In this document: piece after piece, positions 1-64,000 of the stretch
Layout: each line of letters begins with the position of its first letter
Numbering within the stretch: the stretch's first letter is position 1
Source: Cyanobacteria bacterium P01_F01_bin.150
Lineage (GTDB): Bacteria > Cyanobacteriota > Cyanobacteriia > CAKZMO01
Assembly: GCA_039189765.1 (NCBI GenBank)
Contig: JBCCYL010000010.1
Coordinates: forward strand, 50,577-114,576
Direction of reading: 5' to 3'
Length of the DNA: 64,000 bases
The notes under the pieces: generated by a model
The model's input: only the letters and a program-made list of their open reading frames with translations
The model's database searches: none
Told to the model about the DNA's origin: nothing
Program-made: the position numbers and the translations under genes

Positions 1-189
1 ATCAGCTTGATGAGCAAAAGCTTTGCCGCCTTGCCCATCAATAGCTTCTACGACCTGGTTAGCCTGGTCAGCATTTTTCAAATAGTTAACGCAAACAGCT
101 GCACCTTCATTCGCTAAAACTTTGGCAACACTGGCACCTACGCCACGACTAGCGCCCGTAACGATAACAACTTTATTCTTGAGAATCAT
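1..189 (-). CDS. SDR family oxidoreductase, N-terminal part (runs off the window)
   Basis: Manual translation from ATG at 189: MILKNKVVIVTGASRGVGASVAKVLANEGAAVCVNY, with the TGxxxGxG Rossmann motif. ATGA overlap with the upstream HxlR stop. Not in the ORF track. Confidence 0.9.
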   Translation of the reverse strand, partial: MILKNKVVIVTGASRGVGASVAKVLANEGAAVCVNYLKNADQANQVVEAIDGQGGKAFAHQAD

Positions 190-506
190 AACTCGCTACT
201 ATTATCACTGGTTGACTCAAGTTCTGCATCAAGTATCTGAATCTGCTCAATAATCCCCATAAGTTTCTTCCCAAATGGAGTTAAAGAGTATTCTGTACGG
301 GGCGGCACTTCAGGAAAAGTCTGCTTTGCCAGTAGTCCATACGCTGTTAGTTTTCGTAGTCGCTCCGACAGGACTTTTTTAGAAATCCCATCAATATGTT
401 TCTCAAGTATACCTGGTCGTATAAACCCATTATCAACAGCAAGTAGAACCGAGACTGACCATTTACAGCCAAGAACACTTTCGAGTTTTCGAGAGCTACT
501 TTGCAT
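186..506 (-). CDS. HxlR family winged-helix transcriptional regulator
   Basis: KWS...ISKKVLSERLRKL...PPRTEYSLTPFG signature. Confidence 0.9.
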   Translation of the reverse strand: MQSSSRKLESVLGCKWSVSVLLAVDNGFIRPGILEKHIDGISKKVLSERLRKLTAYGLLAKQTFPEVPPRTEYSLTPFGKKLMGIIEQIQILDAELESTSDNSSEL

Positions 507-545
507 TTGTTTACTATTTTTTTCTGCAGCTACTTCGCCAAATTA

Positions 546-578
546 CACCAAAAAGTGCCTACCCCACCAAAAAGTGCC
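546..578. promoter_or_regulatory. Tandem CACCAAAAAGTGCC boxes, candidate HxlR operator
   Basis: Two exact 14-bp copies (546-559, 565-578), each with a CAC-N6-GTG dyad, 40-72 bp upstream of the HxlR start. Confidence 0.5.
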
Positions 579-738
579 CTCTTGTCTGGATATTGAAACT
601 AGGTTTAGTCTAAGAATAAGCGTACATCGCAAAACATATCCTATCTATACCATATCCCTCTGGGTTTAGCTCCAAAAATTAACCTTAGCATTTCAGTTTT
701 AAGAGCGATTTTAGGCAATTAGAGTGAGCACTTTGTAG

Positions 739-780
739 CCACACTATTGTTAGTTTTACTTCGCCTTAAAACGAAACCCC
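739..780 (-). repeat. Partial copy of the 80-bp dispersed element (left half)
   Basis: Reverse complement GGGGTTTCGTTTTAAGGCGAAGTAAAACTAACAATAGTGTGG matches the copy at 42277. Confidence 0.8.
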
Positions 781-800
781 ATATTTGAATTATCCTAAAT

Positions 801-1007
801 CCCGACCAGCGGGTGGCCGGTGGTTTATCTGTCAAAGAATTTAAGCAAGACGATGCTTCGGTCGTAATACCATCAACAAATCCTAGAATGCCAATGCTGG
901 ACTCGCCGGGCTTTGAAATCTTACTTCAAGATAATTGTATAGAAGTCTTAGTGCCAGCCACGTGTATGAGGTTTTGTCTGATGATCTCAGCCTGCCCTTT
1001 TCCGTAA
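801..1007 (+). pseudogene. Probable internal fragment of a hypothetical protein gene
   Basis: Protein-like PDQRVAGGLSVKEFKQDDASVVIPSTNPRMPMLDSPGF with no convincing start; begins about 20 bp from a repeat end and degenerates at the 3' side. Confidence 0.4.
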
Positions 1008-1158
1008 ATTAAGCAGAGTAATAAAGCCAGAAAAATCGCTTTATAGCGGTTATAAATCGTTTGTATTTCAGGACAAGAAGCTGGAGTATGGAGCGCTCTA
1101 GCTTCTCGCTAGATTCTTTCATCTAAAGTTTCTTTATCACTAGTTAAGGTCTTAATAA

Positions 1159-1617
1159 ATGACTAAATTTTATCTCCAGACTGAACAAGTTCTTCAGGGA
1201 AACTTCTCCATTCAGGCTCTTAACCTAGTCCTTATCTTTCAGGTTAACTGTCCTGGCTGTTTTATTTATGCGTTGCCGTTAGCAGCAAACTTACATGAGA
1301 AGTATGGCAACCGTATCAATATTTTAGGACTTTCTACGGCATTTGAAGATTTTGATTTAAATACTATAGCTAATACCGAAAAGCTTTTGCAGTCTGGCGA
1401 GATGATAGGATTAACTCGACAATATTTTCAGCAAAAGCATATCGAGAAATATCCCATCCCCCTAAAATTTGCGATCGCGTTTGACCATGAAACGTTTTGC
1501 CTCAACTCACTGCCTGGAACCCCAACGTGGGTTGTTTTTGATGGTGAATATAATATATTGGCTAGCTGGTTTGGGCATAAATCGGAAGAAGAGGTTGAAA
1601 ATATACTTCCCCTTTAA
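1159..1617 (+). CDS. Thioredoxin-fold CxxC protein (TlpA/peroxiredoxin-like)
   Basis: FQVNCPGC motif and GTPT cis-Pro loop. Confidence 0.75.
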   Translation: MTKFYLQTEQVLQGNFSIQALNLVLIFQVNCPGCFIYALPLAANLHEKYGNRINILGLSTAFEDFDLNTIANTEKLLQSGEMIGLTRQYFQQKHIEKYPIPLKFAIAFDHETFCLNSLPGTPTWVVFDGEYNILASWFGHKSEEEVENILPL

Positions 1618-1622
1618 TTAAG

Positions 1623-1661
1623 AAAGGTGAGTCAGCAACTTGTGTCTAACTCGCCTTTTTT
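1623..1661 (+). terminator. Possible intrinsic terminator between convergent genes
   Basis: AAAGGTGAGT...ACTCGCCTTT stem followed by a T run. Confidence 0.4.
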
Positions 1662-1738
1662 ACAATTTAACGGGATACAGAATCAACATGAATCCCAAGT
1701 ATCCCGTCCTGAGGTTAAAGATGCGATCGCCACCCAAT

Positions 1739-2377
1739 CTACTTATTAGGCTGGGGGGTCATCCGCAAATAAGGCTTAACTTCCTTATAGCCCTTGGGGA
1801 ACTTCTCTTTTAAGACATCAGGGTCTTTAATTGATGGAACAATTACACAATCGTCACCATCGTTCCAGTTCGCTGGGGTAGCAACGCTGTGGTAAGCAGT
1901 CAACTGCAATGAATCAATCACGCGAAGGATTTCATCAAAGTTACGACCAGTACTCGCTGGATACGTCAAGTTCAGCTTGAGTTTCTTATCAGGGGAAATA
2001 ATAAATACAGTGCGTACCGTAAGCGTATTGTCAGCGTTGGGGTGAATCATGTCATAGAGATCAGACACCTTGCGATCGATATCCGCCAAAATCGGATAGT
2101 TCACCGATGTAGTCTGAGTCTCATCAATATCTTTTATCCAGCCATGATGGGAGTCAACACCATCCACACTCAATGCAATGGGCTTAACATTACGTGCCTC
2201 AAATTCAGCTTTAAGCTTTGCTACTGTCCCCAATTCCGTTGTGCAAACAGGGGTATAGTCAGCGGGATGGGAAAAAAGTACGACCCAGCTATCTCCAGCC
2301 CAGTCATAAAAATTGATTTCTCCCATGCTAGATTGCTGGGTAAAATCGGGTACCGTATCACCTAATCGAAGTGCCAT
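1739..2377 (-). CDS. 1-Cys peroxiredoxin (Prx6 family)
   Basis: FSHPADYTPVCTTE active site; YPASTGRNFDEILR. Confidence 0.95.
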   Translation of the reverse strand: MALRLGDTVPDFTQQSSMGEINFYDWAGDSWVVLFSHPADYTPVCTTELGTVAKLKAEFEARNVKPIALSVDGVDSHHGWIKDIDETQTTSVNYPILADIDRKVSDLYDMIHPNADNTLTVRTVFIISPDKKLKLNLTYPASTGRNFDEILRVIDSLQLTAYHSVATPANWNDGDDCVIVPSIKDPDVLKEKFPKGYKEVKPYLRMTPQPNK

Positions 2378-2616
2378 AAACCTAACCTTCTAAATTTATA
2401 AAAAACTTTCGAACGGGCAGATTATTAGTGAACAGTTGATATGTCACAAAATAATCCCTAGCCTTATCAACATCGGCGCACTCGCTACAACGTTAGATTG
2501 GCAAATGCTATCCTACTACACTTCCGCCACGGGAATATTTAGTATTGTCAATATTTGAGGGGATGCTGGAACACTCCACGCGTTGGTATCTCATTGTAAA
2601 ATACAGGCCCAATAGA

Positions 2617-3069
2617 CTATATGTAATACATAGTGCTGGCATGTTGACGAACGTCTCGTTTTTCCACAATGTCCTTCAAAGAGTATTGGCTCAGAGTTGA
2701 TGCCATAGCCTTTTGAGCTTCTCCCCAAACTTCATACACGACCAGGCTTTCCATCGTGTGATTCTCGCCATCTCCGTTACTAATCACTGCATAATTGTGT
2801 TGCCCTCCATCTACACACTGCACCACATCCAATACAGAAATGTTGCTTGGCTCACCAGAAAGCAAATAGCCTCCATTAACCCCCCGCTGGCTACGAACAA
2901 GACCACCCCGCTTTAAGGTTGCCAGTACCTGCTCAAGATATCGATCGGGAATATTCTGGCGACGGGCAATCTCACGGCTTTGGAGTGGATCACCACTCGC
3001 ATACATCGTCGCTAGTTCTACCAACGCTGATAGAGCGTACTTACATTTACAATTTAGCGCAAAGGACAT
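2617..3069 (-). CDS. Rrf2 family regulator lacking the three-Cys Fe-S motif (CymR-like)
   Basis: YLEQVLATLKRGGLVRSQRGVNGGY and C-terminal MYYI; start moved to ATG 3069; divergent from sir. Confidence 0.88.
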   Translation of the reverse strand: MSFALNCKCKYALSALVELATMYASGDPLQSREIARRQNIPDRYLEQVLATLKRGGLVRSQRGVNGGYLLSGEPSNISVLDVVQCVDGGQHNYAVISNGDGENHTMESLVVYEVWGEAQKAMASTLSQYSLKDIVEKRDVRQHASTMYYI

Positions 3070-3467
3070 GGGCGATCGCCTGAAAATACAAATAAGGTGC
3101 TTGATAAAAATACAAACCACTACTGCTTGGTTTGCTTAATTGACACTCAATCTCACGTCATCCCATAAAAATATGACACACAATCACGTCTTAATGAGAA
3201 TTTTTCTATTTAGGCCGCAACAGTAGCATCTTAACCAACTTGAGAAAGACCTGACATTTTGTCTGTAATGCTCTTGGAATGATAGCCAGCGGAATTTAGC
3301 AAGATGCTAAGCTGATCCCCCTGACTGAGATGAAACAATCTTCCGGAACACTTCACGCGCTAGAATCTCGCTTCAAAACCTAAATTCTGTGAATTTAGGG
3401 ACGAATACTTTTACAAAGGATGAATATCCATAAAATAGTAATCGGTGATACATTATTATATATGCCA

Positions 3468-3493
3468 TAATCCCGACCGGATTACCGGAAATT
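3468..3493. promoter_or_regulatory. Imperfect palindrome upstream of sir, candidate Rrf2 site
   Basis: TAATCCCG-N10-CGGAATTA in the Rrf2/sir divergent region. Confidence 0.35.
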
Positions 3494-3655
3494 AAATTAA
3501 CAATTTGCACGATAAGCAGGTATGGTGATTATGGTCATACTGAAACCAGCGCTGCTAGTTAGCGCTTCGTATTATCTGTAGGGGTCTGCCTTTAAGGGTT
3601 CTGACTACTTCTACATCTGTTAACATCTGTCATTTTCGCTATTGCTCGCTGAATC

Positions 3656-5611
3656 ATGGTCCAAACTCCGATTTCTCCTAGAAAGCAAGTTGTACAGGCG
3701 TCAGCTCCTGCGGTGGATCAGGTGCCAACTCCTGCTGTAAAGAAAGTTTCCAAGCTTGAGGGTATTAAGGAGCGCAGTGATTTTCTACTGGAACCCATAG
3801 CGACGGAACTAAAGAATGATTTGAATCACTTTAGTCCGGATGGGGTGCAAATCCTTAAGTTCCACGGCTCCTATCAGCAGCAGACTCGCGGTAAGCGCGA
3901 GAAAGGGAAGGGGAAGGACTATCGCATGATGTTGCGGACCCGGAACCCTGGTGGATTTATTCCGGCAGAACTTTATCTGACTCTAGATGAGCTGTCGGAC
4001 AAGTATGGCTACGGCAATATCCGAGCAACGACTCGTCAGGCATTTCAGCTCCATGGCATTCTCAAGAAAAATTTGAAAGACACGATTGCGGCGATTATTC
4101 GCAGCATGGGGTCTACATTGGGTGCCTGTGGTGACCTAAGCCGAAATGTGATGGCAGTTCCGGCTCCAATCAAAGATAAGCCAGAATATGTTTATGCTCG
4201 GGAATATGCAGACCGAATTGCTGATTTGCTAACGCCCCAGACGCCTGCTTATTACGATATTTGGCTGGATGGGGAGAAGGCGGTTTCATCTGAGGAACAT
4301 CCAGATGTAACGGCAGCCCGCCGTCGGGACCTTAATGGGACTAATATTGGGAACAGCGTGGAGCCAATTTACGGGACTTACTATATGCCCCGTAAGTTTA
4401 AATGTTCAGTGACGGTTCCTGGCGACAACTCGGTGGATGCCTACACCCAGGACGTCACTTTGGTGGTGATTCTGGATGAAAATAAAGAATTACAGGGCTT
4501 TAATGTGCTTGCAGGGGGCGGCATGGGTCGTACCCACAAGCTGGAGGAAACATTTGCTCGAATTGCTGATGAGATTGGCTATGTCGATAAGGATGATGTT
4601 TATGACTTAGTGAAGGCAATTGTGGCAACCCAGCGAGATTATGGCGATCGCGTCCAGCGCCGCCATGCTCGAATGAAGTATCTAATACATGATTGGGGCG
4701 TTGACAAGTTCCGGGCCAAGGTTGAGGAGTATTTTGGGAAGAAAATTCAACCTTATAAGCCATTGCCGGAGTGGAAATTTTATGATTACCTCGGTTGGAA
4801 TGAACAGGGAGATGGCAAGCTTTTCCTGGGCGTTCATATTGAAAATGGTCGAATTTACGACAATGGCACCTTTAATATGAAGTCAGCTCTCAAGGAAATT
4901 CAGCTACGCTATCGATTGCCAATGCGATTGACTAGTAACCAAAGTTTGTTGCTGACTGAAATCGAACCCGAGCACAAAGCTGAAATTGACCGGATCTTAC
5001 GCACCAATGGCATCGATTCGGAAGATCAAATCAATATGCTGCATCGTTATGCCATGGCATGTCCAGCACTGCCGACCTGTGGCCTAGCGCTAGCGGAGGC
5101 GGAACGAGGGTTGCCTAGCATGTTGGATAGAATTCAGGTCCTTCTGAATAAGCTAAAGCTTAAGGAAGAACATTTTGTGGTACGGATGACGGGTTGTCCC
5201 AATGGTTGTGCTCGTCCCTACATGGCTGAGCTTGGCTTTGTCGGCAGTGGTGCTGATACCTATCAGCTTTGGTTAGGGGGAGCGCCCCACCAAACTCGTC
5301 TGGCCCAACCCTACATGCAAAAGATGCCCGTTGATGATTTGGAGAAGACGTTGGAGCCAATGTTCGTCCTCTTTAAAAAGGAGCGTCAAAAAGGGGAAAG
5401 CTTTGGAGATTTTTGCGATCGCATTGGGTTTGATGCGATTCGGGCGTTTTCCGAAACCTACGTGCCTAAGAAATCGGGTCGCCGTAACCACAGGATATGC
5501 GTTTCTGATGATACGTATACTCAATTGCGGGAAGCGTCGGCTGAGCAAAATCTGAGCATGGCTGAAATTACGGAACAGGCGATCGCTGCCTATTTTCAAA
5601 ACGGATCGTAA
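3656..5611 (+). CDS. sir: Ferredoxin-dependent sulfite reductase
   Basis: [30 protein letters not shown] and TGCPNGC siroheme/4Fe-4S ligands. Confidence 0.96.
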
Positions 5612-5664
5612 GCCTTCCAGATAAAACATTCCATCGACATGATGTAGTTTGCATAGGTCCCGTA

Positions 5665-5743
5665 AAGTAGCAGCTTTAGGCGGGTGTTGTGAGCGGAAGC
5701 CCTCTCAACACCCGCCTAATTAATATGATTCAAAGCGAAACTC
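5665..5743 (-). repeat. Diverged full copy of the 80-bp element with a different central hairpin
   Basis: Ends AAGTAGCAGCTTTAGGCGGG and TTCAAAGCGAAACTC; stem TAGGCGGGTGTTG/CAACACCCGCCTA. Confidence 0.7.
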
Positions 5744-5746
5744 GTC

Positions 5747-6088
5747 TCATCTACATGGTGTGCGAGTTCCAGTTATGTAGACATGGGCTTGAACCTGCAC
5801 TCCGCTAATAAGGGTCACGGAGGTGAGGACGCGATCGTAGTCTTGGCCTTCAAATTTATCAAGATCGGCCCAGTGGTTGATCAAATTTTCAGAGGAAAAT
5901 ACATGTCCTTGAATCTCACACCCATTTTCATTAAGCACTAAGCCAGGATATCCCATGCTAGCGCCCCAACCTGCTTCTATAAGGTTGCCTTTGATGCTGG
6001 CGGGTTCCCACTCCCCTGCGATTGCATCAAGAATATATGCATTTGGTCCACCAGGTTGGAGTGATCCGTAGACAAATAGTCTCTCCAT
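5747..6088 (-). CDS. Gamma-glutamylcyclotransferase (AIG2-like) family protein
   Basis: LFVYGSL, GYPGL, LDKFEG-Y-R motifs. Confidence 0.9.
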   Translation of the reverse strand: MERLFVYGSLQPGGPNAYILDAIAGEWEPASIKGNLIEAGWGASMGYPGLVLNENGCEIQGHVFSSENLINHWADLDKFEGQDYDRVLTSVTLISGVQVQAHVYITGTRTPCR

Positions 6089-6276
6089 AGTTGATTATTC
6101 TGCCTAGTTTTACCTATTTTCCTAAGTTATAGCTGTGGAAACCTTCGTTGGAGAATGGGTATTCTCATGCGAACACAAACGCCAACACAAAAATATTCAG
6201 GTCAAGCCATATTCAAGCCGGACCAAACATTGGCAAAGTAGGGCAATTGCACTGGATCTAGCAGTTTCGTCTGTGC

Positions 6277-7446
6277 TTATTCGCCTTTGGCGTCTGCTTT
6301 AAGCTGTTCAAATGCCCAGTCTAACCAGGGCAGCAGCGCTTGAATATCGGACGTTTCTACGGTTCCACCGCCCCAAATCCGAAGTCCGGGAGGAGCATCG
6401 CGATAGGAAGCAATATCATAAGCGACGCCTTCCTTATCCAGCATGCCTGCCATAGTTTTAATACCCTTGGCCTGTTCATCTGGTGATAATCCGGTGTACC
6501 AAGGATCCACTACTTTGAGACAGATGGAGGTGTTGGAACGGGTTTCAGGCACTTCAGCTAGAAAATCAACCCAGGGCGTTTCTTCAACCCAAGTGGCGAT
6601 CGCCTCCAAATTTGCTTCTGACCGAGCAATCAGCGGCTTTAGTCCTCCTAAAGACTCAGCCCACTTCAATCCGTCTAGGGCATCTTCCACACAGAGCATG
6701 GACGGTGTATTAATCGTACTGCCTTCAAAAATAGCGGTATTCACTTTGCCTTTTTTGGTCAGTCGGAAGATCTTGGGCAATGGCCAAGCGGGCGTGTAGG
6801 ATTCCAACCGTTCCACCGCCCGAGGACTGAGCACCAACATGCCGTGGGCCGCTTCTCCCCCCATTACCTTCTGCCAGGACCAGGTGACCACATCCAGTTT
6901 GGACCAGGGCATCTCCATGGCAAATACCGCAGACGTAGAGTCGGCGATCGCAAGCCCTCCTCGATCATCAGGAATCCAATCGCCATTGGGCACCTTTACG
7001 CCTGAGGTGGTGCCGTTCCACGTAAAAACCACATCACGGCTCCAATCGAGCTGCGTCAAATCTGGTAATTTGCCATAGTCAGCGATATGGGTACGGCAGT
7101 CCTCCAGATTTAGCTGTTTCTGGACATCCGTCACCCAGCTAGAGCCAAAGCTTTCCCACGCAACCATCTCCACGCCCCGCGCTCCCAATAGGGACCACAT
7201 GGCCAATTCAATCGCCCCGGTATCCGATGCGGGCACAATGCCACAGAGATAATCATCAGGCAGTTCCAGCAAAGCACGGGTGCGATCAATCGCCTCTTTT
7301 AGCCGGGCCTTCCCTGGCTTAGAACGGTGCGATCGCCCCATCAACGCAGAGCTGAGTGCATCAACACTCCAGCCCGGTCGCTTTGAGCAAGGGCCAGAGG
7401 AAAAATTAGGATTTTGCGGTTGTTGAGTCGGCTTTGTCATGATCAC
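6277..7446 (-). CDS. serC: Phosphoserine aminotransferase, Methanosarcina/alphaproteobacterial type
   Basis: [27 protein letters not shown] (PLP lysine), [11 protein letters not shown]. Confidence 0.92.
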
Positions 7447-7662
7447 ACACAGTAAGGTACACGTACTTCCAATGCTTTGATTAATATAGGTTTGAGGGGG
7501 AATAGCTTAAGCGATCGCCCCAAATTAAGCACGTTATTGTTCTTCACTATAGAGACATACGCAAGTCAGCTCGCCAAATATTATGAAAAATTCGGGTATG
7601 GCCTCGGCAAGAGGCTTTGATAAGATGGTCGCAAACATCATGCAGAGTGACAGTCGAGTAAA

Positions 7663-8397
7663 GTGGTAAAACTTGTCCTAGAAAATATTCATAAATCATA
7701 TGGTGCCAGGGCTGTTGTTAATCGAGTCAGTCTCTCTGTATTTCAGGGAGAGGTCGTGGGATTGTTAGGGCCAAATGGCGCTGGAAAAACAACCACGTTT
7801 TATATTGCCACTGGTTTAGAAAAGCCAAATCGCGGCAAAGTATGGCTAAATGAACAGGAAATTACTCCTCTACCTATGCATGAACGCGCAAAGCTAGGGC
7901 TTGGCTACTTGCCCCAAGAACCAAGTGTTTTTGGTAATCTTAGCGTTGCTGATAATATCTTGCTTGTTCTTCAACAAACTCGGGTGCCTCGTAACGAACA
8001 TCGCGATCGCCTTCATGCCCTGGTTAAAGAATTCCGTTTAGAGGATGTTGTCAATATCCGAGGTAATCAGCTATCGGGCGGTTATCGCCGTCGAACTGAG
8101 TTAGCAAGGGCATTGGCAGCAGGGGTGAATGGACCCCAGTTTATTTTGCTAGATGAACCGTTTACGGGTGTTGATCCCATTGCCGTAGCCGAAATTCAAG
8201 AAATTTTATCTCGCCTGTGTCGCGATCGCAGCATGGGTATCTTAATTACTGACCACAATGTTCGTGAAACATTAGCGATTACAAATCGGGCGTATATTCT
8301 TCGAGACGGTGAAATTCTGGCCGGGGGAAGTGCAGAAGAACTGTATGGTAACCCCCTTGTACGGCAATATTATCTGGGCAGTAATTTCCAGCCCTAG
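7663..8397 (+). CDS. lptB: LPS export ABC transporter ATPase
   Basis: GPNGAGKTT, YLPQEPSVF, LLDEPFTGVDPIAV, ITDHNVRETL. Confidence 0.95.
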   Translation: MVKLVLENIHKSYGARAVVNRVSLSVFQGEVVGLLGPNGAGKTTTFYIATGLEKPNRGKVWLNEQEITPLPMHERAKLGLGYLPQEPSVFGNLSVADNILLVLQQTRVPRNEHRDRLHALVKEFRLEDVVNIRGNQLSGGYRRRTELARALAAGVNGPQFILLDEPFTGVDPIAVAEIQEILSRLCRDRSMGILITDHNVRETLAITNRAYILRDGEILAGGSAEELYGNPLVRQYYLGSNFQP

Positions 8398-8419
8398 CTT
8401 TTTATTTTTCTGTTTTTAA

Positions 8420-9655
8420 TTGTCTGATTACTTTAACTTCCAAACATCTATGGCATCTGGCATATCCAAATTCCCCAAGCTTCCGCTACCAAGAACCTCC
8501 CAATCAAGATCCTCTTGGCTTCCGACGCTATCGGTAATGGATCGCTACATTATTATGGAATTGTTGCCGCCTTTTTTATTCGGAGTGGGGGCATTTACTT
8601 CGTTGGGGGTATCCATTGGTGCACTGTTTGATCTGATTCGTAAAGTATCAGAATACGGATTGCCCTTTGGGATTGCCACCCAGGTGCTGCTTTTAACCCT
8701 GCCCCAATTCATTTCCTACTCATTTCCTATGGCAGTCTTGTTGGCGGCCTTGATTACCTACAGTCGTTTTTCCAGCGATAGTGAATTAGTGGCGTTGAAG
8801 GGCTGCGGCATTCAAGTTTCTCGGGTGATTGTGCCAGCAATTCTGTTAAGTTTGGTGGTAACTGGCATTGCCTTTACCTTTAATGAGGTGATTGTCCCGT
8901 CGGCAAATGCAAGAGCCTCAACAACCTTAAATTCATTTGTTAACGATGACAAAGGGCCAACTTTTCGCCAAGAAAATATTTTGTTTCAGGACTATCAAGA
9001 TATTACTCAGGATGATGGCAAGACTGAGGAAATCCTATCTCGTTTATTCTATGCCCGTCGGTTTGATGGTGAAACCATGTATGGGCTGACGGTTTTGGAT
9101 TTTAGTAAGGAACAGCTGAGTCAAATTATTAGTGCCCAGTCCGCCACTTGGAACCCGGATGCTAACCGTTGGGACTTTTTTGACGGCACTATTTACTTTG
9201 TGCTGCCTGACGGAAGCTACGGCAATATTCTGAAGTTTGAACAACAGCAGCTTCAATTACCTCGAACACCGTTAGATATTGCCGAAAATAAGCGGAAAGA
9301 TCCGACCCAAATGAACCTAACCGAATCTTGGGAACATGTACAGGAATTGCGTCAGCGCGGGAGTCGCTCACGCCTACGTAGGTTATTAATTACGATTCAT
9401 CAGAAGTATGCTCTACCATTTGCCTGTCTGGTTTTTGGCATTGCGGGAGCGGCCCTTGGCAGTCGATTAAGGCGCACTGGTCGAGCTATCAGCTTTGCTT
9501 TGAGCATTGTGATTATTTTTGGCTACTATCTTGTTTTCGCCATCTGTAATGCGTTTTCCCACTCAGAAATTCTTACGCCCCTGGTTGGTGCATGGATTCC
9601 TAATATTATCGGGGTTCTAATTGGAGGGTTTTTACTGATTCGGGCAAATCGATAA
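8420..9655 (+). CDS. LptF/LptG family permease
   Basis: MDRYI..E, SSDSELVAL and AWIPN motifs; multiple TM segments; follows lptB; start uncertain. Confidence 0.92.
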   Translation: MSDYFNFQTSMASGISKFPKLPLPRTSQSRSSWLPTLSVMDRYIIMELLPPFLFGVGAFTSLGVSIGALFDLIRKVSEYGLPFGIATQVLLLTLPQFISYSFPMAVLLAALITYSRFSSDSELVALKGCGIQVSRVIVPAILLSLVVTGIAFTFNEVIVPSANARASTTLNSFVNDDKGPTFRQENILFQDYQDITQDDGKTEEILSRLFYARRFDGETMYGLTVLDFSKEQLSQIISAQSATWNPDANRWDFFDGTIYFVLPDGSYGNILKFEQQQLQLPRTPLDIAENKRKDPTQMNLTESWEHVQELRQRGSRSRLRRLLITIHQKYALPFACLVFGIAGAALGSRLRRTGRAISFALSIVIIFGYYLVFAICNAFSHSEILTPLVGAWIPNIIGVLIGGFLLIRANR

Positions 9656-9665
9656 TCCTGCCATA

Positions 9666-10967
9666 TTGAAAAATAATAGCGATGGCAGCGTCGGGGGTCT
9701 TCGCTATTCACATATCATTCAGTGGGAGTGTGCCATGTCTTCTTCACAGAAATCATCCAAGCCCCAAACACCTCCTCTTAGTCGCTGGAAAGGGCGATTA
9801 CGCATTTTTAATAAGCCTACTCTATGGGTGTCAACATCTGTATTACTGTTTATTGGCCTATTGATTGCAGATTATTCACGGGTTCAGATGAGCCAGACAG
9901 ATATTGATCAACGGCTAGAATTGCAAAATGATGGCGCTGAGAACAAAGAGGGCGATCGCCAAGACGCGTCCAATGTATCTGACTATGGTGATACGACCCA
10001 GCCTGCGACTTTAGACGGTATTCCATTGCCTGACGATCCTGAATTACGGGAATGGGCCATTCGAGAGGCCAATAATCTCAATCCTGATGCAGAAAAGGAC
10101 ACTCAGGATGGGCCGATAAGCGAAAATAGAGAGTCTGCCGATGCCAGTGAACGTGCATCAACAGATGCATTGCTCGTGAGTGACCCCACTCGTCTAATTA
10201 CCCATACTGAAAACGACAATAAATCCCAGGAGCACGCTGGTTCCGCCAATGCAAACACCCGACGTAATCACCACAATCGCCAAGATAGCCAATCAGAGTC
10301 CCTATTTTTTGAATATGTTGGTAGAGCAGATGATGTTTTGAAGGTAATGGGGCTGGGTTCGTCTCAAGCTTCAGCAAATAGTCTGGCAACCTCATTAGAC
10401 TCGACTACACCATCGACAGAGCATACATCAGCATTTTGGCAAAGCCCTGAGCCTGATACTTCACAACCATCAGCTTTATCCCAAGCCTTACAAAATTTGG
10501 CGATTGAGTCTAGCAGGCAGGCCACTGATCCCTCATTGAGCAATAATGCAGCATCTCCTAACGCTTACCCAGATGCGCCCCTAAGACCCTCCATTCTGCC
10601 AACATCGGTATTAGGGCAGCCTTTGGAGGGAGTCCCTATTTTTCGACAGCCTTTGATTCAAACGTCTCCAACGTCTGGCACCACCGGGTATGTAGCACCA
10701 CCACCTTTACCGAATGCCTCACCAATAACCTCTGGAAATGGAGTTGTGCCACCAACCGCCAATGGAGTGACGCCTAATGCCATTTTGGACTCCACTGCTG
10801 CCACATCTGCTCCAAATATTGCGCCTCAACCAGCCGTAAGCGTGCCGCTACCTCAACCAGCTCCGGCGATTCCTTCCCCTGTATTTGCAGCTCCTATCCC
10901 AGTTGAACAAACGCCTTATACAGGCGGTGGCCGAAATGGGGAAATTAATACATTTTCAAACCCATAA
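9666..10967 (+). CDS. Hypothetical single-TM protein with Ser/Pro-rich low-complexity region
   Basis: 433-aa ORF with one hydrophobic segment; C-terminal YTGGGRNGEINTFSNP; start uncertain. Confidence 0.7.
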   Translation: MKNNSDGSVGGLRYSHIIQWECAMSSSQKSSKPQTPPLSRWKGRLRIFNKPTLWVSTSVLLFIGLLIADYSRVQMSQTDIDQRLELQNDGAENKEGDRQDASNVSDYGDTTQPATLDGIPLPDDPELREWAIREANNLNPDAEKDTQDGPISENRESADASERASTDALLVSDPTRLITHTENDNKSQEHAGSANANTRRNHHNRQDSQSESLFFEYVGRADDVLKVMGLGSSQASANSLATSLDSTTPSTEHTSAFWQSPEPDTSQPSALSQALQNLAIESSRQATDPSLSNNAASPNAYPDAPLRPSILPTSVLGQPLEGVPIFRQPLIQTSPTSGTTGYVAPPPLPNASPITSGNGVVPPTANGVTPNAILDSTAATSAPNIAPQPAVSVPLPQPAPAIPSPVFAAPIPVEQTPYTGGGRNGEINTFSNP

Positions 10968-10972
10968 AAACA

Positions 10973-10990
10973 GGGGTGACATTGCACCCC
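10973..10990. terminator. Hairpin between convergent hypothetical gene and prk
   Basis: GGGGTG-ACATTG-CACCCC, with an A run on the left that reads as a U tail on the minus strand. Confidence 0.5.
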
Positions 10991-11038
10991 CTCAATCACT
11001 TAGACTCGATTGCCTCTGTTACTCAGTATCGCAGTTGC

Positions 11039-12043
11039 TTAAACTCGCGCTGCAATCCGAGACCCAGCAGAAACCAACTTTTCATAAGTTGCACGCATCT
11101 TAAGACCAGCCAGAACTTGGAATAGACCAGTACCATTATTGGAGCCGGGATATTCTTTGCGCTTCAACAATAGCTCAGTCATCTCACCTTCGAAACGAGC
11201 GGATGTATTGCTGAGGTGCTGCTCTACATAAATCATCTCCTCAAGATTATCGAACTCTCCATCCACTTCCAGAACAGAAACTTCGTTACCCATGTAGGAG
11301 TCGGGACCGTAGAACATGCGAATTCCAGGGTAGGAACAAGTCAATTTACGGCCACAGGGAATCCAGTCAATAGTAGAGCCTTCGTCGAATAAATAAACGG
11401 GTTCAAATCCTTCAACACCTTCTTTTTGAATCAAACGAACGCGCAACACCTTGCGGTCCTTATCATCTTTAATCAAGTTTGTTGGCAGAACTTGAATAAC
11501 GATATCCGCATACTGCTTCTGAACATCAATATATGCTTCAAAGTCAGGTTTGCGGGCATTGATAGATGCCAAGATGTCTTCATAGCTGTGGCCACGCTCA
11601 GCCATGTCGCGCTGAATCTTCCACGCAATCTTAACTTCATCACTGATGTCTAGATAAACACTAAAATCAAGCAGATCGCGAACTCGCTCATCATACATAG
11701 GGTGTAATCCCTCAATGACGACGATATGATTTGGATCTACTCTTTCGGGAGGATCAATCTCCCCGGTCTCATGGTTGTAGATGGGCTTATCAATTGAAGT
11801 CCCACCTTTCAGCGTTTTAATCTGATCGTACATTAAGTCGAAGTTGTTGGCCTTGGGATTCAACGCCGTAACTCCCGCTGCTTTCCGCCCTTTGCGGTCC
11901 AGACTGTGATAATCATCCAGGCAAATTACAGTAATCAGCTCTTCGCCGAATAAGTCAGCGAGACGACGTAAAAAGGTTGACTTGCCACAACCCGAATCTC
12001 CGGCAACACCGATCAAAACTACCTTGTCTGGCTTACTGGTCAT
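11039..12043 (-). CDS. prk: Phosphoribulokinase
   Basis: GVAGDSGCGKSTF, CLDDYHSLDR, KIQRDMAERGH; start moved to ATG 12043. Confidence 0.98.
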   Translation of the reverse strand: MTSKPDKVVLIGVAGDSGCGKSTFLRRLADLFGEELITVICLDDYHSLDRKGRKAAGVTALNPKANNFDLMYDQIKTLKGGTSIDKPIYNHETGEIDPPERVDPNHIVVIEGLHPMYDERVRDLLDFSVYLDISDEVKIAWKIQRDMAERGHSYEDILASINARKPDFEAYIDVQKQYADIVIQVLPTNLIKDDKDRKVLRVRLIQKEGVEGFEPVYLFDEGSTIDWIPCGRKLTCSYPGIRMFYGPDSYMGNEVSVLEVDGEFDNLEEMIYVEQHLSNTSARFEGEMTELLLKRKEYPGSNNGTGLFQVLAGLKMRATYEKLVSAGSRIAARV

Positions 12044-12865
12044 TAGGCTCCCTCTATAAACAGTCCTGTGAACACAATGAATAAACACTCATTTACCCAA
12101 TCAAGTCTTGAGCATACTCAGAGCAGTAAGGTATACGGCTAAACCTGTAGACTCTGCAAATGGAACTACAGCAAACCTACACTGAATCCTGAGTTACCCA
12201 AAGCTTGCAAAAATCCCCAAACGTGAATAAGCCTGACACGATAGAAAGCGCGCAAGTATTATGAGTAAGGGCTCAATCAACACGTACGAAGTCATCAGAA
12301 CATAGCTCCCAATAATGGAATCAGTCCTCTGACTAGGTAATTAATACTAAGGATTAGCGTAAATCTTACCAGAACCCGATCCCCTGTCACAAGATTTGTA
12401 GCGATTTTGATTGCAGAGTGAGTCATTTGTGCTAAGAGGGAAGTGCTGTCCAATTCTAAATATGGTGTGAAGAAGAGATACGGTTCATCACACATATGAA
12501 AAATATGACAAATTATGTACCAGATGTACACACTCAGCTATGATGCATTGGAAGTAATGTTTAAAGTAAGTCATTGTGGATTTAATTTAGCTCAGAGTGT
12601 CTAGACTTACATATTTTTCTGTCCTTATGGGATGAAAGCGCTTATCGCCATAGGGCATTTGGTACTTTTATGCTCGGACTATGTAAATTATTAACAAAAA
12701 GTGTGTTTGTGGTGACTTGAACAAATTGCGAAGCTAAGCAATGCTAGCCTGATACAGGTTTTTTTAAGAGCTATTGAATCCTATCTTCTGATAAGGTTTG
12801 ATGGCTTGAGCATTAATTTAGTACACGACATTGTGTACGGCTCCATGAGTTCTGTAAGGGTTTGA

Positions 12866-14107
<1,242 letters not shown>

Positions 14108-14207
14108 TGCCTCTTCACAGCGATAGTCTAACTCTACTTGATGTGTTGTGACTATTGTCAGACCCCATCTTATGCCAGATAAGTATCTGCGCAAAAATAC
14201 ACTGATT

Positions 14208-14239
14208 AAACCCCTGGATTTTTAAAAATTCAGGGGTTT
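14208..14239. terminator. Palindrome, possible bidirectional terminator
   Basis: AAACCCCTGGATTTTTAAAAATTCAGGGGTTT between convergent petH and DUF2470. Confidence 0.6.
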
Positions 14240-14246
14240 CTTAGAC

Positions 14247-14531
14247 TTAGCGATTAGCCCCACGAGCTTGCTTGACCATGGCAATCAGAGTTTGGTGGGC
14301 ATCTTCTGAATCCTTAAGTTCATGGTCAAAGGCAATACGAATCGTTTGGTCTGCATCACTGGTTTGAACCTGGAGATCCATTCCTTGGGGATCGATTTTG
14401 AGCATTTGGGCTGAAACCGCTTCTGTCGTGTTGCCAAACGCTTTGGCATATAGAACGATGGCTTCGGCATGGTCATCGTTCATGTGAGTGCAAATGCGAT
14501 CGCTGATTTCTGGGGTAATAATGTCTGCCAT
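14247..14531 (-). CDS. DUF2470 domain protein
   Basis: SDRICTHMNDDHAEA...DAHQTLIAM; start moved to ATG 14531. Confidence 0.9.
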   Translation of the reverse strand: MADIITPEISDRICTHMNDDHAEAIVLYAKAFGNTTEAVSAQMLKIDPQGMDLQVQTSDADQTIRIAFDHELKDSEDAHQTLIAMVKQARGANR

Positions 14532-14675
14532 AGGTTTTAAACAATTATTGAGATAGTGTTTTAAGCGCTGCAAAGGATTCATGGTGCAAGCTGTGAAACA
14601 TTTAACGGGATTTTAGAATGCTTTACCCTGCTGCCTCCTGTCTCCTAAAAAACACAACGTGTTTCTTTCATTTTG

Positions 14676-14710
14676 AACGAATTGTGTCGGCGAGGCCGAC
14701 ACAATTCGTT
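14676..14710. repeat. Perfect 16-bp inverted repeat
   Basis: AACGAATTGTGTCGGC-GAG-GCCGACACAATTCGTT. Confidence 0.85.
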
Positions 14711-14743
14711 AGAGGCTCCTAAGAAACACTTTATGATCATATT

Positions 14744-14792
14744 GGGTATCAACTTGAGGTGGGTAGTGTGGGCGCGTCGCACCCACACTACC
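14744..14792 (-). repeat. Partial copy of the 80-bp element (right end plus hairpin)
   Basis: GGGTATCAACTTGAGGTGGGTAGTGTGGGCGCGTCGCACCCACACTACC. Confidence 0.85.
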
Positions 14793-14840
14793 ATTATTTA
14801 TACGTAAGCTGTGGAACAGAAAAAGGTTGGAGCAGAAAGT

Positions 14841-15641
14841 CTAGAGAATAAGTTCAGCTAACCCTAAATAGCGGATTTCTGTCGGGCTAATATCAAAGCG
14901 GCAGGGAAGCACTTCAACGCCTTGAGAGATTGCCTTACGCAATAGTTCACCGTAGGTCGGGTCTGCCACATCTCCAGGGGAAAAGCGATCGCAATCTCCT
15001 CTGTTAATGAAATACAGCATGACTGCCCTTGCTTCTGGAACCACATCTATTAGCTCTTGTAAGTGTTTTTGGCCCCTTGTGGTTACAGTGTCTGGGAAAA
15101 GCGCCAGCGTTTTATCGACCCAGGTGGTATTTTTTACCTCTACAAAAATCGGCTTATAAGCCGATTTTTGATTCGCTGCCTGAGGGATGTCGCCCGAAGA
15201 AAGCAAGAAATCAATCCGACTTTTCTTATCTTTGCCGTAGGGCACTTCTGGACGAATGGTTTCATACTCTCCCAACTCAGGAATTAGACGGGATTCTAAC
15301 ACTGATTTGACGACTCGGTTGGGTAAAGCTGTATTGACTCCAACCCAAATTGGGCCATTATCGTTTACTTCAATTAGTTCCCAAGTGTAGGCTAGTTTGC
15401 GTTTGGGATTATCGCTTTTGGATACCATGACCCGATTACCCTGAATATTTACACCCGTCATTGGACCTGTGTTTGGGCAGTGGGCCGTGATAGTTTCTCC
15501 GGACTCCAACTCAATATCGGCCATAAATCGCTTGTAGCGCTTAATCAGACGACCGGATTGCAAAGGCGGATAGGGATAGGACCAATCGTTGGAACTAGAT
15601 TTTGGCCCAAGGGATGTTGGTTTGCGTTTGGTTGATGCCAT
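14841..15641 (-). CDS. sfsA: Sugar fermentation stimulation protein A (PD-(D/E)XK nuclease)
   Basis: KRYKRF-AD, HCPNTGPM, SRIDFLL, VEVKN, FPDTVTTRGQKHL. Confidence 0.95.
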   Translation of the reverse strand: MASTKRKPTSLGPKSSSNDWSYPYPPLQSGRLIKRYKRFMADIELESGETITAHCPNTGPMTGVNIQGNRVMVSKSDNPKRKLAYTWELIEVNDNGPIWVGVNTALPNRVVKSVLESRLIPELGEYETIRPEVPYGKDKKSRIDFLLSSGDIPQAANQKSAYKPIFVEVKNTTWVDKTLALFPDTVTTRGQKHLQELIDVVPEARAVMLYFINRGDCDRFSPGDVADPTYGELLRKAISQGVEVLPCRFDISPTEIRYLGLAELIL

Positions 15642-15712
15642 AGTTAGATTCTGAATCAGGCCTCTGGAGCAGGCCAATGTATCTCTGAGCAGCTCTGTGT
15701 CATGCTATGGAC

Positions 15713-15913
15713 TTATGCTGCGATGGTGTAGCCAGCAGCAGCGATCGCATTCCGCACCACTGTATCTGCCGCTTTTGTTTTGATGGTCACCTGTTTTGTT
15801 TGAGTATTGGCATCAATTGCAGCATCAGCATCAATTGCTTGCACTGCTTTTGTAATGGTCTCGACACAGGCACTACATGCCATATCCGTCACCTTTAATT
15901 CTAAAGTGGCCAT
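15713..15913 (-). CDS. Heavy-metal-associated copper chaperone (Atx1/CopZ-like)
   Basis: MACSAC motif; 66 aa; ends AAGY. Confidence 0.9.
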   Translation of the reverse strand: MATLELKVTDMACSACVETITKAVQAIDADAAIDANTQTKQVTIKTKAADTVVRNAIAAAGYTIAA

Positions 15914-15954
15914 AAAGATTCTGTTCTCCTAAGGTTCTGCCCACCTATTATCGG

Positions 15955-15978
15955 AGGTTTCGCCTTAAATCGAAACCT
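15955..15978. repeat. Solo left end of the 80-bp element
   Basis: AGGTTTCGCCTTAAATCGAAACCT. Confidence 0.7.
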
Positions 15979-16029
15979 ATGGACTTGTAGTCTATCGCAA
16001 TTGCCACTCTGGTTAGGACGTTTTGAGTC

Positions 16030-16560
16030 CTACTGTAGGGAAGAACGTTTGAGATACTCTTGGTCGGTCATTAAATCAAGGGAAGATGCCACATGGTCCA
16101 GAAACACTTTTCCGTCTAGATGGTCCAACTCATGTTGAAAAATACGGGCAACAAAACCTGTTAGCGTTTGTTGCTGCTGTTGATTATGGCGATCGGTGTA
16201 TGTGACGGTAATTTCATGGTGGCGAGGGACAAGGCCTCTAATACCAGGAATACTTAAACACCCTTCCCAATCGTCAACAGTATGGTCTGAACGCTCAATA
16301 ATGTGCGGATTAATCATTGGGGTGGGTTCCATTTGAGGCGCATTTGGGTAACGAGCATTTGGGTGAGAGGCCACAATAAACAAACGATGGGATTCTGATA
16401 CCTGGGGTGCCGCAATACCGACGCCCTGGCTTTGATGCAAGGTAAACAATAAATCGTCAATGAGACGTTGAACCCAGTCCGCATGAACATCACAAATGGG
16501 TTCTGCAATTTGTCTTAACACAGGATTTCCTAGCTGTGCGATCGCTCTTTGTGACGCCAT
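16030..16560 (-). CDS. def: Peptide deformylase (second paralog)
   Basis: GVGIAAPQ, EGCLS, QHELDHLDG. Confidence 0.95.
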   Translation of the reverse strand: MASQRAIAQLGNPVLRQIAEPICDVHADWVQRLIDDLLFTLHQSQGVGIAAPQVSESHRLFIVASHPNARYPNAPQMEPTPMINPHIIERSDHTVDDWEGCLSIPGIRGLVPRHHEITVTYTDRHNQQQQQTLTGFVARIFQHELDHLDGKVFLDHVASSLDLMTDQEYLKRSSLQ

Positions 16561-16592
16561 ATTTTCCTCGCTTTAACGCGATCGTAAATTCA

Positions 16593-17312
16593 CTACTGGG
16601 TATTGCCTAGGGGCTGGTCAAAACTAATCGGACAGGCATCAGGGCTAGGAGACTGGGTTTGAATCGACACAGATGAATAGGTTTGAGTCGTTTCTAGCAG
16701 TTGGGATAGCACCGTAATAGCCCGTTCATTGGCTTGTTCCAATAACTGGTGATCACAGGCTGCATCAACTAAATCATCCAAGGTTTCTCGCTGAGCTAAG
16801 GTTTGCAGCTCAGCAGCGGCATGGGGACCCAAGCCCAAAAAACCTCGGTCATAGTCGTAGATTTGCGATCGCTCCACATCAATTTTTCGATCTAAAATTA
16901 CTGGAGGAGGAAGTTGAATTTGGACTGTGTCGCCTTGAATTGTTATGTTGTCCTGAGTTAACTGGCTCAGATCAAGGCCCGCTCTCACTTCTCCGTGGGC
17001 AATATATAAAAGCCGAGTGGTACCGATAACATAGGTTCCGAGGGTGCGATCAAGATGTGTGGGTACCACTGATTCCATTGATAAAACCGCCGTAGTTAAT
17101 TCACTTACTCCACGCACTTGTTGAAGGATAAGGGTTCGAGCATCAACTTCAGGTTCTGGTTGAGGAGCTTGAAACCAGGCAGTAATCGAACTCAATCGTT
17201 GATTCCACTGCTCTCCAGTACGCCATAGTCCAAGCAAACCAATCAATATCATGACCATGACACTGGAACGAACTAGCCACATTAAGCTATTCAACGGTTT
17301 ACCCATTAGCAT
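16593..17312 (-). CDS. DUF4230 domain membrane-anchored protein
   Basis: N-terminal TM; SELTT, GEVRAGLDLS, LPPPVI. Confidence 0.85.
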   Translation of the reverse strand: MLMGKPLNSLMWLVRSSVMVMILIGLLGLWRTGEQWNQRLSSITAWFQAPQPEPEVDARTLILQQVRGVSELTTAVLSMESVVPTHLDRTLGTYVIGTTRLLYIAHGEVRAGLDLSQLTQDNITIQGDTVQIQLPPPVILDRKIDVERSQIYDYDRGFLGLGPHAAAELQTLAQRETLDDLVDAACDHQLLEQANERAITVLSQLLETTQTYSSVSIQTQSPSPDACPISFDQPLGNTQ

Positions 17313-17346
17313 TGTCCTCTTGAGTCATCAAGATTATTTTGTTCTA

Positions 17347-17365
17347 GGGTATCAATTTTAGGCGG
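17347..17365 (-). repeat. Solo right end of the 80-bp element
   Basis: GGGTATCAATTTTAGGCGG, 18/19 identical to 56933-56951. Confidence 0.65.
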
Positions 17366-17491
17366 ATAGTGGGAGTTCCCTATTAAGGCATGGCTACAAC
17401 TGGAATGTTAGTCCATCGATGGGGAATTAAGGCGCTAAAATGTTAGATGTTCTGTTTAAATCTATTCTTCTCTTCATATTGTTTTTTACCT

Positions 17492-17836
17492 ATGTTGCTT
17501 AAATCAACAACTCGCCATATTCGCATCTTTAGTGCTGAAATTGTTAATGATCAGCTTGTTCCCAGTGCAGAGAAATTGACGCTGGATATTGATCCAGATA
17601 ACGAACTGAACTGGGACGATGATACGATCGGTGCCGTTCAACATAAATTTGATGAACTAGTGGATTCCTATGAGGGAGAAGACTTAACGGACTATAACCT
17701 ACGTCGCATTGGCTCAGATTTGGAACATTTTGTGCGATCGCTCCTTCATGATGGAAAGGTTTCCTATAATCTTCAGGGGCGAGTACAAAACTACAGTCTT
17801 GGGTTGCCGGTTGTATCTAAAGACGAAACAGTTTAA
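17492..17836 (+). CDS. ndhM: NAD(P)H-quinone oxidoreductase subunit M
   Basis: MLLKSTTRHIRIF, LDIDPDNE, YNLRRIGSDLEHF; start moved to ATG 17492. Confidence 0.96.
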   Translation: MLLKSTTRHIRIFSAEIVNDQLVPSAEKLTLDIDPDNELNWDDDTIGAVQHKFDELVDSYEGEDLTDYNLRRIGSDLEHFVRSLLHDGKVSYNLQGRVQNYSLGLPVVSKDETV

Positions 17837-17882
17837 TCATGTCAATGTTTTCTAATCCTGTGCTGGGCTCTAAGCCATCATA

Positions 17883-20800
17883 ATGATTCAATGCCCCAAC
17901 TACAGTTGCCAAGCTATAAGCGCTGAGGCACACCAATTTTGCCAAACATGTCAGGCACCAGTGCCGCGACGGGTTCTTTGGGCTGTAGGTTATCAGGCAG
18001 AAAAATTTAAGCCAGGAGCTGTCGTATCCGAGCGATATCTTTGTAAAGCGTCCCAAATTTTTTTGGACCTAAAGCCGGGTCTTCCACCTGGTACGCTCAC
18101 AGACATTCCATTTACGGTTCTACCCTACCTACGCCTAACGGCTCATCGTCTCCATCTTCCCCAAGTTTATGGATGGACTGACGGCACCTTGGCGTCAGGG
18201 GAGACGACACGGCTGATGTTTCTGGAGAATTCGGCCCTTTCGCCTCCCACAACCGATGGCAAGATTGAGCCTTCTATCCTGCCACCGTTGAAAGATATGT
18301 GGTCGTCGGGATCTGCCCTACAACAGCTTCACTGGCTATGGCAAATTGCCCATTTGTGGCAGCCTCTGGCGACTGAACACATTGCTTCGACCCTGCTTGA
18401 TCTAGATTTAGTTCGAGTAGAAGCATCACTTATTCGATTAATTCAACTCCATGTCCCGCAGTTTCATACTCCACAGTCTGCTGAAAGTGCTCCTCAACCT
18501 CGATTTCCTCAACTTGGTCAATGCTGGCAGGAGCTGTTGAAGGGGGCCAGACCTGAAGTTCAACCGTTTATTGAGCAAATTTGTCAAAAACTAATCGAGG
18601 GCTATTTCCAAGATGGCCAAGCGTTGGTAACGGCTTTAGACTTAGGATTGCAATCAGTTACGCAAGCTCACACAATTTTCTTAGGCACTGCAACTCAAAC
18701 AGATAAAGGACCCAGTCGAGCCAATAATCAAGATGCTTGTTTTCCGGCCAGCGGTAACGTGGGTCAATTAACCCTAACGCCGGGTTCCAATGTAAACCCA
18801 GGAGTAACTAAACCATTACCCGCTCCCCTGATTGTTGTTTGTGACGGCATTGGTGGGCATCAAGGGGGCGAAATTGCCTCTGCAACAGCCATTGAAGAGA
18901 TTACTGATACTCTCCAACCTCTGGAGCTATTGTCGGACGCAGAAGGATTCAACCCTTGGTTTATTCACGATCGTATTAATGTAGCGATTGCTCAAGCTAA
19001 CGACGCCATTAATCAACGCAATGATAGTGAGAAACGTCGGGAACGTGCTCGCATGGGCACAACGGTAGTGATGGGCCTCATTCATAATCATGAGTGTTTC
19101 ATCTCCCATGTTGGCGATAGTCGGGTTTATTGGATTACTCATGCTGGCTGTCATCAAATTACCCTGGATGACGATGTTGCGTCCCGTGAGGCTCGCCTTG
19201 GTTATGGAACCTACCGCAGTGTGCTGTACCACCCCAATGCAGGCGCTCTTGTGCAAGCGTTAGGCATGGGGCCATCTAAAAACCTTTACCCATCTGGGCA
19301 AAGGCTTATTCTAGGGGAAGAGGGAATTCTGCTTTTTTGTTCAGATGGCTTAAGTGATCAAGACTTGATTGAAACGAGCTGGTCCTCCATCCTGACTCCT
19401 TTGCTACATCTGTCCAAAACGTCTGCCGATAAAGAGCGAAAAAAAGTATTAGGGCATGTTGTCAATAATTTAGTTGAATTGGCCAATACCCGAAATGGCC
19501 ATGACAACGTCACGATTGGGTTGGTTCAATGGCACTCTCGTCAAGTAGATACTATTCAGATCCCCGATTTGGATGTTTTAATTCATGCTTACAATAGTCA
19601 AGCTGAACGGAATCTGTCAGCTATGGGTGAGCAAGGAAGCGACAATTCTCAGGATGATGATGATCCGCCCACTCAGCCCCCAGGAACTACAACTCTTTCT
19701 TTAACCCAGCTACTGGCTACGACTAGTCCCAATATCGAGGACGTTCGAGGACAAGAGAAACGTACGGCCTTCTCTAATGCAGTTCTCCAAGATGCCTCTT
19801 CTCCATTGATAGCAGACTCTCCTGAGCTTGGAACATCTCCATCTCCAGCATCAATCCCCTCAGAAGAGTTGGCTGGTTCAAATTCCCCCAGGAATGGTGA
19901 AGCCTGGATTTCTCCGTCTGCCACACGGGCAGAGTCTCGCAAATCCCCATTTTTGGCTGGCATTACTGTATTTATGGGTCTTTTACTTTTTTTGATCCTT
20001 GGAGGCGGAGCCGTGTACCTCACGATACCAGAAGTGAGCGACCGGATTAATGCCGCATTAGGCATAAACTCTGGCACCGCTGCCCCTGATAATTCACCTG
20101 TCCCATTACCTCCTTTTTCTCAAGGGGCAGAAGACTCAGATGAACGTCTGAACCGCCCCGATTCTTCTCAGTCAACATCGATATCTGATGGCGTGGACAA
20201 TAGCGTGGGAGATAACGATGAAGCGCTCACCATTGGGAATGTTCTCAATTTAAGACGAACCCCCCCAACTCTCCGTACCCTAGATGCTGCGGCAGTCGAG
20301 GGCCAAGGTAACCTGGAAGCCGAAAACGCAGTACTATTGCTGTTTGAGCAACCGCCTGAAGCCGGAATAATGGGAGGATTCACTGTGCAACATGAATCTT
20401 CATCAGTTGATCCTAAGCCCCAAATCGACGATTCACCAGGCAACGAGCAAGTTGTGGATGATTCAGCCGATAATTCAGCCGAGCTAGTCATCAATCCAGC
20501 TATTACTCCGATTGGAGTGGTACCCTGGGGGAGTATCTTACAAGTGCAAGAGACCTTCGAATTATCCTATGCCAACTCCTCAGCTCTCTCCTATGAGGAG
20601 GATGTGACCATTGTCTCCCAGCCTAACGAGTCTAATACTCGCAATGATGTCAATTTGGAAGGAAATGGTCAGGCGGAGGTTGATAATTTATCAGAATCTA
20701 GTGAAGATAGAGTAGGAGAACGATGGGTAAAGGTTCAGCTTTGCTCCACACCATCTAATACAATCGCTTTACCGAGCACGGAAACTGGGACAAGCATCCT

Positions 20801-20909
20801 GGCAGTTGGTCGTGTTGGGTGGATTCTAGAGCGACAGCTCAAAGAACTGAGCTATCTTGATAGGGATCAAGCATCACCGTTTAATGAACATTGTGCATCC
20901 GAACCTTAG
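17883..20909 (+). CDS. Membrane-anchored PP2C-type Ser/Thr phosphatase with N-terminal zinc ribbon
   Basis: CPNYSC..CQTC; VCDGIGGHQGGE, RMGTT, HVGDSR, CSDGL, GHDNVT; TM segment near residue 700. Confidence 0.92.
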   Translation: MIQCPNYSCQAISAEAHQFCQTCQAPVPRRVLWAVGYQAEKFKPGAVVSERYLCKASQIFLDLKPGLPPGTLTDIPFTVLPYLRLTAHRLHLPQVYGWTDGTLASGETTRLMFLENSALSPPTTDGKIEPSILPPLKDMWSSGSALQQLHWLWQIAHLWQPLATEHIASTLLDLDLVRVEASLIRLIQLHVPQFHTPQSAESAPQPRFPQLGQCWQELLKGARPEVQPFIEQICQKLIEGYFQDGQALVTALDLGLQSVTQAHTIFLGTATQTDKGPSRANNQDACFPASGNVGQLTLTPGSNVNPGVTKPLPAPLIVVCDGIGGHQGGEIASATAIEEITDTLQPLELLSDAEGFNPWFIHDRINVAIAQANDAINQRNDSEKRRERARMGTTVVMGLIHNHECFISHVGDSRVYWITHAGCHQITLDDDVASREARLGYGTYRSVLYHPNAGALVQALGMGPSKNLYPSGQRLILGEEGILLFCSDGLSDQDLIETSWSSILTPLLHLSKTSADKERKKVLGHVVNNLVELANTRNGHDNVTIGLVQWHSRQVDTIQIPDLDVLIHAYNSQAERNLSAMGEQGSDNSQDDDDPPTQPPGTTTLSLTQLLATTSPNIEDVRGQEKRTAFSNAVLQDASSPLIADSPELGTSPSPASIPSEELAGSNSPRNGEAWISPSATRAESRKSPFLAGITVFMGLLLFLILGGGAVYLTIPEVSDRINAALGINSGTAAPDNSPVPLPPFSQGAEDSDERLNRPDSSQSTSISDGVDNSVGDNDEALTIGNVLNLRRTPPTLRTLDAAAVEGQGNLEAENAVLLLFEQPPEAGIMGGFTVQHESSSVDPKPQIDDSPGNEQVVDDSADNSAELVINPAITPIGVVPWGSILQVQETFELSYANSSALSYEEDVTIVSQPNESNTRNDVNLEGNGQAEVDNLSESSEDRVGERWVKVQLCSTPSNTIALPSTETGTSILAVGRVGWILERQLKELSYLDRDQASPFNEHCASEP

Positions 20910-21076
20910 CCTATTGATAACGCTATGTCATCGATAGCTTAGAAATAAACGTCCTAGTTTGGAGTTTCTCTAGTAATAAGTATTATTGTTCTGGGATATC
21001 CGGGTCAGTCTAATGTCTAGTGAAATCCATAAGTAATGAATAATAGAGAAGCGTCGGTCTTAAAAAACTACTTTAC

Positions 21077-22720
21077 ATGCCTTTTTCTCGTGATCTGTGT
21101 CTGAGTGTTGCTATTCGCCCCCTAGATGAATCCGCTGGGCATTATGCGGTCTGGGTTCTTCATGCTCCATTTCCAGGGGGGTATGTTCACAGCGATCGCC
21201 CTTGGACAACCAATCTCAACTATACATGGCGCTCGTGGCAGGAAATGTTTTCTACCATTGTGACCGATCTGCCTGCTTTTGAACCGCCTGAGTCCTTCCC
21301 CTCATTGAATATGGAAGGCTCAGCTATGAGCTACAGTAGCCGAATTATGCAAGAGTTGGGCATTCATCTCTGGCAGTGGATTTTTGACGGCTCTATCAAA
21401 AGTAGTCTTGACCATAGCCAGGGCATTGCTACTGGATTGAGCAAGCCCCTACGGGTGCGTTTGGACATTCGCGATCCTAATCTAATTAATTTGCCATGGG
21501 AAATCATGCAGGGGGAGCCTGGCATTCAAGCGATGTCCTTGAGTCCTAATATTCTATTTAGCCGCACCACTACTGCGGTGGACATGCTCCCAAAACTACG
21601 TCCTGAGCAATCCTTAAGTGTCCTTTTGGTATTGGGCCAGGATGGCCACGAAAGCCCAGACAGCTCATACTATGCTTCTGGAGGTGTAGCGAGTGCTACA
21701 AAACTGAAACTTGAACAAGAAGCCCATGCACTAATCAAGGCTTTAGAGCGCTCAACGGGGGCTAATTTAAATCAACGGGGATTTACGCCTTTGGCTTCTT
21801 GTTCCGTAGATACCCTAGTTCAGCCAACACCGGCGGAATTGGCCACTAGGCTAGAGCGAGGAACCTACAATATGTTTTTCTATGCTGGCCATGGTTTACC
21901 AGGGCCAGATGGGGGATTACTCTATCTCAGGCCTGATGCTCGCATTAATGGTACAGAGCTGGCCCAAGTGCTGACGCGTTGCCAAATTAAGTTGGCGGTA
22001 TTTAATGCCTGTTGGGGGGCACAACCGGACCAAGATGTTCAGCAACAACCCATACCTCGTAGCAGCTTATCGGAAGTTTTAGTCCATCACGGGGTACCAT
22101 CGGTGCTAGCGATGAGAGATACGATTGCCGATGAAGAGGCTCTTAGCTTTATCAGTGCCTTTGCCCAAGCCTTGGTCGAGCGAATGCCCATTGACCGTGC
22201 CGTTGCCATTGCCCGTCAACAACTTTTGACCCTCTATAAGTTCAATCAACCCGCTTGGACTCTACCAGTTTTGTATATGCACCCTGAATTTGATGGTGAA
22301 CTTATTCGTCCTATGGGCAATGGGGTGACTGAAATTCCTGATCATTCGTCCACATGGCTGGGGCGTAAAGCGCCAGCCGCCTGCTTACGTCTCTTGGACA
22401 GTCCATCTCAACAATGGGCTATTCTGGCTGGCATGATGCGTGTTGGAACGTGGGACGGCAATGATTTAGTGTTACAGGGGGCAGGCATTTCGCGTAAGCA
22501 TGCCGAAATTTTCTATCGTGATTCAGTCGTTGATGAAGTGTCTAAACCGGCTTATTATCTGCGCGATTTCTCAAGATATGGCACCTTAGTGCTTGGCGAA
22601 GAAGGGTGGCAACGAGTGCACCATCGGGAAATTTCTTTATCTTCATCGACTCAGCTTAAATTTGGTAGTCATCGCTGTCAAACCTTGGAATTTTTCTTAG
22701 AAAGTTCACCCGATGGTTAG
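21077..22720 (+). CDS. CHAT (caspase/HetF-like) protease with C-terminal FHA domain
   Basis: LPWEIM, YAGHG (His) and FNAC (Cys); FHA-like ISRKHA...DFSRYGT. Confidence 0.88.
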   Translation: MPFSRDLCLSVAIRPLDESAGHYAVWVLHAPFPGGYVHSDRPWTTNLNYTWRSWQEMFSTIVTDLPAFEPPESFPSLNMEGSAMSYSSRIMQELGIHLWQWIFDGSIKSSLDHSQGIATGLSKPLRVRLDIRDPNLINLPWEIMQGEPGIQAMSLSPNILFSRTTTAVDMLPKLRPEQSLSVLLVLGQDGHESPDSSYYASGGVASATKLKLEQEAHALIKALERSTGANLNQRGFTPLASCSVDTLVQPTPAELATRLERGTYNMFFYAGHGLPGPDGGLLYLRPDARINGTELAQVLTRCQIKLAVFNACWGAQPDQDVQQQPIPRSSLSEVLVHHGVPSVLAMRDTIADEEALSFISAFAQALVERMPIDRAVAIARQQLLTLYKFNQPAWTLPVLYMHPEFDGELIRPMGNGVTEIPDHSSTWLGRKAPAACLRLLDSPSQQWAILAGMMRVGTWDGNDLVLQGAGISRKHAEIFYRDSVVDEVSKPAYYLRDFSRYGTLVLGEEGWQRVHHREISLSSSTQLKFGSHRCQTLEFFLESSPDG

Positions 22721-22877
22721 CGAAGCAGTGATCCATTGGTATGAACGATTTGGACGATTTATGATGTGGCTACTGCTTAAACAGGGCAACTTTGGCCTTT
22801 GTATCAAGAAAATCATGGCTGTGCAATCGCCCAAAATGCTCACTGTACAAAGTTTTTGTAAAAGTACTTCCTGATCC

Positions 22878-22897
22878 TTTCCGCAATTTGGCGGAAA
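22878..22897. promoter_or_regulatory. Palindrome TTTCCGC-N6-GCGGAAA
   Basis: 7-bp perfect arms; 16/20 identical to the reverse complement of 50912-50931. Confidence 0.45.
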
Positions 22898-23103
22898 TTG
22901 AAATAGATTGCGGAACCATGAAATATGCTTGTGTAGGTACCCATGTCAGACTAAATTAAAAATCGGCAATCAGTAAAGTGACAGTTTTGAAAGTGTCTCC
23001 TACTTGCATAAAACTGAATCACGCAGCGTTCTCCCCCAGCGTCGTCGATTAGAGTAGAAAACTGTGTGAACCATTTAATTTAATCCCAGGAGTATCAATC
23101 AGC

Positions 23104-23760
23104 ATGGCTAGTGATTTGACCCGTATTTCTATTTCCGAGCAACAGGCAGAAACTGAATTAGAGCTTCTCCAGGTCCTCCTTAGTGATGAGGCCTATCCCT
23201 GGAGCGTAGACACAGATACGGACAACGCTCATCAACAGTACTTTAATCGTCTTGAATCCCAGTGGAACCAGGACCTTGCAGCAGCAGAAGTGGAGGCGAT
23301 CGCGACTAAAGGCCGGGTCTTCTTTCAGCACCTTGATCAGGCATGGGGGAATGCAGATGCTCAGTTGTCTCAAGCTGGGCCGACGCAATTGCCTGCCCTC
23401 GCTTCTATTCAAGCCATCCTTACTGAGAAATTTCAAGACCGCATACCAACTAATTTAATTCATGCCTTGACCCATAAGGCCCATGAACTAGCTGCTCAGC
23501 CCCTTTCATTGGCCGAGCAGTTGGTGCAATCTGTTCAGGATATTTTGCCTGAATGGGGAACAGAGGACTTGCAGGTATTGGCTCGCCCCTACGCCTATGC
23601 CATGCGTGGTCCAGAAACTGACAAGTTAGAAGTCGCCCTTCGTTCCGTTCGCCACGCTACATGGGCTGAATTATCCCGTGTTGAACAAGCCCGTCTCGGT
23701 TTAGCGATTGCTCGATACACCTTTTCTCAAATGCCTACTGACGCTTCAGTTAAGCAGTAA
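23104..23760 (+). CDS. Cyanobacterial hypothetical protein
   Basis: 218-aa helical ORF with AGGAG RBS; AYPW, DLQVLARPYAYAMR and EQARLGLAIARY blocks. Confidence 0.85.
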   Translation: MASDLTRISISEQQAETELELLQVLLSDEAYPWSVDTDTDNAHQQYFNRLESQWNQDLAAAEVEAIATKGRVFFQHLDQAWGNADAQLSQAGPTQLPALASIQAILTEKFQDRIPTNLIHALTHKAHELAAQPLSLAEQLVQSVQDILPEWGTEDLQVLARPYAYAMRGPETDKLEVALRSVRHATWAELSRVEQARLGLAIARYTFSQMPTDASVKQ

Positions 23761-23818
23761 GCTATTGGTCAGCTATTTGTTCAGCCCCCCACAGGCTAAT
23801 TTGAGTAGATTGAAACCT

Positions 23819-25264
23819 TCACTTGTTACCCCAAGGTGTAAAACGAGTGGCAAAGTTGTTGGAGCGCGTCGGTGACAGCGCTCGTGCTTTCAAAATAGCA
23901 GCAGCTAGAAAAGCATAGGACAGTACGCCAATTAATGCCAAGATCAGTGGATTAACAAATCCAGTTGTATTCCATAATGCATGGAGAACAGATGCTGATA
24001 TGTAGCCAATTAGAACAACCTGCCACTGTCGTTGGGATTTGAGAGTACTGAGGCCAATAAAGTAACCCAGATATCCACTGTAGGCCATATGCCCAGACAC
24101 GGAGCCTAAAATACGGGGAATGAGTAGCTGAAGACCCATTAGTTCCTTATTACCCAATGGATCTTGTAGCATGACGCCATTTAGAACTTCAGCAATATAG
24201 AGGTGGGTTTCGATGAGAGTAAAGCCCACTGCTGATGCGGCTCCAATCAAAATTCCATCCAAAGGTTCATTGACCCCTGCATTGCGATAACGGGCAGAGC
24301 GGGCAGAGCGACCCAGAACCCATGCTCCCAAAATGGGCAACGCCTTAATCAACTCTTCCATTAGCCCTGCACCAAACAGCATGCGAATAAACAGGCTAAT
24401 AACGCCAACAGAAGACGGATCGGTTGGAATTGCGCCCGGCAGCCTCTCCTGAAAGACAAAGATAAACGCGTCCAGAAGAGGACTCTTTAAAACCAAAGCC
24501 GTCATCATTCCTGAACTTAGAAGAAGCCAAGCCGGTTTATGTTTGCCACAAAGCTGGTAGACAAAGTAATAGGCTGCCGCAGACAAATAGGCTGCAATCA
24601 ACGTATTAAACGCCTGGACATTCCCTACAGCGATAAACATCAGGACAACAAACAAAACCGTAACCACTCCAGGGATCAAGTAAGCCTTGGCGGTGAGATC
24701 ACGACCAGTGGAGATGATTGGGAAAAGCTGGCTAAAGGTTACGTCACCGGACGATGCTGGCTGATATACATAGGACTCAATAGAGGAATCAGGGGAAAAT
24801 GAATGAGTGCCCGATGGTTCATTGGGAGCGGTTGAAGCTGAACTGACAGGAGGCAGCATTGACTCTTCTTGACCTGCCTCAGGGGCCATATTCAGGTCAA
24901 GGAGTTCAAACATAAACTGGGGGCCGCGTTTCCCTAGGCTAATGCGATCGCCCTCATGGAGTTGCTCTTCTCCTTGGATAAGGCATCCATTGACATAAGT
25001 TCCATTGGAACTATTTAAATCGCAAACCTGCCATGCTGCCTTATCCTGGTCCAAAAACGCTCTAATTTGGGCATGTTGACGAGATACACCCTTATAAGAA
25101 TGGGAATCAAGCACAATTTGACACACTGGATCTCGACCCAGTACGACACTGCCGTCCACAGGCAACGTATAGAATTCAACACTTGCAATACCACCCGGCG
25201 CAATTTGACGCAGGACAGCAGTTAACGGACGTGGACGTGGGTTCATCCACCACCACCCTATCAA
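23819..25264 (-). CDS. FHA domain plus PrsW family intramembrane glutamic protease
   Basis: FHA: LGRD, VSRQHA, SSNGTYVNG. PrsW: EELIK, GFTLIET, GHMAYS, HALWN. Start uncertain. Confidence 0.92.
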   Translation of the reverse strand: MIGWWWMNPRPRPLTAVLRQIAPGGIASVEFYTLPVDGSVVLGRDPVCQIVLDSHSYKGVSRQHAQIRAFLDQDKAAWQVCDLNSSNGTYVNGCLIQGEEQLHEGDRISLGKRGPQFMFELLDLNMAPEAGQEESMLPPVSSASTAPNEPSGTHSFSPDSSIESYVYQPASSGDVTFSQLFPIISTGRDLTAKAYLIPGVVTVLFVVLMFIAVGNVQAFNTLIAAYLSAAAYYFVYQLCGKHKPAWLLLSSGMMTALVLKSPLLDAFIFVFQERLPGAIPTDPSSVGVISLFIRMLFGAGLMEELIKALPILGAWVLGRSARSARYRNAGVNEPLDGILIGAASAVGFTLIETHLYIAEVLNGVMLQDPLGNKELMGLQLLIPRILGSVSGHMAYSGYLGYFIGLSTLKSQRQWQVVLIGYISASVLHALWNTTGFVNPLILALIGVLSYAFLAAAILKARALSPTRSNNFATRFTPWGNK

Positions 25265-25294
25265 TACGCAATGGTCATGGGTTCAGTCTTTACC

Positions 25295-25495
25295 TTACCA
25301 ATTTTGATTTGCCCTTGTATCCTGAACCGCAGTATAAAACGTAATGCCAGTCAGAGGAATACTTACCACTAAAATAATACTGGTTACAGTTGATCCTAAT
25401 TGAGGAGTCCCAGATGAAAGTTCAAAAATAGAGCCGACGGCAGAGATTGCCGCAATGCAGCAAATAGCAAGTAATACACCACTTTTTATGGTCAC
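25295..25495 (-). CDS. Small two-TM hypothetical protein
   Basis: 66 aa; IAAISAVGSIFELSSG-P-LG; directly downstream of def. Confidence 0.75.
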   Translation of the reverse strand: MTIKSGVLLAICCIAAISAVGSIFELSSGTPQLGSTVTSIILVVSIPLTGITFYTAVQDTRANQNW

Positions 25496-25582
25496 AGCTT
25501 TTTCCTAAGAACAACAACGAATAATGGGCGCATAAACTCTGCTGTTCTAATTATCACAGCAGGTAAATGAAAAAAGTATCCT

Positions 25583-26155
25583 CTATGCTACAGGCTTAAC
25601 GTCTTTTGTTGAAAACCCATGTTTTTTCAACTCCTGATTAAGCGAGATAGCATTATCAACCCGATCTACAAACAGCACACCATTAAGATGATCGACTTCA
25701 TGTTGAATGACCCGTGCCAAAAGCTCATTGGCAACTAGCCGCTGTGGGCGTCCCTGCTCGTCTTTGTAGCTTACTTCAATCGATATAGGACGGGTCACAT
25801 CCAGATTCACTTTGGGAATGCTCAAGCATCCTTCCTGGGCGACACAGAGGTCTTTGCTAAATTTTTGAATCTTAGGGTTAATCATCACAAAGGCAGGATT
25901 TGCCGCATTTTCTGGGTCGTCGTCAATAACGAGGATTTGCTTGCTAATGCCAATCTGTGGTGCAGCTAACCCAATACCGTCTTCGCTATACATCGTCTGA
26001 AGCATTTCACGGGCAAGTTGGCGAACATCTGGACCAATTTTGGTTACGCGTTTGCAGGACTGACGTAAAACGCGATCGCCCATGTAGCGTAAGGCCAAAG
26101 GCGGCTTCGCCAGTTTCTTTTTTTCGACAGACAGTATGGAGGATTCAGCAGCCAT
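25583..26155 (-). CDS. def: Peptide deformylase
   Basis: GIGLAAPQ, EGCLS, QHEVDHLNG; cyanobacterial N-terminus VEKKKLAKPPL. Confidence 0.96.
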   Translation of the reverse strand: MAAESSILSVEKKKLAKPPLALRYMGDRVLRQSCKRVTKIGPDVRQLAREMLQTMYSEDGIGLAAPQIGISKQILVIDDDPENAANPAFVMINPKIQKFSKDLCVAQEGCLSIPKVNLDVTRPISIEVSYKDEQGRPQRLVANELLARVIQHEVDHLNGVLFVDRVDNAISLNQELKKHGFSTKDVKPVA

Positions 26156-26413
26156 GAAATTATGCTCAATTGATGTAAAGTGCTACGAATAGCGAAGTTG
26201 ATGTTGGACTTTGCCAGTTCTATGTCTACACCTATCATTTTAATCGACTCTCTGCCAAAACTGGCGGTTAGTTCCCAAGTCAGCAACAACAAGAATTACA
26301 TTAAATTTGTTCCATTTTTACAATTTTCCGGTAACGTTTTGGCGTGGCTGGTCCATTTTTGAACATAGATACAGCCGTCGGTCTTGGTGTCATCTAGGAG
26401 CCATTAGAAGATC

Positions 26414-27841
26414 ATGCTGCTAAATCTTTTGTCCTTGGTTGGGATTGCTGGGTTGTGTGCGATCGCTTGGGGATTCTCAGAGGATCGACGCACTATCCCA
26501 TGGAAAGTCCTTCTGTGGGGTATCGGCTTACAGTTAGTGATTGGAGCACTGGTATTTCTAGTGCCGCCAACGCGGGAACTTGTGCTGATTCTCAACAATG
26601 CCTTAAATGCCGTTATTGATGCCTCGGAGGCTGGAGCACGATTTCTGTTTTCTCCCCTCTTTGTTCCCCAGCCCGCAGCAACTCCGTCCGCTCCCGTATT
26701 AGCAGGGCGTTGGATTGCCCGGTCGATTTCGCCGCCCTACGTTTCGGGGGTGGGAGATCAGCTTGGGGCCGCTAACTTAAACGTGGGGTTTGTGCTGGCC
26801 TTTCGGGTCTTGCCCCAGGTGATTTTCTTTTCTGCGGTGGTGAATTTGCTTTATCACCTTGGCATTATCCAGCCCGTTGTCCGGGTTTTTGCCCAACTGT
26901 TCCGCCGCACAATGAATTTGAGTGGAGCCGAGTCTTTGTCGGGGGCCGCCAATATTTTTGTGGGAATTGAGTCGGCGTTGGCCGTAAAACCATTTTTGGC
27001 CGATATGACGCGCAGTGAGCTGTGTGCCATTCTAGCGTCTTGTTTTGGATCCATTGCCTCTACGGTTCTGGCACTTTATGCTAGCTTCCTTCGTCCGGTA
27101 TTTCCTGCCATTACTGGGCATTTAATGTCTGCTTCTATCTTGACGATTCCGGCCTGTTTTGTGATTGCAAAAATTATGGTGCCAGAGAAGGGGGTTCCCG
27201 TTACCTTGGGCGTGGTTCCAGAAGACCCTGAAGAGGAAGGCGATGGCACTCAGAAAAGCTGGATGGATAGTTTAATTCTAGGCGCTTTAGATGGCGTAAA
27301 GTTGGCCGTGGGAATTGCAGCGGTGATTATTGCCATTTTGGGATTAAAGGAACTCATTAATATGATCTTTCTCAATTTGGCAGGGTTATCCAGCAGCCCA
27401 AACGTTATTCTTGGGGCAATTGGTCAATTCTTTTCCGTGGTCAGCTTAGAAAATATGTTTGGAGTAATCTTTTTTATCCCTACATTTTTGACCGGGGTAT
27501 CCCTCGATTTCTCTGAAGTCTGGCAGGCATCGATTCTAATCGGTAGCCGCGTGTTAGAAACATCCGTTCCGCCCTATTTAGCCTTAGCCAAACTCTATGG
27601 TGCTGGAGAAATTAACCAGCGCACTATGTTAATCGTGAGTTATGTGTTGTGTGGCTTTGCTCATATTCCATCCGTGGGTATTTTTGCGGGTGGGTTGTCA
27701 TCCTTGGTGCCGTCCCGTCGCCATGACATCAGTCAAATTGTCTGGAAGGCGCTACTTGCAGGGACTTTGGCTACATTAATGACAGGCTGCATTGCTGGAT
27801 TATTTGATACAGGCAATGCAGCAATTCTAGGTATCTCGTGA
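26414..27841 (+). CDS. Concentrative nucleoside transporter (NupC/CNT family)
   Basis: LSGAESLSGAANIFVGIE, MTRSEL, YVLCGFA. Confidence 0.93.
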   Translation: MLLNLLSLVGIAGLCAIAWGFSEDRRTIPWKVLLWGIGLQLVIGALVFLVPPTRELVLILNNALNAVIDASEAGARFLFSPLFVPQPAATPSAPVLAGRWIARSISPPYVSGVGDQLGAANLNVGFVLAFRVLPQVIFFSAVVNLLYHLGIIQPVVRVFAQLFRRTMNLSGAESLSGAANIFVGIESALAVKPFLADMTRSELCAILASCFGSIASTVLALYASFLRPVFPAITGHLMSASILTIPACFVIAKIMVPEKGVPVTLGVVPEDPEEEGDGTQKSWMDSLILGALDGVKLAVGIAAVIIAILGLKELINMIFLNLAGLSSSPNVILGAIGQFFSVVSLENMFGVIFFIPTFLTGVSLDFSEVWQASILIGSRVLETSVPPYLALAKLYGAGEINQRTMLIVSYVLCGFAHIPSVGIFAGGLSSLVPSRRHDISQIVWKALLAGTLATLMTGCIAGLFDTGNAAILGIS

Positions 27842-27861
27842 GCTACAGTCAGAGCGGTTAC

Positions 27862-30363
27862 CTAAGTGACTAGGCGTTGGGGATGATCAATGGCAAATCC
27901 TTGAACATAGTCGATGCCTAGCTCCCGGACCTTTTCCAAAATAGCTTTATTTTCCACATATTCCGCGATGGTTTTAAGGCCCATGCTGTGACCAATTTGA
28001 TTAATAGATTGTAGGATGGTTTGAGACACTTTATCTATCGCTGCATCTTTGACTAAACTGCCATCAATCTTTAAATAGTCAACGGGCAAGTGCTTAAGAT
28101 AGGAGAAAGAAGACATGCCACTGCCAAAATCATCTAAGGCAAATGCACACCCCAGCGATTTCATCTCTTGAATAAACGTTGCGGCTTTTTGAAGATTGGC
28201 GATCGCCACCGTCTCAGTAATTTCAAAACACACTTTTTGAGGTTCAATTGGGAAGCTTTGAAACTGATTTTTTAGAAAATCGATAAAGGTGTCATCACTA
28301 ATGGTTAACCCAGATAGATTAATGCTGTAGATCTTATTAGGCACTGATGAAAGCTTGGACAGGTAGCGTAGAGAATTTTGAATAACCCACCGATCAATTT
28401 TGGGCATTAGCCCATAGCGTTCAGCGGATGGAATAAAGGCCATTGGTAGCGTAACAGTATTATTTTGAGGATTAGGAAGCCGAATTAAAATTTCAGATAT
28501 TTCCACATTATCTGAATTAAAATTAGCGTCCGCAATCGTTTGATGATAAAGATGAAATCGCTCGTGATCTAATGCTTGGGTGATGCGAGAGAACCAATGG
28601 CTGTCGCTGGACTGCTGGGTAATATATTCTTCATCTGGATGGTAGACTTGGACGCGGTTGCGGCCCTTATTTTTAGCAGAGTAACAGGTTGCATCAGCGA
28701 GCTGCATCACTTGTTCCGTATTGCCACTTTCCGGGCTGATGGGAATGATACCGATACTGACCCCTATACTAAACACTTTATCACCGTAGACAAATCGATA
28801 GGATTGAACTAAGTTACAGAACTGATTTGCCAGTTCGATAGCCCGGCTTAAATGGCAGTTATAGATTAGTAAGCCAAACTCATCCCCGCCCAGGCGAGCC
28901 AATGCGTCAGATTTACGGACTTTATTGCGCCATAAATTAGTGACCTGTTGTAAAAGCTCATCGCCAGCCGCATGGCCGCACGTATCGTTCACGATTTTAA
29001 AGTGGTCGAGATCCATGTAGCAAAGAACGTGATGAATGTTCTGAGTCCTGGCTAATGCAATAGCATCATCGACAACCTGATGAAATTTGGTGCGGTTGAA
29101 CAGTTTCGTCAAAGGATCATGGGACGCTTGCCAGGCTAATTGTTGGGCTCGCCCCCGCTCCTCGGTTACATCGTGAAACACAAGAACGCTGCCAACAATG
29201 GCACCATCTTCACTGCGAATGGGTGCAGCCGAATCACCAATTGCGATTTTATCCCCTGTTTTAGAAATCAGGGTGGGATGGTTACTAAGGCTAACCGGTT
29301 TACCCTCAGATAGAGCTTGAAGCACGGGATTTATCAGAGTTTCTCCTGTTTCACCATCTACAATGGTGCAAATATCAGTAATAGAGCGTTTTTTCGCTTC
29401 TTGGGCGGTCCATCCTGTTAATCGTTCTGCGACGGGATTAAAATCCTTGATCTGGCCCTGATCGTCCGTGGTGATAACGGCATCGCCGATGGAATGAATG
29501 GTAATTTGGGCCAGTTCCTTTTCTTGATGCAGTGCCTTTTCCAAACACTTGCGACTTGTCGTATCGGTTTGTGATCCTGCCATGCGATAGGCAATGCCGT
29601 CGTCATTCCATAACGCCATTCCACGGGTTAAAACCCAACGGTAACTGCCGTTAGCATGCAGAATACGGTATTCACACTGGAGCTGGTTACTGCCGTAGGT
29701 CAAATGTTTTTGGATAAGCTGTTCAACGTAGCCTCTGTCCTGGGGGTGGATTCTGGTCAGCCAGTCTTCGGGGCGATCGCCCATATCTTCATAGGATAAA
29801 CCCAGCTGAGCTCTCCAACGTGGAGAATAATAGATTCGATTAGTCCTTAAATCCCAGTCCCAAATCCCATCATTAGAGCCTTGGACCGCTAACTCGTATC
29901 GCTCTTCGCTCAACGCTAGTTTTTTCGACATTTCTGCTCGCTCAATGGCGTACTCCAGGCGTTTGATCAGAGAATTAGCAACATCAATATAGCCATGCTT
30001 TGCCAGTCGGATTGGTGATAGAGCCTCTGATTTTAGCCAGTAATCCTGCACTCCATACTGGATGGCTTGAACCGCTAGGGAACTATTGGCATTGCCAGTC
30101 AGTACAATAATAGGAACCTGGGGCGCAAATTTTTGCACTAGTTTAACTAAACCCAACCCCTGGCCATCTGGTAATGAGAGATCCAGTAGAATGACATCAA
30201 ATTTGTTGGCCTTCAATACTGTCAGAGTATCATTCATTCCAGTTGTGTGATGCAGTGATGGAACTAAGACATCTGAGGAGCTTATTAGTTCTTCAAATAA
30301 TCGCGCATCTGATAAATTATCTTCTACTAATAGAGCACTGATACGTTTGGGCATTCTAAACAT
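27862..30363 (-). CDS. REC-PAS-PAS-GGDEF-EAL c-di-GMP enzyme
   Basis: LLVEDN/LLDLSL receiver; DGIWDWD PAS; RKSD I-site plus GGDEF; EIL, DDFGSG, EYVE, QGF. Confidence 0.95.
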   Translation of the reverse strand: MFRMPKRISALLVEDNLSDARLFEELISSSDVLVPSLHHTTGMNDTLTVLKANKFDVILLDLSLPDGQGLGLVKLVQKFAPQVPIIVLTGNANSSLAVQAIQYGVQDYWLKSEALSPIRLAKHGYIDVANSLIKRLEYAIERAEMSKKLALSEERYELAVQGSNDGIWDWDLRTNRIYYSPRWRAQLGLSYEDMGDRPEDWLTRIHPQDRGYVEQLIQKHLTYGSNQLQCEYRILHANGSYRWVLTRGMALWNDDGIAYRMAGSQTDTTSRKCLEKALHQEKELAQITIHSIGDAVITTDDQGQIKDFNPVAERLTGWTAQEAKKRSITDICTIVDGETGETLINPVLQALSEGKPVSLSNHPTLISKTGDKIAIGDSAAPIRSEDGAIVGSVLVFHDVTEERGRAQQLAWQASHDPLTKLFNRTKFHQVVDDAIALARTQNIHHVLCYMDLDHFKIVNDTCGHAAGDELLQQVTNLWRNKVRKSDALARLGGDEFGLLIYNCHLSRAIELANQFCNLVQSYRFVYGDKVFSIGVSIGIIPISPESGNTEQVMQLADATCYSAKNKGRNRVQVYHPDEEYITQQSSDSHWFSRITQALDHERFHLYHQTIADANFNSDNVEISEILIRLPNPQNNTVTLPMAFIPSAERYGLMPKIDRWVIQNSLRYLSKLSSVPNKIYSINLSGLTISDDTFIDFLKNQFQSFPIEPQKVCFEITETVAIANLQKAATFIQEMKSLGCAFALDDFGSGMSSFSYLKHLPVDYLKIDGSLVKDAAIDKVSQTILQSINQIGHSMGLKTIAEYVENKAILEKVRELGIDYVQGFAIDHPQRLVT

Positions 30364-30692
30364 CCTAAACTCGTAACTAAAGATTTTTCATTAAGCTGTT
30401 TGAGGACCTTTATCCAAATAGGGTTACTGCATTTTTTATGTCAAACTTGCAGCCTCAATACACCGGAATTATAAAAAATCATACTCCTAGCGTACTCAGT
30501 GAACTGACGGATTCTTTATTCGAAACAAATGAAAAGTCTTGTAGTAATTACCTTATGAGAGGAGGGAAAAATAATCCAAAAGGGATTCTTCCGTAAATGC
30601 CGTAGAAAGTTGCTCAGTATATTACCGTTGGATACGTAATACACGTAGGTAATAGCCGCAGTGATTTAGGTGGTTTCCGAAAGGATGGGGGT

Positions 30693-31154
30693 TTATCTGT
30701 TAGTCTCGACGCTGGTACTTTTTGAGAAGACATGTTCCCGCAAAGGTAACGTTACAGTTCCTTGCCAAAAACTATAGATTTTCTTTGCCATTTTCTGATA
30801 TTCCTCAAATGATTTGGGCTTAGTAATATATGCATTGGCATGGAGAGCATAGCTCTTAGCAATGTCGCTTGGAGCTGAGGAGCTTGACAAAATAATTACG
30901 GGAATTAGCCCCCAGGTTTGATGGGCTTTAAGGGTCTTTAAAAGTTCATGGCCAGAGATCTGTGGCAAATTTAGATCCAACAAGATTAGTGCAGGAAGAC
31001 AACTACTAGAGTTGTAATTTTCAATAAACTGAAGCATTGCCACTCCACTTGTAAGGACTTGAATCTGTTGTTGCTCTGTAAAATCATCAAAAGATGCCTG
31101 TAAAATCGCTGCATCTGTCGGCGAATCGTCTACCAATAAAATATTGAATGACAT
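30693..31154 (-). CDS. Single-domain response regulator (Rcp1-like)
   Basis: LLVDD, LILLDLNLP, SYALHANAYITKP. Confidence 0.93.
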   Translation of the reverse strand: MSFNILLVDDSPTDAAILQASFDDFTEQQQIQVLTSGVAMLQFIENYNSSSCLPALILLDLNLPQISGHELLKTLKAHQTWGLIPVIILSSSSAPSDIAKSYALHANAYITKPKSFEEYQKMAKKIYSFWQGTVTLPLREHVFSKSTSVETNR

Positions 31155-31605
31155 ATGATGCTCAGTCTTTACAATCCTTTAAAGTTCCCACTACAGACAC
31201 TTTTATAGCATAAATCTCTATTGTTATATCGATCTAACTATAAGAACAGTGTTCACATTAAGCCGCTTATTCTGTCTGGCCTTCGGCTCTATTTCGGGCT
31301 TTTAGAAATACTTTTGGCATATAATTTAATTACTCTATGTTTAATCATGACTTGGTAAAATTAATGACTTAATAAGGATTTGGGAGGTGCAACATGCTCC
31401 TTAAATCCTTATTTTTTAAGTTTATTTTTTATTTATATATAAAATATTTATGTTTTTTTCGCTTATCAATAGATTGCGTAATTCTATCAATGTAAGGTGG
31501 ATAGCTTATTCATAAAATATTCACACAATTGACCAACTGCAAAATCCTCTATGGTGCCATTTAGAGTCTTGGGAGAACATGCTTTAGTTTAGTGTCCAGG
31601 AATGG

Positions 31606-31899
31606 GTGCAACGGCTGATTACCCATTTGGGCATTGCGATTCAACGGATAGATGGTCGCCATCGACAGAGTGAGCTTGAACACTTCGATATGGAATTGGA
31701 ACATAAAAAACTAACGCTGCTTCGTCAGCTCGCTCACAATTATCGGACTCCACTGACGAAAATTTTGGCCGCAGCTGAAACGATTGAAAAGCATAGCAAC
31801 ACTTTAGACCTTGGTACCCAAAAGCGATTTTTATTGCTGATTAAAGATCAAATTCTTTACTTGAATCAAGTTACCAATAATGTACTGAATGTATCCTAA
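31606..31899 (+). pseudogene. Short HisKA-only ORF, probable GAF-histidine kinase remnant
   Basis: LITHLGIAIQ resembles a GAF terminal helix; LAHNYRTPLT is H-box-like; no HATPase domain. Confidence 0.5.
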
Positions 31900-32017
31900 T
31901 CAGGATTTTCTTAGAACAATCTCCGCTAAACGTTTTTTAATCTTGCTGTTATGACTTTGAAGTCAGTCAGCGAGTAAGAAAAGAAATAGCCCTGACCATA
32001 TCCACAAGAAATACCTA

Positions 32018-35000
32018 TCAGGGATGTTGAGACTTGAACTGATTGCCTTCTAACTCTTTGGCAATGGTGAAATGGAAGGCGGTTCCTTGACCAATTTCTG
32101 ACTCAAGCCAAATATTTCCACGATGACGCTCGATGATTTTTTTACAGATAGCTAGACCAATGCCATAGCCATCTTGTTGTTCTCGATTGTGGAGTCGCTG
32201 AAATAAAACAAAAATCCGTTCTTTTTGCTCAGATGGAATGCCAATGCCATTGTCTTGAATGGTGAAAACCCAGCGTTCGGGCTGTTCCTCCGATGAAATA
32301 TGAATAATCGGAGGGGTTAAGCCTCGAAACTTAAGGCTATTACCAATCAAATTTTGAAAGACTTGACCCAGCTGATTCCGGTTGCCCCATATGGTAGGCA
32401 GAGAGTCATGGGTCACAACCGCTTGATTCTCGTTGATCGCTACATCCAGCACCTGTAAAACTGTTTGGAGAATGGTTCCAGTATCTGCCTGCTCCATGGT
32501 GGGATCGTTGTAGCTTACCCGGGCAAAGGCAAGAATACCGTCAATCATCGTTTGCATGCGAACTCCGCCTTCCACAATATGATTGAGATAGCTGGTGGCG
32601 CTTTCGTTGAGCTGTGATCGATGCCGCTGGTCCAGTAATTGGGAAAAGGCGGTCATGGCCCGCAAGGGTTCCTGTAAATCGTGGGATACGATATAGGCAA
32701 ACTCTTCTAAATCCGCATTAGATGCTTCCAATGCTTTAGCCCGTTGGGCTAGGGCCTGGGTCCGTTCTTGAACTTTTGCTTCTAAGACTTCATTCGTATT
32801 GCGCAGCAGATCCTCTGTTTGGCGCTGCTGCATAATATCGGTGTGGGTAATAATCATCCGTGAAGCTTTACCGTCTGGTTCCCAGTCAATCACCTTGCCT
32901 CGCCCCAAAATCCACTTGTAGCTGCCATCTTTACACCGCACTCGATGTTCATTTTTGTAGATAGATGTCTCTTGTCTTAAATGGCGCTGAATATCGGCAT
33001 AGCATCGCTCTTTGTCTTTTGGATGAACCCGAGAGTTCCATTCGTCTAAGGTATTACCAATATCTTGGTCGTCGTAGCCCAGCATGGTTTTCCACTGGGA
33101 TGAGAAGAAGACATGATTTGTTTTTAGATTCCAGTCCCACACCCCATCCCCAGAACCCTCCAAGGCAAATTGCCAGCGAGCATCACTTTCACTTAATGCT
33201 TTTTGAACCTGGTTTAATTCAGTGACATCCACAATAACAGCTAGGGAACGGCTAAAAGTTCCAAATTCTCCAGATTCAGCACTAGCGGAAAGCAGCACGT
33301 CTAAAATTCGGCCATCTTTAGTCACCATCTGATAAGGAATATCGGTGCAATGTTCAGCCTCAAAATACTCTGGCAGCACCACCTCTTTGGCATAGCGTTG
33401 GGACGCTTCGGTTAAAAAATCGGTGGATTTGCGTCCCAACACCTCATGTCGCTCATATCCTAGCTTTCGTAGCCAAAAATCGCTGACGCTAATTAACTCA
33501 CCGTCATGGTTGATGGAGTGCATCATTACCGGAGTTTTATTGTAGAAGGTGCGAAATCGGGCTTCACTAGCTTGCAGTTGGGCTTCAGCAGCTTTGCGAT
33601 CGCTAATATCCTCCATTGACCCCACCATTCGAATGGGGTTCCCTTGCTCGTCCCACACCGCTTGACCGCAGTCCCTGACCCAAATGTAGTAGCCATCATT
33701 ATGGCGGAGCTGGAACTCAATATCGTACGGCTGCCGCTGCTCTAGATGATTGGTGATAGCCTGCTGAAAAAGTCCTTGATCGTCTGGATGAATCGCAGCC
33801 AGAAACGCGGTATGGGAAGTTGCTGGTTCATCAGACTCTCCATCAACACCATGCATTTCTCGATGACGCTCTGAAACGATGGTGCTTCCAGTTTGAATAT
33901 CCCAATCCCAAATTCCCACATGGGAGCCTTGGAGAACCAGCTCATACCGCTCATTGCTTTGCTTGAGGGATGCGGTGCGTTCTACTACCTGTGCTTCCAA
34001 TCGTTCATTGGTTTGGCGTAGTTCAGCCTCCGCCGTTTTCAACTGGGTTTGAGTTTGTTTAATGTCATCAATATTGATAAAGGTCAAAATAACCCCATCA
34101 ATCGAGGACTTGCCGGTTTGATAGGGATGAATTCGCAGAAGTAGGTCGATATCGTTAACGCGACTTTGCACCTCATACTCAATTGTTTCACCTGCGGATT
34201 GAACAGAGGCGATCGCCCCCATCATGTCAAAGTCCACCAGACTATGGGACAGATGAGCAATGGGGCGACCAATATCCACCTCCACCAAGTTATAGGCAAC
34301 CATCGCCGCTTGGGTAAACTTGCGAATCTGCAAATCCTGATCGAGGAAAATCACCCCGATATCGATATTGCTTAACAGATTATCCAGGTCATCATTAAGC
34401 TCAGAGAGTTCCTGGATTTTACATTGATACTCCGCATTGACGGTGTAAAGCTCTTCATTGACTGACTGCAGTTCTTCATTTGTGCTTTGCAGTTCTTCGT
34501 TAGCTGCGGTTAGCTCTTCGTTGGTAGCCTGCTGTTCCTCATTGGTGGTTTCCAGCTCTTCAATAGTGGACTGTAGGTTTTCGCGGGTGGCCCTTAGTTC
34601 TAGCTCTAGCTGAATTACATATTCCGCCGTATCTGCATCCAGATTAACTTGTTCAGTTAATGTCGGAATAGTCTTAGGAGCAGTTTCCTTGATCAACCTT
34701 ACCAAATAAAATTCCCCCGTGTCTTGATTTGCGGCTTGGAGGGTAACTTCCAACGTCACAATGAACGGATGATCTTCTTGACTATCGTTTTGGTCTTGCT
34801 GTATCCCTTGATTCTGGGCATTGCGAAAAAGGGCACTGTTGCCCTTTTCTGGAATCTGGCATCCTCTATATTTCACCGATATTTTTGATTGGCGGACCTG
34901 ATGCAGGGCTGAGCTTAATGGCAGATGTAACGACAGGGGTAGCATATCCATTACGTCTTGAGATGCTCGTCCCACGGGAATGCTAAGTAGTTTTAATGGA

Positions 35001-36676
35001 TCCGCACATAAATGAAGGAGTTGGCTGTGCCGATCAATTAAAAAAGTGGTGGTTTGGGACTGCTCTAGAAATAGTTGAAAAGCCCTATCAATTAGCGGAT
35101 CGAAACGAGGTCGAGTCGCAGAGGAAACGTATCCTCTAATCGGCTGACGCTGACTAAGCTGGGGTAGATCCTGGGTAAGTAGGGGTAATCTCACATCTCG
35201 TAATTTTTGGTACATACGCCATTTGCGATGTAGGGTATTAAACTCTTGTTCCAGGTCTCCAAGATTTTCCGATTCTCCCAAGAATAATACGCCTGTTTTA
35301 TAAAGGGCAAAGTGGAGGCTACGCAGAACCCGCTGTTGTAGTTCAGGCTGCATATAAATCAGTACATTACGGCAACTTACCAGATTCATCTTGGTAAACC
35401 CCGCATTTTTTGCCAAGTTATGGTTAGAGAAAATAACCATCTCTCGTAAGGACCGTTTTACTTCAAACTTTTCACCGTTAGAAGTGAAAAAACGAGCCAG
35501 CCGTTCCTTGCTGACTTCGTTGGCGATGGATTGGGGATAGACTCCAGCGGAGGCCTTTTGCAGTGAAAACGGATCAACATCGGTTGCAAAAATTTTGATG
35601 TCAAATACAGGTTTAATGTCTGTCCCTGCATTTGCATTATCTTGGGCCAGCCTTTCATCCCGCAATTCTTGTAATATCATGGCCATGGAGTATGCTTCTT
35701 CGCCAGTGGAACAGGCAGCAACCCATGCCCTAAAAGGATTTTGGCGATTGCATTTTTCAATGATAGGAGGTAGAATTTGTTCTTTTAAGGCTGTCCAAGC
35801 CTCAGGATCACGGAAAAAACGGGTAACGTTAATCAGCAAATCGTTGCGCAGGGCATCCCGTTCAGTAGCGGACTTTTGCAGCAGATGAAGATAGGAGTTA
35901 AGGTCCTGAATTCCTAGGATCAAGCATCGCCGTTTAATCCGACGAGTAATGGTACCGGGTTTGTACTGGGTGAAGTCAATATCTTCATAATCTCCAAGGA
36001 CATTGATGATTTGCTGAAGCTGTACAGGTCGTAGTTGGGGTTGTTGGCTTTCTTGAAAGGTTTTCCAATAGGATGGAGAACTAATAAATTGATAGGTCGT
36101 TTCGGCTAACGCTCTAGGAGACGATATAACATCAACAATGCCAGTGGCGATCGCACTGTGTGGCATCCCATCAAATTCAGCTGTGGTAGGGTCTTGAACT
36201 AGAACGACCCCCCCTGCTTCCGCTATTTGCTGGATGCCTCGGGTCCCATCACTGCCCGTTCCCGATAGAATAATTGAGATAGTCCGTTCTTTATTTCTTT
36301 CAGCTAAAGACGAGAAAAAAATATCGATGGGAAAGTGGGGCTGACGATATTGCTCTCGTTTCTGGGAAACAAGCTGTAGATGATTGCCTTGCAATACTAA
36401 ATTGTGACTATGGGGCAACAGATAAACAGTGTTCGGCTCTAAAGTGATGCCGTTTTTAATCACTTTAATGGGCATCTGAGTACGACGTTCCAACAGCTCA
36501 CTCATCAGGCTTTTGTAGTCTGGGGAGAGATGTTGCACCACCACAAAGGCTGCCCCACTATCGTAGGGCATGATTTCAAAAAACTCCTCTAATGCCCTCA
36601 GCCCCCCCGCAGATGCGCCAAGGCCGACAATGCAGGGAATCAATTGCGTTTCCTCTTCAGAAAATAAAGTAGTCAT
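32018..36676 (-). CDS. CheB-CheR fusion with coiled coil, multiple PAS domains and histidine kinase
   Basis: GASAGG/VQHL/GTGSDG; VTRFFRD and [15 protein letters not shown] repeats; [32 protein letters not shown]. Confidence 0.96.
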
Positions 36677-36684
36677 AAAACCAA

Positions 36685-36730
36685 CGCGCCCCCACTACCG
36701 TTAATTTTGTTTCGCCTTAAAACGAAACCC
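36685..36730 (-). repeat. Partial copy of the 80-bp element
   Basis: CGCGCCCCCACTACCGTTAATTTTGTTTCGCCTTAAAACGAAACCC, 8 bp from the cheB/R start codon. Confidence 0.8.
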
Positions 36731-36941
36731 ACAATCGGTAATGTATTAAATTGTTATTTTTAGTTTTTCAATACTAATACCTGCTGCTTTGTAAGGTAGA
36801 TATATGACAGATTTATTTTAAATTGGGCTGAATTAATACCTCATCGGTGAGTTATAGCTGAGTGTAGACGTTGCAATCTTTCTTTCCTCCCCCATAATTA
36901 AGGCAAGCGAATACCATTCCTCTAATTAAAGGTTCAGGATT

Positions 36942-39674
36942 ATGTCTGACGCATTAAATGAACTGTGGGACTCTGCGATCGCCAAGTGTTGCCAGGAACC
37001 CATCCACACCCCAGGCACCATCCAGTCGTTTGGAGCTTTGATTGTTACGGATTTGGCCTTGGATATTATTACCCATGTATCAGCGAACCTAACCCAGATG
37101 TTAGGAATAGATATGTCTAGCCAAACTTTGGATGACACAGAGGCGGATAAAAGTGTCGAACAATCTGCGATAGATGAGGGAAAGGCTTCTATCCATTCAC
37201 AACACTGGGGTAGTACAGAAGAGATTTTAGGGCGATCGCTCAACACAGTCCTTCCTCCTGAATTGACCCATGAGCTGGCCAATGTCTGTGGATTACCTTG
37301 GATTAGCACTCAGCGAGAACAGATCGGAGTTTATGGGATTAATGGGCAATCGTTCCATATCTGTGTCCATGTTCAGGGCAATCGGACTCTAATTGAGATA
37401 GAGCCGCTACAAGACACCGTAGAACGGAGTCAGACCCTAGTCTCACGTATAAAGGCTCTCCTCCAGAGCGATCGGGATATGCAAATGGTTCTAACCCACT
37501 GTGCGGAGGAACTACGCAACGCAACAGGCTTTGATCGGATTATGGTCTATCAGTTCCTGGAGGATGGTGCGGGCGAAGTCATTGCAGAAGCCCGCTCTAA
37601 CGAGATAGAGAGTTTTCTTCATTTAAGATTTCCGGCAACCGATATTCCAGACTCAGCTCGGCAAATCTTTCGTAAAATCGCGGTCCGCCCGATTCCAGAC
37701 CTGAATACGCCCTTAGTTCCCCTTATTGCCTGGAATAAAACGGAAGCGCCTCTCGATTTATCCCGAGTATCTCTTCGAGGAGCCACTGTAGTCCATACGC
37801 AAGAGTATCTGCCCAATATGGGCATCGCCAGTAGTATGGCCTTGGCCATTACTATTGAGGGTAAACTATGGGGCCTTTTTGCGTTTCATCATCGTCAACC
37901 CAAACTACTATCTCCTCAGTTCAGATCCGTTGTTGAATTATCTGGTCTGCTGATCTCTTTATACATACAACAAAAGCTCACTGAGGCAGACTTCAGATGT
38001 CAGCAAGATGCCTCTAGACTGCTTAGCCAAATGTTTGCTCAACAGGTTAAAGCCGATGGAGATTGGCAGGCTCTGATTGTAAACGCAATGCCCCAGATCT
38101 GCGACTTGCTATCCTCCAATGGGCTTGCATTCATAATGAATGGACAGGTTTTGGCGACTCATGGTGATGTCCCAGAACCCTTAATCCTCTTAACTCTGAT
38201 TGAACAGACTGACGCACAAGGGGATAAATACGGTTGGGCCATTGACAGTTTGCCCAAACTCAAGCATTCGCACAAAATTCCTAATGTAGATTGGCAACGT
38301 ATTGCGGGGGCGTTATTTTTACCCATTGAGTTTAATGGCTCCCATTATCTAGTTTTCTTTCGCAATGAACGGATTTGTGAGGTTATCTGGGCAGGAAATC
38401 CCAATGAACAACAACTTGTCCAGAGAAAAAATATAACGGGTGTTCAAATGCGCCCCCAACGGTCCTTTAATGCCTATAAGCAATTGGTTTCAGGATACTG
38501 CCGCCCTTGGTCGCGTCAGGATCGTGCCTTGGTGCAAGAGTTGGGTAATGCTCTGGAAAATCAAGTTTTCTCGCAAGAGCGCCAAAGTTTATTGATTGCA
38601 GAACTAAAGCATCGTGTCAAAAATATTTTGGCATTGATTAATTCCGTGGCTCATCAAACTCGACGTTCCAGTCAATCCATCGATCAGTATGTGCAAGTGC
38701 TAGAGCGACGAATTTCTTCCTTGGCGATGGCCCACGAGCTGGTTACCCGGAGAGAACTATCTTGGCCAAGGCTACAGGATTTGTTTGAATTAGAACTACA
38801 TCCTTACTTAAGGAGTGAATGGGAAGATGCTAAAGATGGTGCTGGAAACAGCAACTGTTCGTCTATTCAGGTGAACTTAACAGGGCCAGAGGTCGTTCTC
38901 AACTCAAGTTTTGTTCCTACTTTTATTCTGGTTATCCATGAACTAGTATCTAATGCCGTGAAGTATGGGGCATTATCGGTCCCAGAAGGACAGTTGACAA
39001 TTCAATGGTTCAAAGATCGTGGCGGTCTCACGTTGCTGTGGAGGGAAGCCAACGGTCCCAGAGTTGCCCCCCCCGATATGGATAGACGTGGCTTTGGTTC
39101 TGAGTTAATCAAGCGAGCGATTCCCTATGAATTTGACGGAGAAGCTAACCTTTGCTTTGCTCCCTCAGGGTTGGAAGTTAATTTTTGGCTTCCTCAAAAG
39201 TTAGTAAGATGGGAATTGCGCAATTTATCCTCAACAGATGCTGCCCAATCTAAATTGGATAAGCCAGAGGATCAGGGTAACGTGGTCTCTTCTCAAACGT
39301 TAGCAAACGTGGATCAAGGAGAGGTCCTTCTGGTGGAAGACAATATGTTAATTGCTATTGAAATGGAAACTCTTCTGAGGAAATTTGGATTTAGCACTGT
39401 TGATTCGGTTCCAACAGTGGACCGAGCCATGAAGCTGCTGCACCGCGACAAAAAAACGTATCGATTTTGCCTGCTGGATATCAATCTAAAAACAGAAACG
39501 AGCTTTGCGATCGCTTACCATCTAATCCAAACAAAAACACGACTTGCTTTTGTCAGCGGCTATAGTTCCAAACACTCTATTCCTGATGATTTAAGGGATA
39601 TTTCCCTGTTAAAAAAGCCAGTTGACTTCAGTAAGCTTGTTGCAATGCTGCAAACGGTCCTAGCAGAAGCTTGA
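36942..39674 (+). CDS. Bacteriophytochrome-like PAS-GAF-PHY sensor with HWE histidine kinase and receiver
   Basis: CCQEPIHTPGTIQ, GFDRIMVYQF, FPATDIP, WAGNP; ELKHRVKN, ELVSNAVKYGALS, WRE; LLVEDN/LLDINL. Confidence 0.93.
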   Translation: MSDALNELWDSAIAKCCQEPIHTPGTIQSFGALIVTDLALDIITHVSANLTQMLGIDMSSQTLDDTEADKSVEQSAIDEGKASIHSQHWGSTEEILGRSLNTVLPPELTHELANVCGLPWISTQREQIGVYGINGQSFHICVHVQGNRTLIEIEPLQDTVERSQTLVSRIKALLQSDRDMQMVLTHCAEELRNATGFDRIMVYQFLEDGAGEVIAEARSNEIESFLHLRFPATDIPDSARQIFRKIAVRPIPDLNTPLVPLIAWNKTEAPLDLSRVSLRGATVVHTQEYLPNMGIASSMALAITIEGKLWGLFAFHHRQPKLLSPQFRSVVELSGLLISLYIQQKLTEADFRCQQDASRLLSQMFAQQVKADGDWQALIVNAMPQICDLLSSNGLAFIMNGQVLATHGDVPEPLILLTLIEQTDAQGDKYGWAIDSLPKLKHSHKIPNVDWQRIAGALFLPIEFNGSHYLVFFRNERICEVIWAGNPNEQQLVQRKNITGVQMRPQRSFNAYKQLVSGYCRPWSRQDRALVQELGNALENQVFSQERQSLLIAELKHRVKNILALINSVAHQTRRSSQSIDQYVQVLERRISSLAMAHELVTRRELSWPRLQDLFELELHPYLRSEWEDAKDGAGNSNCSSIQVNLTGPEVVLNSSFVPTFILVIHELVSNAVKYGALSVPEGQLTIQWFKDRGGLTLLWREANGPRVAPPDMDRRGFGSELIKRAIPYEFDGEANLCFAPSGLEVNFWLPQKLVRWELRNLSSTDAAQSKLDKPEDQGNVVSSQTLANVDQGEVLLVEDNMLIAIEMETLLRKFGFSTVDSVPTVDRAMKLLHRDKKTYRFCLLDINLKTETSFAIAYHLIQTKTRLAFVSGYSSKHSIPDDLRDISLLKKPVDFSKLVAMLQTVLAEA

Positions 39675-39689
39675 TATGAGACGAAATTT

Positions 39690-40121
39690 ATGGCTAACAT
39701 TTTAATAATGGAAGATGATATTGCCTTAGCTACTTACTGGCAAAATTTCCTAGAAATGCATGATCATCGAGTGGTTTGCTGTTCTACCGTAGCTCGCACC
39801 ATTGAACAAACCTCCTATATGGACGTTGATCTAATCATTGCCGATATGATGATTAAGGTCGATGGAGAGCTTGTGCCGGAGGGGGGACTAACCCTTCTTT
39901 GTAAAAGAATTACAGGTGCTTTGCCTTCTGTGCCTATCCTTGGGGTAAGCGGTCGCAAACCTGATCCGAAGATATATGCAACTTCTCCTCTACAGATTGC
40001 CGAAGGAATGGGGATTGATATGGTCCTTTATAAGCCTATTCCCCTAGAGATCCTTTTGGATGCAATTGAACAGCTTCTAGCTAAGCTCAACACCTCTAAA
40101 CCCAATTCAAGCCCTGAGTAA
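39690..40121 (+). CDS. Single-domain response regulator
   Basis: [12 protein letters not shown] and KP motifs; 15 bp after the phytochrome; 3' overlap with map. Confidence 0.9.
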
Positions 40122-40940
40122 ACGGCGATCGGTAAGGATTTCATATCCAGTCTCAGTAACCAGCACCGTATGCTCAAACTGAGCAGACAGCGCTCGATCC
40201 AACGTAACCACTGTCCAGCGATCAGATAGAGTTCTAGTGTACTTAGACCCTGCGTTTAAGATAGGTTCAATCGCTAGGGTCATTCCTGGTCGCAGTTTTA
40301 CATTGGGGAGCTGATAGGTTCGGAAATTAAACACCGAAGGCTCCTCATGCAGATTACTGCCTACCCCATGGCCAGTAAATTCTTCAACAATGCTAAAGCC
40401 ATTCGCCTCTGCATGATCCTGCATTGCCCCCGCCATATCTAGGAGGCGGTTGCCGGGCTTAACCTGCTCAATGCCCTTATAAAGGGTCTCTTCTGCAACT
40501 TTAGTTAATTTGGCCGCCTCTGGGGAAACCTCACCTACAGAAATAGTGATACAAGAGTCACCGTGGAAGCCTTCAAAATAGGCTCCTGTATCTACCTTGA
40601 GCAGATCCCCTGCTCGAATCACTTTCTTTTTATTGGGAATACCGTGCACGACTTCATCATTGAGGCAAGAGCAGATGGATGCAGGAAATCCGCAGTATCC
40701 TTTGAAGCTAGGGGTAGCACCCATCTCCCGAATCCGCTTCTCCGTATACTGATCGAGATCCGCTGTCGTCATGCCCGGCTCAACCCGCTCCGCAATTTCC
40801 TGTAGAACCGTAGCGACAATAATCGAAGCCTGTCGCATAATCGCAATTTCTTCAGCAGATTTGATTGAACCGCCTCGCCGAGCCTTAGGAATACGGGGAG
40901 CTTTACGGGCACGAGGGAGGAAATTCGTCAGAAAATTCAT
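40107..40940 (-). CDS. map: Type I methionine aminopeptidase
   Basis: VVHGIP, DTG..FHGDS, GHGVG, AIEPI, AQFEHT. Confidence 0.97.
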
Positions 40941-41797
40941 TGGTACACCATCAAACTGCCAATGTGCACATACAGGAATGCACTCTATTGTTTATAGCAA
41001 CTTTCGGGCAGTCTGTGGATCGTTTCTCGGGAATTAAACTACATCCATTTAAATGCAGCTTTACTGTAATTTTGCACAGGCTTATTTTTAGGAGATTCGT
41101 TATTAGATCTGCTGTCGTCACTACATGAAGGGGTGGGCGAATCGCACTTTGCCGTAAATATCAATGAATACGGGGCTAGAAACGTGGATGAGGGGGCTGC
41201 GGGAGGAACGCGATCGCCGACTGACAGAAAACCAGAATTTATCTGAGAAACATGCATAAAACTCACTTTATTTAGCACTTATAAGCCCATATCTGAAGAT
41301 TTGATAAAGCCTAAGATCCGTGAATGCTCTAGTGATAAATATTACTCTGCTGGTGTCAGGATAGCTGCAAGTAAAGCGTAATAAATATCCATTATTTTTC
41401 TATATTTAGTAATACTTCCATGCAAGATTCTCGATTATACGGTCTGAGATATCGATGAATCAATTTATGTTTCTAATTTTTAATTTAAAATTAGGAGTAT
41501 GATAATAGCATTGCTGACTGTTGATAGATAGTACCGATATGCATCCTGTTCAAATAGCTATCTACTTGTTCATTAATTTGTTTTTTCCAGTTACTTCTAT
41601 TAAATTTATGCTATTTTCTCAAGGCTAGCTCAATTATCATCACTCTTGCGGCTCTCTCTAAGCGCAGGCACAGAGCATGATGCCGTTAAGCTATCTCTCA
41701 ATCTTTTTTATGCCTATCGTTATCGACTATTGATTATTTGCTGAGCTAATTCCTGCAAGCGTAATGAGTGCGCTTTGGTGTTGGAGTAGCCCAGTGG

Positions 41798-42200
41798 AGC
41801 AATTTCTATTGGAACTGGGCGCAGATTTTACGTTCGTTGCCCGTCAGAAGCGTCTACAAATTGATGATGATGATTTCTACATCGACTTGTTATTCTACAA
41901 TCGCAAACTTAAACGCTTGGTTGCCATCGATTTGAAGCTGGGTAATTTTCGTGCCGAATACAAGAGCCAGATGGAACTCTATCTACGCTGGCTTGATAAA
42001 TACGACCAAGAACCTGACGAACTTCCTCCTCTTGTTATCATCCTTTGTGCTGGCAAAAAGCAAGAACAAATTGAATTGTTGGAGTTGGATAAAAGTGACA
42101 TCCACGTTGCCAAATATCTCACGGTTTTGCCTCCAGCTACAAAATAAGCTATATAAGGCAATTGTGAGTGCTCGTCAGCGGTTACAACAACGACAGATAA
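41798..42200 (+). pseudogene. YhcG/DUF1016 PD-(D/E)XK nuclease C-terminal remnant, 5'-truncated and frameshifted
   Basis: EQFLLELGADFTFVARQKR, YIDLLFYNRKLKRLVAIDLK, QMELYL; tail LQNKLYKAIVSARQRL lies in another frame. Confidence 0.85.
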
Positions 42201-42276
42201 GGAATAGATGTGCATCAACACACGCACTACAAATTGGTAGTCCTCCCCCTGGTTCGATATTCTGGAAAGATTTCCA

Positions 42277-42356
42277 GGGTTTCGGTTTAAGGCGAAACAA
42301 AAGCAACGGTAGTGTGGGCGCTCCGCACCCACACTACTCGCTTAAAGTTGATAGCG
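42277..42356 (+). repeat. Full 80-bp dispersed element (reference copy)
   Basis: GGGTTTCGGTTTAAGGCGAAACAAAAGCAACGGTAGTGTGGGCGCTCCGCACCCACACTACTCGCTTAAAGTTGATAGC. Confidence 0.9.
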
Positions 42357-42449
42357 GAGTCAAATTCAGTCTTGACAAGGTGGTATTTCCATAAACAGCG
42401 AGGCCATGATTGGTGAGCTTTTAGTACAATTTTGTCAAGTATTAATTCT

Positions 42450-42788
42450 GGACCGGCTCTCTAGCAGTTTTCACCAACAAACTTTGAAAGCCACTTCTGG
42501 AAGACCGATGTAGACATTCTGGTATGTTCTGGTACTTGAAAATAGTAGTTCTTTAGTGACGCTAAGCTAAGCAATGATGCGCTTAACAGCCTTACGCATA
42601 CTCTTGTCTTGCTCCAGCACTTAGGAGAAAAATGCCCATAGAGTGACAATCGGAATGACATAATTGTGATACTGCACTCCCTCTGCCATTAAGACTTGCT
42701 CAATTTCAAACTGACACAATAAATTCAGGAAAGGTAACTCTAAGCTCAGGGTGAACGTTTGCTTGAGAATTTTGGCTCGGTCCATCAT
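42450..42788 (-). mobile_element. IS4-family transposase N-terminal remnant with in-frame stops
   Basis: Manual translation MMDRAKILKQTFTLSLELPFLNLL...IEQVL...PIVTLWAFFS*VLEQDKSMRKAVKRIIA*L resembles cyanobacterial IS4 N-termini as I recall them; left boundary approximate. Confidence 0.75.
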
Positions 42789-42946
42789 GATAGCAAATGT
42801 TGTATTTAGCCTTCAATATTTAGAGCACCTCATCATTGAGTCTTAAAATTTCTCGTTGAAGTGCCATTTTGTAGTGTGTGACAACACATCGCTTCTTGGT
42901 ATCCAATGTAAGCGATGCGTTACCACATACCTTAGTGACTATCTAT

Positions 42947-43033
42947 TAAGGCGATTTCTCGAAATAAGTATATTAACGACGATGGGTTACGCTGTCGCTA
43001 CAAGCAGGATATTCTTTTTCAGAAATAGCCTAA
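42947..43033 (+). mobile_element. MITE-like element, copy 1 (10-bp internal deletion)
   Basis: Ends TAAGGCGATTTCT and AGAAATAGCCTAA form imperfect TIRs; near-identical to 46784-46880. Confidence 0.8.
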
Positions 43034-43414
43034 GAATATCAACGCATGAGTTTCTACAGCATTTATTCTGTTCAAGGATATTTCTGAGATTATCCGGATC
43101 GAATATATAAATGAAGAACAAATATAAGAGAGTTTTTCTATTCTAAAGACAGTAAGTCGTATTTAGAAACAACTGCACGCTTCTGGGCCAACAGTCAACA
43201 TTGAAGGACCTAGGCTAAATCAAAATTGTGACCTTGAGTCCTCAACAAATTAGTCCAAAGGCATGAAAATTCAGATGACATTAATTGAGCTTCATATTTC
43301 ATAATATTCTGCATACATAACATGACAGAAATAAATAAGCTTAATATACCTAATTCCATCATTGAATCCAATCAATCAATTGAGTTCTCACATAAATATA
43401 AGGAGATTTTGATA

Positions 43415-45568
43415 ATGAGTGAATCCGCTAGAAAAGCAACCAATGACAATGTAGATAGTAAATCAGTTAAGATAAGTAAAAGCTTTAAAAAATTTTTTGA
43501 AAATTATCATAGAGTAGAGTCTTATTTGAATCTTGATAATGCAAAAAGAAAATATATAGAGCAAAATGAAGCTTGGATCAATAGGTTAGAACAAGAAGAA
43601 TTTCCTGTAGCCTTCTTTGGTTCATTCTCAGCTGGAAAATCAACTATAATAAATGCGATATTAGGAAGAGAAGTACTTCCCGAAGCAACTCAATCAACTA
43701 CAGCATTCCCAACAATATTGCGCAAAGGTAATGCAGATTTTGCGTCCGTTTACTACATAGATGAAGATGCCAAGAAATTACTATGGACGCAACTTTGCTT
43801 ATAAATAGAAGGAAAGATTGAAAAGAATATTGATAATATAAAAGAAGAAAGAAGTGAAAGATATTTAGACCGAATAAGAGAAGAAATATCACGATACGAA
43901 GAAACAAATAATATTACAATTGATAGAAAGCCCTTAGAATATCTAGAAAATCTATTTGTAAATTGGAATAAAGAAGAATATAAGAAAATAAAAAGAGGAA
44001 TCAATATTGCTGATCTTCAATTATATGTGGAAGGGCATGAGGACTCACTCTTCATCGATCGAATTGAAATCTCTTTACTAGATATCAACATTCCTTCTGA
44101 TGTCATTCTAGTTGATCTCCCAGGATTAGCTGTTTCGAACCAACGTCACATAGAATTTACAAAATACTATATCCAAGAAAAGGCTAAAGCTTTTGTCGTT
44201 TGTATGAAACCTAGACATTTATTAGAAGGACAGGAAATTCAATTTCTTGAAGCTACGAATAGAAGTAATCCTACAATTCTACAACGTTCCTTCTGGGTTA
44301 TCAATCAATGGGATACTCTAGATGATCAACAAAAACAAGAAGAAGAAGAAAACTTCAATCAGAAGATAAAACAATATGGATTTGTCATAAGTCATGAACG
44401 AGTTTTTAAATTTTCAGCATTAAATTATCTATTACTAAGTTGCATCAAAAATAAAACAATAAATGATACAAATAAACTTAAATACCATCAGAATAATTTA
44501 GCACATATTTTCAGATTTGAAGATGATGAAATAAATCCTGAAAATTTTCTAAATGAACAAGCTAGATTAATCCTATCTAATGAAGTTATCAAGCCTTTTT
44601 TAAGTTTCAAAAATTTATTGTTTGGGTACTTAGAAACTACGGCAAAAGATGAGTTTATTGAAGATGCAAGAGGTGAGTTAATACAGCTATTGAATATTCT
44701 CGAAACAGATTTGAGACCTCACTACAATCATTATAGTCAAACTATTGATCTAGGAGGAGAATTACGAGCAGTTGAAGTTAGTAAACAGTCAGATTATTTC
44801 ATCAATAAACTCAACGAAAAAGTAGAGGCCTTTACTCAAGAAGCAAGATCTAAATCCGAGAGTATATTTTGGGAAGATTCTAACACGTCTAAAGTTGAAA
44901 GAGAAATTAGTATAATAATTTCTGAACTCAATAGAGAGAATCTAAAAAATGAAATTTTTAGAGGTATCGATAATCAAGGAAACTTGGGCAGATTACCTTT
45001 TCTCATTGATAAAGAAATTGGATTAACCATTTTATTGAGGCAGAAAATGGTTGAAACTACTGAGAAAATATTTATTCATCTTTTAAATAAATTTCTATTA
45101 GAGTTTAAGGAAATAAATAAGGATTACTTACCTGATTCAGTTTCAAATAAACTCACTGATAAACTCAGTAATCGAGATATTATTATGCGTCTTAATGGCC
45201 TTGCTGATTCTTTATTTTACAATTATGGAAAAAAATTAGAGGAAATTGGTTTAAGCTTACACGAATGTGCAGGTAATACTAGAGAAGAACGTATTAATTC
45301 GGCATTGAATAAATATAAAGATGAATTGAAAATTTTTATTAAGGAACTTGTTGATGATCTCAATAAGTATATCTCTATAAGTGTAAAAAATCATGTAGAA
45401 CAATTAGAGAAAGATCTAGTAAATTTAATTAAAGATTGGCATGAGCCAATTAGAAGACAAGTCGCACGTAAAATCAAAATGTCAGAAGCTATTGCTCATG
45501 AACAACAGAAACAAATGGCTATAAAAAATAGCTATACAGAGCTAATTAATCTAACCAATAGTCTATAA
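43415..45568 (+). pseudogene. Bacterial dynamin-like GTPase interrupted by one in-frame TAA (43802-43804)
   Basis: G1 GSFSAGKS, G2 STTAFPT, G3 DLPG, G4 NQWD, helical C-terminus. The two track ORFs share a frame and the gap is open. AAGGAG RBS precedes ATG 43415. Confidence 0.85.
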
Positions 45569-45584
45569 AATCTGTACATTGGAA

Positions 45585-45635
45585 AGCTTATAGTTTAAGG
45601 CGGTGGTACCTATCCCATGAGAACATGGGATGGGT
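45585..45635 (+). repeat. Element-like end plus hairpin downstream of the dynamin gene
   Basis: AGCTTATAGTTTAAGGCGG followed by ATCCCATG-AGAA-CATGGGAT. Confidence 0.45.
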
Positions 45636-45837
45636 GTGTAAGAAACGGGTATTTGGTTGTAGGCAACAAGGACAATCGCCCCATCTTTCACAGGCATCAT
45701 CGTCTTTATTTTGACAACTGCATTTAGGAATTTTCTATTGTTTAGAGAAAATCCTGGTTAACGTGATGATATGAAACAGTGCATTAGCCTCTATCGATAA
45801 TGTGTTCATTTCAAGGGTTCAAGAATTCGCCTCAGCT

Positions 45838-46512
45838 TTAAGGCTGCTGCTGAAACCAGTGACGAAGGGCGATCGCCGCCTCGATTTCATCCTCTTTTGC
45901 CTCCGCCAAGAAACGATACAGCCGCTCCTTTGGAACCGTGGGAAACGTAGGGCTAAGGTCTACCTCTTTATAATCGCTACTCTGAAGACAGTAGATACGC
46001 CAGGACTCACCATCAAAGCGCCAAAACTCCGGCACCCCAATACTGGCGTAAAACGCTAGTTTATCAATATCTGTATGGGTAATATCCACCTCAACGACCA
46101 AATCGGGAGGTGGATCGGAGGCGAAATCAACATTTCGGCCTTTGACCAACGGCTGGTTTTGAATATAGTAAGCATTATCAGGCTCTGCCCCTTTGAAATG
46201 TTGGGGATAGTTCATCGTGGTGGACCCCATTGTCTTTACCCGCAGCTCCATCAGCTCTACTAGCGTGATAATAAACCGCTCAATTAATCGCCCCAGAAAC
46301 TCGTGATCTTCTAACGGCATAGTGATTTCTAACGTACCATCGTCGTACAGCAAACGAGTACCGCGATTCGCGGGAAGGGCCTCTAAAATTTGCAGATATC
46401 CCTGCCAGGACAGACCGTGAATCACCACCCGCTGCTCTCCCTCACGCAGAGGAGGTACTGCTGTCGATTTAGACACCTTGGTTTGCCCACGTTCTGTACG
46501 TATTGCCACCAT
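45838..46512 (-). CDS. Uma2 family endonuclease (DUF820)
   Basis: GTLEITMP..HE, EPDNAYY, PPPDLVVEVD, YASIGVPEFW. Confidence 0.93.
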   Translation of the reverse strand: MVAIRTERGQTKVSKSTAVPPLREGEQRVVIHGLSWQGYLQILEALPANRGTRLLYDDGTLEITMPLEDHEFLGRLIERFIITLVELMELRVKTMGSTTMNYPQHFKGAEPDNAYYIQNQPLVKGRNVDFASDPPPDLVVEVDITHTDIDKLAFYASIGVPEFWRFDGESWRIYCLQSSDYKEVDLSPTFPTVPKERLYRFLAEAKEDEIEAAIALRHWFQQQP

Positions 46513-46783
46513 AATGAACCCTCACTTTTTATCAAGGATTGCAGCACTGTTCGCTTAAACTAAGCACGGCATTGTGGAACGCGCCCCATAATGCCGTTTC
46601 AATACATAATGCAATTGCACATCAGTACAGCCATGCACTGAGTATATCCTGCCGATAAACGGCAAGTTTTTGGCAGAACTCCTAGGAACCTGTTCAGGAG
46701 TCTCTGGCTCCTGTAGAATCAAGCTTCAGAAGCACTGGATAGTATTCTTCGCGTTTTGCTGGGAATTAACGTCCGAAGGCTTC

Positions 46784-46880
46784 TAAGGCAATTTCTCGAA
46801 ATAAATATACTAACGACGATGGGTTACGCTGTCGCTAACCCATCCTACAAGCGGTACATTCTTTTTCAGAAATAGCCTAA
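46784..46880 (+). mobile_element. MITE-like element, copy 2, with an internal GTAG-type REP
   Basis: Same TIRs as copy 1; internal reverse complement GTAGGATGGGTTAGCGACAGCGTAACCCATC. Confidence 0.8.
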
Positions 46881-46926
46881 AGTTTCAAGCTACATATGGC
46901 AGAATACCTAGCTCACAACCCAGCCA

Positions 46927-48087
46927 ATGCACATTTTCAATGCTCGATTAACCGGATATAAAGACCTACAGCACCTTAGTATTGGCCCCGATCATTGCCT
47001 GGAAATTATTCAAGCAATGTCGAAGGCTCCATCTGATTTGGTTGCAGGCACTGATGGGATTAATGGCATTGATGTTCAGGGCGACTGGGTATCTCCCGGT
47101 GGCATTGACGTTCAAATTAATGGGGGGCTGGGTCTTGCCTTTCCCGAAATTGAACGCGACCATCCTGACCATGGCGATCGCCTCGATAAAATTGCCGCCT
47201 ACCTCTGGGAGCAGGGCGTTGACGGCTTCCTGCCCACTATTGTTACTAGCTCTGTCCATCAAGTCCACCAGTCCCTCGCCACCTTTAACGAGCTTATCCC
47301 CAAAATTAACGCTCGTCCCCATCGAGCAAACATCCTCGGCATCCATTTGGAAGGTCCCTTTCTTAATCCCACTAAACGGGGTGCCCACCCAGAGGAACAT
47401 CTGCTGCCTCTGACCATCGCTGAGGTAAAGCGCCTGCTTGCGGACTATGCCTCTATCGTTAGCGTTATTACCCTGGCCCCTGAACTGGACCCCAGCGGCA
47501 CCGTTATTCCTTACTTGCGTTCCCTTGGAATTACCGTCAGTCTTGGCCACTCCCTGGCTTCTGCCACCGAGGCAACCCATGCGTTTAAACAAGGAGCATC
47601 AATGGTGACCCACGCCTTTAACGCCATGCCCTCCCTCCACCACCGCAAGCCCGGTCTACTTGGTGCGGCCTTGGTCCACCCCACCGTTACCGCAGGCTTT
47701 ATCGCCGATGGCGAACATATTTGCATTACTATGCTTGATCTGCTGTTGCGGGCCAACGATAATCTCTTTTTGGTCAGCGATGCCCTGGCTCCCCTGGGCC
47801 TTCCAGACGGTCTATATCCTTGGGATACTCGCCAAATTGAGGTGCTTAATGGCACCGCTCGTCTACCGGACGGGACGTTATCTGGAACGACCCTGCCTTT
47901 ATTGGACGGAGTAAAAAATTTAGTGGAGTGGGGTCTATGTGATGTTGCCAGGGCGATCGCTCTAGCCACCGTTGCGCCTCGACATGCAATAGGCATAGAT
48001 GCTTGGGCCATTGGCCAGCCGTTTTACCCATTGAGATGGACCCATAATCCGGAGACGCGATCGGTGAGTTGGCAGCGGATGATATAA
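46927..48087 (+). CDS. nagA: N-acetylglucosamine-6-phosphate deacetylase
   Basis: PGGIDVQING, HLEGPF, RGAH, LGHS, THAFNAM, IADGEH, LVSDA. Confidence 0.95.
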   Translation: MHIFNARLTGYKDLQHLSIGPDHCLEIIQAMSKAPSDLVAGTDGINGIDVQGDWVSPGGIDVQINGGLGLAFPEIERDHPDHGDRLDKIAAYLWEQGVDGFLPTIVTSSVHQVHQSLATFNELIPKINARPHRANILGIHLEGPFLNPTKRGAHPEEHLLPLTIAEVKRLLADYASIVSVITLAPELDPSGTVIPYLRSLGITVSLGHSLASATEATHAFKQGASMVTHAFNAMPSLHHRKPGLLGAALVHPTVTAGFIADGEHICITMLDLLLRANDNLFLVSDALAPLGLPDGLYPWDTRQIEVLNGTARLPDGTLSGTTLPLLDGVKNLVEWGLCDVARAIALATVAPRHAIGIDAWAIGQPFYPLRWTHNPETRSVSWQRMI

Positions 48088-48145
48088 CCCGCCAACAAGC
48101 CAGAATCATGGCATCCTAGAAACGATGTGATACGGATCGAAATTT

Positions 48146-48583
48146 GTGACCTACAGAAATCCTGCACCAACGGTTGACCTGATCATTGAACTAATCGATC
48201 GCCCCAGTCGTCCCATTGTCCTAATTGAACGCCTTAACCCGCCCCACGGCTGGGCGTTACCGGGGGGATTTGTGGACTATGGTGAATCCGTTGAAACAGC
48301 CGCTCGTCGGGAGGCCGAAGAGGAAACGACCCTCAAGGTAGAGCTAATTGAACAGTTTTTGGTGTATTCTGACCCAGCAAGGGATGCCCGTAAACACACC
48401 ATCTCCATCGTCTTTCTTGCCACCGCCACGGGTGAACCCAAAGCGCAGGATGATGCCAAGTCCATCTCCATTTATAATCCCTGGGAAATTCCTAAAAATC
48501 TTTGCTTTGACCATGATCAAATTCTGCGGGATTACTGGTACTATCGCCATTACAACATTCGTCCCCGGCTTAGTAATTTATAG
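48146..48583 (+). CDS. NUDIX hydrolase
   Basis: [22 protein letters not shown]udix box. Confidence 0.95.
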
Positions 48584-48594
48584 AGTGTGTAATT

Positions 48595-48993
48595 ATGGCT
48601 CATACGGTTATTCAAACAGACCAGGCTCCTGCACCCGTTGGACCCTATAACCAGGCGATCGCCGCCACTGGCAAAATGGTCTTTATCTCTGGGCAAGTTG
48701 CCCTAGACCCGGCAACTGGAATCCTTGTCGGTGATGGTGATGTGGAGAAGGAAACAGTCCAGGTCATGCAAAATCTCCAGGCCGTCCTAGCCGCTGCTGG
48801 AGCCACCTTTGCCGATGTGGTCAAGACTAGCGTTTTCCTGGCTGATATGGAAGACTTTGGCAAAGTAAACGCTATCTACGCCACCTATTTTGATGAAAAA
48901 TCCGCTCCAGCCCGAGCCTGTGTCCAAGTCGCTCGTCTGCCTAAGGATGTACAAGTAGAAATCGAGTGCATTGCTGTCTTGGCCAATGCTTAA
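48595..48993 (+). CDS. ridA: RidA family enamine/imine deaminase
   Basis: APAPVGPYNQA, SGQV, PARACVQVARLP, VEIECIA. Confidence 0.93.
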   Translation: MAHTVIQTDQAPAPVGPYNQAIAATGKMVFISGQVALDPATGILVGDGDVEKETVQVMQNLQAVLAAAGATFADVVKTSVFLADMEDFGKVNAIYATYFDEKSAPARACVQVARLPKDVQVEIECIAVLANA

Positions 48994-49021
48994 GATCTCG
49001 TAGTAGCGTGACAACTCTAAA

Positions 49022-49195
49022 ACGGTGCATTACGCCGTCGCTTTTCTGGAATGCCGATAGGCTATATGGCACCCTACGCAATCGCGTAGATCGCGTAAAT
49101 CGCATGGATCGCGTAGGGTGCATTAGCGTAAGGAAGTGGAGCGTAATGCACCGCCTTAGTTTATTGGGAACGATGTATTACGCTGTCGCTTTTCT
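49022..49195. repeat. Cluster of GTAG-type REP-like palindromes with 9-bp tandem repeats
   Basis: GGTGCATTACGC...GCACCCTAC; four ATCGCGTAG-like units; GTAGGGTGCATTAGCG...CGTAATGCACC; a third partial copy. Confidence 0.75.
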
Positions 49196-49227
49196 TTTAT
49201 GCCCCTTGAACTCTATCCACCCTACAT

Positions 49228-50877
49228 TTAGGCAAAGTCTGACGCATTTAGAGACGCAATCCCCTCCACAATACCCAAGGATTGATTATCTGATTGAATC
49301 AGCACACCACCATTTTGTTGACTAAAGGAAAGCTGGCTAAACGATAGCCCTTTTATTAGGCGAATTCGGTCCTGTCCTCGTTCAAAATCCGTAATCATAT
49401 CGGTGCCCATATCCTTCGCCAGCACAAACCAATCCCGGCCGCCACCGCCCGTAAGGATATCGTCTCCTTCACCACCGTCCAGGGTATCGCGGCCACCCCC
49501 ACCATCAAGGCGATCGCTATCTCCACCCCCCCGGAGATAATCCTTACCACCGCCTCCAGTCAGCTCATCTTCGCCACTGCTGCCTAGGAGTCGATCCTTA
49601 CCGCCACCACCGAGGAGGATATCATTGCCTTCACCACCGTCTAGTCTATCCTTGCCCCCTTTGCCTTCCAGCCGATCATTGCCTTCACCACCGGACAGTT
49701 TATCGTTGCCCCTGCCGCCAATCAAGACATCATTACCGTCGTCTCCCACTAGAATATCGTTGGCCGCACCACCGTCCAGAGTGTCGTCACCGTCGCCGCC
49801 AATCAGGATGTCTCTTTTGGCAAATCCTTGGAAAAAATTAGCGACATCAGTGCCACTAAAAAGATTGCTAAAGTCATCACCAGTAGCGATCGCATCCAGC
49901 GGAAACAGTCCATCCAGCTCCAGGTCTGCGAGTTGATTGGATAGTATATCCGCGACCTTATCCAAAGACCCGTTAAACAAATCGATATCGCCACCTAAAT
50001 CCCCGAACCCCGTTAGCCCGTTTATGGCATTTTCAACCGGGTTCGTGAGAACGCTAAAGGGATCAATGGTATCGTTAAAGCGATTGATTAGCTCATCTAG
50101 CCCCGTGCTCTCTAAAATAGGGTCAATAATCGGGCTAAGGGTGCGGTTAACAATAAAGTCCAGCCCGTCAAATAAGAACTCAAATGGCCTTAAACCCGAG
50201 TTTAGCGACTGCAAGGGTTCGTTTAATGGTCCTAGAATAGTTTCGATATTTACGGCGACATCCAGGGCTTGATTAAAGGGGGCGATCGCGTCCACCAACA
50301 AATCCAGTGGCCCTTGAATCTGTTCACGGGTGCTAAGCAAGGTATCCGTGAGAATATCGATCGTGTCGGCAGTGGGTTCCAGCAGATCATTGGCTGCATT
50401 CACAATAGATTTAACCACCTGGGGTGTATTACTGGGAAAGGCATCATCAAGGGATTTAGCGCCCTCCTCATAAACGAGTAAATTTGCCACAGCGATGCTG
50501 ACCTTGCCCTCTGCATCTTCTACCTTGGATTCTAAGGAGCGTAGCTGGTTGCGAATCGGCTTAATTCGATTGTCTAGTCGTTCGGCATAGTCGGCGATCG
50601 TATCTGCGGAACTTTCTAACCGCTCAAAGGCAGGGGTCAGCGTTCGGACCGTCAGTCCCACAATTGGTGCAGTAGAGAGAAATTGGGAAATAGTTTCTAG
50701 ACTGCTGGCGGTTGTGGATAGTCCACGGGCTTTGGTGGCCAGCTCTTTGGCCGCATCCAAATCATCTCTGATTGCGTTAATCGCATCGTCTAGTGCATCT
50801 AAAGATGTTTCGGCATCTTGCCCATCTTGACGGAGGCGGCCAAGATTCTGAAGCAGCAACTCTGTCGATTGCATCAA
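49228..50877 (-). CDS. RTX-type calcium-binding protein with a long helical N-terminal domain
   Basis: Many GGxGxDxLx nonapeptides; C-terminal DMITDFERGQDRI; GAGGAG RBS. Confidence 0.9.
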   Translation of the reverse strand: MMQSTELLLQNLGRLRQDGQDAETSLDALDDAINAIRDDLDAAKELATKARGLSTTASSLETISQFLSTAPIVGLTVRTLTPAFERLESSADTIADYAERLDNRIKPIRNQLRSLESKVEDAEGKVSIAVANLLVYEEGAKSLDDAFPSNTPQVVKSIVNAANDLLEPTADTIDILTDTLLSTREQIQGPLDLLVDAIAPFNQALDVAVNIETILGPLNEPLQSLNSGLRPFEFLFDGLDFIVNRTLSPIIDPILESTGLDELINRFNDTIDPFSVLTNPVENAINGLTGFGDLGGDIDLFNGSLDKVADILSNQLADLELDGLFPLDAIATGDDFSNLFSGTDVANFFQGFAKRDILIGGDGDDTLDGGAANDILVGDDGNDVLIGGRGNDKLSGGEGNDRLEGKGGKDRLDGGEGNDILLGGGGKDRLLGSSGEDELTGGGGKDYLRGGGDSDRLDGGGGRDTLDGGEGDDILTGGGGRDWFVLAKDMGTDMITDFERGQDRIRLIKGLSFSQLSFSQQNGGVLIQSDNQSLGIVEGIASLNASDFA

Positions 50878-50911
50878 ATAACTCTCCTCAGGAAAACCAG
50901 ATTAACAGGGG

Positions 50912-50931
50912 ATTCCGCCTTATTGCGGAAT
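50912..50931. promoter_or_regulatory. Palindrome ATTCCGC-N6-GCGGAAT
   Basis: 7-bp perfect arms about 35 bp upstream of the RTX gene start; matches 22878-22897. Confidence 0.45.
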
Positions 50932-51100
50932 AAATGAAATGACAATATGGGCATTCTGCGCCCGTGTTATTAGATGCCCCAACATACGGCAGAGCAACGC
51001 ATAAGTGTACTCTGCTGGTTCTTTCCCTACTCTGCTATCCAGAGCCGGATCATTATGCCATCCTTGTGCCAAACTTTAAGGTGGCTATCTGTACAAACTG

Positions 51101-51149
51101 AACAGTAATGGGGCGCGCAGCCCCCACTACTCACCCAAAGTTGATACCC
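51101..51149 (+). repeat. Partial 80-bp element overlapping the 3' end of the Hsp70-like ORF
   Basis: AACAGTAATGGGGCGCGCAGCCCCCACTACTCACCCAAAGTTGATACCC; encodes VSTLGE-stop on the minus strand. Confidence 0.8.
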
Positions 51150-53526
51150 GTTTTTCATCCATTCTCACCAGCGGCTGAAATAATTTTTGGCGGGTACCTG
51201 CCGTCAATGCAGTGAGATACTGCTGTAGGATAGTCCACTGTTGACGGTTGGGGCGGTAAACCGTTTCTTTGGAGCGATTACTGCCGATGGGTGCAAATAG
51301 GGGTGCGACTAGCAGGCGATGGTAAGGAATATATCGTTGCGACAGCTCTGTTAACACATGATAATTAACGCCTTGAGGAACAAGCCCGGCTGGAATTTGG
51401 CCATCTAGTAGAGCCATTACACAGGGTTGGCTGATTGAGGGGCTGATGCCTCGACGTTTTAATAAACCCAAAATCTCTCGCAAAGTGATGGGTCGAGCTG
51501 GGAGAGTATGCCCCATCTGCATTAATAGATCATAATCACAGGGCCGATGCGTAACCCAGTCCATTAAGTGGGGATGCATCGGTAATGATGCCAATCCATA
51601 GGCGACTCGGCTACAGGTTGGAACAATATTATAATCTAGAGTCGGCGATAAATCGCCCTGGTGAACATCCTGAATAATAGTGGCCTGGGGAAATGTTTTT
51701 TGCAGCCACAACGTGATGACTCGAAATGACGTGGTGCCACCCGAGCAAATAACATGGCGGATTTCTTTTGCATCTATTCTCGCGCCTTCTAAAAGGGCGT
51801 TTACCTCTCTCTGGAGGCGCTGTATGTAGGGACGCAGGACTCGATTGCCCAGCTCTGCCTGGCTAATGCTCCATCTGTGGTGGGCGATCGCAAATTCTCC
51901 TGTTTTCTGGGCTTGGAGCATTAGCTTGAGACGACGAGCCTGCTGAATAAGTTCCGGTCCCAAAGGAGCCTGGTGTAGCTGATGCTGTAAGCGTAAACGG
52001 TTTTCACTGTCCGGTTCTCCAGCAGATGGCAAACACAAGTCCAGGCTTCCTAAAATTCTGATCATATCGGTTCCCAACTGCGTTAGGCGAGGATACAGAA
52101 GCTGGCTAATAATATCTTGGTCAAGGGCATCTCCCCCGTAGGCTAAACTCCGCTCTAGAAAACCATTGGGCTTTAGAACTGGGTCCTGAAGAGAGGCTAT
52201 AGAAGGGCGGTTAGGGTTGGGTTGAACGATATGGGCGATCGCTAATTCCGTTGTTACCGTTCCTCCATTTAATACCAGAGTGGGACCATCATAATTGGGA
52301 TCAGCATTAAGAGACGCTTGCTGAAAAACCTTTGGTAGGGTGATTGGCGTCCCATCGGCGCTGGGCAAACGGGAGAGAGTCGTGGCCAACCCATCCCCGA
52401 CCATCACTACCTGCTCAGCACGGGCAACCAATCGTGCACCCAATATTGCTTCTCTGATATTAAATCGATATGCTGCGGTCCATCCGCTCGGGTATCCAGC
52501 TACTACTCCACTTAAAGACTTTAATGCAGTTTGAGCACGATCTTTTGCCAATCCCCAAACCCGAGTTTCAACTGTCATTGAGACGGATAGGTTAGCACTA
52601 GGTGAGGAGTTGGAACGTGACGCATTTCCACGACCTCTAAGCAGAAAATTGGGAAGGGTAAAGGTTGAAGAAAGGGATGGATCTAGGGTAGAAAGAAGTA
52701 GCTGTAGGGCTTGGTAAAAACCACTTAAAGGCAGCGAATAGGATTGATTAAAGGTCAGAGAACGGCCGCCATGCAATATTTCTGGTTCCCACCGTTCCGC
52801 CTTAGTCGCGTAATGAGGAATAGTAATGTTCAAATAGTTTTTGCTGGACTGGAGTTGCAGCTGTTGCATCCCATCTTCAGTTTCAGCCGCCTGTACTCCG
52901 CCTGTTTGTTCATATAGCCCCCATTTAGGACTAAGGGTTGAGGGCTGCTCTTGTCCCTCAAAGTAGAGGAGGATGGCTGTGGGTAAACGAAACCATGGAT
53001 CTGAGGGGGAATCTGATGGTAACGGTGCTTGAGAGGACGATGGGATGGATGGATAGGGTAGACGGGATGAAGGTGGTGGAAAAACTAAATTAAATGGCCT
53101 ATATTGCCACGATATGGGATAAAGACAGTGCTGTTGTTGGTCTAACAACACTGCTGAAAGCCCTGTACTACCGATATCAATACCTAGATACCATCGACGC
53201 TTTTTTCTATTATTCTGACGCTTTGACTCAGATGGCGGTTCTTTAGGGGCAGACAACTTGGTAGATGCTGTTGCTCCATCTGGACGAGACAGTTTTTTTA
53301 GCTGCGACCGAAAATCATTGTCCGTTCTAGCATCCTTTGTAACAGACTTAGATCCAGACTCAGAGGCTGCATCAAATGGGCCCGTCCCATTGGTTTCTTC
53401 AGTAAAGTTGGATATGCCTGTTACAGCATCACCGAAGGCATTAGCCCCATCGGGCGGGTCTCTCTCTGGAGCTTGGGAGTCAGACCGTAGCTCTGGGGGT
53501 AAACGAAGCAGCTCCTCAATAATTAT
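51127..53526 (-). CDS. Divergent Hsp70/actin-fold domain ORF, open back to the A10 tract; probable second half of a frameshifted gene
   Basis: YLGIDIGSTG, GYPSGW...NIREAI, LNGGTVTTE, YGGDALD, VICSGGT, VAYGLA; 90 stop-free, ATG-free codons upstream of the track's TTG at 53256. Confidence 0.8.
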   Translation of the reverse strand: MIIEELLRLPPELRSDSQAPERDPPDGANAFGDAVTGISNFTEETNGTGPFDAASESGSKSVTKDARTDNDFRSQLKKLSRPDGATASTKLSAPKEPPSESKRQNNRKKRRWYLGIDIGSTGLSAVLLDQQQHCLYPISWQYRPFNLVFPPPSSRLPYPSIPSSSQAPLPSDSPSDPWFRLPTAILLYFEGQEQPSTLSPKWGLYEQTGGVQAAETEDGMQQLQLQSSKNYLNITIPHYATKAERWEPEILHGGRSLTFNQSYSLPLSGFYQALQLLLSTLDPSLSSTFTLPNFLLRGRGNASRSNSSPSANLSVSMTVETRVWGLAKDRAQTALKSLSGVVAGYPSGWTAAYRFNIREAILGARLVARAEQVVMVGDGLATTLSRLPSADGTPITLPKVFQQASLNADPNYDGPTLVLNGGTVTTELAIAHIVQPNPNRPSIASLQDPVLKPNGFLERSLAYGGDALDQDIISQLLYPRLTQLGTDMIRILGSLDLCLPSAGEPDSENRLRLQHQLHQAPLGPELIQQARRLKLMLQAQKTGEFAIAHHRWSISQAELGNRVLRPYIQRLQREVNALLEGARIDAKEIRHVICSGGTTSFRVITLWLQKTFPQATIIQDVHQGDLSPTLDYNIVPTCSRVAYGLASLPMHPHLMDWVTHRPCDYDLLMQMGHTLPARPITLREILGLLKRRGISPSISQPCVMALLDGQIPAGLVPQGVNYHVLTELSQRYIPYHRLLVAPLFAPIGSNRSKETVYRPNRQQWTILQQYLTALTAGTRQKLFQPLVRMDEKRVSTLGE

Positions 53527-56500
53527 TTTTTTTTTCTGAGTCAGGTAAGCTGTCTAACTCATCATTTTCCTCAAACCAGCCTTCAGGCAGGGAGGATAAG
53601 CTATCCTCTGGTGCCGAAGATCCAGGAGGTGCTGAAGCAGCCGAATTCTGACCACGCAGTAAATCGGCTAACGTCTTTGCTTCCTCTATTCCAGATAATG
53701 GACCGGATGCTGATGCAGACAATAAATCAGACGATGAATCGTCGGAAGAGGGTGCATTGGAGGAGGGTGCATTGGGATTGGGTGGGTCGTTGGATATCAA
53801 TTCTGCCAGCGTCCAAGATACAGGTGTCAAGTCGTCTCTAATATCGTTCAATTCACTGGATTCTTTCTCTCCTGATTCCAATGTCCCAAATAGACTATCG
53901 CCTTCTACTGTATTGCTTTCATTACTAACAATACTGCCATTACTGAACAAATCTTGAAGTGCTCCGATAGCATTTTCCTCCGGGTTATCCAGATTTGTCG
54001 GAGTCAGCCCCATGCCTCCAGACGCAGCAGCATTGCTGCTTAAACCACTATTATCAATTACTTGCGCATCTGCTACTTGTTCTTCTGTAAAAATGCCAAA
54101 GTCAGCTGATAGGGGTGGGGGTAATGGTGCGCTATCGGCAATGTCGCTACCGAGAGACTCAAGTTCGCCACTATAGGGTTCTAAAGTTTGATCATTTGAT
54201 AAATCATTGGCCAGCTCACTGATTGTCCTCGCATCCAACCGTAAATCCAACCTAGCTAAAAGATCGGCCTCACGTTGAGCGTCTTCATCGATTGGATTTG
54301 CGTTGATGCTGTTGTCTATTTCTAAAGTAGAATCAATATCCGCCAATAAATCAAATGAAGGTGAACGATAAGCGTCTTCGTTGATTATCTCTTCATCCCC
54401 AAGGCCACTGTCGGCATTTTCTTCATTATTGGAGGCAGAATCTGGCAAGGAAACAGGCGGTCTGGACGCGATGCCTGTTGAGTCAATTAGGTCGCTAAGA
54501 CTTTGAATCGTGTTAACAATAGCGGGGTTAGTGGTCGTTGCTTCAAGAGTAGAAAGTTGAGATTGGGCTAAGACATCCTCGATCTCTTCATCATTGCCTA
54601 AATCATCAATACGACTGAAGCTTGCCACGATATCTTCATCCCCATCTAGACTTCCAGGGGCAGAGCTATCAGGGATCGTCGCAGCAGTAAAAGGTGCATA
54701 AAAATCCTGATCGGGCTGATTATCGGTGACTTGCGGACTGTTATTTGGATAATTGTCCACAGAGGATGCAGATGACGAGTCTACCGGAGCATTGATTAAG
54801 AAAGAAATTCCTGCGTCGTCTGAGTTTATGGTTTCGAGGGTTGTTGAGGCAGCTGTTGAGGTGGCTATTGGGCTGGTTGAAGAAATGCGATCGCCACTTT
54901 CCTCAATTGATTCATCTAATGGTTCAGCTAAGAATTCTTCCCCCAATACATCATCATCGAGCAATTCTGAAGAGAGCTGCTGAAGCAGAAAATCAGAGCC
55001 ATCATCCGAATCACGAACCATATCATCGGTTTGGAGATCCGCTTGACTTACATCTGCAATCCCTCCCTCTATGTTGACAGAGACTCCAGACCATGAGTTT
55101 GCAGCTGAAACATCTGACAAAGTCAAATCATCACCAAATATGCCATCATTTGTTTGCTCCGCAAGCATGGAAAAATCAGGATTAGGGGAGTCACTTAATA
55201 AAGGATGATTTGCAATAGCTTGCTCTGGGTCATCAATTCCCAGTAGTTCTGATGAAAAGGTAGATTGACGCTGTTCTTCCTGAGATGGGCTAATAGCGTC
55301 TATAAATCGCTCCACATCCGTATCATCTTTATCTAAGCGAATATTCAAAACTGGATCTAAAGGCGTATCCAACTCTAACCCCGACGATAAATTAATTGGA
55401 TCCTGGCTAAACTGGTCAGCCAGCTCAGATTCCAGTTGTCGAATAGCCTTTATGTCCTCATCATCCCCATCGTCTCCATCACTGGTTGATGAGAAACTGT
55501 CTCTATTGCTGACGGATGCAGAAGCAGCCTCTATCGGTACATCAGCTAACTCAAGATTATCTAGACCAAACCCTAAGTCTAAAGTATCAAGGGCTTCTAC
55601 CGCATCAATTGTATTGTTCTCTAGCTGGTCGATGATTTGGTCGAGCATCTGAGTTGCTGCCGGGTCAGGCTGCTGCTCAGCCTTAACGACCGACCCAATA
55701 TCTCCATAAGGCTGGGCAGAGGTAATTGGCGATTGTGTTGGTGATTGTATAGAAGACGATGCTCCAGAGTTCACATCCTCATTCACATCCTCATTCACAT
55801 CCGCCAATAATGAAGGCTGGAGGCCGACAAATGTATCGACTTCTTCTACTGTGTCTTCCAATAGTTGGTCTAGATAAGCAGGCGCAATTTTATCATCTGG
55901 CCCTGACGAGAATGGTGGCTCTGACGAGAATTGGTTCTCCTCATTTGTTGCCCTTTGTTCAAAGGCTGGTATCACATCTTCAGTTGGCAATTCTAAATTT
56001 GGGGACGTTGCCGGACGCAAATGCAGGGATGCTTCTTGCCCTAATTGTCCAGCTAGGCGATTGACAAAGGCCGTAAACATCGCTTCTCCCTGTTGCCCCA
56101 AGCCATGCATTTTGCGAAGACTATCCTCTAAAGAATCCTGGTAGGTATCTACGCTGGTCTGTAGGGATTCGAACAGAACCTTGAGAGTGGAATCTAACTG
56201 TACGACTTGTTCACTGTCAGAGGAGGCTAGAGGTATGGCTGACGTCCCACTTAAGCTCATCATGGTCTGAGCAACTTGCTGGGTTAGCTGCTCTTGTAAG
56301 CGCCCCATTAAAGCGTGAAGAAAACCGTTGATCATTTGCTGTTGATCGGTCTGCTGGGCCAGGATAAACTGCTGACGTTGTTGCTGAAGCTGCTGAACCT
56401 CTGTCGCTAAATAACTCCGTTCTTGTTGCAGCCGAGTGATTTCTTCCCGTAAGGGCTGCATCGTGTTCATCCGCAAATAGGCCATCTCTTGAACAATGGA

Positions 56501-56764
56501 CTGGAGCACTTGCTGGGCAGACTCAGCCAAGGCAGGGGCCGGTGCTTGCCAGTCATTGCCCAAAGGAAATTGAGAGACGTCTGTGACTGCTTGAGAAGGC
56601 GATTGATCAGTAGTCTGAGATTTCTGGAGTTGAGCCAATTGCTGACGGGCTTGCTCCAGTATCTGATATTCACCCGTTTTTCCCGAATCCGATGGAGAAG
56701 CATCAGAAAGTATTGAGCTAATTTGCTCAACGAGTGATTGGATACGATCGCTTTGAGAAGTCAC
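53516..56764 (-). CDS. Coiled-coil protein with a very long Asp/Glu/Ser-rich disordered region
   Basis: Q-rich heptads in the N-terminal ~250 aa; acidic low-complexity remainder; GTG 56764 preceded by AGGGG; ends EKKNNY just after A10. Confidence 0.85.
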   Translation of the reverse strand: MTSQSDRIQSLVEQISSILSDASPSDSGKTGEYQILEQARQQLAQLQKSQTTDQSPSQAVTDVSQFPLGNDWQAPAPALAESAQQVLQSIVQEMAYLRMNTMQPLREEITRLQQERSYLATEVQQLQQQRQQFILAQQTDQQQMINGFLHALMGRLQEQLTQQVAQTMMSLSGTSAIPLASSDSEQVVQLDSTLKVLFESLQTSVDTYQDSLEDSLRKMHGLGQQGEAMFTAFVNRLAGQLGQEASLHLRPATSPNLELPTEDVIPAFEQRATNEENQFSSEPPFSSGPDDKIAPAYLDQLLEDTVEEVDTFVGLQPSLLADVNEDVNEDVNSGASSSIQSPTQSPITSAQPYGDIGSVVKAEQQPDPAATQMLDQIIDQLENNTIDAVEALDTLDLGFGLDNLELADVPIEAASASVSNRDSFSSTSDGDDGDDEDIKAIRQLESELADQFSQDPINLSSGLELDTPLDPVLNIRLDKDDTDVERFIDAISPSQEEQRQSTFSSELLGIDDPEQAIANHPLLSDSPNPDFSMLAEQTNDGIFGDDLTLSDVSAANSWSGVSVNIEGGIADVSQADLQTDDMVRDSDDGSDFLLQQLSSELLDDDVLGEEFLAEPLDESIEESGDRISSTSPIATSTAASTTLETINSDDAGISFLINAPVDSSSASSVDNYPNNSPQVTDNQPDQDFYAPFTAATIPDSSAPGSLDGDEDIVASFSRIDDLGNDEEIEDVLAQSQLSTLEATTTNPAIVNTIQSLSDLIDSTGIASRPPVSLPDSASNNEENADSGLGDEEIINEDAYRSPSFDLLADIDSTLEIDNSINANPIDEDAQREADLLARLDLRLDARTISELANDLSNDQTLEPYSGELESLGSDIADSAPLPPPLSADFGIFTEEQVADAQVIDNSGLSSNAAASGGMGLTPTNLDNPEENAIGALQDLFSNGSIVSNESNTVEGDSLFGTLESGEKESSELNDIRDDLTPVSWTLAELISNDPPNPNAPSSNAPSSDDSSSDLLSASASGPLSGIEEAKTLADLLRGQNSAASAPPGSSAPEDSLSSLPEGWFEENDELDSLPDSEKKNNY
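55772..55803. repeat. In-frame 12-bp tandem repeat (DVNE)
   Basis: About 2.7 copies of TCACATCCTCAT. Confidence 0.8.
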
Positions 56765-56932
56765 AATAGACCCCCTGAATAGGAACAATTCTGAGCGCAG
56801 TTAAAACGTCACTAAGATAGCTTAATTTAACCTCAGACGTGTCTAATCCTATCCATTCCCTTGACGAATTACGCAATTTCTTAAGAATCAGAGATAATTG
56901 GGCAGCGCTTTTATTGTGTTTCAAGGAAATTT

Positions 56933-57012
56933 GGGTATCAACTTTTAGGCGGGAGGAGTGGGCATGTCGTGCCCACTCCTCCGTTAATTTTTTTCGTCTT
57001 AAAGCGAAACCC
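56933..57012 (-). repeat. Full 80-bp element; supplies the stop codon of the GGDEF-EAL gene
   Basis: GGGTATCAACTTTTAGGCG...GGAGGAGTGGGCA/TGCCCACTCCTCC...CTTAAAGCGAAACCC. Confidence 0.9.
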
Positions 57013-59452
57013 CAGTTGATTCTAAAAGCTGTAGATACTCTCCTGACCAGCTTTTTTTCAGTAACTCCGTGGCAGGCCCTTGGGATAAAGGTTTGGCAAA
57101 GAAATACCCTTGACCATAATCACATTTGAGTAGTCTCAACTGAGCAAGATGCTTTTTCGTTTCAATACCCTCTGCTACCACATCCATGCCTAAATTCCAG
57201 GCCAAGGAGAGAATTGTGCGGACTAGCTCAATTTTTTCCACGTCTGTGTCCAAGCTGCGGATAAAGGACCGATCAATTTTTAAGGTGTCTACAGAAAATC
57301 GATGTAAATATCCTAAAGATGAATACCCTGTGCCAAAGTCATCAATGGCAAATTTTACGCCCAGTTCCTTCAATTCATCAATCATGACAGTGGCGGAATT
57401 TGCATGCCCCATTAGGATACTCTCAGTAATCTCAAGCTTTAGATATTGGGGTGGTAGTTGATTTTCATGTAACGTTTGGCGAATTTTGTCGGCAAGATTG
57501 GGTTGAGAAAACTGTTTCGCAGATAAATTAACGCTAATGATAAGAGGCGTTTTTGCTGGGAATTGTTTATGCCATTGGTGGGTTTGCTGGCAGGCTTCTT
57601 CCAATACCCATTGTCCTAGCGCTTTGATAAAGCCTGTTTCCTCTGCAATGGGTATAAATTCGCCAGGAGAAACCAACCCTTTTTCAGGATGTCGCCACCG
57701 CACTAATGCTTCAAATCCAAACAGTAATCGATTGCGTAGGGAGAGAATAGGCTGATAATGGAGTTCAAATTCATCTCTTTCCAGTGCTTTGCGTAAGTCA
57801 GATTCCATTTCTAATCGACTGACTGCTTTTGCATACATATCTGGTGTAAACACTCGATAGCATGACTTTCCGGCTTCTTTAGCGCGATACATTGCCGTAT
57901 CGGCATTGCGAAGCAGAACCTCTCCACTTGCAATATCTGATTGCATTAATGCAATCCCAATGCTGACCCCTGTAAACACTTCGTGCCCATGTAGGTTGAA
58001 TGGACGGGTTAAATCCTGACGCATGCGCTCAGCTATGACCAGTACGGCATCCGGTGATTTCATCTGGTCCAGTAAGATCGCAAACTCATCCCCTCCCAGG
58101 CGAGCAATAAGGTCCGTATCTCGAATGCATCTGGAAAGTCGGGCTGCCACCTCCACCAGCAGTGAGTCTCCCATAGAGTGGCCAAGACTATCATTAACAA
58201 ACTTAAAACCATCTAGATCAATAAAAAAGACGCCACAGGTTTTTTCTGTTGTTCTCTGAGTACGATATTTTTTAACCGTCCCTTCCAGCTTGCGCATAAA
58301 TAAAGAACGATTTGGGAGTCCTGTCAATGAATCGTGGAAGGCATTATAAATAAGACGCTGTTCAATTTCCTGTTTTTCGGTAACATCTTGGGCCATGGAA
58401 GTAATACCTATTACCTCTCCTGCATCATTGAGGATTGGCGTATGGTACCACTCACATAAAATTCTTTCGCCAGCTTGGGTAATATTTTCGTTAGCGTTAT
58501 GGGATGTCTCTTTCGTGACCAAAAGACGATGCCATAGTTCATTCATCAACGCTACATTCACGCTAGGAACAATCAGTTCGGTCACATGATGTTCTAGTGC
58601 GTCGGTTCTTGAATACCCAAAGATGGACGTCGCAGCTCGATTCCATGAGCAGACTTTAAAGTTTGCATCCCACTCAATCATTGCTATGGGCGTATGCTCA
58701 AAGAAATAGTGGTGACGTTGTTGAGTAATATTCTGTAGAATTTGTTGATTCTGATGCTTTGTTATGTCCTGGATCGTACATACGATATGAGTAATGGAAC
58801 CTTCCAAGGACAATTGAGGCTGGGCGCTTATCCAAACCCAACATATGCTTTCATGGGCTGAAATCCAGTTTTTTTCTTTAATTAGATCAGTACTACCTAT
58901 TCCTAATGTAATGTTTTTGGCTGGTTGACCTGTTTGAATTGCCTGATATACAGGATGATCTTCTGCGGGACAACACTCCCCATTAGGATAAAACCACTGT
59001 ACATTTTCACTAAAAGATGAATGACCTTGTAGTTGATGGGTTGTTAGTTTTAGTAAGTGAATGGCTTCAGGGTTCGCTAGTAAAATCCGGTTATCAGGGT
59101 TCAACAATACAGCACCATATGGCAAGCCTAATAATAAAATCTTTAAATTTTCTAGACTTATTTTAGAAGATGATAAATCAGTTTCTCTGCTCTCATTTTC
59201 TTGTTTCTTATAGTGGAATTTGTTGGATTGATTAATTAATGAGAATAAAGTTCTAGTGTGAGGAACCTGTGGGCGATAATTCTTTACTTTTTTCCACCAG
59301 TATGCGCTTATCCCCAAGCTGGCGATCAGACTTAACCATAGACCTGTAGATTGTTCTCCTTTTGTCAGGGAAAGCAAGGAACTATGATTTATTCCTTCAA
59401 GAGGAGAGTTAATAATTGATAGAATGGGATGAAAGATAAAGGGGCTAATCAT
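56999..59452 (-). CDS. TM-PAS-PAS-GGDEF-EAL c-di-GMP enzyme
   Basis: HDSLTGLPNR, RDTD I-site, GGDEF, FEALVRW, DDFGTGYSS, GQGY. Confidence 0.95.
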   Translation of the reverse strand: MISPFIFHPILSIINSPLEGINHSSLLSLTKGEQSTGLWLSLIASLGISAYWWKKVKNYRPQVPHTRTLFSLINQSNKFHYKKQENESRETDLSSSKISLENLKILLLGLPYGAVLLNPDNRILLANPEAIHLLKLTTHQLQGHSSFSENVQWFYPNGECCPAEDHPVYQAIQTGQPAKNITLGIGSTDLIKEKNWISAHESICWVWISAQPQLSLEGSITHIVCTIQDITKHQNQQILQNITQQRHHYFFEHTPIAMIEWDANFKVCSWNRAATSIFGYSRTDALEHHVTELIVPSVNVALMNELWHRLLVTKETSHNANENITQAGERILCEWYHTPILNDAGEVIGITSMAQDVTEKQEIEQRLIYNAFHDSLTGLPNRSLFMRKLEGTVKKYRTQRTTEKTCGVFFIDLDGFKFVNDSLGHSMGDSLLVEVAARLSRCIRDTDLIARLGGDEFAILLDQMKSPDAVLVIAERMRQDLTRPFNLHGHEVFTGVSIGIALMQSDIASGEVLLRNADTAMYRAKEAGKSCYRVFTPDMYAKAVSRLEMESDLRKALERDEFELHYQPILSLRNRLLFGFEALVRWRHPEKGLVSPGEFIPIAEETGFIKALGQWVLEEACQQTHQWHKQFPAKTPLIISVNLSAKQFSQPNLADKIRQTLHENQLPPQYLKLEITESILMGHANSATVMIDELKELGVKFAIDDFGTGYSSLGYLHRFSVDTLKIDRSFIRSLDTDVEKIELVRTILSLAWNLGMDVVAEGIETKKHLAQLRLLKCDYGQGYFFAKPLSQGPATELLKKSWSGEYLQLLESTGVSL

Positions 59453-59480
59453 AGGTCATTAGATTAAGGTATTTAGATTT

Positions 59481-59560
59481 GGGTTTTGTTTTAAGGCAAA
59501 ACAGACTTGACAGTAGTGTGGCCGCGTCGTACCCACACCACCTGATTAAAGTTAATACCC
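59481..59560 (+). repeat. Full 80-bp element
   Basis: GGGTTTTGTTTTAAGGCAAAAC...GTAGTGTGGCCGCGTCGTACCCACACCACC...TAAAGTTAATACCC. Confidence 0.9.
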
Positions 59561-59768
59561 TTAGATTGGTCAGATCATAAGGTCTATATTATCGAAGCAT
59601 ATTTAATTTGCGATAAGCATGAGTAAGACACCTGAAAGACAATTAAAAAAATCAGACTAAGACTTTTTTTTAAGCATTTTTACTGATGTTTAAGATAATT
59701 TAACAGTGATTTCAGATGTAATCACGGGTACAGCGATATAAACAAAGCTCGTTGAGCACCTTCTAAGA

Positions 59769-60491
59769 CTAATGAACAGATTTAGCTTCTGCGCTAAAGG
59801 TCGTTAACTGATCTGATTCAAGACGGCCATCCACCAAATTAATGATGCGATCGGCCACATCCAAAATGCGATTATCGTGGGTCACCATTAACACTGTGCA
59901 TCCGTTGTTATGGGTTAGAGCCTGGAGCAGATCCATGACTTCACGGCCCGTCTGTCGATCCAATGCGGCCGTTGGCTCATCGGCTAGAATCAGGGCTGGC
60001 TGGTTGACTAGCGCACGGGCGATCGCCACCCTTTGCTTTTGTCCTCCAGAGAGAGCCTGGGGCTTGTAATCAACACGCTCCTCTAACCCGAGCCTAGTGA
60101 GTATTTCAACGGATTGCTGTCGCTTCTGTTGCCAGTTATCCAACAGCTCTACCGCCATTTCTACATTTTGAGAAGCCGTAAGGGACTCGAATAAATTGTG
60201 CATCTGAAAAATAAAGCCAATGTTACGACGAATGGGGACTAGACGCGATTTATTTAAGCCAACCAATTCCTGGCCAAGCACATTCAGGCTGCCTTCTTGG
60301 AGCGATCGCAAGCCGCCAATTAAACTTAACAAAGTGGTTTTTCCTGATCCTGATGGCCCCGTCATAATGACAATCTGTCCCTTGGGTAAGTCTAGATCAA
60401 TATCGTAAAGAACCTGCTTGCGAAGATCTCCTCGTCCGAAATAGTAGTTCAACCCTTGAATTTTGACCGCCAGTGAATTTGGGTGGGACAT
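59769..60491 (-). CDS. devA: DevA family ABC exporter ATPase
   Basis: YFGRGDLRKQVL, MTGPSGSGKTTLL, LSGGQKQR, ADEPTAALD, VTHDNRILDVADRI; start moved to ATG 60491. Confidence 0.88.
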   Translation of the reverse strand: MSHPNSLAVKIQGLNYYFGRGDLRKQVLYDIDLDLPKGQIVIMTGPSGSGKTTLLSLIGGLRSLQEGSLNVLGQELVGLNKSRLVPIRRNIGFIFQMHNLFESLTASQNVEMAVELLDNWQQKRQQSVEILTRLGLEERVDYKPQALSGGQKQRVAIARALVNQPALILADEPTAALDRQTGREVMDLLQALTHNNGCTVLMVTHDNRILDVADRIINLVDGRLESDQLTTFSAEAKSVH

Positions 60492-60635
60492 TAAATAAAA
60501 CTCCTGAAATACCCACTTTCTTAGTCTAATTTGCATTATAGCTATGGTTACATTAATCAGGGCGTTTGTGTGGGGATGCTTCGTGCCCCCCCACAAACAT
60601 CTCCGTCCCCATAAAAGTGTCTACGCCTATAAAAC

Positions 60636-60718
60636 GGACTTAAGTTTTAAGCCGGAAAGGATTTAACGGGAAATTGGGGCGCTCCGCGCCCCAATTTCCC
60701 GTCTTAAAATACAAGCCC
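60636..60718. repeat. 83-bp element with imperfect TIRs and a long central hairpin (relative of the 80-bp family)
   Basis: GGACTTAAGTTTTAAGCCGG ... ACGGGAAATTGGGGCG-CTCCG-CGCCCCAATTTCCCGT ... CTTAAAATACAAGCCC. Confidence 0.75.
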
Positions 60719-60851
60719 CAAAAAGCTCCAGCTCTGAAGAGAGCTGGAGAATAATCCGTGTGCGTATGTTCAAAAATGTCCTGCCTTCAAATTAGCGAAA
60801 AGACCTAAGGAATTTGTAAAAGAAAAGAGATTTTTCGCATGGAGCTTAACC

Positions 60852-63800
60852 TTAAAGCTTTGGCATAATTTCTGGTAACATATGCCCTGGGATTTTTGAC
60901 AATGCCAAGTTCTGGGCGGTGAGTCCTTTTTGGTTATAGATAGCTTGCAGGGTTTGAATCACGCACCCCAGAGCAGTTTGACGCAGCTCCGGTCGTCCTT
61001 GCCATCCCTGTAGAGCGACTAAATGATGGTCAATAGCTTGATCTAAATACCCATTGCTGTCTGCCTCAATGGCCTGGATATCTGACTCGGTGGAAATCTG
61101 ATACTGAACCAGACCCAAGTTATTGTGAGTCGCAAGGACGTCAAAATTCAGGGGGGCTGGATGTTGTTGATACTCTAATGTCTCAACTGCTGACAGCGCT
61201 GAATTGTAAGCCTTGATGGCATTTTGTAATGCCAGTAATTTAGCCTCTGCTTCCTCTTCTACATAGGTTGCCACATGCCAGTAAGCTGTGCCCAAGTTAT
61301 TTTGAGTAGCGGCAAATGCAGCGGGATTGGTCTCTAGGGTACGGAACTTTAACGCGGTTTCATAGGCCATGATGGCTAATCGAAGCCAATCCCCTGACTG
61401 TTCATGCTGCGCCAAGTTCCAGTACGTCGTCCCCAAATTATTTTGGATCATTGCATAATTCAGGGGATCGGTGTCAGGACGATAGAGGCGCAGGGCTTCA
61501 GAGTATGACGCAATCGCCCGCTTTAAATTGTCGGTTGGCTCTACATGCTGGGCCAGATTCCAGTACGTTGTCCCCAGATTATTTTGCGTGGATGCATAGC
61601 GCAACGGTTCCCGATCGATACTGCGATAAAGTAGCGCTTCTTGATAAGCGTTGATGGAATTTTGTAGATTGGTGACCGGATCTTGATAGCGTGCTAAGTC
61701 ACCGTAGGCTGCTCCTAAGTTATTTTGCACCATAGGATAGGTCTGAGGATCGGCCTTTGGATCAATTTTGGTAAGGGCCATGCGGTAGGATTGGATGCCC
61801 TGTAGGAGATGGGGCAGGCCTTGATCAGGACTTGGTGCTCCACGGGATAATAACCAACATAGATTCCCCATGTCGTTAAGGACTTCAGGCCACATGGCAT
61901 GGCTATCGTCAATTCCATGCAGAACTTGCTTGTAGGCTTGCATGGCGCGAATTAGATTTTGAGGGGATACGTCTCCTTGTTCAATGCGATCGCGGTAGAG
62001 ATTGCCTAAATTACGATAGGCTTCAGCGAGGATCATTTTCTCAGATCGTTGATGCTGAAGATCGGCAATACGCTGTAACAGTGGGCGAACGACGGGATCA
62101 GATGGATCAAAGATTTCGACGTCGAGGTCAGAAGGTTCGGCCGCAGATGAGGATGTCAGAGGTGAATTTGAACGGTTGTCTTCATGTTCAGAGGCAAAGA
62201 GGTTAGGGGCAAAAAACTCTTCATTTGCATCAGCAATTTCAAGTTCTTCTGCAAAAATAGGCTGTTCAAATATTTCAGCCTCCTGAGTGATCTCTTGGTC
62301 TAGGCCCTCACCTGTTGCGCCTGTCTCCTCTTGGAAATGGGCTCCACCCACTGCAGCGTCCATCACGGTGTAGATACCATCTTGATTACCACCAAAGATA
62401 TCCGATACTTCTAGCGAAGTATTGTTGTTATTAAGGTTGTCATCAAAGTTGTTATCAAGTTCCTCTTGCTCAAGCTCAGATTCTTTATCAACCCCAGGGT
62501 TATTGGTGGCCGGGTCATGATTGTTTACGCCATGATCTCTTAAAGGAGGGGCATCTTCAAAGGATGACGCTTCAACCTGTTGCGATCGCGCTGACCAAGG
62601 ATCTGCATAGCTAAAGTCCTCATCATTACTCACTGCAAAATGATCTGTATCGCCCATTGAGGCATCGATTGGAGCACCGAATAGGGTCACATTGTCGCTA
62701 AATGGGTTATCAAAGTCTGTTGTGTCATCAGTCTCTAATCCTTGAATCAAGGCTTCCACGTCCAGCAGAGCGGGATTATCGTCATCCAGTAACAGATCAT
62801 TTGATTCTGAGGTATTGTCTTGGTCATCTAACTCATCGAATGTATGGTCAGCGGTCATTGATAGAGTGTCGATTGATAGAGTGTCGGTTTCAATTTCATC
62901 GGAATCCAGCTCATCGAGCAATGCATCTGCTTCTACCTTATCCGGTTCCACCTCAGTAGACTCTAGGTTGGCTGTTGCCAAATCATTAGATTGTAAATGG
63001 CTACCTTCTATCTCCTCAGCGGCTGGGACACTGGATACTAAGTCATATGCCTCTGTTTGTTCACCCATTGGGGCGTCAGACGCAAGTTCATCTAATAAAC
63101 CTGTGGGGAAAATATTGTCAGAGGAATCGCTTAAACGATTGTCATCATTATCTAGGTGTGCGTTGAGTTCAGATTCAACATCATCATTTAATAGGTCATC
63201 GGTGATGGCATCAAGACTATCGAGGACATCAAATCCAGTTAGTCCTAAGACATTACTATCTTCTGATACTTCGTTGGTACTAAAGACATTACTATCTTCT
63301 GATATTTCGTTGGTACTAAAGACGTTATTCTCTTGCCCATCACCTTCTAAATGGCCTGCATCACTATCTACAGTGTCGTTTTGATTAAGCGTCTCAGCAG
63401 AAGTGCCGTTTAGAGAACTATGCAGTAATTTGGATAAGTCCTGAATAGTGCTTTTCAACGGGTTCTCGTCTGGAGATGGTGTGTAGGCTGGAATAGGGGA
63501 TGGGCGATCGCCCTCCTGTTTACCTGCGTCTGCTCCAGAAAAAGTTGATTCCGATACAGATTCTAGCTCGGATTCTGCTGGCTTAGCTTCTGTTTGTTCT
63601 TCTGGTGCTGAAACTATTGCTTGATCTTCTGCATCTGAAGTCACGGATTGCTCTTCTACTTCTGAAGCCAGAATAGGAGCTGATGTTACAGCGTCATACT
63701 GTTCTAGTAGAGATCCATCATCAATTGTATCGAGTAACGATGTGTCAACGAGGATATCCAGTTCTGATTCTCGCGGCATATCGTCTAGTTGGAAGTCATC

Positions 63801-64000
63801 GACCAGAATTTGATCGACCAGAGATTGATCGGCCAGAGATTGATCAGCTAAAGATTGATCAGCTAAAGATTGATCGGCTAAAGATTGATCGGCTAAAGAT
63901 TGATCGGCTAAAGATTGATCGGCTAAAGATTGATCGGCTAAAGATTGATCGGCTAAAGATTGATCGGCTAAAGATTGATCGGCTAAAGATTGATCGGCTA
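60852..64000 (-). CDS. TPR-repeat protein with a long acidic disordered region; 5' end lies outside the window
   Basis: Repeated YAxxQNNLGxxYW TPR units; frame stays open past 63779 through (SLADQ)n to the window edge. Confidence 0.9.
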   Translation of the reverse strand, partial: ADQSLADQSLADQSLADQSLADQSLADQSLADQSLADQSLADQSLADQSLADQSLADQSLVDQILVDDFQLDDMPRESELDILVDTSLLDTIDDGSLLEQYDAVTSAPILASEVEEQSVTSDAEDQAIVSAPEEQTEAKPAESELESVSESTFSGADAGKQEGDRPSPIPAYTPSPDENPLKSTIQDLSKLLHSSLNGTSAETLNQNDTVDSDAGHLEGDGQENNVFSTNEISEDSNVFSTNEVSEDSNVLGLTGFDVLDSLDAITDDLLNDDVESELNAHLDNDDNRLSDSSDNIFPTGLLDELASDAPMGEQTEAYDLVSSVPAAEEIEGSHLQSNDLATANLESTEVEPDKVEADALLDELDSDEIETDTLSIDTLSMTADHTFDELDDQDNTSESNDLLLDDDNPALLDVEALIQGLETDDTTDFDNPFSDNVTLFGAPIDASMGDTDHFAVSNDEDFSYADPWSARSQQVEASSFEDAPPLRDHGVNNHDPATNNPGVDKESELEQEELDNNFDDNLNNNNTSLEVSDIFGGNQDGIYTVMDAAVGGAHFQEETGATGEGLDQEITQEAEIFEQPIFAEELEIADANEEFFAPNLFASEHEDNRSNSPLTSSSAAEPSDLDVEIFDPSDPVVRPLLQRIADLQHQRSEKMILAEAYRNLGNLYRDRIEQGDVSPQNLIRAMQAYKQVLHGIDDSHAMWPEVLNDMGNLCWLLSRGAPSPDQGLPHLLQGIQSYRMALTKIDPKADPQTYPMVQNNLGAAYGDLARYQDPVTNLQNSINAYQEALLYRSIDREPLRYASTQNNLGTTYWNLAQHVEPTDNLKRAIASYSEALRLYRPDTDPLNYAMIQNNLGTTYWNLAQHEQSGDWLRLAIMAYETALKFRTLETNPAAFAATQNNLGTAYWHVATYVEEEAEAKLLALQNAIKAYNSALSAVETLEYQQHPAPLNFDVLATHNNLGLVQYQISTESDIQAIEADSNGYLDQAIDHHLVALQGWQGRPELRQTALGCVIQTLQAIYNQKGLTAQNLALSKIPGHMLPEIMPKL
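63247..63326. repeat. In-frame 36-bp tandem duplication
   Basis: Encodes NVFSTNEISEDS NVFSTNEVSEDS NV. Confidence 0.85.
63796..64000. repeat. 15-bp tandem array TGATCGGCTAAAGAT, at least 13 units
   Basis: Eight identical units plus a partial unit from 63871; five progressively diverged units at 63796-63870. Confidence 0.98.

Follow-up and report, generated by a model that had tools for sequence, protein, structure and literature searches.

Two long reading frames on the minus strand meet at a run of ten As in the window, which is the whole 64,000-nucleotide stretch of cyanobacterial DNA that was analysed. The question is whether these frames, here called ORF1 and ORF2, are two genes, one gene broken by an error, or one gene that is read in more than one way. 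Based on comparison with relatives, we consider ORF1 and ORF2 to be almost certainly one cyanobacterial gene interrupted by the run (A10). It is probable, in our judgement, that RNA polymerase slippage on A10 makes this one gene yield two isoforms, a scaffold alone and a scaffold fused to an ATPase domain.

Anatomy of the locus

The features of the locus are as follows, with the source of each in brackets.

56952..56982, no strand assigned: 14-bp palindromic hairpin between the upstream GGDEF-EAL gene and ORF1 (consensus scan only)
53516..56764, minus strand: ORF1, zero frame, 1082 aa, from GTG 56764 to TGA 53518-53516 (reading-frame translation, stored protein P0094)
56015..56764, minus strand: conserved all-helical (coiled-coil) N-terminal domain, about aa 1-250 (tblastn, alignment A2, predicted helices)
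53536..56014, minus strand: long acidic linker, Lys-poor, of low complexity and without a Pfam family (translation, Pfam search, codon counts)
53554..53556, minus strand: TAG closing the +1 frame on the upstream side (sequence)
53526..53535, minus strand: A10 run, the proposed slippage site (sequence; kept in relatives)
53523..53525, minus strand: TAA closing the -1 frame immediately 3' of A10 (sequence)
53194..53525, minus strand: +1-frame linker of about 110 codons from A10 to the ATPase domain, without ATG or GTG (start-codon scan)
53254..53256, minus strand: TTG, the only common start codon 5' of the phosphate-1 motif and a candidate independent start of ORF2 under a rival reading (start-codon scan)
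51127..53193, minus strand: putative Hsp70/actin-fold (ASKHA) ATPase domain from WYLGIDIGSTG, with a C-terminal helical region; stop at 51129-51127 (translation, profile and fold search, motifs)
53149..53151, minus strand: GTG of the stored ORF2 gene call (P0002, 674 aa), 3' of the phosphate-1 motif (stored annotation)
51104..51131, minus strand: terminator-like hairpin immediately 3' of the ORF2 stop (consensus scan only)

The original prediction had described the end of ORF1, the A10 at 53526-53535, the TAG at 53554-53556 and a stop-free +1 frame, and all of these match the sequence. ORF1 ends in SEKKNNY before its stop codon, and the junction scan found a single A run, of length 10, where ORF1 and ORF2 meet. 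Because of the TAG, the +1 frame opens no earlier than 18 nt 5' of A10, and beyond this point it is stop-free down to 51127. The frames had been said to overlap by less than 40 nt around the run; the overlap is 38 nt, with the run inside it. Likewise, the 90 codons before the TTG of ORF2 had been said to lack ATG and GTG, and neither codon occurs in the 110 codons from the run to the phosphate-1 motif. By coordinate arithmetic, removal of one A gives a fusion of 1878 aa and addition of two As gives 1879 aa, close to the single protein of about 1880 aa that had been predicted.

Upstream of the GTG at 56764 there is a further TTG at 56788; the stored protein P0094 begins at 56764. The stored call for ORF2 (P0002) truncates the ATPase fold, because its GTG lies downstream of the phosphate-1 motif. 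The ORF1-ORF2 gene looks like a separate transcription unit, since the hairpin at 56952..56982 sits between it and the GGDEF-EAL gene. The gene neighbourhood was not conserved, even among species of the genus, and therefore gives no clue to function. Nothing in the analysis spoke for or against the cytoskeletal or polarity role suggested in the original prediction.

The two halves of the protein

The N-terminal domain of ORF1 opens the protein in relatives, whether their gene is split or fused, and it was found upstream of the ATPase domain at 131 loci (tblastn from query residue 1). Four long proteins (P0034, P0036, P0037 and P0083) each match both the ORF1 N-terminus and ORF2. Mean column identity in the N-terminal alignment A2 was 41%, and helices are predicted at residues 2-21, 30-53, 78-173 and 182-249. 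ORF1 matched no family in Pfam or NCBIfam, and family searches with the N-terminal domain gave only weak, scattered coiled-coil matches (HALZ in 5 of 18 members, ZapB, Max zipper) of a generic leucine-zipper or ZapB-like kind. A two-copy complex prediction for this domain (aa 1-270 of A2) scored 0.01 against a mark of 0.42, which speaks neither for nor against self-association. The ESM Atlas returned unnamed cyanobacterial clusters and one 'hybrid sensor kinase' cluster at 0.91, which were treated as uninformative.

ORF2 had a profile match to HscA (E 7e-7) with a score of 28.1 bits, far under the NCBIfam cut-off of 708.55, and a match to Sse1 (E 6.7e-4). No Pfam family was found for ORF2, and the sequence scores did not reach curated Hsp70 membership (Pfam HSP70; NCBIfam HscA, DnaK). 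A structure model with a pLDDT of 74 and a pTM of 0.79 was built from P0002, in which the first motif is missing, and its top PDB matches were the NBDs of DnaK/Hsp70 (Foldseek E 3.6e-11, probability 1.0, about 330-345 columns). This fold search supports the Hsp70/actin fold claimed in the original prediction. The phosphate-1 motif, W.LGiD.Gttg, was conserved in 102 sequences and an adenosine-type motif, CxGG(T/A)S, was conserved too; both are common to ORF2 and the Hsp70/DnaK NBD. Model and motifs point to a two-lobed ASKHA NBD fold with a phosphate-1 hairpin motif, and ATP binding or hydrolysis by the domain is predicted from motifs only. However, ORF2 differs from Hsp70/DnaK in its long insertions and helical C-terminal part, and no Hsp70 substrate-binding domain was detected in it.

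Conservation of the A run across cyanobacteria

All three other species of the genus have exactly A10 at the same domain boundary, followed by TAA. Their ORF1 tail reads KKNN plus one residue and their ATPase domain continues in the +1 frame, while the flanks of the run differ and the ATPase domains are only 51% identical to that of the window. Among 141 species-representative cyanobacterial genomes, 80 carried A9-A11 at this boundary (65 with A10, 8 with A9 and 7 with A11), and these carriers span 13 family codes. The gene was split at the run in 57 of the 141, whereas 23 had an in-frame fusion that still held the run and 52 had a plain fusion without it. A pooled unique set of 173 rows agreed with this picture of frames and run: the run was present in 93 of them, as A10 in 77, and 71 were run-less plain fusions.

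Orthologs thus either break at the poly-A or are fused, the two arrangements that the original prediction had considered, and the run is kept in both. This retention favours recoding and, at the level of sequence comparison, supports both the slippage or programmed frameshift that had been proposed at A10 and the proposed pair of isoforms, a scaffold alone and a scaffold with an ATPase fold. The pattern named at the outset as contrary, consistently two genes with an independent start and no run, occurs only in a few lineages (L090, L158 and L189), in which an intergenic gap separates the genes and the second has its own ATG. As many relatives are run-less fusions and a few have two genes, a slippage-made isoform pair would not be indispensable to the family.

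The 10.6-Mb assembly contains 110 A/T runs of at least 10, as compared to about 28 expected for independent bases; A10 alone is within chance, and its significance comes from its conservation across species. Lys makes up 1.2% of 87,872 codons in these proteins, with AAA and AAG used 578 and 519 times outside the run, and KK is absent from the whole protein in run-less relatives, G024 and G020 among them. With Lys rare and its two codons used about equally, the protein sequence does not explain the run, whose conservation at the nucleotide level exceeds what the protein requires.

Frames and stops around the run

In the 80 run-bearing genomes the Hsp70-like domain lies in the -1 frame relative to ORF1 in 40, in frame in 23 and in the +1 frame in 17, the window included. 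The frame relation switched at least 18 times on the tree. A10 was present in all three frame relations (34, 27 and 16 rows of the pooled unique set), and in two near-identical pairs, L059/L064 and L033/L035, the frames differ while both members have A10. The frame differences arise in the flanks: L059 has an extra base beside the run in comparison to L064, and L091 has one G fewer after it.

Frames that do not lead into the domain are closed quickly. The median distance from the run to their first stop was 7 nt as compared to a background median of 47 nt, and 82 of 122 had a stop within 12 nt, against 20% in the background. Twelve of 14 in-frame genes had at least one alternative frame stopping within 12 nt. 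In the window, the TGA follows 7 nt and the TAA 0 nt after the run. With stops this close behind the run, the alternative frames would yield defined products.

Proposed slippage mechanism

We propose that the gene begins with an N-terminal coiled coil, which a long acidic linker separates from the A10, that a short linker then leads on to an Hsp70-like ATPase domain, and that RNA polymerase would slip on the run to give mRNAs that differ in their number of As. In the window, the unslipped A10 mRNA would give the 1082-aa scaffold alone. One added A would give nearly the same short protein, ending in EKKK at the TAA (53523..53525), while loss of one A or gain of two would place the ATPase domain in frame and give the fusion of 1878 or 1879 aa. 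Because slippage varies the A count, the cell would always make a mixture of short and long proteins with a common N-terminal coiled coil.

We infer that slippage occurs, chiefly during transcription, and that the cell needs both isoforms. Several observations count against the proposal. No conserved stimulator was found around the run (folding values below). The productive events in the window (one A fewer or two more) may be rarer than the addition of one A, the event reported for tssM1. The expected ratio of short to long protein would be opposite in split and in-frame lineages, which leaves two options, a ratio that is not critical or slippage close to one half. A more tentative idea, which we regard as possible but doubtful, is that in much of the cyanobacteria A10 serves as an ancient device for isoform dosing. 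Slippage would supply all three frames, and lineages could flip the downstream frame, as they have at least 18 times, or drop the run with neither domain touched; they would in this way reset the ratio of scaffold-only to ATPase-bearing protein, an evolvable rheostat for a self-assembling ATPase machine.

Alternative explanations

The mRNA could instead keep its ten As and the ribosome could shift or slide on the Lys-encoding run, by +1 or -2 in the window and by -1 in most relatives. Ribosomes can slide on poly-A, which counts in favour of this explanation. Most runs of the -1 class are phased GAA AAA AAA AAG and contain the classic A_AAA_AAG heptamer; a dnaX-type heptamer with a -1 continuation was found in many of these relatives. 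As the run often ends in this phase, ribosomal -1 frameshifting may contribute in the -1 class. Poly-A sites are also described in the main text of PMC3711429 as able to act in transcription or in translation. In the window and its genus, however, the efficient -1 route is useless because the TAA immediately after the run closes that frame; in the window the domain lies in the +1 frame, so that no such heptamer arrangement exists there. The run is longer than a heptamer needs, and the same A10 is common to all three frame relations. The stimulators of the dnaX type, an upstream SD-like element and a hairpin, are not conserved, and the flanks of the run have no consensus. Upstream 40-mers at 59 loci had a mean folding z of 0.00 as compared to -0.13 in controls, and the local fold at the window run was unremarkable (z -0.73). 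An 8-bp hairpin that ends 1 nt 5' of the run in the window (z -1.65) is not conserved. We therefore consider translational recoding unlikely as the main explanation.

ORF1 and ORF2 could also be two separate genes, with ORF2 started at TTG 53256 or by reinitiation and the run kept for another reason, for example because it gives ORF1 a Lys tail or makes translation pause where ORF1 ends. Two genes are what gene callers annotate, the TTG lies 21 codons 5' of the motif WYLGIDIGSTG (row L001), and L090, L158 and L189 truly are two genes. Against this, 26 of 47 split loci had no ATG between the run and the phosphate-1 motif and 7 of the 47 had no ATG, GTG or TTG, so an independent ORF2 start is not conserved. 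Beginning at the run itself, the ORF2 frame has no stop across as many as about 300 linker codons (L030, L040), and the stored ORF2 call is forced to start inside the fold. Codon usage does not account for a pure A run, which moreover lies inside an uninterrupted fusion in 23 of 141 genomes. Separate genes thus appear quite improbable.

Phase variation would place the length change in the DNA, where replication slippage would switch the ATPase fusion on or off heritably in subpopulations. A/T runs this long are mutable in DNA according to the main text of PMC3711429, and A9 or A11 occurs in 16 of the 93 run-bearing rows of the pooled unique set. Nevertheless, the run is A10 in the other 77 and its length does not track the frame, which is set by the flanks, unlike in a phase-variable contingency locus, where the frame follows length differences between close relatives. 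The Logan assembly of DNA run X1 also had A10 and no difference over 53300-53800 at a word depth of 41, although contigs drop rare variants and X1 is probably the source sample, which makes it no independent check on the window assembly. Phase variation is accordingly given little weight. A search of sequencing runs for the stretch listed X1 as the only DNA run with it and no RNA run; two other runs of the same study contained next to none of its sequence words. A search for close relatives in metagenome contigs gave 261 pattern matches, none of them a relative.

A sequencing error in the homopolymer was the main alternative in the original prediction. An error of this kind, an assembly error or a gene that broke recently into a pseudogene would be the commonest cause of such a frameshift in a metagenome bin (here 350 contigs with 4.7% contamination), but cross-species comparison makes it extremely improbable and effectively rules out error: the run is kept in split and fused orthologs and occurs in 80 of the 141 genomes, which come from many assemblies with mostly Illumina-style contig names, three other species of the genus have the same A10 and +1 arrangement, a length error would yield A9 or A11 rather than A10 with shifted flanks, and about 800 codons of the frame downstream are intact.

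Comparison with known systems

Conserved programmed slippage outside mobile elements is known to us from few bacterial chromosomal genes, namely dnaX, tssM and a handful more. Programmed slippage on A10, the reading that we prefer, resembles tssM of type VI secretion as described in PMC4256274, where an A run lies at a domain boundary and slippage of RNA polymerase yields both a short and a long variant. In C. rodentium, tssM1 has A11 with the continuation in the +1 frame, about 20% frameshifting and mRNAs with 10-15 As, and recoding gives the long form; in Y. pseudotuberculosis the tssM3 gene is in frame and recoding gives the short form. The cyanobacterial family has the same duality of split and in-frame genes. 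However, its protein is unrelated to TssM, and its candidate site is far more widely conserved (13 family codes) and occurs in all three frame relations.

The main text of PMC3711429 describes transcriptional slippage on A9 in dnaX of Thermus thermophilus and two-ORF dnaX genes with A10. As in tau and gamma of dnaX, two products with a common N-terminal part would come from one gene at a poly-A, often A10, and in some species the long form depends on the shift. In contrast, dnaX has a known function in replication and is essential, and in E. coli its recoding is ribosomal -1 frameshifting that involves an SD-like element and a hairpin. In reporters, frameshifting grew with run length (10% for A7, 40% for A9 and 63% for A11), and an unconserved direction of frameshift was taken as a sign of transcriptional realignment, both according to the same text; the cyanobacterial family shows such an unconserved direction. 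The orfA-orfB fusions of IS transposases, also treated there, are alike in that a poly-A links two frames in an unconserved direction, whereas the cyanobacterial gene is chromosomal and single-copy (1 match in G000), with no transposase features.

A full-text literature search found no paper on this gene or site. No such cyanobacterial cluster appears in the main text of PMC3711429 and no cyanobacterial genus names in two of its supplementary files; a GeneTack cluster for this family may exist. Many cyanobacterial families with three frame arrangements around one invariant run provide a natural experiment in the evolution of slippage sites and the setting of isoform ratios. Annotation has left this large and widespread cyanobacterial protein family labelled as hypothetical, and annotation pipelines cut the gene in two and start its ATPase half at the wrong codon.

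Junction between ORF1 and ORF2

The boundary between ORF1, the coiled-coil and acidic scaffold protein, and ORF2, the Hsp70-like ATPase in the +1 frame, is made up of the following features:

56764 to 53516, minus strand: ORF1, GTG to TGA, 1082 aa (stored protein P0094), C-terminal end ...SEKKNNY*
53526-53535, minus strand: run of ten adenines (A10), inside the ORF1/+1-frame overlap
From just after the TAG at 53556-53554 to 51127, minus strand: +1 frame, 808 codons open

The overlap that contains the A10 run is 38 nt long, and a TAA immediately after the run closes the -1 frame. From the run to the phosphate-1 motif (WYLGIDIGSTG) there are 110 codons with no ATG, no GTG and one TTG (53256), located 21 codons upstream of the motif. 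For ORF2, the stored call (P0002, 674 aa) must begin at a GTG downstream of this motif, within the fold. Removing one A yields a protein of 1878 aa and adding two yields 1879 aa. The original prediction had described the ORF1 end, A10, TAG, overlap, start-poor linker and a fusion of about 1880 aa, and all these points hold.

Taken alone, a single A10 in the 10.6-Mb assembly is unremarkable; 110 A/T runs of at least 10 were found, as compared to about 28 expected with independent bases. Runs of at least 9 numbered 192. Many long A/T runs, up to 32 in length, were less than 100 nt from contig ends and look like assembly edges. The Logan assembly of sequencing run X1 also has A10 (word depth 41), although X1 is probably the source sample and the agreement is thus not independent.

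Distribution of the run in cyanobacteria

The ATPase domain was present in 31/41 related genomes and in 201/401 genomes of a sample spanning the class. In all three other species of the genus the run was precisely A10, with TAA immediately downstream; the domain lay in the +1 frame and the flanking DNA was divergent. Their ATPase was 51% identical and their ORF1 C-termini were QKKNNG* or QKKNNP*. In these species (L002, L003, L004), but not in the window, the +1-frame linker ended close to the ATPase domain with a Pro-rich motif (SPPPGYRL.MP..P.RP).

Four distant split genes placed the domain in the -1 frame; three of them had A10 and one A9, and A9-A11 was found at the junction in 20 of 20 further loci, which were picked for a short open frame. 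Of five long 'fused' genes, G032, G040 and G028 had an in-frame A10 at the same boundary; the other two (G024, G020) had no run, and KK was absent throughout the protein. A first pass over 326 relatives in genome_contigs, restricted to the best 80, yielded 34 loci with A9-A11, 35 run-less fusions and 11 unassigned. We then surveyed 141 species representatives out of the 201 genomes with a match, using the most informative locus of each; the remaining 60 matched weakly for the most part.

Junction types in the 141-genome survey (frame of the ATPase domain relative to the scaffold ORF upstream of the run)
A9-A11 run present: 80/141 genomes (65 A10, 8 A9, 7 A11)
Run, domain in -1 frame: 40 genomes
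Run, domain in frame: 23 genomes
Run, domain in +1 frame: 17 genomes
Fusion without run: 52/141 genomes
Unresolved or other: 9/141 genomes, one doubtful A8 among them

The run was spread over 13 family codes. Orthologs that break at the poly-A and orthologs that are fused, between which the original prediction had proposed to distinguish, were both found (57/141 split and 23/141 fused, all with the run). In a de-duplicated pooled set of 173 rows, from which truncated or short domains were removed and which is biased toward split forms by locus choice, the run was present in 93 (77 A10, 10 A9, 6 A11), with 71 run-less fusions and 9 other.

Evidence for the proposed programmed slippage

The conserved run at the boundary is probably a site of programmed slippage. 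Outside the run, Lys accounted for 1.2% of 87,872 codons with AAA and AAG in balance (578:519), so the run is not accounted for by the protein sequence; its flanks showed no consensus across relatives.

A phylogeny of the ATPase domain (173-row pooled set; FastTree only, some long branches) required at least 18 changes of frame relation and at least 8 of run presence; the first, 102-row tree required at least 11 and at least 4. The frame relation thus appears to vary freely while A10 persists. Very close relatives (L059/L064, L033/L035, L091/L047) carried the same A10 in different frames, owing to one base more or fewer beside the run. These differences could be real evolution or isolated metagenome-bin errors. 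In PMC3711429, a frameshift direction that is not conserved is read as pointing to transcriptional realignment.

The two non-continuing frames met a stop at a median of 7 nt past the run (82/122 within 12 nt, 61 loci), as compared to 47 nt and 20% for positions drawn at random within these genes. Of 14 in-frame genes, 12 had a stop within 12 nt in one or both alternative frames. Between run and motif, 26/47 split loci had no ATG and 7/47 had no ATG, GTG or TTG; ORF2 has no conserved start. Four stored proteins (P0034, P0036, P0037, P0083) matched both halves, and the N-terminal domain was found upstream of the ATPase domain in 131 loci; the halves almost certainly belong together. The conserved run, the free frame relation, the early stops and the lack of a conserved ORF2 start support the recoding originally proposed, and the run is most probably a real, conserved recoding site. 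A full-text literature search, with one PMC3711429 supplement outside it, found nothing on this gene.

Mechanism

In the window, unslipped A10 mRNA would give ORF1, A11 mRNA would give ORF1 ending at the TAA, and A9 or A12 mRNA would give the ORF1-ORF2 fusion. As the -1 ribosomal route is closed in the window, RNA polymerase slippage would be the simplest common mechanism. Ribosomes may contribute to frameshifting in the -1 class, since the run phase there often fits A_AAA_AAG. Ribosomal +1/-2 shifting or sliding on the run is possible in the window; folding of the window and the relatives' loci revealed no conserved stimulatory RNA structure near the run.

Among systems studied by experiment, tssM and dnaX come nearest. 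According to PMC4256274, tssM1 of C. rodentium has an A11 run and a +1 frame, frameshifts at a rate of about 20% and produces mRNAs carrying 10-15 A, and tssM3 of Y. pseudotuberculosis is in frame and slippage yields the short form. According to PMC3711429, dnaX yields tau and gamma, in Thermus via an A9 run, and A10 is present in two-ORF dnaX genes. The cyanobacterial run would add a further case to poly-A slippage sites of this type.

Lineages without the run

Many lineages dispense with the device, as seen from the plain fusions in 52/141 genomes. Run-less fusions in L153, L171, L196 and L208 (family code f32 and others) retained A-rich but interrupted tracts 24-40 codons upstream of the ATPase motif, which suggests decayed runs, i.e. 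loss of the run. Scaffold and ATPase were separate genes with a gap of about 90-130 nt and no A run in L090 (3700-8563), L158 and L189, with an ATG 5 or 16 codons before the motif in L158 and L090, and in L109 the two genes overlapped by about 60 nt; these two-gene lineages belong to Coleofasciculaceae (one record) and to family code f27. We also counted against slippage that the isoform ratio should be inverted between the split and in-frame arrangements.

The two halves and the surrounding genes

ORF2 reached no Pfam family and matched HscA weakly (E 7e-7, 28 bits; cut-off 709), and it was rejected as a canonical Hsp70 on these grounds. Its model (pLDDT 74, pTM 0.79) resembled the nucleotide-binding domain of DnaK/Hsp70 proteins in a Foldseek comparison (E 3.6e-11, probability 1.0), and the phosphate-1 and adenosine-type motifs were kept across 102 relatives. 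Together, the weak family scores, DnaK-like model and conserved motifs point to an orphan predicted ATPase of the ASKHA fold. The first 250 aa or so of ORF1 form a conserved, all-helical domain (model helices 2-21, 30-53, 78-173 and 182-249; mean column identity 41% in alignment A2), for which the family search gave generic zipper-like matches only. No family matched the long, acidic linker downstream of it.

The consensus scan alone gave two hairpins:

51131-51104: terminator-like hairpin, 3' of ORF2
56952-56982: palindromic hairpin, 14 bp with 9 GC pairs, between the GGDEF-EAL gene and ORF1

The latter is likely a bidirectional terminator. The product of the gene upstream of ORF1 (56999-59452, minus strand) is a cyclic-di-GMP protein of PAS-GGDEF-EAL architecture (EAL E 3e-78, GGDEF E 7e-46). 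The adjoining downstream gene (49228-50877, minus strand) codes for a protein of 549 aa, in which RTX calcium-binding nonapeptide repeats (PF00353, E 8e-39) occupy aa ~356-537 and the N-terminal part gave weak coiled-coil-type matches; this neighbourhood was unconserved within the genus (three other species).
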